DNA from: an uncultured Acidimicrobiia bacterium
GTDB lineage: Bacteria > Actinomycetota > Acidimicrobiia > Acidimicrobiales > AC-14
Reading direction: 5' to 3'
Length of the DNA stretch: 64,000 nt
Assembly: GCA_963836205.1 (NCBI GenBank)
Contig: CAWIIV010000015.1
Span: 288,001-352,000, forward strand
Shown: piece after piece, positions 1 to 64,000 of the stretch
Layout: the number at the start of each line of letters is the position of its first letter
Position numbering within the stretch: the first letter of the stretch is position 1
Translations under genes and position numbers: made by a program
The notes under the pieces: generated by a model
What the model saw: the letters and a program-made list of their open reading frames with translations, nothing else
The model's database searches: none
What the model was told of the DNA's origin: nothing

Positions 1-259
1 GGGCGAGTGCTTTCTGTAGCCGGACCCGGTGCTCGCCCATGATGGCCGCGACCTTGTCGTCGGGAAGCGCGTTCCGCTGGGAGAGGGAGGAGAACCACAC
101 CTTGGCGTGACGCATGTCGGGATCGACCCTCACCCCCGTCACCGTCACCAGCCCCAGGCGCTCGTCGCCGATCAGCTCCAACTCGTCGGCCACCACCTCC
201 TGCACCGCGTGGTTGACCCGGTCGAGGCGCCCCGGGCGACGCTTGCTCTGATCAGGCAT
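1..259 (-). CDS. rbfA: Ribosome-binding factor A (5' part; runs off the window edge)
   Basis: Manual translation from ATG 259: MPDQSKRRPGRLDRVNHAVQEVVADELERIGDERLGLVTVTGVRVDPDMRHAKVWFS; canonical position after infB-DUF503. Confidence 0.9.
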   Translation of the reverse strand, partial: MPDQSKRRPGRLDRVNHAVQEVVADELELIGDERLGLVTVTGVRVDPDMRHAKVWFSSLSQRNALPDDKVAAIMGEHRVRLQKALA

Positions 260-273
260 TGGGCTTGCTCTGG

Positions 274-567
274 TCAGGCACCGGTTGGCACCCACTCCGT
301 CTCGAACCGGCACACCTCGACGTCGGGCCGGCTCCACACCCACCGCTCCACCGACTCGACCACCTCCTGGGCGTGGCCCGCGGTGGCCGACACCACCGCC
401 ACTCCCACCTCGGCCCGCTGCCACTTGTCCTGGAAGTCGGTCTCGGCAACGGAGAGCGAGAACTTGTGGCGCAGCCCCTCCACGATCGGCTTGAGCACGG
501 CCCGCTTCTCCTTCAACGAGCGCGCCGAAGGGATGTGGAGCTCGATGCGTATGACTGCGACGTGCAT
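274..567 (-). CDS. DUF503 (YlxP) family protein
   Basis: MHVAVIRIELHIPSARSLKEKRAVLKPIVEGLRHKFSLSVAE; lies between infB and rbfA. Confidence 0.9.
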   Translation of the reverse strand: MHVAVIRIELHIPSARSLKEKRAVLKPIVEGLRHKFSLSVAETDFQDKWQRAEVGVAVVSATAGHAQEVVESVERWVWSRPDVEVCRFETEWVPTGA

Positions 568-572
568 GAGAA

Positions 573-4298
<3,726 letters not shown>

Positions 4299-4306
4299 GT
4301 GCTGTG

Positions 4307-4621
4307 TCAGGTCCTTTCTCCGGCCGGTGGCCGGTCCTGCTCCAACTTCTCTATCCTCCCACGCCTTGCCAGAGTGGTTCGAAGTGGCTCGATGGCAGAG
4401 CCACCCACCTCCGTCCGCAAGGCCCGGGAGAAGGCCCGCTTTCGTGCTGCGGCGTCGAGGCAATCGGCCGACCCGGCGCACAGCCACGCCCCCCGCCCGG
4501 GCAACGACCGTCCTTCCAGGAGCTGACCGCCGGGGCCCGCCACCACCCGTACCAGCTCGTCCGCCGGTGCCGTCCTGCGGCAGCCGATACACGTACGAAC
4601 AGGCGTCGCCCTCGCCGCTAT
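4307..4621 (-). CDS. ylxR: YlxR/RnpM (DUF448) RNA-binding protein; probable non-canonical ATA start
   Basis: PVRTCIGCR...GRGAWLC...AFSRAL; no in-frame ATG/GTG/TTG between the nusA stop and the conserved motif; ATA overlaps nusA TAG. Confidence 0.85.
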   Translation of the reverse strand: MAARATPVRTCIGCRRTAPADELVRVVAGPGGQLLEGRSLPGRGAWLCAGSADCLDAAARKRAFSRALRTEVGGSAIEPLRTTLARRGRIEKLEQDRPPAGERT

Positions 4622-5853
4622 TCCTCCCCTTCCTTCGTACTCGCCGGGGCCGTGCTCGTCTCGGGCACGCTCGCCTCCGCCAGGCTCACGTCCGGCGCGG
4701 TCGCCGCCACCGGCTCGGCGGCGTCCGACGACTCCGCTGACTCCGCCTCCGGTGCCTCCGACCACGCCTCCGCGGTCAGCGCCTCGCCGCCCTCGGCCGG
4801 CTGCCAAACCATCTCGCCGGCGTCGTTCGTCACCCATTCGCCCTCGGCCCAGTCCTCGTTGGCGTAGGCCGTCTCTTCCTCGATGAGCTGGGTCTCGCTC
4901 TTGATGTCGACCCGCCAGCCGGTGAGGCGGGCGGCCAAGCGGGCGTTCTGGCCCTCCTTGCCGATGGCCAGCGACAGCTGGTAGTCGGGCACGATGACCT
5001 CGGCGGTGCCGGTCTCCTCGTTGACCCGCACTTCCTTGACCCGGGCCGGCGACAGCGCCTTCATCACGAACTCGGACGGGTCCTCGGAGAAGGGGACGAT
5101 GTCGACCTTCTCCCCCCGCAGCTCGTTGACCACCATGCGCACGCGGGCCCCCCGGGCGCCGACGCAGGCCCCGACCGGGTCGACGTTGTGGTCGTTGGAC
5201 CACACCGCGATCTTGGTGCGGTGCCCGGGCTCACGGGCCACCGCCTTCAGCTCGACCACGCCGTCGCTGATCTCGGGGACCTCGAGCTCGAACAGGCGCT
5301 TGATGAGGCCGGGGTGGGTGCGGCTGACCACGATCTGGGGACCCTTGGTGGTCTTTCGCACCTCGACGATGTAGGCCTTCAGCCGGGCGCCATGCTCGTA
5401 ACGCTCGTAGGGCACCTGCTCCGCCTGGGGCAGCAGGGCCTCCACCCGACCGAGGTCGAGGAGGGTGTAGCGCTGGTCGTTCTGCTGGATGATCCCGGTG
5501 ACGATGTCGCCCTCGCGGCCGGCGTACTCCTCGTACTTCATCTCCCGCTCCACCTCGCGGATGCGCTGGAGGATGACCTGCTTGGCCGTCTGGGCCGCGA
5601 TGCGACCGAAGTCGTCGGGGGTGTCCTCCCATTCCCGGACGACGTTGCCGTCGTCGTCGAGCTCCTGGGCGTAGACGTGCATCTCCCCCGTGTCGGGGTC
5701 GATCGTGACGATCGCCTCCTCGGCCGCCTTGGGCATGCGCTTGTACGCCGAGACCAGGGCGTTGGCGAGCGCCTCGAGGAGCGTCTCCACCGAGACACCC
5801 TTCTCCCGCTCGATGACCTGGAGGGCTTCCATCAGCTCGAAGTTGGCCGTCAT
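4618..5853 (-). CDS. nusA: Transcription termination factor NusA
   Basis: [47 protein letters not shown]. Confidence 0.98.
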
Positions 5854-6338
5854 GAGGCCACCTTCCGGGCCTTGGCCTGGGTGGGCTTGGCCGACGCCAC
5901 CGGCCAGACGAACCGGGTGCGGGCCCGCTCGATGTCGGCGTAGGCCAGGCGGCGGCCGGCCACGACCACCCCGTCGTCGTCGGCGGACTCCAGGGCCCCT
6001 TCGAACCGGCGCTCGCCGGCGGCACCGGGATGGGTGCGGCCCACGACCTCGCTGCCGACGAAGCGCCGGAAGTGGTCGGGCGTGCGCAGCGGCCGCTCGA
6101 TGCCGGGGCTGGAGACCTCGAGGGTGTAGGTGCCGGGGACGACGTCGTTCACGTCGAGCTCTCCCGAGACGACGGTGGTCGCCTGGCTGACGGCTTCGAT
6201 GTCGACGCCCTCGGGGCGATCGACGGTGACGCGCAGCTGCGCACCCTGGAAGACGACGTCGACGACCTCGAAGCCGACGGCCGCAAGAGGGGGCTCGACG
6301 AGCTCTCGCACGCGCGTCGTCACGTTCGGCTCAGCCAC
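5850..6338 (-). CDS. rimP: Ribosome maturation factor RimP
   Basis: YTLEVSSPGIERPL motif; directly upstream of nusA. Confidence 0.95.
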   Translation of the reverse strand: MAEPNVTTRVRELVEPPLAAVGFEVVDVVFQGAQLRVTVDRPEGVDIEAVSQATTVVSGELDVNDVVPGTYTLEVSSPGIERPLRTPDHFRRFVGSEVVGRTHPGAAGERRFEGALESADDDGVVVAGRRLAYADIERARTRFVWPVASAKPTQAKARKVAS

Positions 6339-6373
6339 CCCGTCACCCCTTTCCCTTCTCGTACCTGGCAGAC

Positions 6374-6442
6374 AAAAGCGTGGGCCACCTGCCCACGCTC
6401 GGTCACCACCTCGGAATAGACGAACTAGTCAGGTCGAGTATA
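6374..6442 (-). promoter_or_regulatory. rimP operon -10 box (TATACT) and leader attenuator hairpin
   Basis: Minus strand AGCGTGGGC-AGGTG-GCCCACGCT followed by TTT (6374-6400); TATACT at 6437-6442. Confidence 0.65.
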
Positions 6443-6526
6443 GACGGCCCTCACCGGAGGCCCGGTCGCGGCGCGCAGCCCCGAAATCGGCCCCCGCCAG
6501 GGTGGCCGTGGGCGACCATGGAGGCC

Positions 6527-7120
6527 ATGCGGGTCGACATCGTGGTCTTCGACGGGGTCGACGAGCTGGACGCCCTCGGCCCCCTGGAGGTCTTCCGCCG
6601 GGCGGGGAAGGCGGGCGGCGGCATCACGGTCCGCCTGGTGACACGAGTCGTCCAGGAGGTGGTGCGGGGCGCCCACGGGCTGGTCTTTTCCGCCGACGCC
6701 GTCTACCAGCCGGGCGCCGACATCCTGCTCGTGCCCGGGGGCGGGTGGTCGGGCCGCGCCGACGTGGGGGCGTGGGGCGAGGTACAGCGGGGCCACTGGC
6801 TGCCGCTGCTGGCCGAGGCCCGGGCCACCTCCGCCTGCCTGGCCGGGGTCTGCACCGGGACGATGCTGCTGGCCCACGCCGGCCTGGTGGAGGGTCGGCG
6901 GGCATCGACCCACCACCTGGCCCTCGACGACCTCCGGGCCGCGGGCGCAGTCGTGGTGGCCGAGCGGGTGGTCGACGACGGCGACCTGGTCACGTGCGGG
7001 GGTATCACCAGCGGCCTCGACCTGGCCCTGTGGCTGGTCGAGCGGGAGGTTTCGGCCGCCGTTGCCGACGAGGTGGCCGCGGGGATCGAGTACCGGCGGT
7101 ACCGCGTCGAGCCCCGTTAG
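6527..7120 (+). CDS. DJ-1/PfpI family protein
   Basis: DGVDELDALGPLEVF, LLVPGG, GVCTG, TCGGITSGLDLAL. Confidence 0.9.
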   Translation: MRVDIVVFDGVDELDALGPLEVFRRAGKAGGGITVRLVTRVVQEVVRGAHGLVFSADAVYQPGADILLVPGGGWSGRADVGAWGEVQRGHWLPLLAEARATSACLAGVCTGTMLLAHAGLVEGRRASTHHLALDDLRAAGAVVVAERVVDDGDLVTCGGITSGLDLALWLVEREVSAAVADEVAAGIEYRRYRVEPR

Positions 7121-7686
7121 CCGAGCACGCCCTGGGCCACCAGGAGAAGCCCGAAGACCACGAACGAGACCGCGGCGCCGATCTTGATCGCCCGCTGCGG
7201 GAGGCGCCGCCCGAGCTGGCCCCCGACCACGATCGCCAGGCCGTCGGCCGCGACCATGCCGAGGGTCGACCCGGCCCACGTGCCTACCACCCCCTCGGTG
7301 GTGGCGAGGGTGACAGTGGCGAGCATGGTCTTGTCGCCCAACTCGGCCAGGAAGAAGGCCACGGCCGCTGCCACCACGGCCGAGCGCGCCGATCGCGCCG
7401 CCCTCGACTCGTCGGCCTCGTCGAGCCGGTCGCCCCGAACGGTCCAGGCGGCGAAGCCCAGGAAGGCGAGGCCGGCGACCACGTTGATCGGCCTCGTCGG
7501 CAGGGCCGCGCCGAGGAGGGCCCCGGCCAGCACCGAGAAGGCGTGGACCACCGCGGTGGCGACGGTGATGCCGACGAGGATCGGCGCCGGTGGGTACCGG
7601 GCGGCGAAGGCGAGGGCCATAAGCTGGCTCTTGTCGCCCAACTCGGCCACGAAGATGATCCCGAAGCTGACGAGGAAGGCGTGCAC
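7117..7686 (-). CDS. TMEM165/GDT1 (UPF0016) family Mn2+/Ca2+ exporter
   Basis: Two AELGDK(S/T) signature motifs and hydrophobic helices. Confidence 0.93.
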   Translation of the reverse strand: MHAFLVSFGIIFVAELGDKSQLMALAFAARYPPAPILVGITVATAVVHAFSVLAGALLGAALPTRPINVVAGLAFLGFAAWTVRGDRLDEADESRAARSARSAVVAAAVAFFLAELGDKTMLATVTLATTEGVVGTWAGSTLGMVAADGLAIVVGGQLGRRLPQRAIKIGAAVSFVVFGLLLVAQGVLG

Positions 7687-7708
7687 GCAGGCGCCAGTCT
7701 CGCCGCCA

Positions 7709-7885
7709 CCGCCCGAACTGGTGACGGATCTGGTCGCCAGGACCACCGAAAACGTCACCGGTTGGTGGCGCCGCCCGAACTGGTGACGGGTCTGGTCGCC
7801 AGGACCACCGAAAACGTCACCGGTTGGTGGCGCCGCCCGAACCGGTGACGGATCTGGTCGCCAGGACCACCGAAAACGTCACCGG
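7709..7885. repeat. Three tandem 62-bp units, each containing a REP-like palindrome
   Basis: CCGCCCGAACTGGTGACGGATCTGGTCGCCAGGACCACCGAAAACGTCACCGGTTGGTGGCG begins at 7709, 7771 and 7833 (third copy truncated). Confidence 0.95.
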
Positions 7886-7895
7886 CGGCGGGCGG

Positions 7896-8459
7896 CTACT
7901 TGTGGCCGGGGAAGACGTCGGTCTCGGATTCGTGCCAGACGGGGTGGTCGCCCGAGGTCTCGACGTTGAAGCCGTAGTCGTAGGCGAGCCCCCCGCCGAT
8001 GGTGCCCCCGAGCATGGTGAGCAGGGCAGCCAGCAGGCTGAGGGTGAGCACGGCCACGCCGGTGTGGGTGTCGGCGTCGTAGACCAGCCAGCGCAGGGCG
8101 ACGTCGACCAGCACGAGCACCGTCACTGCGATCATGGTCCAGGCGTGGGCGTTCACCGTCCGCCGGGCCTGCGTGCCCTTCTTGGTGGACTTCAGCCAGT
8201 CCCAGTAACCGGTGAGGGCGGCCAGAAGCGACACCGCGGCCCCGCCGATCATGGTGAACGTGCCCGCCCGGTAGAAGTCGCGGGCCCATTCCTGGTCCTG
8301 GCCGACGAACGAGATCACGTCGAAGGCGGCCACCAGCATGTAGGCGCCGATCGGGATGTCGGTGAGCGGCGGGTGGAGGGGCTTGCCCGCCCACCCCCGC
8401 AGGCCCTTGAACTTCCGGCCCTTGAACGTGAGCGAGGGGCGGAACGACAGCTTCCTCAT
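7896..8459 (-). CDS. DUF2231 family membrane protein
   Basis: KPLHPPLTDIPIG, LTGYWDW, GGGLAYDYG; four TM segments. Confidence 0.85.
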   Translation of the reverse strand: MRKLSFRPSLTFKGRKFKGLRGWAGKPLHPPLTDIPIGAYMLVAAFDVISFVGQDQEWARDFYRAGTFTMIGGAAVSLLAALTGYWDWLKSTKKGTQARRTVNAHAWTMIAVTVLVLVDVALRWLVYDADTHTGVAVLTLSLLAALLTMLGGTIGGGLAYDYGFNVETSGDHPVWHESETDVFPGHK

Positions 8460-9178
8460 GGTCGTCTCCTTGTCGGGCCTGCGGTTTTGGAGCGAGTGGC
8501 GCCGAGCCGCACGCAACAGCTCTGCTCGTCGGGCTGGAGTCGGGCGGTGTACGGGCGTCCGGGAAGGGCCCGGGCGAAGCCGTCGAGCAGGGCCAGGTTC
8601 ATGCCGCACACCAACGGCCGGTGGTCGACCACCAGGGCGTGGAACGGGCAGTTGGCCAGGGCGACCTCCCCGCCGTCGGCGACCGGCTCGTAGCCATTGT
8701 CGGCCAGCACGCCGATGACGTCGAGGGCGTCGCCGTCAGCACCCGTCGCCGAGGCCTCGGTGGCCAGCGCCGCCCCCCGGGCCCGCGCCAGGCGGACGAG
8801 GGCGGCGTCGACCGCCTCCCCCGTGGCTGTCGACTCGTGCACCGCGGCGGCAAGCAGCGACGCGGCCAGGTCGTAGTGCCGCGGCGGAAGGCTGACGGCG
8901 ACGTCAGCGTCTGCTCGCCGGTAGAGCTTCGTCGGACGTCCCCCGCCCCGCCCCGGTCGGCTCCCGAGGCGGCGGAACTCGACGTCGAGCAGCCTGTCGT
9001 CGACGAGCCGGTCGAGGTGGAAGGCGGCTGCGGCCCGGGTCACGCCGGTGGCCTCGGCCGCCTCCGCCCGGCTGACGGCCCGGTGCTGCCCGGCCACGAA
9101 CCGGTAGAGGGACCGGCGGAGGCGGTCGCCCAGGGCGGCCACCGCCGCCAGCCGGTCGTCGCCGTCTCGCTCGCCCAC
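8456..9178 (-). CDS. ArsR-like/SufR-type HTH transcriptional regulator with Cys-containing C-domain
   Basis: AAAFHLDRLV, GRPTKLY, PPRHYDLA, NCPFH...VCGMN...CC; TACGAT 6 nt before the GTG start. Confidence 0.88.
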   Translation of the reverse strand: MGERDGDDRLAAVAALGDRLRRSLYRFVAGQHRAVSRAEAAEATGVTRAAAAFHLDRLVDDRLLDVEFRRLGSRPGRGGGRPTKLYRRADADVAVSLPPRHYDLAASLLAAAVHESTATGEAVDAALVRLARARGAALATEASATGADGDALDVIGVLADNGYEPVADGGEVALANCPFHALVVDHRPLVCGMNLALLDGFARALPGRPYTARLQPDEQSCCVRLGATRSKTAGPTRRRP

Positions 9179-9233
9179 GGGCGCATCGTATCGTCTAAAG
9201 TCGAGAGTTACATGCGTTAGAAGGAGACCACGA

Positions 9234-9413
9234 GTGAGCGCACCGGCGATCCCGATCACGCCCTCCGGCCACGATGGCCTCGACGTCCACCAGGCCGAGC
9301 GGGCGGTGCGTGACCTGTTGGTCGCCCTCGGCCAGGACCCGTCCTCCGAGCTCCTGCGCGACGACGCCCGCTCCCGGGCCGAGTTCCTCGCCCTCGCCGG
9401 GAATCGCTCCTGA
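9234..9413 (+). pseudogene. folE: GTP cyclohydrolase I remnant with in-frame internal deletion (59 aa)
   Basis: AAGGAG RBS; FolE N-terminus (AERAVRDLLVALGQDPSSE) joined directly to FolE C-terminus (LLRDDARSRAEFLALA). Confidence 0.8.
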
Positions 9414-9421
9414 CCAGGGGC

Positions 9422-9449
9422 TCAAGTTTTTCGCGCCTCCCACCGACAA
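9422..9449 (+). promoter_or_regulatory. Putative WhiG/sigma28-type promoter of the ECF sigma gene
   Basis: TCAA-N16-ACCGACAA versus TAAA-N16-GCCGATAA; 7 nt before GTG 9457. Confidence 0.5.
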
Positions 9450-9456
9450 CCGGGGC

Positions 9457-10020
9457 GTGGCGCTGGATCAGGCTTTCGATCGGATCCTCTCGGCGGCCCG
9501 CAACGACGCCGGGTGGGCATACGACAGGCTCTACCGCGACCTGGCCCCGTCGGTGTGCGGGTACTTCCGGGTGCAGGGAGCACGGGACCCTGAGGACCTC
9601 ACCAACGAGGTCTTCCTGGGCGCCTTCCGGGGCCTGACCGGCTTCTCCGGGGGCGAGGACCAGTTTCGTTCGTGGGTGTTCACCATCGCCCACCGCCGGC
9701 TCACCGACGATCGGCGGCAGGCCGCCATCCGTCCGCCGCTGGCCGGCTTCCACGACGACGACCGTGACGAGGACGACCTCTACGGTGGCGACGCCGAGGA
9801 GGACGCTCTCCGGCGGATGAGCGCGGCGCGGGTGCGAACCCTGTGCGACACGCTCTCCCACGACCAGCGGGACGTGCTTCTCCTCCGCCTGGTGTCGGAC
9901 ATGACCGTCGACGCCGTCGCCGTCGCCCTCGACAAGACGCCGGGCGCGGTCAAGGCCCTGCAGCGGAGGGCGCTCACCGCCCTGCGCCAGAACCTGGTGC
10001 GGGAGGGCGTACCCATCTGA
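9457..10020 (+). CDS. ECF sigma-70 factor
   Basis: PEDLTNEVFLGAF, FRSWVFTIAHRR (region 2); DQRDVLLLR...GAVKALQRRAL (region 4). Confidence 0.93.
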   Translation: MALDQAFDRILSAARNDAGWAYDRLYRDLAPSVCGYFRVQGARDPEDLTNEVFLGAFRGLTGFSGGEDQFRSWVFTIAHRRLTDDRRQAAIRPPLAGFHDDDRDEDDLYGGDAEEDALRRMSAARVRTLCDTLSHDQRDVLLLRLVSDMTVDAVAVALDKTPGAVKALQRRALTALRQNLVREGVPI

Positions 10021-10046
10021 GCCATCCCGACGATCACCACGACGAG

Positions 10047-11366
10047 ATGCCCGACGACCTCATCCCGGATGATCTGGACGACCTTCCCTGGTTGGTCCCG
10101 TTCGTCCAGGACGTGCGCTTCGCCAGCAGTGGGCCGGTCCCCAGACCGAACCCGCAGCTGGCCGCCATCTTCGAGACGTCGGGTCTCTCCAACGACAAAG
10201 GCGACCTGCTGGCGACAGCAGCAAGCAACGTCCACGGGCCTGCGCCGCAGGCGGCCGGACTACCGAACTGGAGAAAGGAAACCTCAATGCCCCTTACGTT
10301 TCTCTCGGCGATGATCGCCAAGATCACCGGAGCAGGAGCAGCGGCCAAGGCCGCAGTCGCGACTGTTACCGCATTCGCAACCATGACCGTCGCCGGCGCC
10401 GCCGCCGGCGTCCTGCCCGAACCCATCCAGGGTGCCGTCGGCGGGGCCATCAACGCCATCAGCCCGCTGAACGTGCCCACCGGAGACCCGGCCGACACCG
10501 TCAGCGCGGCCACCGACCTGGTGAACGGCGTCGTCGGGTCCGTCCCGTCGCTGCCCGGCGCGTCCGGGGACCTGCCGGTCTCGGCCGACGCCACCGTGGG
10601 GACGCCCGCCGGCACCGTGTCGGTCGGAACGTCGGGCATCACCCTGCCCTCCATCCCCGACGTCACCATCCCCGACATCCCCACCCTCCCCAACCTGCCC
10701 GACCTCTCCAACATCCCGCTCCCCGCCCTTCCCGACGTCGGCCCGATCATCGACAACCTGCCGGTGCAGCTGCCGGCCTGCGTGAAGAGCCTGCTCCCGA
10801 CGTCCGGGGCGCTTCCCAACCCGACCGCCCTCGTGGCCCAGATCCCGACCTGCATCCAGACCGTGCTGGCCACCACCAACCTGCCGGTGAACGTGGCCGG
10901 CTGCGTGGCCTCGGTGCTGGGCACGGTGTCCGGCGTGCTGAACCCGGCCGGCCTCGGTAGCCTGCCCCAGCTCGACATCTCGGACTGCGCGCCGCTCGAC
11001 GTCAGCCACTGCACGACCAACGTGCTGGCCGCCACCGGCGTGTCCAATGTGCCCTTCGTGGGCGATCTGATGGAGTCGGTCTACGGCAGCTTCGGCAACT
11101 CGGTCGGAGGCGGCTTCAGCTTCCTCGGCATCAGCTTCAACTTCAACGTGCCGGGCCTGAACGCCATCCCCGCCGGATGCGTCCCGATCGACATCTCCCA
11201 GTGCCTCACCTCGGTGACCGGCAGCCTGGGTACCCTCCCGTCGACCGGCGCCGTGCCCCAGGTCGACCTGTCGGCCTGCATGCCGACCGGCCTCACCTCC
11301 GGCATCCCGGGTGTGGGTGGCGGAATCCCCGGCCTGAGCGGGATCCCCTTCTTCCCCTTCACGTAG
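10047..11366 (+). CDS. Putative anti-sigma-like membrane/secreted protein with Cys-containing repeats; internal start at 10287
   Basis: Directly follows the ECF gene; short N-domain, Ala-rich hydrophobic stretch (AAAGVLP), Pro/Leu-rich C-terminus; GAAAGGA RBS before ATG 10287. Confidence 0.7.
   Translation: MPDDLIPDDLDDLPWLVPFVQDVRFASSGPVPRPNPQLAAIFETSGLSNDKGDLLATAASNVHGPAPQAAGLPNWRKETSMPLTFLSAMIAKITGAGAAAKAAVATVTAFATMTVAGAAAGVLPEPIQGAVGGAINAISPLNVPTGDPADTVSAATDLVNGVVGSVPSLPGASGDLPVSADATVGTPAGTVSVGTSGITLPSIPDVTIPDIPTLPNLPDLSNIPLPALPDVGPIIDNLPVQLPACVKSLLPTSGALPNPTALVAQIPTCIQTVLATTNLPVNVAGCVASVLGTVSGVLNPAGLGSLPQLDISDCAPLDVSHCTTNVLAATGVSNVPFVGDLMESVYGSFGNSVGGGFSFLGISFNFNVPGLNAIPAGCVPIDISQCLTSVTGSLGTLPSTGAVPQVDLSACMPTGLTSGIPGVGGGIPGLSGIPFFPFT
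10195..10268 (+). ncRNA. c-di-GMP-I (GEMM)-like riboswitch variant embedded in the CDS
   Basis: AAAGGCGAC-CTGCTG(GCGA)CAGCAG-CAAGCAACG-TCCACGGGCCT...AGGCGGCCGGACTACCGA aligns by eye with GEMM-I, including the GNRA-capped P2 and G20/A47/C92 equivalents. Confidence 0.7.
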
Positions 11367-11386
11367 CCCAACCTTCAAGCGGCGCT

Positions 11387-11429
11387 CGAGGTCCCGCAGC
11401 CGGCCCCACGGTCCGGCGGCGGGACCTCG
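11387..11429. terminator. GC-rich hairpin between convergent genes
   Basis: CGAGGTCCCGC ... GCGGGACCTCG perfect 11-bp arms. Confidence 0.6.
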
Positions 11430-11448
11430 CCGCGTCCTGGGTCGGCCG

Positions 11449-12210
11449 TCAGGCCCGGGTCGCCACCATGGTGAGGCGGACGTAGTCGAGCGAGCAGGCG
11501 GGGAGGAGGGTGGTCACCCCGTCGAGGAGGGGCCGGCGTCGGGCCTCGGGGACGCGGTCGAGGTGCATGCGCAGGACCACCGTGGCCAGGAACGTCCGGA
11601 GGGCGTCGGTGCTCTCGAACGGCGTGGGCTCGTCGTGCAGCCAGGCGTCGGTGTCGACGAAGCCGGCCGCCTCCAGCCGGCGGACGGTCTCGGCAGGCGT
11701 GGCGAACAGCCACGGGAAGGGTTCGGACTGGCCCAGGGCCCGGAGGGCGTCGACGACGGTGGCGATGTTGCCGGCGCCGCCACATTGGGCCACCAGCCGG
11801 CCGCCGGGGCGGAGGACCGCGGCCAGGTGGGTGAACAGGCGGTCGTGGTCGAGGACCCAGTGGAAGGCGGCGGTGGAGACGACGGCGTCAACGGGCACAG
11901 CCACGGGCAACGGCTGGGCCAGGTCGGCCTCCACCAGCTCGACCCGGTCGCCGAACCGGGCCAGGCGGGCGCCGGCCTCCGCCAGCATCGACGGGGCCGC
12001 GTCGAGGGCGACCACCGTGACCCCCGGGAAACGGTCGAGCAGCTCCTCGGTGACGCGGCCGCTGCCGCAACCGGCGTCGAGCACCCGTTCGCCGCCCACG
12101 AGCTGGAGCCGGTCGAGCACCGCGCTCCCCCACCGGGCCTGGGGGTGGGCGATGCGGTCGTAGGTGGCGCCGTCCCAGTCGCCCGGCGGGCCCGGTTCCT
12201 GCGCCGTCAC
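11449..12210 (-). CDS. Class I SAM-dependent methyltransferase (trans-aconitate methyltransferase-like)
   Basis: VLDAGCGSG, VVSTAAFHWV, LDYVRL. Confidence 0.88.
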   Translation of the reverse strand: MTAQEPGPPGDWDGATYDRIAHPQARWGSAVLDRLQLVGGERVLDAGCGSGRVTEELLDRFPGVTVVALDAAPSMLAEAGARLARFGDRVELVEADLAQPLPVAVPVDAVVSTAAFHWVLDHDRLFTHLAAVLRPGGRLVAQCGGAGNIATVVDALRALGQSEPFPWLFATPAETVRRLEAAGFVDTDAWLHDEPTPFESTDALRTFLATVVLRMHLDRVPEARRRPLLDGVTTLLPACSLDYVRLTMVATRA

Positions 12211-12788
12211 GGGCGGAAGGTGTCGGCCAGATCAAGGGAGAAGCCGGGCAGGAGCGGCGTGACGAGCAGGTCGCCGACGGTCACCGAGTACGTGCGGCCG
12301 AAGCCGGCGACGTCGACCGCCACTCGCAGGTGGACGGTGATCTTGCGGGCCGGGGGGTCGACCAGCCACAGCTCGGCCGACCCCGCCTCCCCGTAGCGGC
12401 GGCGCTTGACGCCGGAGTCGTGGCGCCACGTGGCCGGCGAGCGGACCTCGACGATCAGCTCGGGCACCGAGTCGAGCCGGCCGGCGGCGGCGTCGGCACG
12501 GCCGTCGCGGGCCCACCACACGTCGGGGGCGTAGACGTTGGTGGGGTTGACCGTGACCGCGACCGGCAGCCCGGCGACGCCCCGACCGGCCTTGGCGCCG
12601 GTGAAGGTGACCAGCTTGGCGAAGATCCGCCCCGCCACCGCCTGGTGGGTCTCGCCGGGGGCGTCGACCACCGCCTCCCCGTCGACCAGCTGCACCTTCA
12701 CGCCCGGGGGCCAGGTGCGGGCCCGGAACGCCTCCGCGGTGAGTCCCTTGGCCAGCACCGTCCCGTCCGCCGGCGCGTCGGCCGCCAA
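12207..12788 (-). CDS. Uma2 (DUF820) family endonuclease
   Basis: QLVDGE...HQ...APDV...PELIVEVRSP...KRRRY...LWLVDP; start uncertain. Confidence 0.85.
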   Translation of the reverse strand: MAADAPADGTVLAKGLTAEAFRARTWPPGVKVQLVDGEAVVDAPGETHQAVAGRIFAKLVTFTGAKAGRGVAGLPVAVTVNPTNVYAPDVWWARDGRADAAAGRLDSVPELIVEVRSPATWRHDSGVKRRRYGEAGSAELWLVDPPARKITVHLRVAVDVAGFGRTYSVTVGDLLVTPLLPGFSLDLADTFRP

Positions 12789-12792
12789 AGAG

Positions 12793-13998
12793 CTAGGACA
12801 GGTCCTTGCGGATGAGCTGCACCCGCCGGGACACCGCGTTGGGGTCGTCGCCCTGGATCTCCAGGAGCGCCTGGCGGTCGGCCTCCGCCTCCGCCTCCGC
12901 CCCCTCGTCGGCCGCCGCCAGCCGGGCCTCGACTCCCTCCGCCACCAGCCTCTCGGCCTCGTCGACCAGGGCCGAGACCATGTCGGCCTCCGCCACCACC
13001 CGGACGATCTTGCCCTTCACGAACAGGTGGCCCCGGCCCTTGCCGGCGGCGATGCCCAGGTCGGCCATCTTCGCCTCCCCCGGACCGTTGACCACGCAGC
13101 CCATGACGGCCACCTGGATGGGCAGGTTGCGGTCGGCCAGGGCCATCTCCGCCTCCTTGGCCACCCGGATGACGTCGATCTCGGCCCGCCCGCACGACGG
13201 GCAGGCGATGAGGTCGACCGTCTTGCGCTCCCGCAGGCCGAGCGCCTCCAGCAGCTGGCGGCCGGCCCTCGCCTCCTCCACCGGGTCGGCGGTGAGCGAG
13301 TAGCGGATGGTGTCGCCGATGCCCTCGGCCAGCAGGGCGCCGATGCCGGCGGTGGCCTTGATGAGGCCGTTGGGCGGGGGCCCTGCCTCGGTGACGCCCA
13401 GGTGGAGGGGATAGTCGACGGTGTCGGCCAGCTGGCGGTAGGCCTCGATCATCAGGGGGACGTTGGACGCCTTGACCGAGATCTTGACGTCGTAGAAGTC
13501 GACCTCGGCGAAGTAGGCCAGTTCCCGCTGGGCCGAGGCGACCAGGGCCTCGGGGGTCGTGCCGAGCTTGTCCTCTATATCGCGGTCGAGGGAGCCGGCG
13601 TTGACCCCGATGCGGATGGGCACGCCCCGGGCCTTGGCCTCCTGCGCCACCAGCTTGATCTGGGCCGGCTTGCGGATGTTGCCGGGGTTGAGTCGCAGGC
13701 AGGCGACCCCCGCATCGAGGGCGGCCAGGGCCAGTTGGTAGTGGTAGTGGATGTCGGCCACGATCGGCACGGGCGACCGGGGCACGATGCGGGCCAGGCC
13801 CTCGGCCGCTTCGGGCTCGTTGCACGTGCAGCGGACGATGTCGGCCCCGGCGCCGGCCAGGTCGTAGATCTGGGCCAGGGTGGCCTCGACGTCGGCCGTG
13901 CGGGTGATCGTCATCGACTGCACCGTCACCGGCGCACCCCCGCCCACGGGCACCGATCCGACCATGATCGGCCGGGTAATCCGACGGCTGGAGATCAT
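12793..13998 (-). CDS. ispG: 4-hydroxy-3-methylbut-2-en-1-yl diphosphate synthase
   Basis: VQSMT, RLNPGNI, PLHLGVTEAG, CPSCGR, MGCVVNGPGE. Confidence 0.97.
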   Translation of the reverse strand: MISSRRITRPIMVGSVPVGGGAPVTVQSMTITRTADVEATLAQIYDLAGAGADIVRCTCNEPEAAEGLARIVPRSPVPIVADIHYHYQLALAALDAGVACLRLNPGNIRKPAQIKLVAQEAKARGVPIRIGVNAGSLDRDIEDKLGTTPEALVASAQRELAYFAEVDFYDVKISVKASNVPLMIEAYRQLADTVDYPLHLGVTEAGPPPNGLIKATAGIGALLAEGIGDTIRYSLTADPVEEARAGRQLLEALGLRERKTVDLIACPSCGRAEIDVIRVAKEAEMALADRNLPIQVAVMGCVVNGPGEAKMADLGIAAGKGRGHLFVKGKIVRVVAEADMVSALVDEAERLVAEGVEARLAAADEGAEAEAEADRQALLEIQGDDPNAVSRRVQLIRKDLS

Positions 13999-14024
13999 AG
14001 GCACCAGTCTTCCACCAACCCTCG

Positions 14025-14073
14025 AACTGGTGACACCCAACGCCCCTTCTGAGGGCGGCGGATGTCACCAGTT
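14025..14073. repeat. REP-like 49-bp palindrome
   Basis: AACTGGTGACA-N27-TGTCACCAGTT. Confidence 0.9.
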
Positions 14074-14116
14074 GGGACGGGAGGGCCTACCTGCTTACCT
14101 ACTGGAACGGCCTGCT

Positions 14117-15535
14117 TTACTGGAACGGGTTGCCGACGGGCTTGAAGATGTCGAGGTAGATCGACGTCAGGCCCAGCAGCACCATGAAGACCACCACCGC
14201 CGCGGTCAGGGGCATGAGCTTGCCCACGTCGGCGTAGTACCGGCGGCCGGCCCGGGAGCGCAGCCGCTCGTAGGTGGCCACTGCGATGTGTCCGCCGTCG
14301 AAGGGCAGCAGCGGCACCAGGTTGAGGACGGCAACGAACAGGTTAAGCAGCACCAGCACGTAGATGACGTTGAAGGCCCCGCTCTCGGCGGCCTGGCCCG
14401 CGATGCGGGTGACGCCGACGACCGAGACCGGCCGCAGGTCCTCGGTACCCGGCGTGGGGCTGCCCGTGAGGTGGTTGGCGTAGTCCTTCAACGAGCTGGG
14501 GGTGAAGATCGTGCCCAGGCCCTGGACCGAGGCGGTGGTGAGCCGCCACATCTCACTGCCCGAACGTCCGACGGCGGCGACCGGTCCCAGCTTCTCGGTG
14601 ATCGACGCCGACCCGATGCCGATGAATCCGATGGTGGCACCCTCGCGGTCGATGGCCGCCGGGGTGGCGGTGAGGGTCAGCTGCGCACCGTCACGCTCGA
14701 CGAGGAACCGCAGCGGCCGGTCGGCGCTCTTCTGGATCATGGGGGGCATGTCGGCCCACTTCGTGATCGGGGTGCCGTCGACGGCCAGGATGCGGTCGCC
14801 GGTCATGAACCCGGCGTCGACCGCGGGGGCCTGGCCCGAGTCGAGCCGGCTGATGGTGCCGATGACGGGCTGGTCGTTGCGAGGCACGCCAAGCAGCGTC
14901 CACATGAACATGAGGAGGACGAAGGCGACCACGAAATGGGTGACGACTCCGGCCACCGCCACGATGACCCGCTTGGGGTAGCTCTGCTGGCGGTAGGTGC
15001 GGGGCTCGTCGGCGGGGTCGATGCCCCGCTCGAGGTTGCTCATCCCGATGATCTTCACGTAGCCGCCCAGGGGCAGGGCCTTGATGCCGTAGACGGTCTC
15101 ACCCCGCCGGATCGACCACAGCTTGGGGCCGAAGCCGAAGAAGAACTCGGTGACCTTCATGCCGGCCCACTTGGCGGTGACGAAGTGACCGAACTCGTGG
15201 ATCATGACCATGGCGACGATCGCCAGGACGAACGCCACCACCGGGAAGCTTCCGGCGGAGATCGACCAGACGACCCCCACCGCGATGGCGGCGAAGATCG
15301 GGATCAGCTTGCTCAGGCTCTCGTGGGTGGGCAGGGCGGCTGCGCTGCTGGTCTCGGGGCTGCTGGTCTCGGGGCTGCCGGCTTCGGGGCTGCCGGCTTC
15401 GGGGCTGCCGGCTTCGGGGGTCCCGGTCTTGGGAGTCACGGACGAAGTGGTCGTTTCTGTCCTCTGGGGCTCGACGGCGACCTGGTGGTCGCCGGGGGTC
15501 GTGGTCTGGGATGAATGACGGCCTGTGTCTGTCAC
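14117..15535 (-). CDS. rseP: M50 site-2 zinc metalloprotease with PDZ domain (RseP/Rip1)
   Basis: HEFGH, LPLGGYVKI, NLVPLLPFDGGH; between dxr and ispG. Confidence 0.93.
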   Translation of the reverse strand: MTDTGRHSSQTTTPGDHQVAVEPQRTETTTSSVTPKTGTPEAGSPEAGSPEAGSPETSSPETSSAAALPTHESLSKLIPIFAAIAVGVVWSISAGSFPVVAFVLAIVAMVMIHEFGHFVTAKWAGMKVTEFFFGFGPKLWSIRRGETVYGIKALPLGGYVKIIGMSNLERGIDPADEPRTYRQQSYPKRVIVAVAGVVTHFVVAFVLLMFMWTLLGVPRNDQPVIGTISRLDSGQAPAVDAGFMTGDRILAVDGTPITKWADMPPMIQKSADRPLRFLVERDGAQLTLTATPAAIDREGATIGFIGIGSASITEKLGPVAAVGRSGSEMWRLTTASVQGLGTIFTPSSLKDYANHLTGSPTPGTEDLRPVSVVGVTRIAGQAAESGAFNVIYVLVLLNLFVAVLNLVPLLPFDGGHIAVATYERLRSRAGRRYYADVGKLMPLTAAVVVFMVLLGLTSIYLDIFKPVGNPFQ

Positions 15536-16719
15536 GCCGCTGCAACTCTCCGTTCTACGGCCCGCCTGGCCAGCTCCCGAGCTTTTCGGTCGGCTTCGAT
15601 GACAACGTCGGCGTCGACCGGATCGGTTCCATCATGCCCATCGAGAGTTTCTTTTATGACTTCGGAGATGGCCGACCACCGCAGCATCCCGTCGAGGAAG
15701 GCGGCGACCGCCACCTCGTTGGCCGCGTTGAGCCAGGCGGGGGCGGTGCCGCCGGTGCGGCCGGCCGCGTAGGCCAGGCCCAGGCAGGGGAAGGCGTCGA
15801 GGTCGGGGGGCTCGAAGTCGAGGCGGGCGGCCTGGGTCCAGTCGAGGGCGCCGAAGGCCACGCCGCTGCGGTCGGGGTAGGCCAGGGCGTAGCCGATCGG
15901 CAGGCGCATGTCGGGGTTGGAGAGCTGGGCGATCACCGCCCCGTCGGTGAACTCCACCATCGAGTGCACGATCGACTGGGGGTGGACGACGACCTGGATG
16001 CGGTCGTAGTCGGCACCGAACAGCTCGTGGGCCTCGATCACCTCCAGACCCTTGTTCATCAGGGTCGACGAGTCGACGGTGATCTTGGGCCCCATCGACC
16101 ACGTGGGGTGCTTGAGGGCGTCGGCGATGGAGACGTCGGCCAGCTCGGACCGGCTCCGGCCCCGGAACGGTCCCCCGCTGGCGGTGAGGACGATGCGGGC
16201 CAGGCGGTCGTCGACGCTGCGCCCATCGGGGCCGACGGCGTTGGCCCGCAGGCACTGGTGGACGGCGCAGTGCTCGGAGTCGACGGGCACGATCTCGGCC
16301 CCGGGCGTGCGCTTGGCCACCGCCACCACCGGCCCCGCCGCGATCAGGGATTCCTTGTTGGCCAGGGCCAGCCGGTGGCCGGCATGGAGGGCGGCGAGGG
16401 TGACGGTGAGCCCGGCGAAGCCGACCACCCCGTTGACCACCACGTCGGCGGCGCCGGCGATGGCAGCCAACGAGTCGGGGCCGGCGTGGATCTCGACGCT
16501 GGTTCCTGCGGGGAGGGCCGCTTTGAGGTCGGCGGCCCGGGAAGCGTCGGCGATGGCGACCACGTCCGGCCGGAACTCCTCGACCTGGGCGGCCAACTGG
16601 TCCACCGAGGTGGAGGCCCCGAGGGCGACGATCCGGTAGCGATCGGGCTCGGCCCGGACGACCTCGAGCGTCTGGCGCCCGATGGAGCCGGTGGAGCCCA
16701 CCAGGCTGACGGTCTTCAC
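15532..16719 (-). CDS. dxr: 1-deoxy-D-xylulose-5-phosphate reductoisomerase
   Basis: GSTGSIG, LANKESL, PVDSEH, HPTWSMGPKIT. Confidence 0.98.
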   Translation of the reverse strand: MKTVSLVGSTGSIGRQTLEVVRAEPDRYRIVALGASTSVDQLAAQVEEFRPDVVAIADASRAADLKAALPAGTSVEIHAGPDSLAAIAGAADVVVNGVVGFAGLTVTLAALHAGHRLALANKESLIAAGPVVAVAKRTPGAEIVPVDSEHCAVHQCLRANAVGPDGRSVDDRLARIVLTASGGPFRGRSRSELADVSIADALKHPTWSMGPKITVDSSTLMNKGLEVIEAHELFGADYDRIQVVVHPQSIVHSMVEFTDGAVIAQLSNPDMRLPIGYALAYPDRSGVAFGALDWTQAARLDFEPPDLDAFPCLGLAYAAGRTGGTAPAWLNAANEVAVAAFLDGMLRWSAISEVIKETLDGHDGTDPVDADVVIEADRKARELARRAVERRVAAA

Positions 16720-16741
16720 CGGGCGCCGCTCACCATGGCGG

Positions 16742-19153
<2,412 letters not shown>

Positions 19154-19242
19154 GTGCCCTCCTTCTCGAGGCTTCCGCCCCGCCCGGCCGTCCGCTCCCA
19201 GCCGGGCGCGGCGGTCCGGTTCCCCCGGTCAGACCCAATTGC

Positions 19243-19800
19243 TCAGACCTCGAGCAGCTCCTGCTCCTTGCGTGCCAGCATGCTGTCGATCTCGGCCACG
19301 TACTCGTGGGTGACCTTCTCCAACTCCTTCTCGGCCCGGTCGAGCTCGTCGAGGGAGATCTCGCCGTCCTTCTCCAGTGCCTCCAATTCGTGGCGGGACG
19401 CCCGGCGGACGTTGCGAACCGCCACCCGTCCCTCCTCGGCCTTGTGCTTGACCACCTTCACCAGATCCTTCCGACGCTCGGTGGTGAGCTGGGGAAAGTT
19501 AAGTCGGATCACGACCCCGTCGTTCGACGGGGTAATGCCGAGGTCGGAGTGCTGGATGGCCCGCTCGATGGCCTTGATCGAGTTCTTGTCGTAGGGAGCC
19601 ACGACGAGCAGCCGGGGTTCGGGGACGGTGAAGCCGGCCAGCTGCTGTAGGGGCACTTCGCTGCCGTAGTAGTCGACCCTCAGCTTCTCGACCAGGGCGG
19701 GCGTGGCTCGGCCGGTGCGGACGCTGGAGAACTCGGACTGGGTGTGGCTGACGGCCTTGGACATCTTCTCGGCCGTCTGGAGCAGGACATCGTCGGTCAT
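19243..19800 (-). CDS. frr: Ribosome recycling factor
   Basis: VRTGRATP, VDYYG, LTTERRK, VAVRNVRR. Confidence 0.97.
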   Translation of the reverse strand: MTDDVLLQTAEKMSKAVSHTQSEFSSVRTGRATPALVEKLRVDYYGSEVPLQQLAGFTVPEPRLLVVAPYDKNSIKAIERAIQHSDLGITPSNDGVVIRLNFPQLTTERRKDLVKVVKHKAEEGRVAVRNVRRASRHELEALEKDGEISLDELDRAEKELEKVTHEYVAEIDSMLARKEQELLEV

Positions 19801-19831
19801 CGGCTCACCGATCGCCGAGCATTTGGGCCCG

Positions 19832-20566
19832 TCATGAGACAAGCGTACCGATCGGCTCACCTTCGAGTACGCGTCTGATGTTGCCCGGCACCATCAGGTC
19901 GAACACGACGATGGGCAGCTTGTTGTCCATACAGAAGGTGATGGCGGTGGAGTCCATGATCTTCAGGCCCCGGTTGAGCACCTCGATGTAGGCCACCTCG
20001 TCGAACTTGGCCGCATCGGGGTTGAGGAGGGGGTCGTCGGTGTAGACCCCGTCGACGCCGGAGTGGGTGCCTTTGAGGATGGCCTGGGCCCCGATCTCGG
20101 CCGCACGCAGGGCGGCGGTGGTGTCGGTGGTGAAGTAGGGGTTGCCGGTGCCGCCGGCAAGGATCACGACGATGCCCTTCTCCAGGTGGCGCTGGGCCCG
20201 GCGGCGGATGTAGGGCTCGGCCACCCGGTCCATCTGGATGGCGGTCATCACCCGGGTGGGCTCGCCCAGCTTCTCGAGGGCGTCCTGGAGGGCAAGGCCG
20301 TTGATGACGGTGGCGAGCATGCCCATGGTGTCGGCCTGGGCCCGGTCCATGCCCGCGCCCGCACCGGCCATCCCCCGCCAAATGTTGCCCCCGCCGACGA
20401 CGATGGCCACTTCGGTGCCCAGGTCGTGGCGGACCTCGGCCACCTCGCCCGCGATCCGGGCGACCACCTCGCCGTCGATGCCGTACCCGATGGATTCGTC
20501 GGCGAAGGCCTCACCCGACAACTTGAGGATGACCCGCTGCCAGCGCTCCCGCCGGGCCCCGGGCAC
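19832..20566 (-). CDS. pyrH: UMP kinase
   Basis: [23 protein letters not shown]. Confidence 0.97.
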
Positions 20567-21360
20567 TATCGGCCGATCTCCACCTGGGCGAATCGGGTGA
20601 GCTTGGCCGGCCCCAGGAGGGCGGTGATCGTCTGCTTGTTGTCCTTGACGAAGGACTGGTCGAGCAGGACGTGCTCCTTGTACCAACCGCCCAGGCGGCC
20701 CTCGACGATCTTGGCGATGGCCTGCTCGGGCTTGCCCTCGTTGCGGCTGATGGCCTCGAGCGTCTGGCGCTCCTCGGCGACGCGCTCGGCGGGCACGTCG
20801 TTGCGGGACAGGTACGCGGGCCGGGAAAAGCCCACGTGGAGGGCAATGTCGTGGGCCATTTCCTGCGTACCCCCGACGACCTCGACCAACACCGCGTTGA
20901 CGCCCCGGTCGTTCTGGATGTGGAGGTAGCTGTCGAGGACGGCGCCGTCGGCGGCCTCGAAGCGCACCACCCGGCCCACCGCGATGTTCTCCTTGAGCGT
21001 GAGGACGAGGTCGTCGACCGCGCTCTGGTGGGCGGCGACGGCCGACTCGCCGTCGGTGGCCACGGCCCGGGCGAGCGTGTCTACCAGCGCCTTGAAGGCG
21101 GGCGACTTGGCGACGTAGTCGGTCTCGCTCTTGAGCTCGACGATGGCGGCCGCGGTGGGCGTGGTGGCGATGGCGACCGCCCCCTGCTCGTTGGCCCGGC
21201 TGGCCTTCTCGACGGCCTTGGTGAGGCCCTTCTCCCGGAGCCACTTGGCCGCCGCCTCGGCGTCGCCGTCGTTCTCGGTGAGGGCCCGCTTGGCGTCCAT
21301 CATCCCGGCACCGGTGGCCTGGCGGAGGGCCTGGACGTCTTTGGCGGTGAAGTCGACCAT
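20566..21360 (-). CDS. tsf: Elongation factor Ts
   Basis: [27 protein letters not shown]. Confidence 0.97.
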
Positions 21361-21362
21361 GC

Positions 21363-22469
21363 TCAGGCCTCCGGGGTGTCGCCCGCGGCCGCCGGTCCGG
21401 GGCCGGCGGGGACGGCGGGCGCGACTGCGTCGGTGGACGCGGGGGCGAGGGTGGGGGCCAGCTCGGCACCGCCCACCTGGTGGACGTCGGCGGTGTCGGC
21501 GTCGTCGGGACCGACGACCCGCATGCCCGAATTGTCGTTGGTGGCGCCGTGCTCGGCGAGGGCGCTGAGGGTGGCGGCAGGCATGTCGTCGCCCGGAGGC
21601 GCGAAGTCGGCGGCCTGCTGGTGGCGGCGGGTGGCGGCCAGGCGGGCCTCCCGCTCCTGGGCCTGGAGGGCGGCCTGGCGCCGCGCTTCGGCCTGCAGGT
21701 GCTGGCGCCGGGCCTCGGCCTCGGGGTCGGGGGCATCGGCCGTGGGCTTGGGCGAGGCCGCGACCGCCTTGGCGTGGCGCCGGGACGCGATGTGGCGGCC
21801 TTCCTCGACCGCGTCGGAGATGATGCGGCACATCAGGTTGCCGGCCCGGATGGCGTCGTCGTTGCCCGGGATCACGTACTGGATGAGGTCGGGGTCGCAG
21901 TTGGTGTCGACCACGGCCACGATCGGCATCCCGAGCTTGTTGGCCTCGGTGACGGCGATGTGCTCCTTCTTGGTGTCGATGATGAACACCGCGTCGGGAA
22001 GCTTGGCCAGGTTGCGGATACCGCCCAGGTTGCGCTGCAGCTTCTCCAGCTCACGGCTGAGGATGAGCGCCTCCTTCTTGGGCATGGCCTCGAAGTCGCC
22101 CGCCTCCTTCATCCGCTCGTACTCCTGCATCTTCTTCACCCGGGCACTGATGGTGGAGAAGTTGGTGAGCATCCCGCCCAGCCAACGCTCGTTGATGAAG
22201 GGCATGCCGCACTTGCGGGCGTGGTCGGCGATGGGGTCCTGGGTCTGCTTCTTGGTGCCGACGAAGAGGATCGTGCCCCCGTCGGCGACCATGTCGCGCA
22301 CGAACGTATAGGCGGTGTTGATGCGAACCAGGGTCTGGTTGAGGTCGATGATGTAGATGCCGTTGCGCTCGCCGAAGATGAAGCGGCGCATCTTGGGGTT
22401 CCAGCGCCGGGTCTGGTGTCCGAAGTGGACCCCTGCCTCCAGCAACTGCTTCATGGTGACGACAGCCAT
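21363..22469 (-). CDS. rpsB: 30S ribosomal protein S2 with C-terminal extension
   Basis: [27 protein letters not shown]. Confidence 0.98.
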
Positions 22470-22580
22470 GGTTTTCTCCTCTCCCACCGGTTGGTCGTGC
22501 CCGGCGCCACGCCCCCGCAGGGGCGACCGTGGGACGGCGCGAGGCATGTTGAATCCCGGGTGCGAGGTGCTCCGGGGCCA

Positions 22581-23815
22581 TCAGTCTACGCCCCGGCCGG
22601 CGGTGGCGACATCGAGGGCGATGAGGTGGTTGGACCGGGCCTCCCGGGTGCCCACGAGGAGGAGGCCGTCGGAGGTCATGGCCACGCCGCTCACCCGGCC
22701 CGGCCAGTCGAGCACCCTCGGCTCCAGGCCCGGCCCGACCAGGAACAGCCGGCCGTCGTCGACGGGGAAGGCGAACGGTCCGTCGGGACTCGCTCCCACG
22801 GGCCCGCCCCTGACCGCGACCCCCGATGCGGCCGACCCGATCCACCGGTCGACGCCGGTGGCGGCGTCGACCAGCATGAGCCCCGCCAGCCGGTGGGCGA
22901 CGAGCACCTCGCCGTCGCCGAGGGGCAGGGGCGGCACCTCGGGCGAGCCCCTACCATCCGTTTCGGCCCGCCACCGCTCGCCACCGTCGGCCAGGTCGAG
23001 CCCGTGGGCGGCGATGTCGCCGGCCACCGCCACCACCACCGATCCGACTCAGACTCCGACTCCGACTCCGACTCCGACGAGAGGGGGACGATCGCCGGGG
23101 CTCCCAGCCCTCCGGGCACAAGGGGCACCGACCACCGCTGGCGCCCGTCGGCCCCGTCGACCACCACCGCCCCGGCGGAGTCGCCGAGCATCGACTCCCA
23201 CGTGACCGCCACTGCCGCGCCATCGGTAGCGGCGGGGCCAATGGCGGGCCCGGGCAGGGCCGTGCGCCATGCCACGCGGCCGTCGGCGAGGTCGAAGGCG
23301 GTGAGCGACCCCTCCCACGTGGAGACCACCGCCCGCCCGTCGACGATCACCGGCCCGTTGGCCCGCTCGCCCACCTCGGTGTCCCACCGGAGCTTCCCGG
23401 AGCGGCGGTCGACAGCCACGACCCCCTCCTCGGTGGCGGCGATGACCAGGTCGGACGTGAGCGCGGGCGCGACGTCGCGGAGGCCGACCCGCTCGAGCTC
23501 CCACCGCAGGGTGCCGTCGAGATCGAGGAGCACCACCCGGAGGTGGCCGTAGGTGAAGGCGACCCCGTCGTCGTCGGCCACCGGCATCCCGACCGACCCG
23601 GGGGGCTCCGCCGTCCAGCGCCAGGCCTCCTCGACCTCGATAGGGCGGTCGGCGCCCGCCGCCGCCGACTCGGTGGCGTCGGGGGCGGCCTCGCCCGGCG
23701 GGTCGGAGGCTCCGCGACCGCACCCGACAAGGGCTACGACGACGGTGAGGCCGAGCGCGAGCCCACCGAGGCGCCTGGGTGCCCGATCGCTCCGCCCGCG
23801 GAGAAGCATCGTCAT
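22581..23815 (-). pseudogene. PQQ-like beta-propeller lipoprotein, frameshifted near 23040
   Basis: Lipobox LVGC; repeated xxGxxxW blades continue in a second frame after the (SE)n repeat; may be a sequencing error. Confidence 0.75.
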
Positions 23816-25440
23816 GACGTACCTCGTTTCTTCTTGACCAAGTCGATGGGGGACGGGACGAACTGGTCGAGGCGGCGACCCCCGTACCAGGCGAGGGCCC
23901 CGAGCGAGTCCTCGGTCGACGCGATCCCCTGGGACACGAAGGCGTCGGCCATTGCGTCGGTGAAGCTCTGGCACGTGGGTGCCAGGTGGTTGACGGCCAG
24001 CGCGACCTCGCGCTCGGCCTGATCGGACCCGGTGAGGTCGTAGTGGTCGTTGAGAAGGCCAGGGACGGAGATGGTGACGCTCTTGGCACCGTCGTAGCCG
24101 GTTTGCCCGGCGGGCACGATCAGGTCGCCCCGGGCCCCGATCGACGTGGCGTGGAGGCCCTCGGGTAGCGGTCGCCGGTTGAGGTCGTGGATGAAGGACG
24201 AGGTTTCCGACAGCTGTTGGACCGACTCGCTCCGCGGGTCCCACGGCATGACCGTGCTTGCAAGCCACTCGCCGGCTCCGCCCACGGTGGTGAAGCCGAC
24301 CATCCTGCCGGCGGTGGCCAGGTTGGCGCCCTGGTGGGGACTGCCCAGCGTGACCAGCGACGACACCTGCGGGAGGGTGGGATCGAGCCCGTCGAACTCG
24401 TTCGTGAGCGCCTCCCGTGCCACCACCCCACCCTGGGAGTGGGCGATCACGTCGATCGGCACGCCGGGGTGGTCGCGCTCGAGCTGCTGCAGGTACTCCC
24501 GGAGGAGCCGGGCCGAATGACGCATGTCGACAGTGGTGTCGGGCGGCTCGTAGTCCGTCACCTCGGTGTTGGCGCCGCGGTAGGAGAAACGGGAGACATC
24601 ATCGGCGGCGTAGCCGAGGGCGGACGTGTCGAGGTCGTCGATGGCCGCTCCCCCGTCGACCGACTTGGAGCCGAGGCCGCCGACGAGCACCGCCAGGTGC
24701 CGAGCTTCGAGGCGGGGCTGGGCCACGGTGGCCGGCGTGCAGTCGGCGCGCTGGCGCAGCCACTCCCGTCCCGCGTCGGCGATGCGGACGACGTCGTCGA
24801 CGGGCGTCGCTTTCCACAAGTAGAGGGCGACGCCCTGCGCCTCCTCGATCTTGTCGCCGACCTGTCCCCGGACCCAGTCGACGGTCCACTCCGTGGCCTC
24901 CCGGCCCATATGGAGGAGCTGGCCCAGCAGCCCCGCCTTTTCGTCCTCCTCCGACCCCAGCCCGCGGTCGGCCTCGGGGACGAGGTGGACCTCGGGTGGC
25001 CCGTCGCCGAGGAGGAGCACCGGGTCGATGTAGACGTCGCCGATGCGGGCGCCGAAATGAAACGCGTCGGCCGCAGTCCCGACCCGTTGACCTTGGGTGA
25101 CGGTGTCTCCCCGGCGAACCTCGATCCCGCCGAGGAAGGCGTAGGTGGTGCGGACCCCGTCGGCGTGGAGTACGACCACGTGCAGCCGGCCACCAACCGA
25201 GCCGGCGAAGGAGACGACGCCGTCGGCCGCAGCCGCAACCGGCTCACCGTTGGCGGTGGCGTACTCGACGCCACGGTTGCCGGGCATCCACCGCTCGACC
25301 GGGGGCCGGAACGGGTCGACGATCGGGGCGTCGACCGGCGCACGGTAGGTGACCAGTTGGGGAGGCGCGGCGTGGGCCCAGGACGGCAGGGCCACCAGCA
25401 GCGCGAGAGGAACCGCCACCAGCACGGCAATTCGCCGCAT
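23812..25440 (-). CDS. Secreted M23-like domain fused to an alpha/beta hydrolase (lipase-like)
   Basis: Signal peptide; AAADGVVSFAG...H...TTY (M23-like); IAHSQGG and LVTLGSPHQG (hydrolase). Confidence 0.85.
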   Translation of the reverse strand: MRRIAVLVAVPLALLVALPSWAHAAPPQLVTYRAPVDAPIVDPFRPPVERWMPGNRGVEYATANGEPVAAAADGVVSFAGSVGGRLHVVVLHADGVRTTYAFLGGIEVRRGDTVTQGQRVGTAADAFHFGARIGDVYIDPVLLLGDGPPEVHLVPEADRGLGSEEDEKAGLLGQLLHMGREATEWTVDWVRGQVGDKIEEAQGVALYLWKATPVDDVVRIADAGREWLRQRADCTPATVAQPRLEARHLAVLVGGLGSKSVDGGAAIDDLDTSALGYAADDVSRFSYRGANTEVTDYEPPDTTVDMRHSARLLREYLQQLERDHPGVPIDVIAHSQGGVVAREALTNEFDGLDPTLPQVSSLVTLGSPHQGANLATAGRMVGFTTVGGAGEWLASTVMPWDPRSESVQQLSETSSFIHDLNRRPLPEGLHATSIGARGDLIVPAGQTGYDGAKSVTISVPGLLNDHYDLTGSDQAEREVALAVNHLAPTCQSFTDAMADAFVSQGIASTEDSLGALAWYGGRRLDQFVPSPIDLVKKKRGTS

Positions 25441-25620
25441 GGGAACCCCCCAGGGAGACGCGAGACGCTGGGGGGAAGTGGCGGGAGGTCAAAGACCACC
25501 GATTGACGCAGGATAGCGCGGGGGTGAGACAAGAACCAGCCCGGCGTCACCGCCGGGGAAGAGGTCCTACGGTCTGCGTGTCGCCCGCACCGGGTCGTGC
25601 CGAGGCCCGGCAGTCACCGC

Positions 25621-26403
25621 TTACGCCGGTTCGCGCTGAGGCTCGGCGAGCTTGCCCCGTAGCTGGATCACGGCCTTGGTGTGGATCTGGCACACCCGGC
25701 TCTCGGTGATCCCCAGGACGTCGCCGATCTGCCCAAGGGTGAGACCCTCGTAGTAGTAGAGCGTGAGGACGATCTTCTCCCGCTCCGGAAGCCGGTTGAT
25801 GGCAGCGGCCAGGATCTGCTTGGTCTCCTGGACCTCGAACGCGCCGACCGGGCCCAGCCCGGGGTCGGGGATGGTGTCGCCGAGGGTGACCGACTCGCCC
25901 CGGTCGGCGCCCACGCTCAGGGTCTCCTCCAACGCCACCAGTCCGAAGAAGGAGATCTGGCCGTAGACGTCGTGCAGCTCGGCCTCGGTGGTGCCCAGCT
26001 CCTCGGCCACCTCGGCGTCGGTGGGGTTGCGGAGCAGCTCGTGCTCGAGCTTGGTGAACGCCTTCTCGACCGTCCGGGCCTTGGCCCGCAACGAGCGCGG
26101 CACCCAGTCGACCGAGCGCAGCTCGTCGATGATGGAGCCTCGGATCCGCGACATGGCGTAGGTCTCGAACTTGTTGCCCCGGCCCGGGTCGAACTTCTCG
26201 ATGGCATCCATCAACCCGAACATCCCGTAGCTGACCAGGTCGGCCTGCTCGATGGTGTGGGGCAGGCCCGCAGACAGCCGGCCGGCGACGTACTTCACCA
26301 GCGGCGAGTAGTGGACGACCAGGCGGTTGCGGGTGTCGAGCGTGCCGGTGCTCTTGAACGCGTCCCAGAGGCGGTCGATCCCAGCAGGTTCGGTCGAGTC
26401 CAC
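25621..26403 (-). CDS. whiG: FliA/WhiG family sigma factor
   Basis: DLVSYGMFGLMDAIEKFD, IIDELRSVDWVPRS, ESRVCQIH. Confidence 0.93.
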   Translation of the reverse strand: MDSTEPAGIDRLWDAFKSTGTLDTRNRLVVHYSPLVKYVAGRLSAGLPHTIEQADLVSYGMFGLMDAIEKFDPGRGNKFETYAMSRIRGSIIDELRSVDWVPRSLRAKARTVEKAFTKLEHELLRNPTDAEVAEELGTTEAELHDVYGQISFFGLVALEETLSVGADRGESVTLGDTIPDPGLGPVGAFEVQETKQILAAAINRLPEREKIVLTLYYYEGLTLGQIGDVLGITESRVCQIHTKAVIQLRGKLAEPQREPA

Positions 26404-26409
26404 GGGTTC

Positions 26410-27285
26410 CTAGGCTCGGGGGTGGGTGGCGTCGTACACCGTGCGCAACCGCTCCTTGCTGACGTGAGTGTACAGCTGGGTCGTCGCCAGATCGGCGTGA
26501 CCGAGCAGCTCCTGCACGGCGCGGAGGTCGGCGCCACCGTCGAGGAGGTGGGTGGCGAAGGTGTGACGGAGGGCGTGGGGATGGGTGGGGTTGGCGGCCC
26601 GGCGGTCGAGGATGCGACGGGTGTCGCGGGGCGACAGCGGGCGACCTCGCCGGTTGAGGAACAGGCTTTCGTCGGGTGTGACGCCGGCCACGACCAGGGC
26701 CGACCGCCCGTGGGCCAGCCACGCCCGCACCGCGTCGGCCGACGGCTCGCTCATGGGGACCTGGCGCTGCTTGGAACCCTTGCCCCACACCGTGACCACC
26801 GGCCGCTCGGGGTGGAGGGTGAGGTCGGACAGGCGCAGGCCGCACAGCTCCCCCACTCGCAGGCCACTGCCGTAGAGCAGCTCGATCACGGCCACGTCGC
26901 GCACGGCGACGGGGTCGTCGAGGGATGGGGTGCGCAGGAGGGTGTGGAGCTCGGCCGGCCGCAGGACGTGGGGCAGGCGGGCGTCGCCCCGGGGTGCCGA
27001 CAGGCGGGTCGACGGGTCGGCGGGAATGGCGCCCGTGCGCCGGAGCCATCCGAAATAGCGGCGGAGGGCAGCCGCCTTGCGGGCGATGGACCGGCGGGCG
27101 AACCGGCGGGTTGCCAGGTAGGCCAGGTAGCGGCGCAGGACCAGGCGGTCGACGTCGGCCGGCCCGGCCAGGCCGGCCCGCTCCGCCCAGGTGACGAATT
27201 GGGAAACGTCGTCGGCGTAGGCGACGACCGTGTTCGCCGATACCGCCGACAGGGACCGCTCGAACGCGTCCTGTTCCCAGCTCAC
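26410..27285 (-). CDS. xerC: Tyrosine recombinase XerC
   Basis: [34 protein letters not shown]...TTQLY; after dprA. Confidence 0.92.
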
Positions 27286-27368
27286 CGCACCACGGTACCG
27301 GCCACGGGCGCAGAACTGCCACCAAGGGTGGTCGGCACCACCACCGGAAGTGGGACGGGAGCCGCAAC

Positions 27369-28673
27369 CTAGCCACGGCCGGTTCGCTCCCACCAGCCGT
27401 GACGGCAGGCGGCCCACCCGTCACGCTCCAGGTGGGCGAGGGCGACCATGACCTGGCCGGGCGACAGACCACTGCGCAGGACGACCCCCTCGAGGCTGGC
27501 CGGCTCCCACCCGAGGGCGTCGAGCACCACAGTCTCCACCGGTCCGGGCGGCGGCCGGCGCTCGACTTCCGCCGCCGTCGATCCCGGGCCGGCGGTGGAC
27601 AGGCCCAGCGCCACCAGGACGTCGGTGGCGTCGCGGGCGGGTGGGCAGCCATCGGCGAGGAGGGCGTTGGTGTAGGCCGAGGCCGGGCTGCGGACCGAGC
27701 CGGGCACGGCCATGACCGTGCGGCTCCGCTCGGCGGCTGCATCCACCGTGTAGCGAGACCCGCCCCGGACGTGGGACTCCACCACGACCACGACCTCGGA
27801 GAGGGCGGCGATCACTCGGTTGCGCACCGGGAAGCGCCACGGCTCGGGGGCGGCACCGAGGGGCGCCTCACTGACGAGGAGTCCGGCCGCGGCCACGTCG
27901 GCCCACAGTTGCGCGTTGCGACGGGGATAGACGATGTCGACGCCGCTCCCCACGACAGCGATCGGCGGCGCGCCCCGGGCCGCCAGCGCCCCCGAGTGAG
28001 CGGCCCCGTCGACACCCGACGCCAGGCCGGACACCACCCTGACCCCGCTGGCGGCCAGGTCGCAGCCGAGCTCGTGTGCCATCTCACGGCCGTACCGGGT
28101 ACATCGCCGGGTGCCCACGATGCCGACCCGCCGGCCGTCGAGGGCAGCCGGATCGCCTCGGTGAAAGAGGACGCCGGGCGGCTGATGGTCGTCGGCGAGG
28201 ACGGCCGGGTACCGGTGCCCCCCGAAGACCATCACACCCACCCCGGCGCCCAGATGACGGAGCCAGAGGTCGGCGACGTCGACGGTGGCCGCTGCCCGCC
28301 GCCACAACTCGGCGACATCGGCGTCGTCGTCGTGACCCCGCCCCTCGCCCACCCGCCGCCACGCGTCGGCCGGCGACCACCGCCCGAGGAGGGCGACCAG
28401 GCGCCGATGACCCATGGCGGGCAATCCCGCGAGGGCAGCGGCGAACGCCTCCTGCGGCAGCGGAGTCGCCCCGTCGGCGGCGCGGGCGGACGACGCGGCG
28501 GGCGCCCCGTCGGCGGCGTGGGCGGACGACGCTGCGGGCGCCCCGTCGATGCCCGGCGCCCGAGGTGGCGTCCCATCTGCGGCGGGAGGAGATCCTCCGA
28601 CCGGCAACCCGTCATCGAGGCGGGAGCCGGCCACGGGCGGCACCTCCGAGGGCACCGACATCGGCCAGGTCAT
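27369..28673 (-). CDS. dprA: DNA-processing protein DprA
   Basis: [32 protein letters not shown]. Confidence 0.93.
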
Positions 28674-30184
28674 GCCGCCACCTCCGTGGGGATGACCTCC
28701 GCTCGCAGACCGAGGGCCAGGCAGACATGGTCTTCGTCGACGACATCGCCCGCACCGGCCAGGTCGGCGATGGTGCGAGCCACCCGCCGGATCCGGTGGA
28801 GCCCGCGACCGCTCAACGTGCCCACTCGGAGGCGATGCTCGAGGATGGCCAAGGCTGCCGGCGTGAGGGGGGCAACCTCGTCGAGGGCCGCGGCCGGCAC
28901 CTCGGCGTTGCACTTCACCCCCCGGGTCCGAGCCCGTTCCCTCGCCGCCGCCACCCGGGCGGCCACCACCTCGGTCGACTCGCCCGGCGGTCCACCGAGG
29001 AGGTCGGCGACATCGGGCCGGGACACCATCACCCGCAGGTCGAAGCGGTCGAGGAGCGGGCCCGAGAGGCGCCGGTTGTACCGCTGGCGAACCGTGTCGG
29101 GGCATCGGCAGGCGCCCTCGGGCCCGGCCTCGCCGCACGGACACGGATTGGTTGCGCCGACCAGCAGGAAGCGGGCGGGAAAGGCGACGCTGGCGCGGGC
29201 TCGACTGACCCGGACCACGCCCTCCTCGAGCGGTTGCCGGAGGGCGTCGAGCACCGTGCGGGGGAACTCGGCCATCTCGTCCAGGAACAGCACGCCGAGG
29301 TGCGCCTGGCTGATCTCTCCCGGCCGCATCCACGCCGTGCCACCGCCGATGAGGGCGACCGACGATGCCCCGTGGTGTGGGGCCCGGAACGGCGGCTCCA
29401 CCACCAGTCCGCCCGGAGGCAGCGGCTCGCCGGCGGCCGAGCGGATGGTGGTGGCGGCCAGGGCGTCTTCGCCCCCGAGCGGCGGGAGGAGGCCCGGTAG
29501 ACGGCGGGCGAGCATGGTCTTGCCCGCGCCCGGCGGCCCCGACAGGAGGAGGTGGTGGCCCCCGGCGGCGCTGATCTCGAGGGCGGCCCGGCCCACGGGC
29601 TGGCCCCTCACGTCGGCCAGATCGGGACTGGCCACCATCGGGCCGGTGGGCGGCGACGATCCCGGCGGCTCGGGCCACGGGTCGTGTCCCCGGAGGCAGG
29701 ACACCAGTTCGGCCAGCCGGCCGGCGGCCCGCACCCGCACCTTGCCGACCACCGTCGCCTCGGCCACGCAGTCGACCGGGACGACGACCACCCGGGCGTC
29801 GAGGGCTGCCACCATCGGAACGACGCCCGGGACCCTGCGCAACGACCCGTCGAGACCGAGCTCGCCGAGGAAGGCGCAGCCGGCCACCGCCTCCGGATCG
29901 AGCTCGCCCGTGGCCACCAGCAGGCCGATGGCGATGGCAAGGTCGAGGCCGGGGCCGACCTTGCGCAGGAGACCGGGGGCGAGGTTGACCGTGACGCGTT
30001 TCATGGGCCAGGTCAGCCCGCTCGACAGCAGTGCGGCCCGGACCCGGTCGCGCGCCTCCCGGCACACCGGGTCGGGCTGGCCGACGAGCGTGAAGCCGGG
30101 CAGCCCGGACGACACGTGGACCTCGACGGCGACCGGGCGCCCCTCGACACCGAGCAGGGTCGCGGACGGGATGGTGGCGAACAC
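28670..30184 (-). CDS. comM: YifB/ComM Mg-chelatase-like AAA+ ATPase
   Basis: GPPGAGKTMLA, PFRAPHH, NPCPCG, LSGPLLDRFD. Confidence 0.95.
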   Translation of the reverse strand: MFATIPSATLLGVEGRPVAVEVHVSSGLPGFTLVGQPDPVCREARDRVRAALLSSGLTWPMKRVTVNLAPGLLRKVGPGLDLAIAIGLLVATGELDPEAVAGCAFLGELGLDGSLRRVPGVVPMVAALDARVVVVPVDCVAEATVVGKVRVRAAGRLAELVSCLRGHDPWPEPPGSSPPTGPMVASPDLADVRGQPVGRAALEISAAGGHHLLLSGPPGAGKTMLARRLPGLLPPLGGEDALAATTIRSAAGEPLPPGGLVVEPPFRAPHHGASSVALIGGGTAWMRPGEISQAHLGVLFLDEMAEFPRTVLDALRQPLEEGVVRVSRARASVAFPARFLLVGATNPCPCGEAGPEGACRCPDTVRQRYNRRLSGPLLDRFDLRVMVSRPDVADLLGGPPGESTEVVAARVAAARERARTRGVKCNAEVPAAALDEVAPLTPAALAILEHRLRVGTLSGRGLHRIRRVARTIADLAGAGDVVDEDHVCLALGLRAEVIPTEVAA

Positions 30185-30336
30185 GGGCAGGCTCCTCGCG
30201 TGGACAGCAAGGCGGGCGAGGGCCGTGACGCCGGCCGGCTCGAACGGAGCGACCCAAGACTATCCGGGGGGTGGGACAGGAACCCGACGGAGCCGGCCGG
30301 AGACCGAAGTCACGGGGTCCGCGTGCCTGCAAGACG

Positions 30337-30975
30337 AACTGGTGACATGGCCAGGCATGGCGGACGATCAGCCCAACTGGTGACACGGCCAGGCATGCTG
30401 ACCACCGCTTGCGTCACCAGAAGACGAGTGACCTGGCTGGCCAGCGGATGGGTGCGCGGGGCAGCTTCGTGCCCGTGCGGCTGCGGGACCTGACCGACGG
30501 AGGAAGCTGGTGGAGGAGCGGGGCGGGAGACGCAGCGGATAGAAGCTGCTCGAGGACGCGGGGATCAAGCTCGACTCGGTGGCCCCGAGTGCTGGGGAAG
30601 CGGGCGGGGGATGCTGGAGGCGCTCATGGACGGGGAGCGCGACGCGGAGGTGTGGCGGACGTGGCGGGAGGGGATGCGGCGCAAGATGGGGAGCTGCGTG
30701 GGGCGTGGGGGGCTTCGAGAGCACACGCGCTGATGTGGATGCACTGGGGCATGTGGACGAGCTCAGAGGCGATGGGAGCGGCTCGACGAGGGAGGTCGAG
30801 CGGTATCGCTTCGCTGAGAAGAAAGCTCGACCGGAGGGCGGGTCGGCGGGCCAACTGGTGACAGCGCCAGGCATCGCGGACCACCGTTTGTGTCACCAGT
30901 TCGACCGGAGGGCGGGTCGGCGGGCCAACTGGTGACGGGCCCAGGCATGGCGGACCCCCGATACCGTCACCAGTT
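30337..30975. repeat. Cluster of REP-like palindromes (arms start at 30337, 30375, 30853, 30927)
   Basis: AACTGGTGAC...GTCACCAGTT units; linker TCGACCGGAGGGCGGGTCGGCGGGCC occurs twice. Confidence 0.9.
30421..30825 (+). mobile_element. Heavily degraded internal fragment of an IS110-family transposase
   Basis: Fragments in shifting frames: RGSFVP, LRDLT, KLLEDAGIKLDSVA, MLEALMDGERDAEV, MRRK. Confidence 0.75.
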
Positions 30976-31045
30976 CGTCCGGGCCCGACGGCCGACCGGC
31001 CGGCGCGTGCGTCGCCCCGCCGCGGAGTGGGACAGAATGCCGGGC

Positions 31046-31156
31046 GTGGGGTTCAATCCGTTCCGGCAACAACGGCGGCGGCCGTCGGACTACGTGTTGG
31101 TGGCGGCCGCCTTCGTGGTTGTGGCCGTCCTCCTCGCGTGGGCGATGATGGGCTGA
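31046..31156 (+). CDS. Small single-TM protein (36 aa)
   Basis: GFNPFRQQRRRPSDYVLVAAAFVVVAVLLAWAMMG; CAGAAT -10-like box upstream; TGATG overlap with rpiB. Confidence 0.6.
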   Translation: MGFNPFRQQRRRPSDYVLVAAAFVVVAVLLAWAMMG

Positions 31157-31611
31157 TGCGTATCGCCCTCGGATCCGACCACGCCGGCTACCGCCTGAAG
31201 ACGGTCATCGCCGCCGCCCTGGCCGAGAAGGGCCACGAGGTCGTCGACTGCGGCACCGACTCCGAGGACTCCGTCGACTACCCCAGGTTTTGCGCCGCCG
31301 CCGCCCGCGAGGTCACCGCCGGTCGGGCCGACCGGGCCGTCGTCATGGGCGGCAGCGGCCAGGGCGAGCAGATCGCGGCCAACAAGGTCCACGGCGCCCG
31401 GGCCGCCCTGTGCCACGACGAGTGGACCGCCCGCATGTGCCGCCTGCACAACGACGCCAACGTCCTCGCCCTCGGCGCCCGCCAGCTCGCCGACGCCTTC
31501 GCCCTCCTCCTCGTCGACATCTTCCTCGAGACCGAGTTCGAGGGCGGACGCCACCAGCCCCGCCTCGACCAGCTTCGTGACATCGAGAACGAGGAGTGCG
31601 CCGGCGCCTAG
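31156..31611 (+). CDS. rpiB: Ribose-5-phosphate isomerase B
   Basis: GSDHAG, DYP, GGSGQGEQIAANKV, HNDANVL. Confidence 0.95.
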   Translation: MRIALGSDHAGYRLKTVIAAALAEKGHEVVDCGTDSEDSVDYPRFCAAAAREVTAGRADRAVVMGGSGQGEQIAANKVHGARAALCHDEWTARMCRLHNDANVLALGARQLADAFALLLVDIFLETEFEGGRHQPRLDQLRDIENEECAGA

Positions 31612-31952
31612 AACGCGGCCTGGATGACCTCGATCTCGTCGGCCAGCACCGAGGCCACGTCGAAGCGGATCTCGGCCGCGGGCGACGGTGACTCGTCGAG
31701 CCAGCGGGCCGCCAGCACCCGGATCCTCTGCTGCTTCTGCCGACCCACCGCCTCCGCGGGCAGCCCGAAGGCGTCGGAGGACCGGGTCTTCACCTCGCAG
31801 AACACCACCAGGCCCCCCCGCCGCAGCACGAGGTCGAGCTCACCGGCTCGACACCGCCAGTTGCGGTCGACGACCCGGTAGCCCCGCTCCTGGTACCAGG
31901 CGGCCACCGCCTCCTCGCCACCGACACCGAGCGCTCGTCGAGCCTGCGTCAC
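31608..31952 (-). CDS. yraN: YraN (UPF0102) family endonuclease
   Basis: RNWRCRAGELDLV, FCEVKTR, IRFDV. Confidence 0.93.
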   Translation of the reverse strand: MTQARRALGVGGEEAVAAWYQERGYRVVDRNWRCRAGELDLVLRRGGLVVFCEVKTRSSDAFGLPAEAVGRQKQQRIRVLAARWLDESPSPAAEIRFDVASVLADEIEVIQAAF

Positions 31953-31963
31953 CGCGCCAGACC

Positions 31964-32260
31964 TTAGGCGTCCCGGCGGATCTCCTCGATGTTGACGTCC
32001 TTGAACGTCACCACCCGCACCGACTGCACGAACCGGGCCGGACCGGGACGGTAGATGTCCCACACCCAGGCGTCGCGCAGGCGCAGCTCGAGGTGGTTGC
32101 GGGCGTCGCCGTCGTGCTCGGTGAGCTCCACCGAGTTGGCCAGGTAGAACCGCCGTTCGGTCTCGACCACGTACGAGAACAGCGGGAGGACGTCGCGGTA
32201 CTCCTTGTACAGCTGGAGTTCCATCTCGGTCTCGTAGCGTTCGAGGTCCTCTTCGCTCAT
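31964..32260 (-). CDS. DUF2469 family protein
   Basis: MSEEDLERYETEMELQLYKEYRDV...VETERRFYLAN...DAWVWD. Confidence 0.93.
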   Translation of the reverse strand: MSEEDLERYETEMELQLYKEYRDVLPLFSYVVETERRFYLANSVELTEHDGDARNHLELRLRDAWVWDIYRPGPARFVQSVRVVTFKDVNIEEIRRDA

Positions 32261-32294
32261 GCCCGCAGTGTACGAGGGGGCTGCCCTCTACCGG

Positions 32295-32972
32295 CTACAA
32301 GAACGCCCAGTCGGGAATCGGCCAGAGCTTCACGAAGGCGCGGCCGACGACGTCGGACTCGGGGATGGGACCGAACACGCGGCTGTCGGACGAGTTCTCC
32401 CGGTTGTCGCCCATCACCCACAACTGCCCCTCGCCCAGCACCACCGGTGGAAAGTCGCGGGTGGTGGGACCCTGGGGCAGGTAGGGCTCGACCAGCTCCC
32501 GGCCGTCGACGAACACCCGCCCGCCACGGCCCTCGACCCTCTCCCCGGGCAGGGCGATCACCCGCTTGATGTACTCCTCGGTGGACGGCGTCGACAGGCC
32601 GATGGACTCGAGGATGCCCTTGACGATCTTGTTCGGCAGCGGCCGGTCGTCCTTGACGTCGGGCTGGTTGGGCGCGTCGAAGACGACGATGTCGCCCCGG
32701 TTGGGATCGTGGATGCGGTAGGCGATCTTGGACACGACCACCCGGTCGCCCACGTTCAACTGCGGGATCATCGACCCCGACGGGATGAAGAAGGCCTGGG
32801 CGACGAAGGTCTTGATGAGAAACGCTATGAGCATCGCCGTGCCCACCAGCACCACCGCCTCGCGCAACAGCCGGCCGGAAGCGGACACACGGTCGCGCGC
32901 CTGGAGGTTGGACTGGTTCGTCAGACCCACATTGTCGGCCTTGTCGGGGCCCGCCATGTCGGGGCCAGCCAT
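32295..32972 (-). CDS. lepB: Signal peptidase I
   Basis: IPSGSM, YIKRVIALPG, GDNRENSSDSR. Confidence 0.95.
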   Translation of the reverse strand: MAGPDMAGPDKADNVGLTNQSNLQARDRVSASGRLLREAVVLVGTAMLIAFLIKTFVAQAFFIPSGSMIPQLNVGDRVVVSKIAYRIHDPNRGDIVVFDAPNQPDVKDDRPLPNKIVKGILESIGLSTPSTEEYIKRVIALPGERVEGRGGRVFVDGRELVEPYLPQGPTTRDFPPVVLGEGQLWVMGDNRENSSDSRVFGPIPESDVVGRAFVKLWPIPDWAFL

Positions 32973-33008
32973 ATCTGGGTCGGGGCGGGGATCAGGAGCG
33001 GTGGCGGC

Positions 33009-33359
33009 TCAGCGAGCCGTGCGCTTCTCCTTGATCTTGGCCGCCTTCCCCGTGAGGTCACGGAGGTAGTAGAGCTTGGCCCGGCGAACGTCGCCCATGG
33101 TGACCAGCTCGATGCGGGACAGGATGGGCGAGTGGACGGGGAACGTGCGTTCCACGCCGACGCCGAAGCTCACCTTGCGGACGGTGAAGGTCTCCCGGAT
33201 ACCGGACCCCTGGCGGCGGATGACCGCCCCCTGGAAGACCTGCACCCGCTCCCGGTTTCCCTCGACCACGCGCACGTGGACCTTGACGGTGTCGCCCGGT
33301 CCGAAGACCGGGATGTCGTCGCGCAGGCCGTCGCGATCGATGATGTCGGTGGGGTTCAT
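33009..33359 (-). CDS. rplS: 50S ribosomal protein L19
   Basis: [32 protein letters not shown]. Confidence 0.97.
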
Positions 33360-34126
33360 GGCGCGAACGGCTCCTGAGCAGGGTTTCCCGGGTCGGCACC
33401 AGGATAGCCCAGGCCAAACATCTCCAGCAGGGCCTCCTCGTCGGCCGTCAGGCCGCCCCGCGCCGCCAGCAGGTCGGGCCGGTTGGCCCGGGTGCGGGCC
33501 AGGGCCTGGGCGTGGCGCCACCGGGCGATGCGGCCGTGGTCGCCCGAGCGGAGGACCTCGGGGACGGGCCATCCCCGGAACTCGCCCGGGCGGGTGTACT
33601 GCGGGTATTCGAGCAGGCCGGAGGTGAACGACTCGTCGCCGGCCGACGCCTCGTTGCCCATGACGCCCGGCACCAGCCGGGTGACGGCCTCCACCACCAC
33701 GAACGCCGCCGCCTCCCCCCCCGCGAGGACGTAGTCGCCGATCGAGAGCTCGCCGTCGACCAGGTGGCGGCGGACCCGCTCGTCGACCCCCTCGTAGCGC
33801 CCGCACAGCAGCGAGAAGCCGGGGGACGCGGCCAGCCCGGCGGCCAGGTCCTGGTCGAAGGGGCGCCCTCCCGGGTCGAGCAGGAACAAGGGCCGGGGCG
33901 GCTGCACCGCCTCCACCGCCGCGAAGACGGGCTCGGGCGCCAGGACCATCCCCGGGCCCCCGCCGAAGGGCGAATCGTCGACCGAGCGGTGGCGGTCGGT
34001 GGTGAAGTCCCGCAGGTCGTGGACCCGTACGTCGAGCACCGCCCGCTCCCGCGCCCGCCCCAGCAGACTGCCCGACAGGGCCGGCTCCAGGATCTGGGGC
34101 AGGACGGTGAACACGTCGATCCTCAT
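33356..34126 (-). CDS. trmD: tRNA (guanine-N1)-methyltransferase
   Basis: [42 protein letters not shown]. Confidence 0.97.
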
Positions 34127-34308
34127 GGCCGCATCGCCGCCACTCTGGACCTAAGAAAGGTTCCGTGCATCACTGCCCCCAAAACCGCGCTCGGCTTGCT
34201 AGTTTGTGCGCCACATCAAACGGCTCAGCCTCAGGTCGTCTTGTACGTGCTGGGGACTCCTGACCGTCACCTCCCGGCGGAGGGGCGGGACGGAAGGAGG
34301 TGAAATAC

Positions 34309-35475
34309 ATGCAGACAGAGAGCAATCGATCGTTCGTCAAGGCCACGCTGGCCGTTGCGGCCGGGATCGTGGCGGTGTTGGCGATGATGATCTTCGGGTC
34401 GTCGAGCGCCTACGCCGACGCGACCAGCGGCGACTCCGGCGACTCCGGGAACACCGGTGACGCCTTTGCCCTGGGCGAGGCCGGAAGTGGGGCCGCGTCC
34501 GGCGCCTCTGCCGGGTCCAACTCCGGTTCGGGCGGCAGCGGCGGCGCCTCCAACATCATCATCGTCGGCGTCGCCGGCGGTGACGGTGGCAGCGGCGGGG
34601 CGGCCATCTCGGCGGCGGCCGGCGGCGGCCCGGCGGCCAACACCGGCACCGGCATCGCAGTCGGTGGCCCCAGCGTCGCACTCAGCGAGAGCAACGGGGG
34701 CGACGGGGGCGACGTCACGGTCAACGTGAGCCCGACGGCCACCTCCGGAAGCTCGGGGGCGGCATCGTCGCAGTCCAGCGCCACCAACAGCGGTGACACC
34801 GGCGACGCCACGTCGAGCGCCACCTCGTCGCCAGTCGCCATCTCCGGCGACTCCGGTTCCACCGGGAACACCGGGGCGGCGACGTCCAACCCCACTGCCG
34901 TCAACACCGGCATCCTGGGGGCGGCCATCGCCATCGGCGGTGACGCGACGTCCGGCAACTCGGGCAGCTCCGGCTCTACCGGCGACGCTGTCGCGGTCGG
35001 CTTCGCCGACAGCGCGGCCAACTCGGGGGTCGGGGCCAACTCGGTCGCCCGGTCGGGTAACACCGGCTCGGTGAACAACCTCATCGGCGTCTTCGCCGTC
35101 GGGGGTGACGGTGGCAACGGAGGAGTCTCCGTAGCCATCGCCGGTCCGGGTGGTCCGGCTGTGAACCTGTTGGGGCCCGGCATCGCCATCGGCGGGCCGA
35201 GCGTCAGCCTCAGTGAGGCCAACGGGGGCGACGCAGGCAACGTGACCGTCACCGCTAGCCCGGTGGCGACATCCGGGCATTCCGGTGCGAGCACGGCGCA
35301 ATCCAGCGCCACCAACTCGGGCAACACCGGTAACGCCAACTCCACGTCCGTGGGCTCGCCCCACGCGACGACAGGTAACTCGGGCGGCACTGGCTCCTCG
35401 GGGCCGGCATCGTCCAGTCCCACGGCAACCAACACCGCACTCCTGCTGGGCTTCGCCATAGCGTTCGACCCGTAA
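34309..35475 (+). CDS. Secreted Gly/Ser/Ala/Thr/Asn-rich protein made of two ~175-aa tandem repeats
   Basis: GGAGGTG RBS; Sec signal ending SAYA; each repeat begins DATSG(D/N)SG and ends AIA. Confidence 0.85.
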   Translation: MQTESNRSFVKATLAVAAGIVAVLAMMIFGSSSAYADATSGDSGDSGNTGDAFALGEAGSGAASGASAGSNSGSGGSGGASNIIIVGVAGGDGGSGGAAISAAAGGGPAANTGTGIAVGGPSVALSESNGGDGGDVTVNVSPTATSGSSGAASSQSSATNSGDTGDATSSATSSPVAISGDSGSTGNTGAATSNPTAVNTGILGAAIAIGGDATSGNSGSSGSTGDAVAVGFADSAANSGVGANSVARSGNTGSVNNLIGVFAVGGDGGNGGVSVAIAGPGGPAVNLLGPGIAIGGPSVSLSEANGGDAGNVTVTASPVATSGHSGASTAQSSATNSGNTGNANSTSVGSPHATTGNSGGTGSSGPASSSPTATNTALLLGFAIAFDP

Positions 35476-35502
35476 AGGTCGAAATCAAGAACGTGCAGCA
35501 AG

Positions 35503-35533
35503 ACGGAGGCCTCCTTGTGACGGGGGCCTCCGT
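35503..35533. terminator. Hairpin terminator between convergent genes
   Basis: ACGGAGGCCTCC ... GGGGGCCTCCGT. Confidence 0.75.
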
Positions 35534-35551
35534 CGCGTTCCGCCTTCGGAT

Positions 35552-36631
35552 TCAGCCGGCGGACGGTTCTCCGCTGCCGAAGGCGATGACCTCGCCGTCG
35601 CAGCCCACCGACACGTGGGTGCGGTCGGGTGGCAGGTTGGCGGCGGTGCCCCTCGCCACCAGGTCGGTGCCGTCGGGCAGGGTGACGCGGGCGAGGGCGT
35701 CGTGGCCGAAGTATTGGCGGTCGTGGAGGACGGCTCCGGCCACCGGGCTCGGGGCCAGGCGGACCTGCTCGGGACGCACCACCACGTGGACGGGACCGGC
35801 GGCGGCGTCACTCCGGCATTCGAGCACCCCCAGGGCACACGACACCTTGCCCTCCCCCACCACCTCGCCCTCGAGGACGTTGGCGTCGCCCACGAACCGG
35901 GCCACCCACAGATCGGCCGGGTTGCGGTAGATCTCGTCCGGGCTGCCGCACTGCACCACCCGGCCGGCCCGCATCACCGCCACCGTGTCGGCCGTCGACA
36001 GGGCCTCCTCCTGGTCGTGGGTGACGAACATGGCGGTGGCCCCCGACGCCCGCAGGATGCGGCGGACCTCGGTGCGGATGGTGACCCGCAGGGCGGCGTC
36101 GAGGTTGGCGAAGGGCTCGTCGAGCAGGACGACCGACGGCGCCGGGGCCAGGGCCCGGGCCAGCGCCACCCGCTGCTGCTGGCCGCCGGAAAGCTCGTGG
36201 GGCATGCGCCCGCCCAGTCCGGGGAGGCCGGCCAGCTCGAGCATGGCCTGCACCCGGGCGGCCCGTTCGGGTCCCCGGGGCAGCCCGAAGCCGACGTTGG
36301 CGGCCACCGACAGGTGGGGGAAGAGGGCCTGGTCCTGGGGGACGATGCCCACCCGGCGGCGCTCGGGGGGGACGTGGACGCCGGGGCCGGCCACCACCCG
36401 TCCTCCGACCGACACCGTCCCCTCGTCGAGGCGCTCGAAGCCGGCGACCGTGCGCAGCAGGGTGGTCTTCCCGCAGCCCGAGGGCCCCAGGACGGCGGTG
36501 AGGGTGCCCGCCTCCACCGACAGGTCGGCCCCGTCGAGGGCGGTGACGGGCCCGAACGCCTTGCGGGCCCCGCTGATGTCGACGCCGAGGGCCAGCACCC
36601 CGTGTACCCCCTGCACCCCGTCGCCGCTCAT
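35552..36631 (-). CDS. Fe3+ ABC transporter ATP-binding protein (FbpC-like)
   Basis: GPSGCGKT, LSGGQQQR, LLDEPF, VTHDQEEA. Confidence 0.93.
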   Translation of the reverse strand: MSGDGVQGVHGVLALGVDISGARKAFGPVTALDGADLSVEAGTLTAVLGPSGCGKTTLLRTVAGFERLDEGTVSVGGRVVAGPGVHVPPERRRVGIVPQDQALFPHLSVAANVGFGLPRGPERAARVQAMLELAGLPGLGGRMPHELSGGQQQRVALARALAPAPSVVLLDEPFANLDAALRVTIRTEVRRILRASGATAMFVTHDQEEALSTADTVAVMRAGRVVQCGSPDEIYRNPADLWVARFVGDANVLEGEVVGEGKVSCALGVLECRSDAAAGPVHVVVRPEQVRLAPSPVAGAVLHDRQYFGHDALARVTLPDGTDLVARGTAANLPPDRTHVSVGCDGEVIAFGSGEPSAG

Positions 36632-38232
36632 GTGGCCGCCTGCCGTCCGAGGCGGCGGGACAGCAGCCAGGTGGGCACGGCCGCCGCCATGACCAGCACG
36701 GCCGATGGCACCGCGGCGTCGCCGTAGGCCCCGATCGACGTGGCCGACCACACCCGGGTGGCGAGCGTCTCGAAGCCGGTCGGTCCGAGGAGGAGGGTGG
36801 CCGGCAGCTCCTTCATGCACGTGAGGAAAACCAGCGCGGTGCCGGCGGCGACGCCGGGGGCCAGCAGCGGCGCCGTCACCGTGCGCAGCACGCCGAGGGG
36901 CCGCTTGCCCAGGGAGCGGGCGACCTCGTCGAGGGCGGGAGACGCCTGCATGGCCGACGAGTAGACGGCGCTCACCGCCAGCGGCAGGAACAGGACGAGG
37001 TAGGCGAACACCAGCACGGGCAGCCTCTGGTAGAGGGAAGTCAGGTAGCGCGCCGAGAAGAACACCAGCGACAGCGCCACCACGATACCGGGCAGGGCGT
37101 GGCCCACGTAGGCCGACCGCTCCACCACCGATGCCAGCCGGCTGCGGTGGCGGGCGGCCAGCAGGGCCACCGGGATGGCGGCGGCCCCCGTCACCAGCGC
37201 CCCCAGTCCCGACGCCACCAGCGAACCCCCCGCCGCCCGCCACACCCGGGCCATGTCGACGTCGGCCTGCACGCTGTCGACCAGCCAGCGGACGAGGGTG
37301 GCGAAGGGGACGCCGAGGGCGAGCACGGCCACGGTCGCCGGCACCGCCAGCGCCCACCACCGGGCCCGTCCCAACGGGGCGACGCGGGGCGGACGGTTGG
37401 CCCCTGGCCCGCTGGCGTAGTAGCGGGCCCGGCCCCGGGTACGGGCCTCGGCCGTCACCACCACGAGGGTCACCGCCAGCAGCAGGCAGCCCAGGACGGC
37501 CGCCGGGGTGCGGTCGAAGCTCGACTGGTACGCCTGGTAGATCACCCGGGTGAAGCTGTCGAAGCGCAGGATCGACACCGCCCCGAAATCGGACAGGGAG
37601 TAGAGAAAAACGAGCAGACCCCCGGTGGCGATCGCCGGCCGCAGCTGGGGCAGCGTCACCAGCCGGAACGTGGCCGCGGCGGTGTTGCCCAGCGACCGCG
37701 AGACCTCCTCGAACGACGGGTCGATGCGCTCCAGCGACGCCGCCACCGGCAGGAAGACGTAGGGGTAGGAGAGCAGGGTGAGGACCACGAACGCCCCCCG
37801 GAAGCCGGTGAGCCACGGGAACACCGAGAGGTAGGCGAATGCGCCCACGTAGCTGGGAACGGCCAGGGGCAGCGCCGCCACCACCCGCCACGCCCGCCGG
37901 CCGGGCAGGTCGCAACGCACGGTGAGCCAGGCGAGGGCGACGCCGATCACGGCCGAGGCCAGGGTGACGGCGGTGGCCAGGCCCAGGCTGCGGGCCAGCA
38001 GGCGCGCCGTCTTCTCCGTGACAAGGGTGTCGGCCACCGCCGTCCACCCGCCCTCCCCCGCCCGCACCAGCAGGTAGCCCACCGGTAGGAGCGCGACCAT
38101 CGCCACTGCGCACCCGGCCAGGGCCAGCCCCGCCGGCGGCCGGCGCCGGCCGGGCCGCCGCTTCCGGGCGGCGGGCGGGAAGGCCTCGGGGAGGGCGGCC
38201 GGCGTGGGCGCGGCCACGGACGATCGGCTCAG
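36628..38232 (-). CDS. Fe3+ ABC transporter permease (FbpB-like); start uncertain
   Basis: LPLAVPSYV, EEVSRSLG, MKELPATLLL; duplicated permease halves. Confidence 0.9.
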   Translation of the reverse strand: MSRSSVAAPTPAALPEAFPPAARKRRPGRRRPPAGLALAGCAVAMVALLPVGYLLVRAGEGGWTAVADTLVTEKTARLLARSLGLATAVTLASAVIGVALAWLTVRCDLPGRRAWRVVAALPLAVPSYVGAFAYLSVFPWLTGFRGAFVVLTLLSYPYVFLPVAASLERIDPSFEEVSRSLGNTAAATFRLVTLPQLRPAIATGGLLVFLYSLSDFGAVSILRFDSFTRVIYQAYQSSFDRTPAAVLGCLLLAVTLVVVTAEARTRGRARYYASGPGANRPPRVAPLGRARWWALAVPATVAVLALGVPFATLVRWLVDSVQADVDMARVWRAAGGSLVASGLGALVTGAAAIPVALLAARHRSRLASVVERSAYVGHALPGIVVALSLVFFSARYLTSLYQRLPVLVFAYLVLFLPLAVSAVYSSAMQASPALDEVARSLGKRPLGVLRTVTAPLLAPGVAAGTALVFLTCMKELPATLLLGPTGFETLATRVWSATSIGAYGDAAVPSAVLVMAAAVPTWLLSRRLGRQAAT

Positions 38233-39257
38233 AGGATCCCCGCCTCCTGGAGCATGTCGAGGGTCGTGTCGAGGTCGGAGAGGTCGGAGAGGTCGATGTC
38301 GGGGCTCTGGATGTCGGACAGCTTGGGCAGGCTGGGGAGGGGCTTGACCCCGGCCGCCAGCGGGAACTCGAAGTTCCTCTCGGCGAAGAACCGCTGGGCG
38401 TTCTCCCCCAGCAGGAAGTTGACGAACTGGGCCGCCTCCGCCTGGTGCTCGGCCGACTTGAGCACACCGACGCCGGCCACGTTGATCAGCGCCCCGGGGT
38501 CGCCGTTCAGCGTGAAGTGGTTGCGGGCCACCATCTTGTCCTCGCCGATCTCGTTGGCGAGCTGGTACCAGTAGTAGTGGTTGATGAGGCCGAGGTCGAT
38601 CTCGCCGTCGTTCACCGCCTTCAGGATGAGGGCGTTGTCGTTGTAGGTCTTGGCCCCGTTGTCCTTGAGCCCCTGGATGAACTGGCGGGTGCGGTCGTCG
38701 CCCGCCTGCACCCGCATGGCGGTGAGGAAGGCCAGGAACGAGCCGTTGGTGGGGGCGATGCCCACCCGGCCCTTCCACTTCGGGTCGTTGACGGCGAAGA
38801 CGTCGGTGGGCACCTCGGCGTCGGGCACGTTCTTGCTGTTGGCCACGATCACCCGGGCCCGGCCGGTGGCACCGATCCAGTCCCCGTCCTCGGCCCGGTA
38901 CCGGGGCTCGACCTTGGCCAGGACGTCGGCCGGCAGGGGGGCGAACAGGCCCCGGGCGTCGACCGCCCCGAGGGCGCTCGCGTCCTGGGCGAAGAAGATG
39001 TCGGCCGGCGAGTTCGACCCCTCCTCCGAGATCTGGGCCGCCAGCTCGGGCGTGGCGCCGTAGCGGACGTTGACCTTGATCCCCGTCTCCTCGGTGAACT
39101 CGTCGATCACCGGCTGGATCTGCACCTCGGCCCGCCCCGAGTAGAGGGTGAGGGTCTTGGAGTCGGACGAGCCGCCGCACGCCCCGGCCGCCAGGGCGAG
39201 GGCGACGGCGATGGCGGCTGCGACGAGGACGGGCGTGCGGCGGCGGGAGGAAGGCAC
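38229..39257 (-). CDS. Fe3+ ABC transporter substrate-binding lipoprotein (FbpA/FutA-like)
   Basis: Lipobox AGAC; LYSGR, SPADIF, INHYYW. Confidence 0.92.
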   Translation of the reverse strand: MPSSRRRTPVLVAAAIAVALALAAGACGGSSDSKTLTLYSGRAEVQIQPVIDEFTEETGIKVNVRYGATPELAAQISEEGSNSPADIFFAQDASALGAVDARGLFAPLPADVLAKVEPRYRAEDGDWIGATGRARVIVANSKNVPDAEVPTDVFAVNDPKWKGRVGIAPTNGSFLAFLTAMRVQAGDDRTRQFIQGLKDNGAKTYNDNALILKAVNDGEIDLGLINHYYWYQLANEIGEDKMVARNHFTLNGDPGALINVAGVGVLKSAEHQAEAAQFVNFLLGENAQRFFAERNFEFPLAAGVKPLPSLPKLSDIQSPDIDLSDLSDLDTTLDMLQEAGIL

Positions 39258-39292
39258 GATGGTCGATGTCTCCAGGTCAGGGGCAGTAGGGG

Positions 39293-39311
39293 CGGTAGTA
39301 GGTGGACCTAA
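39293..39311. promoter_or_regulatory. Possible partial IdeR/DtxR-type iron box
   Basis: TAGG-TGGA-CCTAA upstream of the iron transporter; only half the 19-bp consensus matches. Confidence 0.3.
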
Positions 39312-39374
39312 TAACAGCGTAGAGGCCTGCCTGACTGCAATACCCGGCGCCAGGGCGACGGTACCGTCGGCAGG

Positions 39375-40337
39375 ATGTCGGCGATCGATGTCGGCACCGG
39401 CACCGGCTCCCGGGTGCTGGTCGGCACCTGCTCCTGGACCGACGCCACCCTGGTCAAAGAGACCGAGTGGTACCCGAAGCGCTCGATGACCGCGGCCGAG
39501 CGGCTGGCCTACTACGGGGCCCGGTTCCCCCTGGTGGAGGTGGACAGCACCTACTACTTCCCCCCCACCCCCGAGCTGGCCGCGGCCTGGGTCGAGCGCA
39601 CGCCGGCCGGCTTCACCATGAACATCAAGGCGTGGTCGCTGCTCACCGGCCACCCCACGTTCCCCGACTCCCTGTGGCCCGACCTCCAGTCGGAGGTGCC
39701 GGCGGAGCACCGGGGCAAGCGCCGGCTGTACGCCAAGCACCTCCCGGCGGACGTCATGGACGAGGCGTGGGACCGCTTCCGCCACTCCCTCGGCCCGCTC
39801 CAGGCGGCGGGGAAGCTGGGGGCGGTGCTGTTCCAGTACCCCCGGTGGTTCGGCCCCCGCGACGCCCACCGGGCCGACATCTCCGACGCCGTGCGCCGCC
39901 TGGAGGGCATCCGGGTGTGCGTGGAGTTCCGCCACGCCCGCTGGCTGGAAGGGGGCGACTGCGAGTCGACCCTCTCGCTGCTGGAGGAGCTGGGGGCGTC
40001 GTTCGTGTGCGTCGACGAGCCGTCCGGATTCGCGTCGTCGATGCCGCCGGTGGTGGCGGCCACGTCGGGGCTCGCCGTGGTCCGCTTCCACGGCCGCAAC
40101 CAGGCCACCTGGGAAGGACCGGTGCCGAGCGCGGCCGAGCGCTTCCGATACCTCTACACACCCCACGAGCTGGCAGAATGGGTCCCCCGGATCCGGGAGC
40201 TGGCGGCGACGGCCGACGAAGTCCACGTTCTCATGAACAACTGCTGGCGGGACTACGCGGTGGTCAACGCAGCCCAGATCGCCGACCTGCTTCAGGTCGC
40301 CTCGCCGGTGTCGGAGCCGCTCACCGCCGATCCGTGA
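39375..40337 (+). CDS. DUF72 family protein
   Basis: VGTCSW, VEVDSTYY, LFQYP, VEFRH, VRFHGRN. Confidence 0.92.
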   Translation: MSAIDVGTGTGSRVLVGTCSWTDATLVKETEWYPKRSMTAAERLAYYGARFPLVEVDSTYYFPPTPELAAAWVERTPAGFTMNIKAWSLLTGHPTFPDSLWPDLQSEVPAEHRGKRRLYAKHLPADVMDEAWDRFRHSLGPLQAAGKLGAVLFQYPRWFGPRDAHRADISDAVRRLEGIRVCVEFRHARWLEGGDCESTLSLLEELGASFVCVDEPSGFASSMPPVVAATSGLAVVRFHGRNQATWEGPVPSAAERFRYLYTPHELAEWVPRIRELAATADEVHVLMNNCWRDYAVVNAAQIADLLQVASPVSEPLTADP

Positions 40338-40696
40338 TGCACGACCATGGCCCACTCGCCGGCCGGATCGCGGGTGAAGACGTTGAAGGCGGACACGGTC
40401 GTGGCGCTGCCGGTGTCCAGGATGTTCTCGTCGACCGCCACCCAGCCGGTGTCGCCCACCACCTCGGCCGACTCGTTGGTGAGGATGAACTGGAGCCGCT
40501 GGGCGTTCTGGAACAGGGCGAAGAAGGAGGCCGCCACCTGCCCCCATCCCTGGAGCCGGGCCCAGCCGGGGTGGGTGCAGAGGACCCGGTCGGAGTGCTC
40601 CCACAGCTGCGACATGGCGTCGAGGTCGCGCTCCTCGAAGGCGGCGTAGAAGGCAGCGTTGGCGGCGAGGACGCCGTCGATGTCAGTGGATGTCAT
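40292..40696 (-). CDS. NTF2/SnoaL-like family protein
   Basis: ANAAFYAAFE, CTHPGW, NVF...W..VVHHGS. Confidence 0.85.
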   Translation of the reverse strand: MTSTDIDGVLAANAAFYAAFEERDLDAMSQLWEHSDRVLCTHPGWARLQGWGQVAASFFALFQNAQRLQFILTNESAEVVGDTGWVAVDENILDTGSATTVSAFNVFTRDPAGEWAMVVHHGSAVSGSDTGEAT

Positions 40697-40738
40697 CGGC
40701 CCGGGGACCATATCCGCTCCGCTGTAGCGTCCCCTGAC

Positions 40739-41566
40739 GTGCGCCTCGTACCCTCCTCCGACGGGGTGGAGGTGGCGGTCCACGACCTCGGCGGCGACGG
40801 TCCGCCGCTGGTGCTGGTGCACGCCACCGGGTTCTGCGGGGGGACGCTGGCGCCGATGGCCCGGGCCCTGGGCGAGTCGTTCCACGCCTGGGCGGTCGAC
40901 GTGCGGGGCCACGGGCGTTCGGTGACACCCGACGGCCTCGACTTCCGGTGGACGGGCTTCGCCGACGACGTGCTGGCCGTGGTCGACGGGTTGGGGCTGG
41001 AGGGGGCGTTCGGGTTCGGCCACTCGTCGGGCGGGGCGGCCGTGCTTGATGCCGAGGCCCGCCGGCCGGGGACCTTCCGGTCGCTCTACGTGTACGAGCC
41101 GATCCTGTGGCCCACTCCCCCGCCCCCGGCCATCCGTGACGTGATGGTCGAGGGGGCGCTGCGCCGGCGCGACCGGTTCCCGTCGCGGGAGGAGGCCCGG
41201 GCCAACTTCGCGGCCAAGCGGCCGTTCTCCGGGTTCTCGGTGGACGCCTTGGACGCCTACCTCGGGTGCGCCTTCGAGGCGGAGGAGGACGGGTCGCTGT
41301 GGCTGCGCTGCCGGGGGGAGTGGGAGGCCGCCATCTACCGCCGGGGCGTCGTCCACGACGGCTTCACCCGCCTGGGCCTGGTTTCGTGCCCCGTCGTGGT
41401 CGCGTCCGGCGATCGGGGCGAGGCCCTCGACCCCGAGGTCATCGTGGCCCAGGCCGCGGCCCTGCCGTCGTCCCGGTCGGAGACCTTCCCCGCCCTCGGC
41501 CACCTCGGCCCGATGGAGGACCCTCGGCGCGTGGCCGAGTCGGTCCGCAACGCCTTCGCCGTCTGA
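40739..41566 (+). CDS. Alpha/beta fold hydrolase
   Basis: HATGF, DVRGHG, GHSSGG, GHLGPME. Confidence 0.9.
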   Translation: MRLVPSSDGVEVAVHDLGGDGPPLVLVHATGFCGGTLAPMARALGESFHAWAVDVRGHGRSVTPDGLDFRWTGFADDVLAVVDGLGLEGAFGFGHSSGGAAVLDAEARRPGTFRSLYVYEPILWPTPPPPAIRDVMVEGALRRRDRFPSREEARANFAAKRPFSGFSVDALDAYLGCAFEAEEDGSLWLRCRGEWEAAIYRRGVVHDGFTRLGLVSCPVVVASGDRGEALDPEVIVAQAAALPSSRSETFPALGHLGPMEDPRRVAESVRNAFAV

Positions 41567-41655
41567 ACTGCCAGCCGACCGGCACGCGCCGCGGAACTCG
41601 TCGGGCGGGCGAAGTATCCACGTGGCTGTCGTAGGGCATCGGTAGCCTCTGGTCG

Positions 41656-42498
41656 ATGGCCTTGCCGTTGCCCACGTCGCTGTCGCCCTCCAAGGTGGCG
41701 TCGTTCAAGGACTGCGCCCTCGCGTTCCGGTTCTCGGCCATCGACCGGGTCCCCGAGCCGCCGTCGGCGCCCGCCACCAAAGGCACGCTCGTCCACCGCA
41801 CCCTCGAGCTCCTGTTCTGCGAGCCGGCCGAGGAGCGCACCGTCCCCACCGCCCTCGCCTGCCTCGACCGGGCCACGGAGGAGATCGAGACCGATCCCGA
41901 GTTCACCGGCCTCCACCTCGAGCCCGAGGCCAGGGCCGACTTCGTGGCCGACGCCGAGGCCCTGGTCCGCCGCTACTTCCGCCTCGAAGACCCCCGCACC
42001 ATCCGCCCTATCGGGCTCGAGCTCATGCTGGAGGCCAAGGTCGGCACCCTCACCCTGCGGGGCATCATCGACCGCCTCGAGCTCGACGACGACGGCGGGC
42101 TGGTCGTCACCGACTACAAGTCCGGCGCCGTGCCCCGCGTCACCTACGAGCAGAGCAAGCTCGGCGGCGTCCACTTCTACGCCTTCCTGTGCGAGCAGGT
42201 CCTGGGCCGGCGGCCGTCGAAGATCCAGCTCCTCTATCTGTCGGAGCCGGTGGCCATCGTGGCCGAGCCGTCCGACCAGTCGATCCGGGGCCTCCAGCAG
42301 CGCACGTCGGCCATCTGGACCGCGGTGGAGAAGGCCTGTGAGCGGGAGGACTTCCGGCCCCACCCGTCCCGCCTGTGCGACTGGTGCTCGTTCAAGGCCT
42401 ACTGCCCGGCGTTCGGCGGCGACCCCGCACTGGCCCCCTTGGCCCGGGCGCAGTCCACCGCCACGCCCGTCGTCCTCACGCCCACGCCCACCGGCTGA
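41656..42498 (+). CDS. RecB/Cas4-like PD-(D/E)XK nuclease
   Basis: LSPS...C, GTLVH, GIIDRLE, DYKSG, C-terminal CDWC...YCP. Confidence 0.9.
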   Translation: MALPLPTSLSPSKVASFKDCALAFRFSAIDRVPEPPSAPATKGTLVHRTLELLFCEPAEERTVPTALACLDRATEEIETDPEFTGLHLEPEARADFVADAEALVRRYFRLEDPRTIRPIGLELMLEAKVGTLTLRGIIDRLELDDDGGLVVTDYKSGAVPRVTYEQSKLGGVHFYAFLCEQVLGRRPSKIQLLYLSEPVAIVAEPSDQSIRGLQQRTSAIWTAVEKACEREDFRPHPSRLCDWCSFKAYCPAFGGDPALAPLARAQSTATPVVLTPTPTG

Positions 42499-42547
42499 GC
42501 GCCCCCGCCGGGCGGGGCGGTCCGGTCCCGCTACGGTGCACGCCAAC

Positions 42548-43117
42548 GTGAGCCGACTCTCCCGCGTCCGGGCCGACGTCGCCCGCTTCGACGACGCCGC
42601 CGACCGGGTCTTCGACCGCCTGCGGGGCCGGCGAGTGCCCGACAAGGTCTTCTACGTGGCGTCCGACCTGGGCGACTTCAGCCTGGTGTGGATGATCCTG
42701 GGCGCACTGCGGGGACTGCGGTCGGAACGGGACTGGCACGCCGCGCTGCGTTTGGGCGCGGCCGCGGGGGCGGAGTCGTTCCTGGTCAACTGGGTCGTGA
42801 AGTCGTTCTTCCGCCGCACCCGTCCGGTCGTGGAGATGGAACACCCGCACCACCTGCGTGTCCCCCTGACCAGCAGCTTTCCCAGCGGCCACGCCACCTC
42901 CGCCTTCAGCGCGGCCCTCCTGCTGAGCGACGACGACGTGCTGTGGCCCCTCTACTACGCGGTGGCCGTCGTGGTGGCCGCCAGCCGGGTGCACGTGCGC
43001 ATCCACCATGCGTCCGATGTGGCCGCGGGGGCGGTGTTGGGCACCGCCTTCGGATTGGTGGTCCGCCGCATCTACCCGCTGCCCCCCGCTCGGACGGTGG
43101 TACCACCGATGGGGTGA
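42548..43117 (+). CDS. PAP2 family phosphatase
   Basis: KSFFRRTRP, SFPSGH, SRVHVRIHHASDV. Confidence 0.9.
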   Translation: MSRLSRVRADVARFDDAADRVFDRLRGRRVPDKVFYVASDLGDFSLVWMILGALRGLRSERDWHAALRLGAAAGAESFLVNWVVKSFFRRTRPVVEMEHPHHLRVPLTSSFPSGHATSAFSAALLLSDDDVLWPLYYAVAVVVAASRVHVRIHHASDVAAGAVLGTAFGLVVRRIYPLPPARTVVPPMG

Positions 43118-43122
43118 CGGGG

Positions 43123-43311
43123 TTAGTTGACCCCGACCGCCTCGAGGTCGTCGATCACGGGCGCCTGCGAGGCGAGCACCGATCGCATGTCGAGCAGGAG
43201 GTCGGAAACCTCGGCCGTCGACACCAGCTCACGGCTGTGCATCCATCCAAGGCTCTTGTCGATGATCCGAAGCGCCTCGGAAATGGCATCTCTGTCGATC
43301 GTGGTGCTCAT
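43123..43311 (-). CDS. Small hypothetical protein (62 aa)
   Basis: AGGAG RBS; helical RELVSTAEVSDLLLDMR. Confidence 0.65.
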   Translation of the reverse strand: MSTTIDRDAISEALRIIDKSLGWMHSRELVSTAEVSDLLLDMRSVLASQAPVIDDLEAVGVN

Positions 43312-43483
43312 CTCATCTGCTCCTAACACCGGACGGTGTGCCCTGTTCCCATTTTCTCGTCACGGCCGTATGCCGGCTTGAGCCCTGTGTGGGGCCCACC
43401 CTAGCCAGTGCTGGTTTCGAGTGTGTTTCGTTTGCGAAACGGCTCGCTTCTTGTTGTCTCACCCTCCTGCCATGGTTCTAACC

Positions 43484-43642
43484 ATGAACGAGCAACTTCT
43501 CCTGGTCCTCCCCGACGAGCGACCGTGGCGGCTCGACGACGAAACCCGCGAAATCGGTCGCCGGGGGGTCCAGGAGGCCCGGGCCGCTCTCCGCCGGGCG
43601 GCGGCCGACGAGCACCGGCGAACCCGTCCCGCCGCCGCCTGA
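43484..43642 (+). CDS. Small hypothetical protein (52 aa)
   Basis: WRLDDETREIGRRGVQEARAAL; promoter-like motif 7 nt upstream. Confidence 0.6.
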   Translation: MNEQLLLVLPDERPWRLDDETREIGRRGVQEARAALRRAAADEHRRTRPAAA

Positions 43643-43716
43643 GCATCGCCGGTATGGTGGCGCCACCGGCCGGCGCCGACGCTTCCCCCTCGCAGCCCCC
43701 GCTCGGAGACGCGCCC

Positions 43717-44331
43717 ATGGCCACCCGCCCGATCGCCCCCTCGACCGCCGGCGAACCGCGCCCGGTACCGCCCCGCCGCCCTCGCGGGCGGGGGCCGTTG
43801 CTCGTGACCCTCATCGTCCTCGTTGCCGCCACGTCCGCCGGATGCGGGAGCGGAGGCCGGGGCGGTGGGGCTTCGGGGGTCTTTCCGCCGCCCCTCCCGC
43901 CGGTCGTCGAGTTGCCGCCCGGCCTCGACACCACCGTCGAGCGGGTGATCGACGGTGACACGCTCGTCGTCTCCGGCGGGTACCGCATCCGCCTCATCGG
44001 CGTCGACACCCCCGAGACCAAAGACCCCCGGCGCCCGATCCAGTGCTTCGGCCAGGAGGCATCGACGTTCCTCACCGACCTGTTGCCCCAGGGCACGGGC
44101 ATCCGCCTGGTGGGCGACGTGGAGGCCCGCGACATCTACGACCGCACCCTCGCCTACGCCTACCGCCTGCCCGACGGGCTGTTCGTCAACGCCGACCTCG
44201 TCCGCCAGGGCTATGCCCGCCTCCTCACGATCCCGCCCAACGTCGCCCATGCCGACGAGCTCGTCGTCCTCGCCCAGCAGGCCCGGGAGGCCGGACGGGG
44301 GTTGTGGACGGCGTGCGGGCCCGATCCCTGA
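43717..44331 (+). CDS. Thermonuclease (SNase) family lipoprotein
   Basis: VIDGDT, IRLIGVDTPE, DIYDRTLAY, AREAGRGLW; lipobox SAGC. Confidence 0.9.
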   Translation: MATRPIAPSTAGEPRPVPPRRPRGRGPLLVTLIVLVAATSAGCGSGGRGGGASGVFPPPLPPVVELPPGLDTTVERVIDGDTLVVSGGYRIRLIGVDTPETKDPRRPIQCFGQEASTFLTDLLPQGTGIRLVGDVEARDIYDRTLAYAYRLPDGLFVNADLVRQGYARLLTIPPNVAHADELVVLAQQAREAGRGLWTACGPDP

Positions 44332-44352
44332 CCGCGGGTAGCGTCCGGCGCG

Positions 44353-45192
44353 GTGCCTTCGCTCGCGGAACGCCTCGGCCACACCCCCGACGCCCGCCTG
44401 CTCATCGTCAACTGCGACGACCTGGGCTCGAGCCACGCGGCGAACGTCGGGGTCTACGAGGCGCTGCGCGATGGTGTCGGCACTAGCGCCAGCCTGATGG
44501 TGCCCTGCCCGTGGGCCCGCGACGCGGCCGCCCGCTACCGGGGGGAGGACGTCGGCGTCCACCTCACCCTCAACGCCGAGCACGACCTCTACCGGTGGGG
44601 TCCGATCACCCACGCCCCGTCGCTTCTCGACGGCGACGGCGGGTTCCCTCGCACCCGCGACGACCTGTGGGACCACGCCGACCTCGACGAGGTCCGCCGG
44701 GAGTGCCGGGCCCAGGTCGAGCGGGCCATCCTCTGGGGCTTCGACGTCAGCCACCTCGACTCCCACCTGGGCAGCCTCGAGCTGCGGCCCGAGTTCTTCG
44801 ACATCTACCTGGAGCTGGCGGTCGAATTCGGGCTGCCCTTGCGGCTGGGGTCGGCCTCCACCGAGCGGGCGGTCGGGTTCCCGTTCCGTCGGTTGGCGGA
44901 GGAGGAGGGCGTCGTCTCCCCCGACCACTTCGTGGCCGTCCGGGGCGTCGGCCGGCGGCGGGCCATCGAGCGGGCCATCGAGGAGCTGACCCCCGGCGTC
45001 ACCGAGGTGCACGTCAGCCCTGCCCTCGACACCGCCGAGCTGCGGGCCATGGCCCCCGACTGGCCGGCGCGGGTCGACGACCACGACCTCGTCACCGGGA
45101 ACAGCTCCACCCTGCGGGCGCTCGCCGCCCGCTCGGGCGTGGCGTTCGTCGGCTACCGGGAGCTGCGCGACCTCCAGCGGGCGGCGGCGTAG
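44353..45192 (+). CDS. YdjC/ChbG family carbohydrate deacetylase
   Basis: NCDDLG, SASLMVP, GVHLTL, SHLDSH. Confidence 0.88.
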   Translation: MPSLAERLGHTPDARLLIVNCDDLGSSHAANVGVYEALRDGVGTSASLMVPCPWARDAAARYRGEDVGVHLTLNAEHDLYRWGPITHAPSLLDGDGGFPRTRDDLWDHADLDEVRRECRAQVERAILWGFDVSHLDSHLGSLELRPEFFDIYLELAVEFGLPLRLGSASTERAVGFPFRRLAEEEGVVSPDHFVAVRGVGRRRAIERAIEELTPGVTEVHVSPALDTAELRAMAPDWPARVDDHDLVTGNSSTLRALAARSGVAFVGYRELRDLQRAAA

Positions 45193-45240
45193 CCCCGGAC
45201 AGTGCCGGCGGGCGGGGCGCGGGGGCGGGCCGGTCGGGCG

Positions 45241-46107
45241 TCAGGCCCGGCGCAGCTCGCCCACCACCACCGGCTGCTCCAGGCTCAGGACCACTCCCCC
45301 GGCGGCCTCCTCGGTGATGGCCAGGGCCACCACCGGCCCGCTGGCCACGAAGGCGGCCGGCTCCGGTACCGAGCCGAGCAACCCGACGGAGATCTTGTTC
45401 TCGCCGACGACCGCCCACATCTGGTAGTTCCGGTCGGCGCCCAGGGGAGGCAGGTTGTTGCGGGCCAGGTAGCCCCGGCCGTCGGGGAGCATCACCGCGT
45501 CGGCGAACAGGTTCCCGTCGGGCGAGCGCAGCTCGACCTTCACTGCCGAAGGATCGGCCTGAGCGGCGTCGATGGTGCGCTCGAGCTCGTCCCGGTGGGC
45601 GCCGGCGGCGAGCTCGTCGAGGCGGCGGCCGTCCTCCACCACCTTGAGGCCGAGGACGCCGATCACGGAGGCGGCGACCGACGCGGCCGCCACCAGCGCG
45701 CCGATGCGGAGACCCACGCCCCGCCGCGCCGATCGGGGCGACGATGTCGGCCCACCGCGCCTCCGCCCTCGGTGGAGCGGGATCGGATCGGGGGCCGAGC
45801 CTGCGGCCGGAGGCGTTGGCTGTGTCGCGGCCGGCTGCGGTCGCAGGGCGTGGACGGTGGCCAGGTCGAGGGGTGGCGGGGTCTCCGCCAGCTCCTCCGC
45901 GATTCGGTCCCACACCGCCAGGGGCGCCGCGGCGAGCCCGCTGCTCAGCAGTCCGGCCACCTCGACGTGCTGCATCACCTCGGTGCGGCAGAAGTCGCAC
46001 CCGGCGAGGTGACGCTCGACCGCGTCCCGTTCGTCGGCGTCGAGCGCGTCGAGCGCGTAGACGCCCAGCAGCTCGCTCGCCTCGATGTGGTTCAACTCGT
46101 GAGCCAC
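45241..46107 (-). CDS. RskA-type anti-sigma factor with zinc finger
   Basis: HLAGCDFC, one TM, YQMWAV, LAITEE. Confidence 0.88.
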   Translation of the reverse strand: MAHELNHIEASELLGVYALDALDADERDAVERHLAGCDFCRTEVMQHVEVAGLLSSGLAAAPLAVWDRIAEELAETPPPLDLATVHALRPQPAATQPTPPAAGSAPDPIPLHRGRRRGGPTSSPRSARRGVGLRIGALVAAASVAASVIGVLGLKVVEDGRRLDELAAGAHRDELERTIDAAQADPSAVKVELRSPDGNLFADAVMLPDGRGYLARNNLPPLGADRNYQMWAVVGENKISVGLLGSVPEPAAFVASGPVVALAITEEAAGGVVLSLEQPVVVGELRRA

Positions 46108-46805
46108 GGCTCCCCAACTCCCATCTCCACCAGGTCGGTTCGCATTCGCCGCAGGCCCGACCGGATCCGGCTCTTGACCGTACCCTCGGGCGCTCCCAGC
46201 AGCACCGCCACCTGCCGGTAGGTGTGGCCGCCGAAGTAGGCCAGCTCCACCGCCTGGCGCTCGTCGACGGGCAACGCCGCCACCACCTCCTTGACCTGCT
46301 CGGCCACGGTGAGGTCGATGACCTCCCGCTCGATGTCGTCGGAGACGGCGGGCGACTCCCGGGCGTCGCGCTCCTCCCGGCGGCGCCGGGACGTGTCCGA
46401 CCGCAACCGGTCGACCGATCGCCCGTGGGTCTGGGCCAGGAGGTAGGAGCGCAGCGAGCCCCGCTCGGCGTCGAACCGCTCGGGGCGGTTCCAGAGCCGG
46501 AGGAAGACCTCCTGGAGCACCTCCTCGGCCGTCGACCGATCGTTGAGGAGCCGGGTGGCGAGGCCGAAGGCGGCGCCCGCGTGGCGGCGGTAGGCCTCGG
46601 CCAGGGCGTCCTCCCGCCAGCGTCCGATGGCGACGACGAGGGCGGCGTCACTCACCTCCCGGAGATCGTCGCCCGGCGGACGACGGCCTCCTGGCCCGGC
46701 GCTGTCCCGCGGCTCGGCGCGATCGAGCGGCCCTTGGTGGTCCTTCGGCCCTCGGTGGTCCGGCGGCCCTCGGTGGTCCGGCGGCCCTCGGTGGTCCATC
46801 GACAT
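46092..46805 (-). CDS. SigK-like ECF sigma factor with N-terminal DHRGPP repeats
   Basis: AEEVLQEVF, ELAYFGGHTY, GTVKSRIRSGL. Confidence 0.9.
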   Translation of the reverse strand: MSMDHRGPPDHRGPPDHRGPKDHQGPLDRAEPRDSAGPGGRRPPGDDLREVSDAALVVAIGRWREDALAEAYRRHAGAAFGLATRLLNDRSTAEEVLQEVFLRLWNRPERFDAERGSLRSYLLAQTHGRSVDRLRSDTSRRRREERDARESPAVSDDIEREVIDLTVAEQVKEVVAALPVDERQAVELAYFGGHTYRQVAVLLGAPEGTVKSRIRSGLRRMRTDLVEMGVGEPWLTS

Positions 46806-46885
46806 AGCATCCCTTGTTCGGGACCGGTCCCGGGTGCGGATGTCCTGCCGGCTGACTATCTCGGCGGCCAGGCAGAATGGCCGCC

Positions 46886-47689
46886 GTGGCCGACCCGGTG
46901 CAGTCACTCCTCCAGGAGGCGAGGGACATCGACGCCGATCGGCGGGCGGCGCTGCGCACCCTCGGCCGGGGACTGGGCGTCGTGGCCACCGGGTGCCTGG
47001 GCGGGGCGGTGGCCGGCCTGCTCTCGGGCCGCCCGGCGACAGCTCGATCCGCCCGGGGCAGGACGTCCGCAGACACCGTCCTCGACATCCAGGTGCTGCA
47101 GACGGCTTCGTCGCTCGAGACACTGCTGGTGGACCTGTACGGAGTCGCCCTCGGCACCGGCCCCCAGGGGAAGAACGCCCCCTCGGCCATGGCCCTCGCC
47201 ACCATGGCCGACACCGCGGCCCGGGACACCCTGGTGCGGCTCCTGACCGAGACTCAGTCCCAGCACCGCGAGCACCGGGTCGCCTTCCAGTCCCTCACCA
47301 CCGCCCTCGGGGGAAAGGTCCAGAACGAGGCCAACCCCAAATACCTGTCGGGGGTGGCGTCGGCCGACCTCAGCAACCCCCTGCGCCTGGTCGACTACGC
47401 CGCCGTGCTGGAGAAGATCCTCACCGACACCTACGTGGTCGACCTCACCCTGGCCGAGAACGTCAAGGCCAAGGAGACCCTCGCCAGCGTGATGGCGGTG
47501 GAGGCCCAACACCTGGCCGCCCTCCGGGTGGCGGGCGCCCTGCTGCGCGACGAGACCCCCCAGTACCTCAGGGCCCCGATCGGCGCCGATCTGGTCAACC
47601 TTCCCGCCACATTGGCCGCCATCGCCTTCCCGGAGGCTCTCGAGGAGGTCTTGGCGGTGGCCGAGCCCGAATCGGGTGCCGTCGCGTGA
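46886..47689 (+). CDS. Ferritin-like domain protein (possible Tat export)
   Basis: DRRAAL, LQTASSLE, QHREH, VEAQH. Confidence 0.82.
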   Translation: MADPVQSLLQEARDIDADRRAALRTLGRGLGVVATGCLGGAVAGLLSGRPATARSARGRTSADTVLDIQVLQTASSLETLLVDLYGVALGTGPQGKNAPSAMALATMADTAARDTLVRLLTETQSQHREHRVAFQSLTTALGGKVQNEANPKYLSGVASADLSNPLRLVDYAAVLEKILTDTYVVDLTLAENVKAKETLASVMAVEAQHLAALRVAGALLRDETPQYLRAPIGADLVNLPATLAAIAFPEALEEVLAVAEPESGAVA

Positions 47690-48315
47690 CTCGAAGCCGA
47701 GGCCTGACCCGCCGCCGGTTCCTAGGAGTCACCGCCGCGGCCGCGGCCGCCGTCGGGGCCGGTGCCGCCTGCGGGGGCGGCGGCGGGGACGAAGAGTCCA
47801 CCGAGACCACGGCGCCGACGCGTCCGCCGCTGACCGGCGACGTGGCCGTGGCCGACCTGCACGCCCGCCTGGAGAACCTGGCCATCGAGATCTACGGCGC
47901 CCTCGTCGCCCGCGCCGCGGCCGGCACGCTCGGCGCCGTCCCCGCGCTGGTGGGGTCGGTCGTGGCCACGGCCAAGGCCCAGCACGCCGAGCACCTGGCC
48001 GTGTGGAACGAGGTGATGCGCGCAGGTGGCAAGCCTGCGGTCGTCACCCCCGACGAAGGCCTCAAGCCGACCCTCGACGCCATGCTGGCCCAGGTCGAGG
48101 ACGGGGCCGGGGCGGCCCGGCTGGCGCTCCTGGTGGAGGAGATCCTCTCCGACACCTACCTGAAGTCGATCCCCACCCTCGTCGACAAGGAGTCGGTGCG
48201 CTCGGCCGCCCTGATCCTCGCCACCGACCAGCAACACCAGGTGGTCCTGCGCCTGGCGCTGGGCGAGTTCCCCATCCCGGAGCCACTCCAGGTCCCCGAC
48301 AAGGCCGCTTCCTAG
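47686..48315 (+). CDS. Ferritin-like domain Tat lipoprotein
   Basis: TRRRFLG, GAAC, LENLAIEIY, QHAEH. Confidence 0.82.
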   Translation: MTRSRGLTRRRFLGVTAAAAAAVGAGAACGGGGGDEESTETTAPTRPPLTGDVAVADLHARLENLAIEIYGALVARAAAGTLGAVPALVGSVVATAKAQHAEHLAVWNEVMRAGGKPAVVTPDEGLKPTLDAMLAQVEDGAGAARLALLVEEILSDTYLKSIPTLVDKESVRSAALILATDQQHQVVLRLALGEFPIPEPLQVPDKAAS

Positions 48316-48330
48316 GCGACGCGGCGGGCT

Positions 48331-48723
48331 CTACACGTCGTAGTCGGTGACCTCGCGGATCTTCTCCTGGATGGCCTTGTACTCCTTGCTCTGGGTAAGG
48401 GGCAGGAGTCCCATGAGCTTGCCCATGTTGCCGGTGACCTTGATGCGGCCCTGCATGAAGGCGGCGTTGGGGTCGAGGTCGCCCTTCTGGATCCGCACCG
48501 AGTCGTCCCAGGTCAGGGAGAGGGTGAACTCGGCGTCGGGGTCGTCGCCCAGCTGCGAGGCGGTGAGCTTGCCGCTCTCGACGACCCAGTAGTAGCGGAC
48601 GTCGCCCTTGGGCCCGCCGGTGACGTTGTACTGCATGCGGGCGGTGGCCCCGGCCCGCTCGGGGAAGGTCTGGGCCAGTTCCTTCTGCTTGTCGAGCCAG
48701 GGCTGCGAGAGGTACTTCTCCAT
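48331..48723 (-). CDS. SCP2 sterol-binding domain protein
   Basis: AAFMQGRIKVTGNMGKLM. Confidence 0.88.
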   Translation of the reverse strand: MEKYLSQPWLDKQKELAQTFPERAGATARMQYNVTGGPKGDVRYYWVVESGKLTASQLGDDPDAEFTLSLTWDDSVRIQKGDLDPNAAFMQGRIKVTGNMGKLMGLLPLTQSKEYKAIQEKIREVTDYDV

Positions 48724-48750
48724 GGCCCGGGACTCTAGCGACACCGAACC

Positions 48751-49617
48751 CTAGCGCCGGGCGGGCTCCCGCAATCCGGCGAACAGGTCGTCTTCGGGGA
48801 CGGGTGCGTCGACCACCGACCGGGCCAGGATGTAATCGTCGTACGGGTAGGCGTTGCCGGCCTCGGACGGGAGCCCGAACCAGAACGGCGACGCCGGGTC
48901 GACCTGGGTGGCGTGGGCGAGGAGGGCGGCGTCGCGGATGTCGTCCTCGGGGAGGACGTCGATCCGGGTCGTGATCCGGTCGTCGAGGCCGGGGCGCGCC
49001 AGCCACTCGTCGGTGAACGGCGACTCCAGCCCCAGCTCGAGGAACTTCTCGTGCAGTGCCACCAGCCGGGCCTTGGCCCACGCCGAGTAGTACATCTTCG
49101 ACGGCTGCCAGGGCGGGCCGGCGTCGGGGTAGCGGTCGGGGTCGCCGGCGGCGTCGAAGGCCACCACGCTGATGTCGTGGACCCGCAGGTGGTCGGGGTG
49201 GGGGTAGCCGTCCTGGTCGTCGGCGTAGGTGACGATCACCTGCGGCCGTTCCCGCCGGATCACCTCCACCAGCCGGCCGACGGCCTCGCCCAGATCGGCG
49301 ACGGCGAAGCACCCGGGACGGCGATTGGCCTCGGTGCCCGCCATCCCCGAGTCGCGGTAGCCGAGCATGACCACCTCGTGGTAGCCGATGATGCCCGCGG
49401 CCCGCTCGAGCTCCTCCAGTCGCACCTCGTGCAGGCGGTCCCGAACCTCGGGAAGGTCCATGGCCGGGTTGAGGATGTCGCCCTCCTCGCCGCCGGTGGC
49501 ACAGACGAGCACGCAGCGCACACCCTCCCGGGCGTAGCGGTGGACGGTGGCCGCCCCCTTGGACGATTCGTCGTCGGGGTGGGCGTGGACGGTGAGCAGG
49601 CGGAGGTCGGCGTCCAT
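48751..49617 (-). CDS. mca: Mycothiol conjugate amidase
   Basis: VHAHPDDESSKG, GYRDSGM, GYPHPDH, AHATQVDP, EDDLFAG. Confidence 0.93.
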   Translation of the reverse strand: MDADLRLLTVHAHPDDESSKGAATVHRYAREGVRCVLVCATGGEEGDILNPAMDLPEVRDRLHEVRLEELERAAGIIGYHEVVMLGYRDSGMAGTEANRRPGCFAVADLGEAVGRLVEVIRRERPQVIVTYADDQDGYPHPDHLRVHDISVVAFDAAGDPDRYPDAGPPWQPSKMYYSAWAKARLVALHEKFLELGLESPFTDEWLARPGLDDRITTRIDVLPEDDIRDAALLAHATQVDPASPFWFGLPSEAGNAYPYDDYILARSVVDAPVPEDDLFAGLREPARR

Positions 49618-51572
49618 TGGTAGTCAGGGGCGCGTTGCCGGCAAGGCCAGCACGTTTCCCCATCCCCCTTTCAATCCGTACGTGCGGTTTTCCCGCATAC
49701 GGCTTTCCGACGATCTTCTGGACATGGTTACGACGCCTTCGGGTAGCGAATGGTGCCCATGAGCTGATGCAGGCCCTGGCCGTGGAACCAGGTGCGGGTC
49801 CAGCAGTCTGCCTGGCCTGCCCGTAGGTTGCGGCCCCGCTTCTTGATGAGCAAGCGCTTGAGCCGCCACACGACGTGTCGGTCGAGGGAGACGAACTTAT
49901 TCGCCGCGTTGCCGGTGCGGAAGTAGTTGCCCCACCCCCGCAGGAACAGGTTGAGGTCGTAGATCACGTCCTCCAACTCCATGCCGACCCGGTTCCGGCC
50001 GGTGAGGGCCTTGACCCGCTGTCGTGCCCGCTTCATCGACCGCTGCGACGGCCAGCGGTGGAGGTAGTAGCGGATGACCCGCTGCTGTTCCCACAACCGG
50101 CCCGACATGCGGGCGTGAAGATGACAACCCAGGAAGTCGAAGCCCTCCTTGCCCTCCCGGAGGTCGACCACACGGGTCTTGTCCGGGTGCAGGCTCAGGC
50201 CGAGATCACCCAGCAGGGCCGCCGCCCTGGCCTGGGCCGTCTCGGCCTGGCTGCGGGTCGTGCACAGCACCACGAAGTCGTCCGCGTAACGGACGAGCTC
50301 GCCGGTGCCGGACTCGGCCCAGGACCGGTCGAAGGCGTGCAGGTAGATGTTGGCCAGCAGCGGGGAGATGACCCCGCCCTGGGGCGTGCCCGTGACCGTC
50401 TCGGAGCGCACCCCCTCGACCAGCACCCCGGCACGCAGCCACTGGCGGATGAGCTTGAGCACCCGCCGGTCCGACACGCGCTCGCCGACCAGTGACAGCA
50501 GCCTGTCGTGGTCGATCTGGCCGAAGAAGTCGCGGATGTCGGCCTCGAAGACGAACTGCCGTCCTCGGGGGAAGGACACCCGGATGGCTTCCAGGGCGTC
50601 GGTGGCCGACCGCTTCGGGCGGAACCCGAAGTCTGGTCGGCAGGAAGTCGGCCTCGAAGATGGGTTCGAGGACGATCTTGGCTGCCGCCTGGCACACCCG
50701 GTCGCGCACGGTGGGGATGCCCAGGGGCCGCATCCGGCCGTCGGGCTTGGGGATCTCCACCCGCCGAACAGGCGACGGGCGGTAGGTGCCTGCACGGAGG
50801 TCACGGGAAAGCTCGTCGAGCACGCGCCCGACCCCGTAGTCCTCCACCGCCTCCAGGGTCAGTCGATCGACCCCGGCGGCGCCACGATTGGCTCGCACCC
50901 GCTCCCACGCCGTCCACAGCACGTCACTGCGGTGGATTCGGTCGAACAGGGCGTGGAAGCGGCGACCCGGAGACTGCTTGGCCGCAGCCCATAGCCGGTT
51001 CTGGAGTTTTCGCACGTTGTCGGTGGGCGGCTGCCCGCCGGGGGAGTTGGGCCGGGCGTTCCCGGCCATGCCCTGGCGCTTACTTCCGTCTCCGGCGTGA
51101 CCGAAGTCGGGGCCCTTCCCTCCCGCCGGGTTCATCCCGGCGATCAGCGGTACTACGACCCCGTCGGACTCCCGCTGCGCTCCGCTCGATTTCACCACTG
51201 GCTTATACGAGCGGTCTTTGCTGACGAGGCTGCGCAGACGGGTCTCTCCTGTTCCGAACCTGACCGTGCGTACGTGCCGCTCCCCGTACCCCGAGGGGAC
51301 CCGACCAGGGGCGTGTCCGGAACGCCAGTCGGTCGGACGTGGCCTTCGCCGTGACATGAGCGGCTCGGCTCCCCCGTTGTGCGTTTGACGAGGCTGCAGG
51401 ACTCGCGCCTGGTGGCACTACGGCCCGCACGCTTGCTCCCTCCAAAGAGGCTCTTGACGCCCCGCTCAGCCCGCCGCCTCTCGGCGACGAACCGGGGCCT
51501 GCTACCGGGCTCTCCGGCGATTACCCGGGCGGGACTCGCACCCGCTGGTCTGGTCCAGTTCTCAGGACGCAA
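49615..51572 (-). mobile_element. Group II intron inserted at the mca start codon (exact register ambiguous because ATG flanks both ends)
   Basis: 5' TTGCGTCCTGAG; domain V AAAGCCGTATGCGGGAAAACCGCACGTACGGATT; domain VI ending CCCTGACTACCAATG; internal RT ORF. Confidence 0.92.
49728..51069 (-). pseudogene. ltrA: Group II intron reverse transcriptase/maturase without endonuclease domain; +1 frameshift near 50632
   Basis: RPLGIPTVRDR, GFRP, GTPQGGVISPLLANIYL, YADD, GWGNYF; ACC AGAC TTC where ACC AGC TTC is expected. Confidence 0.9.
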
Positions 51573-51666
51573 CATGGCCCAACGCTACCGGGGGTCGGCC
51601 TGGTATCTGTGAGTTGTGGCCGGTGGGGAATTGTGGCCGGTGGGCGCCGACGGCCACACTCCGACT

Positions 51667-52203
51667 GTGAAAATCGCGTTCGTCGGGTCGTTCTCGACCG
51701 GCAAGACCACCCTGGCCAACCTCTTCGCCAAGGAGTGGGACCTGCCCCTGCTGCCCGAGGTCGCCCGTGAGGTGGTCAAGCTCGGGTTCCCCCTCGACAT
51801 GAGCGCCACCGCCGAGACGGAGACGCTCATCTTCCTCAAGCAGTGGCGGGCGGAGGCGGTGCACGACAAGTTCGTCGCCGACCGGTCGATCTACGACGTC
51901 CTCGCCTACGCCGACTGGGTGATGGAGCACAACGACCCGGGCCGCAAAGAGAACCACCTCTGGTACGAGTCGCGGGAGATAGCCCTCCTCGACCTGCGGG
52001 CCCGCTACGACGACGTCTTCTACCTGCCGGTGGAGTTCCCCATCGTCCTCGACGGCCTCCGCCCCGACGACACCACGTTCCAGGCCGACATCGACCGCCG
52101 CATCGTCGCCCTCCTCCACGACGCCGACGTGCAGTTCACCACCCTCACCGGCACCGTCGAGGAGCGCCAGGACCACGTCCGCCGCGTGGTGGGGCCCTCG
52201 TAA
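51667..52203 (+). CDS. AAA_28 (NadR/Ttd14-like) P-loop protein
   Basis: GSFSTGKTT, EVARE, DRSIYD, DGLR. Confidence 0.85.
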   Translation: MKIAFVGSFSTGKTTLANLFAKEWDLPLLPEVAREVVKLGFPLDMSATAETETLIFLKQWRAEAVHDKFVADRSIYDVLAYADWVMEHNDPGRKENHLWYESREIALLDLRARYDDVFYLPVEFPIVLDGLRPDDTTFQADIDRRIVALLHDADVQFTTLTGTVEERQDHVRRVVGPS

Positions 52204-52556
52204 GGAAGACGGCGGTCGGCGGTCGGCGGTCGCGTGCGATGGCGACGCCATCGGGCCCGCCTCTCGGATGCCAAGGCCCCACGCGTCCGCCCCTGGCCGT
52301 CCTCGTCTTCGTGGTTCCGAGGGCGGGCCAGGCGCGCGCGGGATGGCCCGTGAGCGGCGGTCCTGCGACCGGTCAGGCGGCTGGCAGGGCGGCAACGCTC
52401 CGCGATCCGCCACGCCGGCCCGGAGGACGGCAAGCCGGAACGGGAGAGTTCAAAGGTCGAACGACAGCCAATGGATCGCCTACGCACTGGGAACCAGACC
52501 GGAAATCCACGTCGTGATCACAGTGCTCCGATCACCAAGGATTTCCGCCGATTGGC

Positions 52557-52586
52557 TTGCGTGATCGAACGTATGTTTGGTAGACT
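52557..52586 (+). promoter_or_regulatory. LexA (SOS) box between -35 and -10 of the HNH gene promoter
   Basis: TTGCGT, then TCGAACGTATGTTTGG (52565-52580), then TAGACT. Confidence 0.7.
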
Positions 52587-52593
52587 GATGATC

Positions 52594-53843
52594 GTGGCAG
52601 ACGAGACAGTTGTGGCTGAACTCGAGGGCGAGATTGCCCAGGTGTGTGGGGTAATGAACGCGGCCGCGGGGCGGCTCATCGACCTCATCGCCCGGGTGTT
52701 GGCGACCGGAGCCTGGGAGGGCGCCGGCATTCGCTCGGCCGAGCAGTGGGTCGCTTGGAAGTGCGGCGTCTCACCGGCGCGGGCTCGGACCATCGTGGCC
52801 ATGGCCCGTCGCCTGGGTGAGTTCCCTGAGACCAAGGCGGCCATGGAGGCGGGCGAGCTGTGCGAGGACCAGGTGGCCGTCATCTGCCGCCACGCCCCCG
52901 CAGGCATCGACGCCCAAGCCGCCGAGTTGGCCCGGTCCGCGACCGTGGTGCAACTGCGCCGGGTGTTGGGCAGCTACGTGTTCGAGGCGGGCGAGCAGGC
53001 CGATACATCGGCGGCCGACGAGCCCGAACCGCCCCGTCGGACGAACTTCGGGCACGACGACGAGGGCTCTTGGACCCTATCGGCCCAGCTCAGCGCCGAC
53101 GAAGGCGCCCTGGTGGAGCGGGCGCTGGCCGCCGCTCGCGACGAGTTGTTCCGGGCGAAGGAGAGCGACCGTCCCACCCCGGCCGACGTGAGTTGGGCCG
53201 ACGCCCTGGTGGCGATGGCCGAGCGGTCGCTGGCCCCGGGCGCCGAGTGCCGGCCCCACCACGACCGGCATCTGGTGGTCCTCCACGTCGACACCGATCC
53301 CACCGACGCCACCAGTGGCCACCTTCCCTTCACCTCGGCCCCGGCCTCAGCGAAGGCCTGCGGCGGTTCGTCGGGTGCGATGCCCGGATCCGGCCGGTCA
53401 TCGAGGCGGGTGGTCGGCCGGTGAGCGTCGGGCGGGCCTTCCGCACCGTGCCCGATCGCACCCGCATGGTGATCGAAGAGCGCGACCGAGGCTGCCGAGT
53501 TCCCGGTTGCCACCACAGCCGGTGGTTGCACATCCACCACATCCAACATTGGGAGGACGGCGGCACGTCCGATACAGCCAATTTGCTCGCTCTCTGTCAA
53601 CGACATCATCGCCTCCATCACTTGGGCCATCTCGGCATCAGTGGCAACGCCGACGACCTCGACGGCGTGGTGTTCACCGACGAGCGCGGCCGGCGCCTCG
53701 ATCCCGCCGGCCGCCCCGCCCCACCCGGCCGCGCCCCGCAGGAGGCCGCGCTCCACCTCGGCCTTCCCACCGGAGGATGGTCGCACCCCACAGGCGAGCG
53801 GCTCGACCCGTCCTGGGTGTGCTTTGACGAACTGGCCGGCTAG
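52594..53843 (+). pseudogene. DUF222/HNH endonuclease frameshifted by a 5-bp duplication
   Basis: WVAWKCG, RDRGCRVPGC, HHIQHWEDGG, NLLALCQRHH; CCTTC duplicated at 53322-53331. Confidence 0.88.
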
Positions 53844-54054
53844 GCCGCGCCTGATAGACGGGAAGCCGCCGGGCCTGATGTCGCGGAACTTAGAGCTCAT
53901 CTGGCGCCGATCGAGCACGACAGCGGGGACCCACCGGGCCGGCGGTCCCGGCCGACAGTCCGGACCACCGGCGCCGCCGGAGCTCGGCTCATGGACCTAC
54001 CCTCGCGCCTTCGACGAGAAGGCCGGGTCAGTGCCGCCGGTAGCGTCGTGGCCG

Positions 54055-54993
54055 GTGATCACGGCCAGGGTCTACGAGGACGGTGCGTTCAAGGAGATCC
54101 CGAGCGGTGAGGTGTCCGACATGCTCGGTGTCGACGGGCGGATCCTGTGGGTCGACGTGGTGGAGCCCACGGAGGACGACCTGACGTGCGTGCAGGACGA
54201 GTTCTCGCTCCACCCGCTGGCCATGGAGGACATCCGGGAGCGCCACCAGCGGCCCAAGATCGAGACGTACCCCACCCACTCCTTCCTCGTCGCCTATACC
54301 CGCGACCGGAAGGAGATCGAGATGTTCGTGGGCGCGAATTGGCTGGTCACGGTGGGTCCGGAGGGATACTCGACGGCCAGCGTGCGGACCCGGTTCGAGC
54401 GGGTCCACGTGGCCACGCCGACCGTGGGCTACCTCGTCTACGTCCTCCTCGACGAGATCGTCGACGGCTACTTCACCACCACCGACGAGATCGAGGACAT
54501 TCTCGAGGACCTCGAGGAGCGCATCTTCAGCGAGGTGATTCCGGCCGAGGAAGACGTCCAGTCCGACCTGTTCGCCGTCCGCCGCCGCCTGCTCGAGTTC
54601 CGTCGGGTGATCGTCCCCCTCCGCGACGTCGTCCAGGTGCTCCTCCGGAGGGAGGCCGACTGGGTCGACGATGTCACCGCCACCCACCTCCAGGACGTCT
54701 ACGACCACATCCTGCGGGCGGTCGACGTGGTCGACAGCCAGCGCGAGCTCATGGGCAACGCCGTCGACGCCCACCTCGCCATCATCTCCAACCGGGTCAA
54801 CGACGTCATGAAGCAGATGACCGCCTGGGGCGCCATCCTCCTCGGTTCGACCCTGGTGGCGGCGGTCTACGGGATGAACTTCGACCACATGCCCGAGCTG
54901 CACTGGCGCCTCGGCTACGCCTGGGCGATCGGACTCATGGTGGCGATCACGATCGTCGGCTACCGCTTCTTCAGGAAGCGGGGTTGGCTCTAA
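54055..54993 (+). CDS. corA: CorA family Mg2+/Co2+ transporter
   Basis: LHPLAMED, HQRPKIE, YGMNF..MPEL. Confidence 0.93.
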   Translation: MITARVYEDGAFKEIPSGEVSDMLGVDGRILWVDVVEPTEDDLTCVQDEFSLHPLAMEDIRERHQRPKIETYPTHSFLVAYTRDRKEIEMFVGANWLVTVGPEGYSTASVRTRFERVHVATPTVGYLVYVLLDEIVDGYFTTTDEIEDILEDLEERIFSEVIPAEEDVQSDLFAVRRRLLEFRRVIVPLRDVVQVLLRREADWVDDVTATHLQDVYDHILRAVDVVDSQRELMGNAVDAHLAIISNRVNDVMKQMTAWGAILLGSTLVAAVYGMNFDHMPELHWRLGYAWAIGLMVAITIVGYRFFRKRGWL

Positions 54994-55073
54994 GGCCACC
55001 CGAAGAGACCACGTTAGGCACGCTTGACTCTCCGACCGCCGATGGGTGAACATCGTCGCGACCCGAGGAGGAC

Positions 55074-55583
55074 GTGGTGCGTGCGAGTCGAGTAGTGGCA
55101 ATGGGCCTGGCCGTGGTGTTCACCCTGGGCCTGTCGGCCTGTGGCGACAGCGACACCGACGACGGGGTGGCCGGGGACTCGAGCACCGAGGCGGCGCCCT
55201 GCGAACCGGTGGGGGCCGACCTCAAGGCGAGCGCAGTCAAGACCGTCGCCCTGGAGCTGAAGGAGTCCTCGTTCACGCCCTCGACGGTCGACGTCGCCGC
55301 CGGGATCGTGACCTTCGCCGCCTCCAACACCGGCACCCTGAACCACGAGGTGGCCTTCCTCCCCGGCGGTGGCGACGTGCCCCTCACCACTGCGGGAACG
55401 CCGGACGAGGACGCCCTCGCCGCGGCCGGGGCCTTCGAGCTGGAGGCGTTCGGTCCCGGGCTCGACTGCGAGGCGACCTACGACCTGAAGCCGGGCACCT
55501 ACACCCTGTTCTGCATCGTCACCGACGCCGACGGCCTCACCCACTACCAGAAGGGCATGCGGGGCCGGCTGACCGTCGCCTGA
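55074..55583 (+). CDS. Cupredoxin-domain lipoprotein
   Basis: Lipobox LSAC; NHE...YTLFC...HYQKGM (His/Cys/His/Met ligands). Confidence 0.85.
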   Translation: MVRASRVVAMGLAVVFTLGLSACGDSDTDDGVAGDSSTEAAPCEPVGADLKASAVKTVALELKESSFTPSTVDVAAGIVTFAASNTGTLNHEVAFLPGGGDVPLTTAGTPDEDALAAAGAFELEAFGPGLDCEATYDLKPGTYTLFCIVTDADGLTHYQKGMRGRLTVA

Positions 55584-55587
55584 CCCC

Positions 55588-56826
55588 CTACCAGCCGTTG
55601 GCGGACGCGGTGGGGACGAGCTCGTCCTCCCCCGTGTCGTCGTCGGAGATCAGGACGTAGCCGCACAGGGCCGCCAGCCGGGTGTGGCCCTCGTCGGGGC
55701 CGGTGGCGATGAGCTCGTCCTCCGGCTCGAGCACCACCCCGGCCCGGGGCCGGTAGATGTAGCGCCCGCCCCGGCGGATGGCCAGCAGGTAGAAGCCGGT
55801 CTCCGTCTCCAGGCACAGCTCCTTGAGGCTGTGGCCGTCGGCCTCGGACCCGGCCGCCACCGGCACCCGCACCGCCACCTCCTCGGCGTCGCCCAGGGCC
55901 AGGGCCAGGATGGGGTGCAGCTCCTCCCCCTCCTGGATCAGCCACACCATCTGCTGGGCGGCGTCGCCGATCTCCTCCGCGGCCTGGGCCAGGCGCATCA
56001 GGCCCCGCAGCCCCGACGGGTCGACCCGTTCCTGGGCCGCCCGCAGCACCCACAGCTCCAGCCGCTCCATCATCTCGTCGAGCCGGTCCTCCAGGCTGTT
56101 GACCTCCGCCGCCAGCCCCTGGTCACGCAGGACGAGGGCCGAATAGGCCAACCCCACCGCCACCTCGGAGATGTTCTTCATCTCCACCAGCACGTCGATG
56201 GCCCGGTCGAGGTCGGACACCACCACCTCCTCGGGCGCCTGGGGCGGCTCCCACGCCGGCGCCCCGGCCAGTTCCCGCAGCTCGGCGATCCCGGCCGCCG
56301 CCCCCTGCAGGAACAGCACGTCGCCCGGCAGCAGCACCATGTCGCCCTCGATCTCGGTGTTCCACTCCCGGCCCCGGCGCAGGGCTACTACCCGCATGCC
56401 GACCTCGACCGGCAGCTCCAGGTCGGCGAGAGCGTGGTGGGCCATGGCCGAGCTCTCGCGGACCCGGACCCGGTGGGAGATCTCCTCCGCCTGTGACAGG
56501 TCGGCCACCAGGGCCCGGGGAATGCCCAGACGGCGGGTGACGATGCGGGCGATGTCGACGGCGGCGTTGCCCAGCCGCTCGATGGCGCTGACCACCTGGA
56601 GCACCGATGCCATGGCGTCGGCGTCGCGGGGCGAGCGGGCGGCGAGGACGCAGATGGCCCGCATCTCGTGGATCAGGTCGGAGAGCTGGTTCTCCAGCTC
56701 GTCGACCTCCTCCGCCATGGCCGTGTCGCCGAAGTACACCGCGGCATAGCCCAGGTCGATCATCAGCTCGGAGGTGTCCTTCGCCTCCGAGAGCATGGTC
56801 TTCAGATTTCGGGGTCGTTCGTCCAT
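55588..56826 (-). CDS. Tandem PhoU + TrkA-C (RCK_C) domain protein
   Basis: Duplicated (KDTSELMIDLGYAA / KNISEVAVGLAYSA) PhoU halves, each followed by an (ALRRG / AIRRG) RCK_C segment. Confidence 0.8.
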   Translation of the reverse strand: MDERPRNLKTMLSEAKDTSELMIDLGYAAVYFGDTAMAEEVDELENQLSDLIHEMRAICVLAARSPRDADAMASVLQVVSAIERLGNAAVDIARIVTRRLGIPRALVADLSQAEEISHRVRVRESSAMAHHALADLELPVEVGMRVVALRRGREWNTEIEGDMVLLPGDVLFLQGAAAGIAELRELAGAPAWEPPQAPEEVVVSDLDRAIDVLVEMKNISEVAVGLAYSALVLRDQGLAAEVNSLEDRLDEMMERLELWVLRAAQERVDPSGLRGLMRLAQAAEEIGDAAQQMVWLIQEGEELHPILALALGDAEEVAVRVPVAAGSEADGHSLKELCLETETGFYLLAIRRGGRYIYRPRAGVVLEPEDELIATGPDEGHTRLAALCGYVLISDDDTGEDELVPTASANGW

Positions 56827-56845
56827 GAAGGGCTGCTCTCCGAGC

Positions 56846-58432
56846 CTAGGCCACACCGAGTGCGACGATGATGAGGATGAGGAACAGGGCGCCGGCGAAG
56901 TCGACCGACGACGTGACCAGGGGGATGCCGTAGGTGTCGGGGTCTACCCCGAAGCGGACGGCGGCAATGGTGCCGTAGTAGGCCACCGCCACCACGAAGG
57001 CCACCGCCAGGAAGCCACCGAGCAGGGACGCGCGCCACCATCTGGGCCAGCCCGGGGCTGGCCTGGCCCAGGGCCCGGCCCACGTAATGGGCGCCGACGC
57101 CGTTGAACAGGTACACCGGCAGTCCCAGGAGGAGCATGAGGGCGCCGTCGAGGCGGGCGTCGCGGTTGGGGATAGGCGCGGCGGCCATGAGGCCCAGATG
57201 GAGCTTGGTCGACAACCGGCTCGACAGGATGCCGCCCAGCGCCCCCGCGCTGCTGATGAAGGCGGGGAAGAGGATGAACAGGGCGGGGTAGGTGGCGAAC
57301 GTCTCGATGCGCTTCTCGATGGTGATGCCGGCCATGGTGCTGAGGCAGGCCGCGGCCAGCAGGATCGGGGTGGACTCCCGCACCACCCGGCGCAGGACCT
57401 CCTTCCCCGAGCGCCAGGCGAGCACGAACCCGGCCACGCTCACCGCCGCCACCAGGGCGCCTATGCCCTCCGACGCGTTCGGCAGATCGATCACCACCAG
57501 GCTCGCGACCCACAGGGCGGGCAGGGTGAGCACGTCGCCGAGGGTGGAGACGAGGGGGGCGGTGAGGTTGTCGAGGTCCCACCCGTACCGGACCGACCCC
57601 GCGGCCAGGGCGATGGTGGCCAGCAGCACCACCAGCGACCCGAGTAGGCCGCCGACGATCGAGATCAGGGCCAGGTCGAGGACGGAGATGGTGTTGGCCA
57701 CGCCCAGGGCCACGCTGACCAGCTTGGCCACCAGGGCCAGCGCGAAGGACAGGACGAGGGTGAGGACCAGGGACGCGGTGATGTTCTGGCCCACGAGCGT
57801 CTGCGGCCGGAGCGAGAGGCGGAAGGTGCCCAGGTGGATCGCGGTGCTCAGCCGGTTGCCGAGCGACGAGAACACGTTGCCCCGCAGGCCGATGGCGGCG
57901 GGGACGAGGACGAGGAGCCCGGGGAGGCGCTCGAAGGTGCCGGTGATCGAGCCGAGGACCGCCCCCGCCACCAGGCTGGTGGTGCTGTTCAGGCAGAGGG
58001 AGACCAGGCTCTGGCGGGCGCCGTCGGTGCTCGGTCCGAGGAGGGCGAGCAGCCGGCGGGAGAGATCGATGGGCCGGACGACCTTCCGGGCCTGGCGGAT
58101 GGGCACCGCCACGGTGGTGCCGACCTTGGCGCCGACGCGGGTGATCGCCTGCCGGGGCAACGGGCGGGACGCGGTTCGATCCGCGGTCGACGGGCGGCCC
58201 GACGACCGCGGTCGGCGCCGCGGTGGTGGCGCGGCGGGCCGTTGCGGTCACGGGGCCGGCCGTCGTCGACCGGGCCGTCGGCCGGCGAGGCCGCGCCCGT
58301 GCGGCCGTCCGGCGCCTGGGCGTCGGGCGCGTCCCGGCCCGAGCGGCGGGTCTTCGGGCGCCTAGGGCCGGTAGGTCCCGGGACGGAGGACGCGCCCGAC
58401 CCGGCGCCCGTGCGGCGTGCGTGGCGTGCCAT
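56846..58432 (-). CDS. Double MgtE-membrane-domain divalent cation transporter; apparent frameshifts near 57030 and 58161
   Basis: PAAIGLRGNV..RLST, DLDNLTAPLVSTLGD, second domain DPDTYGIPLVTSSVD read in an alternative frame; start uncertain. Confidence 0.75.
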
Positions 58433-58612
58433 GACTCGGCGGGTCCGCCATCGGGTCCTCCACCCTCGTCGACCTCCGGGATTCTACCGGCGCGCCCGTC
58501 CGGCAGCCGCCACCTTCTCCAGCTGCGGTTACCGCGGCCACTCCTGGGGCATCCTTCCCCGGCGGGGCGCCATCCGGTCGTCCGACGTACGCCTGGCCCA
58601 AAAAGGGGAAAC

Positions 58613-58768
58613 ATGCGCAGGATGATCGCGGCGATGCTGGCAGGCTCGATTCTGGTGTTCGGCGCGGCGGCCTGCGACGACAACTCCAATGCCGGCGACA
58701 AGATCGACGAGGACGACACCAACCTCGGTCCGGGCGACGGCGAGGACGAGGTCGGACCCGGCCGGTAG
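58613..58768 (+). CDS. Small acidic lipoprotein (51 aa)
   Basis: AAGGGG RBS; MRRMIAAMLAGSILVFGAAAC followed by an Asp-rich tail. Confidence 0.7.
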   Translation: MRRMIAAMLAGSILVFGAAACDDNSNAGDKIDEDDTNLGPGDGEDEVGPGR

Positions 58769-58781
58769 CCGACCGACGGGC

Positions 58782-59189
58782 TCAGCCGGAGCGGTCGGGG
58801 CCGGCTCGCTCGATCTCCACCCGGATCACCAGGCGGCGCTCGCGCTCCATGGCCGCCCGGTAGTCGTCCCAGTCGGGATGCTCGCCGGCCGCCTGGCGGT
58901 AGTAGTCGATCAGGGGCTCCATGGCGTCGGGCAGCGACAGCACGGTCGCCGTGCCGTCCACCTGCACCCACTCCCACGAGTTGGCCTTGGTGACCAGCAC
59001 CGACACCCGGGGATCACGCCGGAGGTTCTTCACCTTGTAGGCGGTCTCCCGGCTGCTGATGGCCACCCGACCCTCGTCGTCGACGGTGGCGCCGACGGGT
59101 GACATCTGGGGGCGGCCGTCGGCCCGGAAGGTGCAGAGCACCGCACTGTGGTTCTGGCGGATGAACTCCCGCGCCTTCTCAACGTCCAT
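58782..59189 (-). CDS. PPOX class F420-dependent oxidoreductase
   Basis: DGRPQMSPV, KVKNLRRDPR, GEHPDWDDYRAAM. Confidence 0.9.
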   Translation of the reverse strand: MDVEKAREFIRQNHSAVLCTFRADGRPQMSPVGATVDDEGRVAISSRETAYKVKNLRRDPRVSVLVTKANSWEWVQVDGTATVLSLPDAMEPLIDYYRQAAGEHPDWDDYRAAMERERRLVIRVEIERAGPDRSG

Positions 59190-59207
59190 GGTCGATGTCC
59201 ATCGTGG

Positions 59208-60089
59208 TCAGCCTTTCACCGGGCGGTTGCGGGCCCGGGCGGTGACGGCGGAGTAGTCGTAGGGGCCCAGGCCCTCGGCGTCGGACAGCTCGAACCAGGC
59301 CCGGGCGGCCATGGCCAGGGGCAGCTGGAGGCCCGCGTTCTGGGCCGTCCCGGTGACCAGGCGCAGATCCTTGGCCGCCAGGGCCAGCTTGAAGTTGGGC
59401 GGGAAGCGGCCCGACTCGATGTTGTCGCGCTTGCTCCGGACGGTGACCCCGATGGGCGACTCGGCCAGGATGTCGAGCACCGTCGACTGGTCGAGGGCGA
59501 AGGCGTCGGCCAGGGTGAGGGCCTCGGCCAGGCCCGACATGAGCGCCCCCAGGACGGAGTTGGTGACCAGCTTCATGGCCGCCCCCGACCCCGGCGGGCC
59601 CATGTGGATGGGGCGGCCGAGCGCCTCCAGCAACGGCGCCCACTCCTCGTACAGCTCCTGCTCCGCGCCCACGAAGATCTTCAGCGTCCCGTCGGTGGCC
59701 TGGGGGATGCTGCCCAGGACGGGGGCGTCGATCACGATGACGCTGTCGGGCAGGCGCTCGGACAGCTCGCGGATCACGTCCGGCCCCACCGTCGACATCT
59801 CGATCACGGTGTGGCCCCGCTCAGCATCGTCGGGCATCCCCTCGGCCAGCCCGCCCGAGCCGAAGACGACCTCCTCCAGCGCCTCCGGGGTGGAGAGCAT
59901 GGTGAACACCACCTCCGCCTGCCGGGCCGCCTCGGCCGGGGTGTCGACCAGGCGGGCGCCCCGTTCCACCAGCGGCCCCGCCTTCTCCGCCGTCCGGTTC
60001 CACACCACGAGGTCGTTGCCGGCGTCGAGCAGGCGGGCGGCCATGGGCAGGCCCATCTGGCCGAGGCCGACGAAGGCGAGGGTTGTCAT
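59208..60089 (-). CDS. 3-hydroxyisobutyrate dehydrogenase family NAD(P) oxidoreductase
   Basis: GLGQMG, WNRT, DAPVLGS, MKLVTN, KDL. Confidence 0.9.
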   Translation of the reverse strand: MTTLAFVGLGQMGLPMAARLLDAGNDLVVWNRTAEKAGPLVERGARLVDTPAEAARQAEVVFTMLSTPEALEEVVFGSGGLAEGMPDDAERGHTVIEMSTVGPDVIRELSERLPDSVIVIDAPVLGSIPQATDGTLKIFVGAEQELYEEWAPLLEALGRPIHMGPPGSGAAMKLVTNSVLGALMSGLAEALTLADAFALDQSTVLDILAESPIGVTVRSKRDNIESGRFPPNFKLALAAKDLRLVTGTAQNAGLQLPLAMAARAWFELSDAEGLGPYDYSAVTARARNRPVKG

Positions 60090-60118
60090 CCCCCCGTTCT
60101 ACTCCCCGGCAACGGAGG

Positions 60119-62461
60119 TCAGATTCGGGACAGCTCCACCAGCACCGCCCGCTCGACCTCCCGGGCGTGGTCGCCGTCGGCGACCTTGGCCCCGTGGGCG
60201 TCGGCCACGTAGAAGCTGTCGACCACCTCGTGGCCGAGGGTGGCCACCTTGGCCTGGCGGATGTCGAGGTGGAGGTCGGCGAGGGCCCGGGTGATGCGGT
60301 AGAGGGTGCCCAGGCGGTCGGGCGCCCGCACCTCCACGACGGTGGCCGTGGCCGACGCCCGGTTGTCGACGGTGACCGACGTGCGGGCGGGCACGGCCGA
60401 CATCGAGCCCGGGGAGCGGGGGCGATCGGCGTAGCGGCGGGCCCGGTCGGCCACCCCCGCCTCCAGCGACAGCCGGCCCTCCAGCACCCGGCGCAGGTCG
60501 GCCTCCACGTCGGCCCAGTCGGGCAGGCGGTCGAACACGGGCTGCACGTGGAACTCCTCCAGGGCCAAGCCGTCGTCGCCGGCCCACGCCCGGGCACTGA
60601 GCACGTCGAGGCCGTGCAGGGTGAGGGTGCCGGCCACCTTGGCGAACAGGCCGGGCCGGTCGTGGGCCGCGATCGTCACGTGGGAGCCGTCGCCCCGGAC
60701 GACGACCTCGCCCGCATCCCGGGCCTGGGTGGCCAGGTCGAGGTGGTCGGCGGAGGGGAACGTGCTCTGCCGCTCCCGCCGTTGGCCGCCGGTGAGGGTG
60801 GCCACCGCGTGGGCGGCCAGGTCGGCCACCAGGCCCGCCTTCCACGGGCTCCAGGCGGCGGGGCCGGTGGCGAGGGAGTCGGCCTCGGTGAGGGCGTGGA
60901 GCAGTTCGACCGTGCCCGGGTCGCCGAGGGCGGTGGCCACCGTGGCCGCGGTGGCCGGGTCCTCCACGTCGCGCCGGGTGGCGAGGTCGGCCAGCAGCAG
61001 GTGGTGGCGGACGAGGGCGAGCAGCACGGCCACGTCGTCCGGGGGAAAGCCCATGCGGGTCGCCACCCGGCCGACGACCTCCACCCCGGTGAGGCTGTGG
61101 TCGGTGCCCAGCTCGGGGACGAAGCCCTTGCCCAGGTCGTGCAGCCAGGTGCCGACCAGGAGGAGGTCGGGACGGGACACCTGCCCGACGAGGAGGGCCG
61201 CCCCCGCCGCCGCCTCGCACAGGTGCCGGTCGACGGTGAAGCGGTGGTAGGCGTTGCGCTGGGGCTTGCAGGACACGCTGGCCCACTCCGGCAGCAGCCG
61301 GGTGAGCAGGCCCTTCTGGTCGAGCGCCTCCAGCACCGGGATGGCGGCCCGCCCCGCGCCGAGCAGCGCCACCAGCGACTGGCGGGCTTCCTCGGGCCAC
61401 GGGTCGCCCGGCCCGGTGGCCTCGTCGACCAGCCGGTTGAGGGCGGCGCGGCTGAGGGCGGTGCCGGCGGTGGCCGCGGCCGCCGCCGCCCGCAGGATCA
61501 GCCCCGGGTCACCGGCCGGGTCGGCCTCGGCCCCCAGCTCCACCCGCCCGTCCCGCAGGACGACGCCCCGCCCGACGGACCGGTCCCTCGCCGCCATGCG
61601 CCCGATCGGGCCCCGCAGCGACGATCGGAGCCGGTCCCAGGTGTCGTCGCTGGTCCAGGCCACGGTGCGGGCGGCGGCCGCCACCCGGGCCATGAGCACG
61701 TCGGCGTCGGCGTCGCCCAGGGCCGCCGCCACCCCGTCCTGGTCCTGCAGCAGCAGGCGGTCGACGGCCTTGCCCGTGCGCCGGTGCAGCTCGATGCGCA
61801 CCGAGAGGAGCACGTCGAAGGCGGCGGCCAGCGCTTCATGGTCGTCGTCGCGGAGGATGCGGCGGGACGCCTCCGCCCACCGCAGGCTGTGGACGTCGCG
61901 CAGGCCGCCCCGCCCGTCCTTCAGGTCGGGCTCGAGCAGGAAGGCGACCTCGCCCGACTTGGCGTGGCGCTTGTCGACCGACTCCCCCAGCACGCCCAGC
62001 CAGCGGGCGGGCTTGCCCCGCCAGGCCGCCACCGCCCGCTCCCGGAGGTCGGTGGCCACGGCCTGGTCGCCGGCGATGAGGCGGCTGTCGAGGAGCGACG
62101 TGGCCGTGTCGAGGTCGTCGTGAGCCAGGGCCAGCGCTTCCTTCACCGACCGGACGCCGTGGCCCACCTTGAGCCCGGCGTCCCACAGGGGGTACCAGAC
62201 CTGGTCGGCCAGCTCCTTGACCTCGGCCAGGTCGCGGTCCTTGCGGGTGTGGACGAGGAGCACGTCGAGGTCGCTGCCGGGACACAGGTCCTCCCGGCCA
62301 TAACCCCCCACCGCGATCAGGGCCACCCCCGCCGCGCCCGTCCCGAACAGCCCGACCAGCCACGAGTCGGCCAGCGCGGTGTAGGCCCGGCAGAAGGCGG
62401 CGCCCTGCACAGAGGAATCCGCCAGGAGCGCGGCGCGCTCCTGGCGGAAGTCCTCGTTCAT
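60119..62461 (-). CDS. glnD: PII nucleotidylyltransferase GlnD
   Basis: AVGGYGR, SDLD, EPDLKDGRGGLRD, HRFTVDRH, LHDLGK, ACT domains. Confidence 0.95.
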   Translation of the reverse strand: MNEDFRQERAALLADSSVQGAAFCRAYTALADSWLVGLFGTGAAGVALIAVGGYGREDLCPGSDLDVLLVHTRKDRDLAEVKELADQVWYPLWDAGLKVGHGVRSVKEALALAHDDLDTATSLLDSRLIAGDQAVATDLRERAVAAWRGKPARWLGVLGESVDKRHAKSGEVAFLLEPDLKDGRGGLRDVHSLRWAEASRRILRDDDHEALAAAFDVLLSVRIELHRRTGKAVDRLLLQDQDGVAAALGDADADVLMARVAAAARTVAWTSDDTWDRLRSSLRGPIGRMAARDRSVGRGVVLRDGRVELGAEADPAGDPGLILRAAAAAATAGTALSRAALNRLVDEATGPGDPWPEEARQSLVALLGAGRAAIPVLEALDQKGLLTRLLPEWASVSCKPQRNAYHRFTVDRHLCEAAAGAALLVGQVSRPDLLLVGTWLHDLGKGFVPELGTDHSLTGVEVVGRVATRMGFPPDDVAVLLALVRHHLLLADLATRRDVEDPATAATVATALGDPGTVELLHALTEADSLATGPAAWSPWKAGLVADLAAHAVATLTGGQRRERQSTFPSADHLDLATQARDAGEVVVRGDGSHVTIAAHDRPGLFAKVAGTLTLHGLDVLSARAWAGDDGLALEEFHVQPVFDRLPDWADVEADLRRVLEGRLSLEAGVADRARRYADRPRSPGSMSAVPARTSVTVDNRASATATVVEVRAPDRLGTLYRITRALADLHLDIRQAKVATLGHEVVDSFYVADAHGAKVADGDHAREVERAVLVELSRI

Positions 62462-62482
62462 GGTTGTGTCGACACAGCCGCC

Positions 62483-64000
<1,518 letters not shown>

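What the first reader, a model, noticed from the sequence alone, without database searches (positions are those of the whole stretch)
9422..11366. c-di-GMP-I riboswitch-like RNA encoded in frame inside an ECF partner (anti-sigma-like) gene, gating an internal start
Seen: 10195-10268 aligns position by position with the GEMM-I aptamer: GGC, a perfect 6-bp P2 stem CTGCTG/CAGCAG closed by a GNRA loop (GCGA), GCAA, a P3 with GGCCT/AGGC, and CTACCGA. It is followed within a few nt by a strong RBS (GAAAGGA) and ATG 10287, which opens a signal-peptide-like sequence. The same DNA is also open in frame from ATG 10047 just after the sigma stop, reading DKGDLLATAASNVHGPAPQAAGLPNW. Known: G20, A47 and C92 (Vc2 numbering) bind c-di-GMP, and their equivalents look intact here, while the A23-A25, G42, C44 and A49 positions deviate. 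Inference: a dual-coded element may let c-di-GMP switch between a long isoform with a cytoplasmic sigma-binding N-domain and a short exported isoform. Alternatively a riboswitch was captured as coding sequence when an anti-sigma domain fused to a secreted-protein gene. I know of no described ECF system with this architecture.
Basis: partly seen in the sequence, partly recalled or inferred. Interest (0 to 1): 0.9.

Follow-up and report, generated by a model that had tools for sequence, protein, structure and literature searches.

The report
Riboswitch translated inside an anti-sigma gene
A c-di-GMP-type riboswitch fold lies in frame inside a membrane anti-sigma factor gene, where it seems to be both translated as a protein linker and placed to control a second, internal start codon; I found no description of such an arrangement.

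Summary
Window 10191-10268 (+) matches Rfam c-di-GMP-I-GGC over the whole model, but at 33.8 bits it is below the 59-bit gathering score. My own model found the element in 61 distinct loci. Base pairing there is 94% kept, and 12 of 23 pairs show compensatory changes.

The loci fall into two forms. In 48 loci (class A, including this one) the aptamer is in frame between a conserved N-terminal peptide and a transmembrane helix. An ECF sigma gene lies directly upstream in 42 of these 48. All aptamer and spacer length variants differ by multiples of three. Synonymous change is suppressed across the aptamer. GGAG plus an in-frame ATG follows in 48 of 48. In 13 loci (class B) the same RNA is an ordinary 5' leader with no frame kept.

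A complex model places the N-peptide between sigma regions 2 and 4 (score 0.77, best control 0.00). The Shine-Dalgarno sequence is the 3' strand of an extended P1.

Best reading: a translated riboswitch that gates a short, sigma-blind isoform. Ligand, switching and both isoforms are untested. I rate it a new variant of known kinds, of high interest.

The parts
9457..10020 (+). ECF sigma factor gene (probable GTG start at 9457; stop at 10018-10020)
   Evidence: Pfam Sigma70_r2 and r4. NCBIfam sigma70-ECF TIGR02937 scores 68.7 bits against a cut-off of 42.9. The nearest named subfamilies, ShbA and BldN, are below their cut-offs. Best solved relative is 6dxo_A, E 2.2e-28.
10047..11366 (+). Long ORF (439 aa plus stop): transmembrane anti-sigma-like protein, made of N-domain, aptamer-coded linker, TM helix and extracytoplasmic domain
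   Evidence: ORF table. Full-length in-frame homologues. No Pfam or NCBIfam family.
10047..10187 (+). N-domain (47 aa), predicted sigma-binding part; the start ATG is preceded by GAG
   Evidence: A GAG-ATG start is kept in 45 of 46 class A loci that have upstream sequence. GC1/2/3 is 0.75/0.51/0.84, and differences are enriched at the third codon position (178/163/249, p 2e-5). dN/dS is 0.2-0.9, median about 0.5, in the 15 close pairs I picked. The complex interface covers residues 10-46.
10184..10192 (+). 5' strand of the extended P1 (anti-Shine-Dalgarno, TCTCTCCAA); it also codes for G-L-S-N
   Evidence: MFE fold, duplex energies, pair counts.
10191..10268 (+). GEMM-I-like aptamer (my model R1 hits 10189-10270); it codes for residues 49-74 of the long protein
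   Evidence: RF03167 at 33.8 bits, model positions 1-80. R1 at 102.9 bits. Covariation.
10201..10226 (+). P2: outer GC/GC pairs, a 6-bp stem (10206-10211 with 10216-10221) and the GNRA loop GCGA
   Evidence: 97% of cells paired, and 4 of 6 stem pairs have changes on both sides.
10229..10261 (+). P3 hairpin with a 2-nt bulge at 10253-10254
   Evidence: 90.5% of cells paired, and 3 of 12 pairs have changes on both sides. Loop length varies only in steps of 3 in class A.
10268..10276 (+). 3' strand of the extended P1, holding the Shine-Dalgarno GGAG (10270-10273)
   Evidence: GGAG lies 4-16 nt before the internal ATG in 48 of 48 class A loci. Pairing with the 5' strand is shown.
10287..11366 (+). 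Short ORF from the internal ATG (359 aa plus stop): TM or signal segment plus extracytoplasmic Cys-rich domain
   Evidence: An in-frame ATG is kept in 48 of 48 class A loci and is the only start in class B. Some gene callers start here.
10338..10415 (+). Hydrophobic segment, probably a TM helix (limits approximate)
   Evidence: Read from the translation. The low-confidence model shows a helix at residues 18-40 of the short form. This is inference.

Best explanation
The locus is a two-gene ECF module: a BldN/ShbA-like sigma factor followed by its single-pass transmembrane anti-sigma factor.

The stretch of the anti-sigma mRNA that joins the sigma-binding N-domain (47 aa) to the membrane helix is itself a divergent GEMM-I (c-di-GMP-I-like) riboswitch. 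The same 78-82 nucleotides are read as codons 49-74 of the long protein, and on untranslated copies of the mRNA they fold as an aptamer.

The Shine-Dalgarno sequence of a conserved internal ATG (10287) forms the 3' strand of the aptamer's extended P1 helix. Its partner strand lies just upstream of the aptamer.

The long isoform starts at GAG-ATG 10047. That start lies 26 nt after the sigma stop and has no ordinary Shine-Dalgarno, so it may be coupled to sigma translation. The long isoform would hold the sigma at the membrane.

The short isoform, from 10287, has the same membrane and outer parts but cannot bind sigma. Ligand binding should stabilise P1, hide the Shine-Dalgarno and shut off the short isoform. 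Low ligand should release it. A second messenger, most simply c-di-GMP, would thus set the ratio of sigma-binding to sigma-blind protein.

Shown by comparison of sequences: the RNA structure, the coding status of the long frame, the conserved internal start, and the placing of the Shine-Dalgarno in P1.

Inferred: the ligand, the direction of switching, that both isoforms are made, and what the short form does.
For: The RNA is real.
- RF03167 matches over its full length at 33.8 bits, E 2.5e-6, and this is the only such match in the organism's own genome.
- My model R1, built from 9 sequences, hits all 56 loci fetched. That gives 68 hits and 61 distinct loci.
- Across 57 distinct rows, 94.1% of cells pair and 12 of 23 pairs change on both sides. 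None of 500 shuffles reaches this, and slid controls pair at 14-49%.
- Class A alone (43 rows) gives 93.7% paired and 9 of 23 pairs changed on both sides.
- A MAFFT alignment that was not fitted to the model (43 of 46 loci) gives P2 at 97% and P3 at 90.5%.
- The central P2 pair is UA in 20 rows, CG in 17, UG in 4 and GC in 2. This turns Leu into Pro, Ser or Arg, so the RNA dictates the peptide here.

The long frame is translated.
- In 48 of 48 class A loci the distance from the aptamer's 3' anchor to the ATG is 1 mod 3. In 47 of 48 the distance from the 5' anchor is 2 mod 3.
- Class A core lengths are 64, 67, 70, 76 and 82, with one odd locus at 65. Spacers are 16, 19, 22, 25, 31 and 37.
- The 13 class B loci have cores of 61-66 and spacers of 3-18, and spread 6/4/3 over the three phases.
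- An unbiased nucleotide search of 61 relatives gave 7 sigma-linked loci, all in frame, and 3 leader-type loci.
- The N-domain behaves as coding sequence.
- dS over aptamer plus spacer is 0-0.19, against 0.07-0.8 in the flanks (lower than both flanks in all 15 pairs).
- Homologues without the aptamer are continuous N-domain, linker, TM proteins.

Anti-sigma role.
- A sigma homologue ends 151-280 nt before the aptamer in 42 of 48 class A loci.
- The complex model scores 0.77, 0.77 and 0.78 in three runs, against a best control of 0.00. That mark was reached by 58 of 80 solved complexes and 2 of 110 mismatched pairs. Partner pLDDT is at least 57, and the runs share at least 64% of contacts. The interface covers partner residues 10-46 with sigma residues 19-59 and 114-182.

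Internal start.
- GGAG plus ATG is present in 48 of 48 class A loci. The upstream start has a Shine-Dalgarno core in only 4 of 45.
- A juxtamembrane Met is found in 16 of 17 family members that carry the aptamer signature, against 20 of 45 without it.
- The P1 extension has a median free energy of -11.9 kcal/mol, against -8.1 for shuffles.

Ligand plausibility.
- The genome has 6 GGDEF matches above the Pfam cut-off.
Against: - No expression, protein or binding data exist for any member.
- The match is below the gathering score of both Rfam families.
- Several core positions differ from the GEMM-I consensus. The A-rich 5' side of the P2 internal loop is GAC here. The position I align with the C of the 'universally conserved' interhelical pair (PMC4744006) is A in all 43 rows. 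The ligand could therefore be another nucleotide signal, or binding could be lost.
- The P1 extension shows kept complementarity but little true covariation. The 9-pair helix is 77% paired, and only 23 of 48 loci beat 95% of shuffles.
- The folding energy of 10180-10300 is unremarkable, z = -0.6.
- Ribosomes coming from 10047 would unfold the aptamer, so it can act only on sparsely translated mRNA or on a shorter transcript. No internal promoter was found or excluded.
- The loci were collected with peptide patterns taken from the aptamer-coded stretch and confirmed by tblastn, which favours in-frame loci.
- The complex score is a model's confidence, and ECF/anti-sigma complexes have been solved, so likeness to them may contribute.
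Confidence: 0.6

Rival explanations
1. This is an ordinary 5' UTR riboswitch. The real gene starts at 10287. The frame from 10047 is open only because the DNA is GC-rich, and the region between the sigma gene and the aptamer is leader RNA.
For: Thirteen of 61 loci have exactly this leader form. Six of the 53 database proteins start at the internal Met. The upstream ATG lacks a Shine-Dalgarno core in 41 of 45 loci. The same frame stays open even further upstream, from 9843.
Against: All length variants differ by multiples of three in 48 of 48 sigma-linked loci, but not in the leader form. The 47-aa region shows coding composition and third-position-biased change, whereas class B leaders are flat at 0.63-0.69 in all three phases (10 of 13 class B loci examined). 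A GAG-ATG start is conserved in 45 of 46 loci. Aptamer-less homologues join the same N-domain directly to the TM helix. The predicted sigma-binding interface lies in this region.
Confidence: 0.08
2. In the sigma-linked genes the aptamer no longer senses a ligand. It is kept as a structured piece of coding mRNA for another reason, such as slowing ribosomes before the TM helix, mRNA stability, or constitutive tuning of the internal start.
For: Core positions of GEMM-I are changed, and the Rfam scores are sub-threshold. Many members of the protein family have decayed copies of the aptamer or none: 112 of the top 150 show 0-1 of 5 signature pieces.
Against: The junction nucleotides that align with the ligand contacts, and the unpaired core, are nearly invariant. 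Stems covary in both the coding and the leader forms. The leader-form paralogues look like standard riboswitch-gene units. dS is suppressed across loops and junctions as well as stems.
Confidence: 0.17
3. The ligand-bound aptamer acts on ribosomes that are already elongating from 10047, by pausing, drop-off or frameshifting. It would then control completion of the long anti-sigma protein rather than initiation at 10287.
For: The aptamer lies inside the translated frame. In most class A loci the junction reads GAA-AAG-GGC, a heptamer of the X_XXY_YYZ shape, just 5' of P2.
Against: The heptamer is not kept in this window, which reads GAC-AAA-GGC. The conserved GGAG plus ATG (48 of 48) and the Shine-Dalgarno in P1 fit control of initiation. 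I know of no natural case of this mechanism (recalled, not searched).
Confidence: 0.08
4. The resemblance to GEMM-I is due to chance in a GC-rich coding sequence.
For: The score is below the gathering threshold, and the folding z-score is -0.6.
Against: E is 6e-6 in the organism's own genome. The element is conserved across 61 loci with compensatory changes. Model R1, built from this subfamily, also retrieves canonical-looking GEMM-I sequences elsewhere in the phylum, at 31-75 bits, in 23 of 150 other genomes.
Confidence: 0.01

Closest known systems
c-di-GMP-I (GEMM-I) riboswitches, e.g. Vibrio cholerae Vc2 (Rfam RF01051), and the variant model c-di-GMP-I-GGC (RF03167)
   Same: Two hairpins, P2 and P3, sit on a short P1. 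P2 has a GNRA loop. The junction motifs AAAGGC ... GCAA ... ACCGA are present. By alignment, the three nucleotides named as ligand contacts are kept (PMC4744006 passages). A Shine-Dalgarno in P1 is a usual translational OFF design (established knowledge).
   Different: The score is below both gathering thresholds (33.8 against 59; no RF01051 hit). The P2 internal loop is GAC/CAA instead of AAA/GAC, the A49-equivalent is C, and A stands where I align the interhelical C. Above all, the aptamer is inside a translated reading frame.
RsbN-BldN of Streptomyces venezuelae (class III anti-sigma domain), PMC6101532 (abstract and passages read)
   Same: The sigma is nearest to the BldN/ShbA models and to 6dxo_A. 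That this entry is BldN is my recollection; the code is not in the paper's text. The partner gene lies directly downstream. It is a single-pass membrane protein with a short cytoplasmic N-region held between sigma regions 2 and 4, and a large outer domain. In Streptomyces, c-di-GMP also controls this pair, through BldD repression of both promoters.
   Different: There is no detectable sequence similarity to any solved anti-sigma. The cytoplasmic part is 80 aa, against 117 in RsbN. The three-helix fold was not tested. The paper says RsbN is limited to Streptomyces. Here the second messenger would act through the mRNA, not through a repressor.
Riboswitches combined with translated upstream ORFs, e.g. 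the Mycobacterium tuberculosis B12 riboswitches (PMC11260477; only the search listing and the start of the abstract were seen)
   Same: Translation and a riboswitch share one stretch of mRNA.
   Different: As far as the listing tells, a short separate uORF interacts with the riboswitch there. Here the whole aptamer is an in-frame part of a conserved 439-aa protein.
Bacterial N-terminal proteoforms from internal starts, e.g. the AerR long and short forms (PMC6199135; listing only)
   Same: One gene makes two in-frame products that lack or carry an N-terminal regulatory part.
   Different: The listing does not report a ligand-sensing RNA at the internal start.
RsiG-WhiG, an anti-sigma 'armed' by c-di-GMP (PMC7005675; listing only)
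   Same: c-di-GMP is coupled to a sigma/anti-sigma pair in Actinomycetota.
   Different: There the ligand binds the proteins. The sigma family differs, and no riboswitch is involved.

Membership tests
c-di-GMP-I riboswitch (RF01051) | Covariance-model score at or above the gathering score (35 bits) | tested here: not met
   No match at E<=10 in the organism's own genome. In the clan competition, RF03167 was the best member at 33.8 bits.
c-di-GMP-I riboswitch (RF01051) | P1/P2/P3 architecture with a GNRA loop on P2, supported by covariation | tested here: met
   P2 is 97% paired with 4-5 of 6 pairs compensatory. P3 is about 91% paired. The loop is GCGA or GUGA.
c-di-GMP-I riboswitch (RF01051) | Ligand-contact nucleotides G20, A47, C92 (Vc2 numbering; PMC4744006 passages) | tested here: inconclusive
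   The aligned positions hold G, A and C in this window and are invariant or nearly so in 43 rows. The mapping of the numbering is by my inspection.
c-di-GMP-I riboswitch (RF01051) | Interhelical Watson-Crick C-G pair, called universally conserved among GEMM riboswitches (PMC4744006) | tested here: inconclusive
   The position before the closing GC of P2 is A in 43 of 43 rows, where the Rfam consensus has C. This looks like 'not met', but the mapping is inferred.
c-di-GMP-I riboswitch (RF01051) | Binds c-di-GMP and changes gene expression | not testable with these tools
   Needs in-line probing or ITC, and reporters.
c-di-GMP-I-GGC variant (RF03167) | Score at or above 59 bits, and the variant's G at the A47-equivalent (consensus GCGAAG) | tested here: not met
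   33.8 bits here. This sequence has GCAACG, with A at that position. Class A relatives score 32-48 bits.
ECF sigma factor (TIGR02937; Pfam Sigma70_r2 and r4) | Regions 2 and 4 present, with scores above the curated cut-offs | tested here: met
   PF04542 37.3 against 24; PF04545 32.8 against 24.1. TIGR02937 68.7 against 42.9.
BldN family (TIGR02952) / ShbA (NF007230) | Score above the equivalog or subfamily cut-off (206 / 209 bits) | tested here: not met
   76.9 and 82.9 bits. These are the nearest named relatives only.
Transmembrane ECF anti-sigma factor | Encoded next to the sigma; cytoplasmic N-part binds sigma regions 2 and 4; single TM helix; outer domain | tested here: inconclusive
   Adjacency holds in 42 of 48 loci. 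Binding is supported by a model only: 0.77 against 0.00. Topology is read from the sequence.
RsbN-type class III anti-sigma domain | Sequence or fold likeness to RsbN (three helices, with alpha-3 held between sigma regions 2 and 4) | tested here: not met
   A profile of the N-part finds no anti-sigma chain in the PDB at E<=10. The fold was not compared.

The most novel reading that the evidence does not exclude
A natural riboswitch aptamer doubles as protein-coding sequence. The same nucleotides are translated as the juxtamembrane linker of an ECF anti-sigma factor, and on the mRNA they sense a cyclic dinucleotide to open or close an internal start codon. The cell then makes either mostly the sigma-sequestering long form or an added sigma-blind short form. 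This would wire a second messenger into ECF sigma control at the level of proteoform choice. The arrangement is conserved in several classes of Actinomycetota, including a cultured Planosporangium.
Probability: 0.5. Interest if true: 0.92.

Novelty: new variant of a known kind. Interest (0 to 1): 0.85.

Why it matters
Riboswitches are defined and searched for as elements of non-coding leaders. Rfam-based pipelines and intergenic-region screens would both miss this one, because it is below threshold and lies inside an annotated ORF.

If it works as read, three things follow.
- An aptamer can survive under a double constraint, RNA fold plus open reading frame. The peptide it encodes is shaped by base pairing: Leu, Pro, Ser and Arg swap with compensating codons.
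- A riboswitch can choose between two proteoforms of one gene rather than switching a gene on or off.
- It would be an RNA-level route from c-di-GMP-type signalling to an ECF sigma/anti-sigma pair related to BldN-RsbN, a pair that Streptomyces controls with c-di-GMP through a protein repressor.

The question is directly testable, because one carrier (L071, Planosporangium flavigriseum TBRC 198) is a cultured strain. It also argues for scanning coding regions for sub-threshold riboswitch relatives.

Tried and rejected
Rfam at gathering thresholds on the whole window gave only two group II intron matches.

RF01051 found nothing in the organism's own genome.

The folding energy of 10180-10300 is not unusual, z = -0.6, so thermodynamics alone says nothing.

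Pfam and NCBIfam give no family for the 439-aa protein.

A PDB profile search with the N-part returned only a designed repeat protein, apolipoprotein and a ribosomal protein. I take these as noise.

The outer domain was folded with a 19-row alignment and gave mean pLDDT 52.9 and pTM 0.31. That is too poor to search with, so no fold search was run.

The promoter scan of 9000-11700 found no sigma-70-type site. It does not cover ECF promoters, so an internal promoter is neither found nor excluded.

RNA evidence: no RNA holder was listed for 9400-11400, and read laying was therefore not used.

The sample of 151 genomes across the phylum, searched with R1, gave 24 genomes with hits. Apart from the own locus, the 24 places I inspected were canonical-looking GEMM-I or subfamily-like sequences that I did not classify as the in-frame sigma-linked form. 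This tally includes the unpublished genomes G108, G179 and G207. No other claim rests on them.

My first automatic A/B classing was too loose, and my first phase estimate mis-picked starts in L035, L066 and L081. Both were replaced by the anchored analysis.

An X_XXY_YYZ-like heptamer in the junction was considered as a frameshift site. I set it aside because this window lacks it.

Literature. The searches turned up no paper describing a riboswitch aptamer in frame inside a protein-coding gene, or inside an anti-sigma gene. That is the limit of my claim that it is not in print. I recalled the paper that defined c-di-GMP-I-GGC but did not find or read it.


Full report
What is at the coordinates. 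The window carries an ECF sigma gene ending at 10020 (Pfam regions 2 and 4; TIGR02937 above its cut-off, with ShbA and BldN as the nearest named models below theirs). Twenty-six bases later an ATG at 10047 opens a frame that runs to 11366. Within it, 10191-10268 aligns with the whole Rfam model c-di-GMP-I-GGC (positions 1-80) at 33.8 bits, E 2.5e-6. This is under the 59-bit gathering score, so the standard scan is blank here. RF01051 gives nothing. It is the only such match in the 4.05-Mb genome. GGAG (10270-10273) and an in-frame ATG (10287) follow, ahead of a hydrophobic segment.

Is the RNA real? An Rfam search of 61 related genomes found the family in 18, and 7 of those scored above the cut-off. 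It also found a distinct low-scoring subfamily (32-48 bits) to which this copy belongs. I built a model, R1, from 9 subfamily members. I then collected 56 more loci from species-representative genomes. R1 hit every one of them, giving 68 hits and 61 distinct loci. The loci come mostly from Acidimicrobiia MAGs, and also from records titled Planosporangium flavigriseum, Quadrisphaera, Nitriliruptorales and Coriobacteriia.

Pairing is kept in 94.1% of cells, and 12 of 23 pairs change on both sides. None of 500 shuffles reaches this, and slid partners pair at only 14-49%. The result holds for the sigma-linked loci alone and on a MAFFT alignment that was not fitted to the model. R1 also retrieves canonical-looking GEMM-I sequences elsewhere in the phylum, so the subfamily is a relative of GEMM-I and not a look-alike.

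Two forms. In 48 loci (class A) the aptamer is flanked upstream by a conserved peptide-coding stretch and downstream by the TM segment, all in one frame. In 13 loci (class B) the upstream frame is closed or unrelated, and the RNA is a plain leader of a paralogous TM protein gene. A sigma homologue ends 151-280 nt before the aptamer in 42 of 48 class A loci. One more has it 1.16 kb upstream, two have none, and three are at contig ends. No class B locus has a same-strand sigma upstream of its aptamer.

Is the long frame translated? Five lines of evidence agree.

(1) Lengths. In class A the aptamer core is 64, 67, 70, 76 or 82 nt (one locus has 65), and the spacer to the ATG is 16, 19, 22, 25, 31 or 37 nt. 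The phase is therefore identical in 48 of 48 loci at the 3' anchor and in 47 of 48 at the 5' anchor. Class B has cores of 61-66 and spacers of 3-18, and shows no preferred phase (6/4/3). Each of the nine or so non-modal length states in class A needs at least one indel, and every one is a multiple of three.

(2) Start. A GAG-ATG start is present in 45 of 46 loci that have upstream sequence.

(3) Coding signature. The 39-65 codons before the aptamer have GC1/2/3 of 0.75/0.51/0.84. Differences are biased to the third position (178/163/249 in 14 independent pairs, p 2e-5), as in the outer domain. Class B leaders are flat. In the close pairs I picked, dN/dS is 0.2-0.9 (median about 0.5).

(4) Synonymous rate. 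Across aptamer plus spacer, dS falls to 0-0.19, against 0.07-0.8 in the flanks (lower than both flanks in all 15 pairs). Change there shows no codon periodicity (37/44/56). This is the signature of an RNA element overlapping codons.

(5) Aptamer-less homologues. A profile of the N-domain alone finds 757 representative proteins. Among the top 150, only 26 show at least 4 of 5 aptamer-coded signature pieces, and 112 show 0-1. Yet those inspected (about 40 sequences without the motifs) are continuous N-domain, linker, TM proteins. The long architecture is thus the family's normal one, and the aptamer occupies its linker. In P2 the compensating changes convert Leu to Pro, Ser or Arg, so here the RNA dictates the peptide.

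Is the N-part an anti-sigma domain? A complex prediction, using alignments of 30 rows each, gave 0.77, 0.77 and 0.78, against a best control of 0.00. That mark was reached by 58 of 80 solved complexes and 2 of 110 mismatched pairs. Partner pLDDT is at least 57, and the runs agree in at least 64% of contacts. Residues 10-46 of the partner touch sigma residues 19-59 and 114-182, that is, both sigma regions 2 and 4. The aptamer-coded residues 49-74 are not in the confident interface. This supports binding but does not show it. Solved ECF/anti-sigma complexes may help the score, although the N-part has no sequence relative in the PDB. The sigma's best solved relative is 6dxo_A. The RsbN-BldN paper describes the same gene order and topology.

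Expression platform. The 3' strand of an extended P1 is CTGGAGAAA (10268-10276), which contains the Shine-Dalgarno sequence. The 5' strand is TCTCTCCAA (10184-10192). In class A the predicted duplex has a median of -11.9 kcal/mol, against -8.1 for shuffles and -6.4 for the neighbouring upstream segment. The seven central pairs are paired in 74-100% of rows. In clades where the Shine-Dalgarno lies further downstream, a CUUCUC or CUCCUC stretch upstream keeps the complementarity. GGAG lies 4-16 nt before the internal ATG in 48 of 48 loci, while the upstream start has a Shine-Dalgarno core in only 4 of 45. A juxtamembrane Met accompanies the aptamer signature in 16 of 17 cases, against 20 of 45 without it (a crude pattern test). 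The simplest reading is a translational OFF switch for the internal start.

What is not shown. The ligand, any switching and either protein product remain untested. Several GEMM-I core positions differ, so c-di-GMP is the leading candidate and no more than that. The genome does encode six GGDEF domains. The role of a sigma-blind short form (decoy, partner or independent surface protein) is speculation. The class B paralogues show that the short protein can exist on its own under the same RNA. The outer domain could not be modelled.

Novelty. Five literature searches found no riboswitch aptamer reported in frame within a conserved protein gene, or in an anti-sigma gene. The components are known kinds: a GEMM-I relative and an ECF sigma with a transmembrane anti-sigma. 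The combination is new: a translated aptamer gating an internal start.

Noticed in passing
window 49600-49707 (-) and 51413-51547 (-): Rfam matches above the gathering score to the group II intron models Intron_gpII (42.6 bits) and group-II-D1D4-4 (91 bits) suggest a group II intron about 40 kb downstream of the finding.
   Followed up: no
L053 90-170 and 2598-2679: One contig carries both forms. A leader-type aptamer precedes a 184-aa ORF, then comes a sigma homologue (876-1436), and about 1.1 kb further on an in-frame class A anti-sigma gene.
   Followed up: partly
L082 168-1711 (-) and 1862-1942 (+): A sigma gene and an aptamer-less homologue of the anti-sigma lie divergently next to a leader-type aptamer gene. 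The homologue has the same N-domain and TM exit motif but an unrelated Pro/Arg-rich linker.
   Followed up: partly
L041 1908-2471: The sigma homologue of this close relative has one in-frame stop codon. This could be a sequencing error or a pseudogene. The downstream class A gene is intact at its 5' end.
   Followed up: no
window 10021-10049 and the same place in class A loci: The upstream start is invariably GAG-ATG. It has a conserved CGAT about 17 nt before it and usually no Shine-Dalgarno core (4 of 45), and it lies about 26 nt after the sigma stop. This may point to coupling or to an unusual initiation signal.
   Followed up: partly
class A loci, junction 5' of P2 (e.g. L043 2612-2625); not in this window: Most class A copies read GAA-AAG-GGC in frame, a heptamer of the X_XXY_YYZ shape, immediately before the P2 hairpin. 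The window itself has GAC-AAA-GGC.
   Followed up: no
L059, L060: These class A genes have an intact N-domain and aptamer but no sigma homologue within 2.6 and 1.5 kb upstream. Only a remnant of the sigma 3' end seems to remain before the GAG-ATG.
   Followed up: partly
own genome G000:C6:73360-73458 (L114): There is a weak second match to the N-domain profile (E 5e-4), about 5 kb from a GGDEF-domain gene at C6:67753-68220.
   Followed up: no
window 10740-11300: The outer domain has invariant Cys residues in repeated C-x(3-7)-C and 'D-[VI]-S-x-C' contexts (10 invariant Cys in 19 sequences). It has no family match and no confident fold.
   Followed up: partly

What the first reader, a model, noticed from the sequence alone, without database searches (positions are those of the whole stretch)
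49600..51600. Group II intron targeted to the ATG of a leaderless gene, regenerating the start codon
Seen on the minus strand: TAGCGT-TGGGCC-ATG|TTGCGTCC...intron...CTACCAATG|GAC GCC GAC (mca). Removing the intron restores a -10 box, 6 nt, then ATG GAC GCC, the same leaderless layout as many genes in this window. ATG occurs at both junctions, so mca keeps an in-frame ATG even unspliced. A stem-loop GCCG-CUCAUGUCA-CGGC (51348-51364), at the likely EBS1 position, carries CAUG complementary to the target CAUG. The ends are non-canonical (UUGCG...AUG, or GUUGCG...AU in the other register). Known: IIC introns target terminators or attC sites, and Avi.groEL-like introns lie at or near start/stop codons. 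Inference: if transcription starts at the A of AUG, the 5' exon is only 2-3 nt. This suggests an intron lineage that homes to transcription-start/leaderless start sites, possibly in promoter-melted DNA, borrowing host promoters without disrupting the gene.
Basis: partly seen in the sequence, partly recalled or inferred. Interest (0 to 1): 0.87.

Follow-up and report, generated by a model that had tools for sequence, protein, structure and literature searches.

The report
Intron that homes to leaderless gene starts
A mobile group II intron sits exactly behind the start codon of a gene that has no leader, and its many relatives in other bacteria do the same, apparently borrowing the host gene's promoter and start codon to make their own enzyme.

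Summary
A 1958-nt group II intron (window 49615-51572, minus strand) lies between the ATG and codon 2 of mca. Intron-less relatives read TAnnnT, 6-7 nt, ATG/GTG, GAC.

The genome holds 8 copies. Of 72 loci with a readable 5' junction, 68 follow NTG and 62 carry TANNNT 6-7 nt upstream, against 0.38% of background NTG sites.

Covariation defines the target:
- EBS3 (51286) pairs with the first base after the intron's terminal AUG. This fixes the ends as (G/U)UGCG...AAUG.
- A newly found EBS2 (51381-51385) pairs with the 3' half of the -10-like hexamer.
- The hexamer's TA is not explained by pairing.

New finding: the frame set by the host start codon stays open for at least 100 codons into the intron in 58 of 63 loci; the other two frames do so in none. 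In 25 loci it is fused to the reverse transcriptase. In 16 its stop overlaps a start in the RT frame (GTGA or ATGA).

Best reading: the lineage uses leaderless promoter-start modules for transcription and translation. No transcription start, splicing or mobility was shown. The melted-promoter idea is weakened.

The parts
51582..51587 (-). -10-like hexamer TAGCGT in the 5' flank. Its last bases plus the next T (51581-51585, GCGTT) form IBS2.
   Evidence: Sequence. Hexamer statistics. EBS2-IBS2 covariation. The hexamer is conserved upstream of intron-less mca in relatives.
51573..51576 (-). IBS1 (CATG). It includes the mca start codon ATG at 51573-51575, which is the whole 5' exon if the gene is leaderless.
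   Evidence: Positions -3 and -4 covary with the EBS1 loop.
49615..51572 (-). Group II intron, 1958 nt, with ends UUGCG...CCAAUG.
   Evidence: copy boundaries. (intron-less alleles). (EBS3 fixes the 3' splice site).
51413..51547 (-). 5' part of domain I, matched by Rfam group-II-D1D4-4 (91 bits).
51381..51385 (-). EBS2 (AACGC), in a single-stranded stretch just 5' of the helix that encloses the EBS1 hairpin.
   Evidence: Observed mean 3.83 of 5 pairs, against 2.76 +/- 0.11 with shuffled partners. The structural context comes from the Rfam D1D4-6 alignment.
51348..51364 (-). EBS1 hairpin GCCG-CUCAUGUCA-CGGC. EBS1 itself is CAUG at 51355-51358.
51286..51286 (-). EBS3 (C). It pairs with the G of mca codon 2.
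   Evidence: MI 1.39 bit, 89% Watson-Crick, n = 55.
51192..51575 (-). Frame-0 ORF: the host ATG plus 126 intron codons. Its stop TGA (51192-51194) overlaps a GTG of the RT frame (51193-51195).
   Evidence: ORF 51192..51575..
49728..51195 (-). Reverse transcriptase/maturase reading frame with no endonuclease domain. In this copy it is broken by a 1-nt insertion and clustered substitutions at about 50610-50647.
49676..49703 (-). Domain V helix.
49619..49668 (-). Domain VI. The bulged branch-point A is at 49621, six nt before the 3' splice site.
49615..49617 (-). Intron-terminal AUG, in frame with mca. It is conserved across the lineage and its role is unexplained.
   Evidence: Terminal triplet: ATG 60, GTG 4, ACG 1 of 65.
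48751..49614 (-). mca from codon 2 to its stop (3' exon).

Best explanation
This is a member of a large lineage of group II introns that lack an endonuclease domain and are specialised for leaderless promoter-start modules.

Shown by covariation: the intron RNA pairs with the sense strand of the target at three places.
- EBS2 pairs with the last 3-4 bases of a -10-like hexamer plus the next base.
- After an unpaired gap of 5-7 nt, EBS1 pairs with 4 bases, namely the base before the start codon plus the codon itself.
- EBS3 pairs with the first base of codon 2.

The intron therefore lands exactly between the start codon and codon 2.

The TA at the front of the hexamer is also required, but no pairing explains it. 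I infer that the intron protein reads it. Selection for a working promoter is the rival for this step.

Inferred, not shown:
1. The host -10 element starts transcription at the A/G of the start codon, so the precursor RNA is a leaderless mRNA with a 3-nt 5' exon.
2. Ribosomes load on that 5' AUG and read an open frame through domains I-III.
3. That frame either runs straight into the reverse transcriptase or stops at a GUGA/AUGA-type overlap where translation restarts, as in this copy.
4. The protein then helps splicing, which rejoins AUG to codon 2 and restores the leaderless host mRNA.
5. The lariat-protein particle homes to further sites of the same layout.

The window's own copy has a broken RT frame and would depend on intact copies elsewhere in the genome (L003, L004).
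For: Anatomy of the intron.

Precise insertion. Intron-less mca alleles in six same-genus relatives (L010-L015) read TAnnnT-N6/7-ATG/GTG-GAC. The same holds for a MoaB-like gene with a GTG start.

Own genome. All 8 copies found by DNA search have ATG or GTG before the intron. Seven have TANNNT 6-8 nt upstream and one has TAGCGA.

Across genomes, 88 loci were examined.
- 72 have a readable junction; 68 follow NTG.
- 62 have TANNNT at spacing 6-7, and 66 at spacing 5-8. Background is 68 of 17,995.
- The four non-conforming junctions with different targets fall in one separate RT clade with support 100.

Host genes. 18 of 20 downstream ORFs have Pfam domains of unrelated families that begin within about 8-25 residues of the junction ATG. 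Own-genome hosts are Mca, an HDAC-family protein, HIT, a CHAT-domain protein and a MoCF-biosynthesis (MoaB-like) protein.

Pairings.
- EBS1 versus -3: 88% Watson-Crick, 98% with wobble.
- EBS1 versus -4: MI 0.88, 95% paired (n = 66, examples).
- EBS3 versus +1: MI 1.39, 89% Watson-Crick (n = 55); the next best column has MI 0.29.
- EBS2 versus hexamer position 5: MI 0.93, 92% paired (n = 60).
- EBS2 helix: 3.83 of 5 pairs against 2.76 +/- 0.11 for shuffled partners; the maximum of 2000 shuffles was 3.14.

TA is needed beyond pairing. 1613 empty genomic sites satisfy the family-1 pairing pattern and only 17 of them have TA, yet 5 of 5 occupied sites have it.

Two copies are inside genes, not at gene starts, yet carry the motif. 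L004 lies in a histidine-kinase HATPase_c domain. L006 lies antisense in a GmrSD_C domain. In relatives the kinase site lacks both TA and GTG.

Translation link.
- Frame 0 is open for at least 100 codons in 58 of 63 loci; frames 1 and 2 reach that in 0 of 63. Medians are 161, 17 and 3 codons.
- 25 loci are fused to the RT.
- 16 have an [AG]TGA stop-start overlap.
- 5 have TAG-GGC-ATG.
Against: - No RNA evidence exists for the transcription start, for spliced exons or for a lariat. The only RNA data were metatranscriptome contigs, which cannot show starts.
- If transcription starts at the A of ATG, IBS2 and position -4 are absent from the transcript. Splicing would then rest on a 3-nt exon plus EBS3, which I believe is unprecedented (recalled).
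- The frame-0 region shows no third-codon-position excess: 1461/1565/1496 and 504/651/629 differences. Only openness is conserved, not a peptide sequence.
- Frame 0 closes early in 5 of 63 loci. In 6 loci the RT frame could not be traced.
- The cross-genome set is the best 80 of about 590 matches ranked by protein score, so it leans towards intact and possibly well-placed copies.
- L006 (TAGCGA) and L067 (GACAAT) lack a perfect hexamer.
- 24 of 72 introns begin with U instead of the usual G, and the last base is G rather than a pyrimidine. Catalytic competence is therefore assumed, not shown.
- This copy's RT frame is broken.
Confidence: 0.72

Rival explanations
1. Retention only. The particle integrates wherever EBS2, EBS1 and EBS3 can pair. 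The TA of the hexamer and the gene-start position are seen only because copies without a promoter and start codon cannot make RT, do not spread and decay.
For: - The RT appears to depend on the host start codon, so misplaced copies would be dead ends.
- The cross-genome sample is biased towards intact RT genes.
- No intron column pairs with the TA.
Against: - The own-genome search was by DNA and found every copy, including three with broken RT frames and one truncated copy. All 8 have TA in place.
- 5 of 5 family-1 copies carry TA, against 17 of 1613 empty pairing-competent sites.
- The two intragenic copies, which gain nothing from a start codon, still have the TA-containing motif.
- Young dead-on-arrival copies at TA-less sites would be expected, and none was seen.
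Confidence: 0.12
2. Melted-promoter targeting. The particle finds its sites while RNA polymerase holds them open, using the exposed sense strand from -11 to about +3. TA is read indirectly, through sigma factor.
For: - The conserved positions are those I recall as most important for sigma-70 -10 recognition: T-12, A-11, T-7.
- The spacing distribution, 6 (40), 7 (21), 8 (4), resembles -10-to-start distances.
- The same intron family tolerates spacings of 6 and 7, which suits a flexible single strand.
- All paired segments lie on the sense strand within the span of a transcription bubble.
Against: - EBS2 pairs with hexamer positions 4-6 and the next base. In an open complex sigma holds T-7 and the discriminator of that same strand (recalled), so both cannot bind at once.
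- No extended -10 or -35 enrichment was found at the sites.
- The L006 site lacks the final T.
- Nothing here tests transcription dependence.
Confidence: 0.13
3. Not leaderless. The hexamer is simply IBS2 plus a protein contact. Transcripts start further upstream, so EBS2-IBS2 also works in splicing as in ordinary IIB introns. The resemblance to a -10 box is then incidental or secondary.
For: - In known group II introns EBS2-IBS2 acts in both splicing and mobility (stated in PMC12584367, Introduction).
- A 3-nt 5' exon is unprecedented to my knowledge.
- No start-site data exist.
Against: - In intron-less relatives the hexamer is conserved at a fixed distance from the start codon of mca and of the MoaB-like gene, while the spacer varies. 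There is no room for a ribosome-binding site in 6-7 nt.
- Genome-wide, TANNNT-N6/7-RTG sites are followed by ORFs of at least 100 codons in 446 of 662 cases, against 44% for any RTG.
- Hosts are unrelated genes whose Pfam domains begin at the junction ATG.
- For mca the divergent neighbour gene starts only about 90 bp upstream.
Confidence: 0.1

Closest known systems
Avi.groEL / EcKTE56.groEL clade of IIB1 introns (Michel et al. 2007, known to me only through its citation; Gomes et al. 2025, PMC12584367, Introduction, Discussion and passages read)
   Same: A monophyletic intron lineage found within or next to initiation or termination codons of host genes. How it finds those sites is described there as unknown.
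   Different: That clade has the following features:
- a 300-700 nt subdomain Ia near the 5' end;
- a CL1 RT with an endonuclease domain;
- canonical EBS2/IBS2;
- proteobacterial hosts;
- a best-studied member that sits in a stop codon.

Here the features differ:
- there is no large insertion, and the D1D4-4 model starts at intron nt 26 of a 1958-nt intron;
- the RT lacks an endonuclease domain;
- IBS2 lies inside a -10-like hexamer, separated from IBS1 by 5-7 nt;
- members always follow a start codon;
- hosts span many phyla.
Group IIC (class C) introns that insert after terminator hairpins or attC sites
   Same: - Short IBS1 and a single-base IBS3.
- RT without an endonuclease domain.
- An extra, non-coding landmark defines the site rather than a particular gene.
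- The nearest solved RT is GsI-IIC RT (6ar1, E = 2.8e-64).
   Different: - The landmark is a -10-like hexamer plus a start codon, not a hairpin.
- An EBS2 exists.
- The intron is placed where it is expressed, instead of hiding behind a terminator.
- Class membership of the RT was not tested against reference classes.
Yeast mitochondrial introns aI1/aI2 (recalled, not looked up)
   Same: The intron ORF runs from the upstream exon through domains I-III into the RT and is translated from the exon's start.
   Different: - Here the exon contributes only the start codon.
- In many members the frame is interrupted and seems to rely on stop-start overlap.
- The host is bacterial, and bacterial intron ORFs are normally confined to domain IV (recalled).
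RmInt1 (class D intron lacking an endonuclease domain)
   Same: The RT has no endonuclease domain. Targeting combines EBS/IBS pairing with a few further positions thought to be read by the protein (PMC12584367, Introduction and Discussion).
   Different: RmInt1 homes to an insertion sequence and is guided to replication forks by the sliding clamp. It is not linked to promoters or start codons.
Ty3 retrotransposon (analogy only; mentioned in a passage of PMC7306698)
   Same: A retroelement that integrates at transcription start regions.
   Different: It is a eukaryotic LTR element guided by host transcription factors. Here most of the specificity is RNA-DNA pairing.

Membership tests
Group II intron | Domain V catalytic helix, and domain VI with a bulged branch-point A | tested here: met
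   RF00029 scores 42.6 bits (gathering 40). In the consensus fold of 29 sequences the D5 pairs are kept with compensatory changes, and a bulged A lies 6 nt before the 3' end.
Group II intron | Domain I with exon-binding sites that pair with the flanking exons | tested here: met
   RF02003 scores 91 bits. EBS1, EBS3 and EBS2 are all shown by covariation.
Group II intron | Intron-encoded RT with a maturase (X) domain | tested here: met
   RVT_1 plus GIIM. TIGR04416 scores 415 bits, cut-off 300. The frame is broken in the window copy and intact in L003, L004, L006 and L007.
Group II intron | Consensus ends 5' GUGYG and 3' AY (consensus recalled) | tested here: not met
   The window copy reads UUGCG...UG. 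Across the lineage the 5' end is GTGCG in 48, TTGCG in 20 and TCGCG in 4 of 72; the terminal triplet is ATG in 60 of 65. The register is fixed by EBS3 covariation.
Group II intron | Splicing and retromobility | not testable with these tools
   The only indirect sign of recent mobility is near-identical copies at different sites: 5 copies at 99.4-100% identity.
Avi.groEL-like IIB1 start/stop-codon clade | Large (300-700 nt) subdomain Ia near the 5' end | tested here: not met
   The domain I model begins 25 nt after the 5' end. The whole intron is 1958 nt and the lineage median is 1973 nt. More distant members have only small extra hairpins there.
Avi.groEL-like IIB1 start/stop-codon clade | CL1-lineage RT with a C-terminal endonuclease domain | tested here: not met
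   Only RVT_1 and GIIM are found, and the ORF ends about 30 residues after GIIM.
Avi.groEL-like IIB1 start/stop-codon clade | Insertion within or next to initiation or termination codons | tested here: met
   68 of 72 junctions follow NTG. None was seen at a stop codon.
Group IIC introns | Insertion downstream of a terminator or attC hairpin, and no EBS2 | tested here: not met
   Sites lie behind a -10-like hexamer and a start codon. An EBS2 is present.
Group IIC introns | Class C RT phylogeny | not tested
   Only the nearest solved chain is known, GsI-IIC RT. No tree with class references was built. The motif is YADD, not the FADD reported for Toro's group g2 (text).
Exon-fused intron ORFs (mitochondrial type) | RT ORF in frame with the upstream exon with no intervening stop | tested here: inconclusive
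   Met in 25 of 63 loci. Not met in the window copy, where frame 0 stops after 127 codons at a GTGA overlap with the RT frame. Translation itself was not tested.

The most novel reading that the evidence does not exclude
The intron is an obligate parasite of leaderless expression modules. It has no promoter, ribosome-binding site or start codon of its own. Its RT is made only by ribosomes that load on the host's 5'-terminal AUG. It splices with a triphosphorylated 3-nt 5' exon. Its particle picks out promoters while they are single-stranded in a transcription bubble. This would be the first bacterial retroelement guided by transcription initiation.
Probability: 0.12. Interest if true: 0.95.

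Novelty: new variant of a known kind. Interest (0 to 1): 0.85.

Why it matters
**What is new.** Group II introns are known to avoid harm in two ways: by hiding behind terminators or in other mobile elements, or by homing to one conserved gene. This lineage appears to recognise a generic expression signal, a -10 hexamer with a start codon 6-8 nt behind it, in unrelated genes and in many phyla. It also appears to take both transcription and translation initiation from its host.

**An open question it may help answer.** How codon-associated introns find their sites is described as unknown in the 2025 paper I read (PMC12584367).

**A predicted splicing reaction.** It predicts splicing with a 3-nt 5' exon, which I believe is unprecedented.

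**A split in the role of EBS2.** EBS2 would act in DNA targeting but not in splicing.

**Practical uses.**
- Occupied sites may mark likely leaderless promoters in uncultured bacteria.
- The short modular target could serve for promoter-proximal targetron design in high-GC bacteria.

**Literature searched.** None of the ten full-text searches that ran returned a paper linking group II introns to leaderless genes, to -10 elements, or to a bacterial RT ORF fused to the host start codon. Closed-access papers could not be read: Michel 2007, Simon 2008, Lambowitz and Zimmerly 2011. The intron database and all supplements were also out of reach.

Tried and rejected
**Alternative splice-site registers.** I considered AT|G...AAU|G, A|TG..., and a register one codon upstream. 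I rejected them for four reasons:
- EBS3 covaries with the base right after the terminal ATG.
- The 5' codon varies among identical intron copies.
- Intron-less relatives carry the GTG seen at the 5' junction.
- The branch A then sits at a usual distance from the 3' splice site.

**The terminal ATG as a target-site duplication.** Rejected. It stays ATG at GTG and TTG sites.

**An outward promoter or ribosome-binding site in front of the terminal AUG.** None is visible in the sequence (by eye).

**Amino-acid-level selection on the frame-0 region.** No third-position bias was found.

**Extended -10 or -35 motifs at the sites.** No enrichment was found.

**In-frame downstream ORF length as a test for real genes.** This is a weak test in this genome, because 44% of any RTG site is followed by at least 100 open codons at 71% GC. 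I used Pfam domain starts instead.

**RNA evidence.** The look-up of sequencing runs listed 20 runs, six of them soil or rhizosphere metatranscriptomes holding 10-17% of the sampled words.
- Read laying (X15, X17, X18, X19; contigs only; likeness at least 88%) placed intron-like contigs along 49602-51577.
- Nothing was placed on 51578-51700.
- Contigs cannot show starts, the multi-copy intron attracts relatives, and DNA carry-over is possible. I therefore draw no conclusion on expression, start site or splicing.
- The single-contig joints listed there have short sides, and I disregard them.

**Intron class.** I did not assign the intron to a Zimmerly or Toro class. Toro and Martinez-Abarca 2013 (parts 2 and 3 of the text read) describe RT groups g1-g4, which lack an endonuclease domain and include actinobacterial members, but say nothing on insertion sites. 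Their tables are supplements, which are closed.

**Papers where only 'find' passages were read.** In PMC4424553, PMC7306698, PMC8643678 and PMC3073962 none of the search terms returned a passage on start-codon targeting by group II introns.


Full report
**What is in the window**

On the minus strand the sequence reads TAGCGT (51587-51582), six bases, ATG (51575-51573), then an intron that begins TTGCGTCC. The intron ends CTGACTACCAATG at 49615 and is followed by GAC GCC GAC.

- Rfam matches the 5' part of domain I (RF02003, 91 bits, 51413-51547).
- Rfam also matches domains V/VI (RF00029, 42.6 bits).
- A consensus fold of 29 family members gives a standard domain V. It also gives a domain VI whose bulged A (49621) lies six bases before the 3' end.
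- The encoded protein has RVT_1 and GIIM domains and no endonuclease domain. It matches TIGR04416. Its nearest solved relative is GsI-IIC RT.
- In this copy the RT frame is broken by a one-base insertion inside a cluster of substitutions, at about 50610-50647. Copy L002 shares this defect. L003 and L004 are intact.
- The downstream gene is mca. TIGR03446 scores 313 bits against a cut-off of 277, and the profile starts at residue 5.

**Exact insertion**

Six same-genus relatives without the intron (L010-L015) read TAnnnT, 6-7 bases, ATG or GTG, then GAC.... The intron therefore lies between the start codon and codon 2, and one of the two ATGs belongs to it. Two further loci printed come from unpublished genomes (G008, G009). 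They are not used.

**Copies in the genome**

A DNA search of the window's assembly found 8 copies.

- Five copies are 99.4-100% alike (L001-L005).
- Three belong to a second family about 90% alike (L006-L008; L008 is cut by a contig end).

Their 5' flanks are:

| Locus | Hexamer | Spacing (nt) | Codon before the intron |
|---|---|---|---|
| L001 | TAGCGT | 6 | ATG |
| L002 | TAGCGT | 7 | ATG |
| L003 | TACCGT | 7 | ATG |
| L004 | TATCGT | 7 | GTG |
| L005 | TATCGT | 7 | ATG |
| L006 | TAGCGA | 7 | ATG |
| L007 | TACCAT | 7 | GTG |
| L008 | TAAAAT | 8 | ATG |

- Five copies sit at the start of genes: Mca, an HDAC-family protein, HIT, a CHAT-domain protein and a MoaB-like protein. Pfam domains begin within a few residues of the junction, except in the CHAT-domain protein, where the domain begins at residue 78.
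- Two copies are not at gene starts. L004 lies inside the HATPase_c domain of a histidine kinase, in the sense orientation. L006 lies antisense inside a GmrSD_C domain.
- In four relatives the kinase site lacks both the TA and the GTG that this genome has.
- Intron-less MoaB-like genes in five relatives keep TACCAT or TACGAT, 6-8 bases, then GTG or ATG.

**Relatives elsewhere**

A scan of one genome per species found about 590 places that encode a related RT. The best 80 were kept (L021-L100, 48-93% identity). They come from Actinomycetota, Chloroflexota, Acidobacteriota, Myxococcota, Pseudomonadota, Planctomycetota, Spirochaetota and other phyla.

I located the intron ends with nhmmer and short motifs. 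Counts over the 88 loci:

- 72 have a readable 5' junction with at least 25 bases of flank.
- 68 of those follow ATG, GTG or TTG.
- 62 have TANNNT at spacing 6-7, and 66 at spacing 5-8.
- In the same loci's flanks only 68 of 17,995 NTG sites (0.38%) have TANNNT at spacing 6-7.

On an RT tree the four junctions with other targets, together with five loci whose junctions I could not place, form one separate clade with support 100. Outside that clade 67 of 68 junctions follow NTG and 66 of 68 carry the hexamer. The two exceptions are L006 and L067 (GACAAT).

Hexamer middle positions vary freely. Spacing is 6 in 40 sites, 7 in 21 and 8 in 4.

Of 20 downstream ORFs scanned, 18 have Pfam domains. 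All are from different families, and the domains begin close to the junction ATG.

**How the site is read**

I aligned 12 exon bases plus 420 intron bases from 70 loci. I then scanned every intron column for covariation with each flank position.

*EBS1.*
Its third base pairs with position -3 (88% Watson-Crick, 98% with wobble). Its fourth base pairs with position -4 (MI 0.88, 95% paired; n = 66).
- Examples include loop CACU with flank AGUG, CACG with CGUG, CAUA with UAUG, and CAUC with GAUG.
- The sister clade uses the same loop with longer, different pairings.

*EBS3.*
- Intron position 287 (window 51286) covaries with the first base after the intron's terminal ATG: MI 1.39 bit, 89% Watson-Crick, n = 55. 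The next best column has MI 0.29.
- This is an EBS3-IBS3 pair. It places the 3' splice site after AAUG, and hence the 5' splice site right after the start codon.
- The ends are therefore non-canonical: the first base is U in 24 of 72 introns, and the last base is G.

*EBS2.*
- Intron positions 188-191 (window 51385-51382) pair antiparallel with hexamer positions 4-6 and the following base.
- Position 5 pairs in 92% of loci (MI 0.93). The following base pairs in 77-80%. Position 4 pairs in 65-67%. The invariant final T always faces an invariant A.
- The helix averages 3.83 of 5 pairs, against 2.76 +/- 0.11 with shuffled partners; no shuffle of 2000 exceeded 3.14.

*Gaps in the pairing.*
- No column covaries with positions -5 to -8.
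- No column pairs with the TA of the hexamer.

*TA still matters.* In this genome 1613 empty sites fit the family-1 pairing pattern and only 17 of them carry TA. All five occupied sites carry it.

**A link to translation**

The frame that starts at the host start codon runs open into the intron for at least 100 codons in 58 of 63 loci. The other two frames reach that length in none. Medians are 161, 17 and 3 codons.

Classification of the 63 loci:

- 25 loci: the frame continues without a stop into the RT.
- 16 loci, including the window's family: its TGA overlaps a GTG or ATG of the RT frame (GTGA or ATGA). In the window this overlap is at 51192-51195.
- 5 loci: the stop is followed three bases later by ATG in the same frame.
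- The remaining loci are variants or decayed copies.

Substitutions between related introns show no third-position excess in this region. What is kept is an open frame, not a peptide sequence.

A review passage notes that most group I introns instead carry an in-frame stop just inside the intron to keep ribosomes out (PMC3073962).

**Reading**

Shown:
- the precise placement of the intron;
- the lineage-wide target layout;
- the three pairings;
- the open or coupled frame.

Inferred:
- the hexamer is a working -10 element and transcription starts at the start codon;
- ribosomes starting on that AUG deliver RT synthesis;
- splicing with a 3-nt exon restores the host mRNA;
- the TA is read by the protein.

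The melted-promoter idea is not excluded. However, EBS2 pairing with the very bases that sigma holds argues against the simplest form of it (sigma's role is recalled, not looked up).

The conserved terminal AUG (60 of 65) remains unexplained.

**Comparison with the literature**

The nearest described case is the IIB1 clade at start or stop codons. It has a large subdomain Ia and a CL1 RT that carries an endonuclease domain (PMC12584367). Two of its defining features were tested here and not met.

The short IBS1 and IBS3 and the RT lacking an endonuclease domain recall IIC introns. The landmark differs, and an EBS2 is present.

Limits of the literature check:
- None of the ten full-text searches that ran returned a paper linking group II introns to leaderless genes or -10 elements.
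- Key closed-access papers and all supplements could not be read.

Noticed in passing
window 50610-50647 (minus strand); also L002: The window's intron copy and L002 share a cluster of about 10 substitutions plus a one-base insertion that breaks the RT frame. L003 and L004 are intact, and L005 has a different one-base deletion. This could be real decay, gene conversion or an assembly error.
   Followed up: partly
window 49615-49617 and the 3' ends of L021-L099: The intron's last three bases are ATG in 60 of 65 members, GTG in 4 and ACG in 1, in frame with the host gene. No promoter or ribosome-binding site is visible in front of them. The role is unknown. GUG endings occur in 2 of 5 introns whose EBS1 reads CAC, which may hint at pairing with EBS1.
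   Followed up: partly
L082, L083, L088, L090, L092, L093, L094, L097, L098: This sister clade of RTs (support 100) belongs to introns that use the same EBS1 loop with 4-6 base pairings to other targets. They have no start codon or hexamer upstream.
   Followed up: partly
L026:1341-4128: This member is 2789 nt long, about 830 nt more than its relatives, and has a second, weaker match to the intron 5' end at 1673-1827. It may contain a nested or partial second copy.
   Followed up: no
L034:4020-6099: In Saccharopolyspora hattusasensis the match to the intron 3' end is split into two pieces about 2 kb apart. This suggests an insertion within the intron.
   Followed up: no
L004 (G000 contig 17) and L110-L113: The histidine-kinase site occupied in this genome differs from four relatives at exactly the bases that create TA in the hexamer and the GTG before the insertion point. 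It looks like a chance mimic of a leaderless start inside a gene.
   Followed up: partly
window 51667-52203 (plus strand): A divergently oriented ORF starts about 90 bp from the mca start codon. Its N-terminus looks like a P-loop NTPase by eye, but it matched no NCBIfam family at E 1e-5.
   Followed up: partly
whole genome G000: TANNNT-N6/7-RTG occurs 662 times. 446 of these are followed by at least 100 open codons, against 44% for any RTG. This suggests a few hundred leaderless genes. Family-1 introns occupy 5 of 22 perfect target sites.
   Followed up: partly
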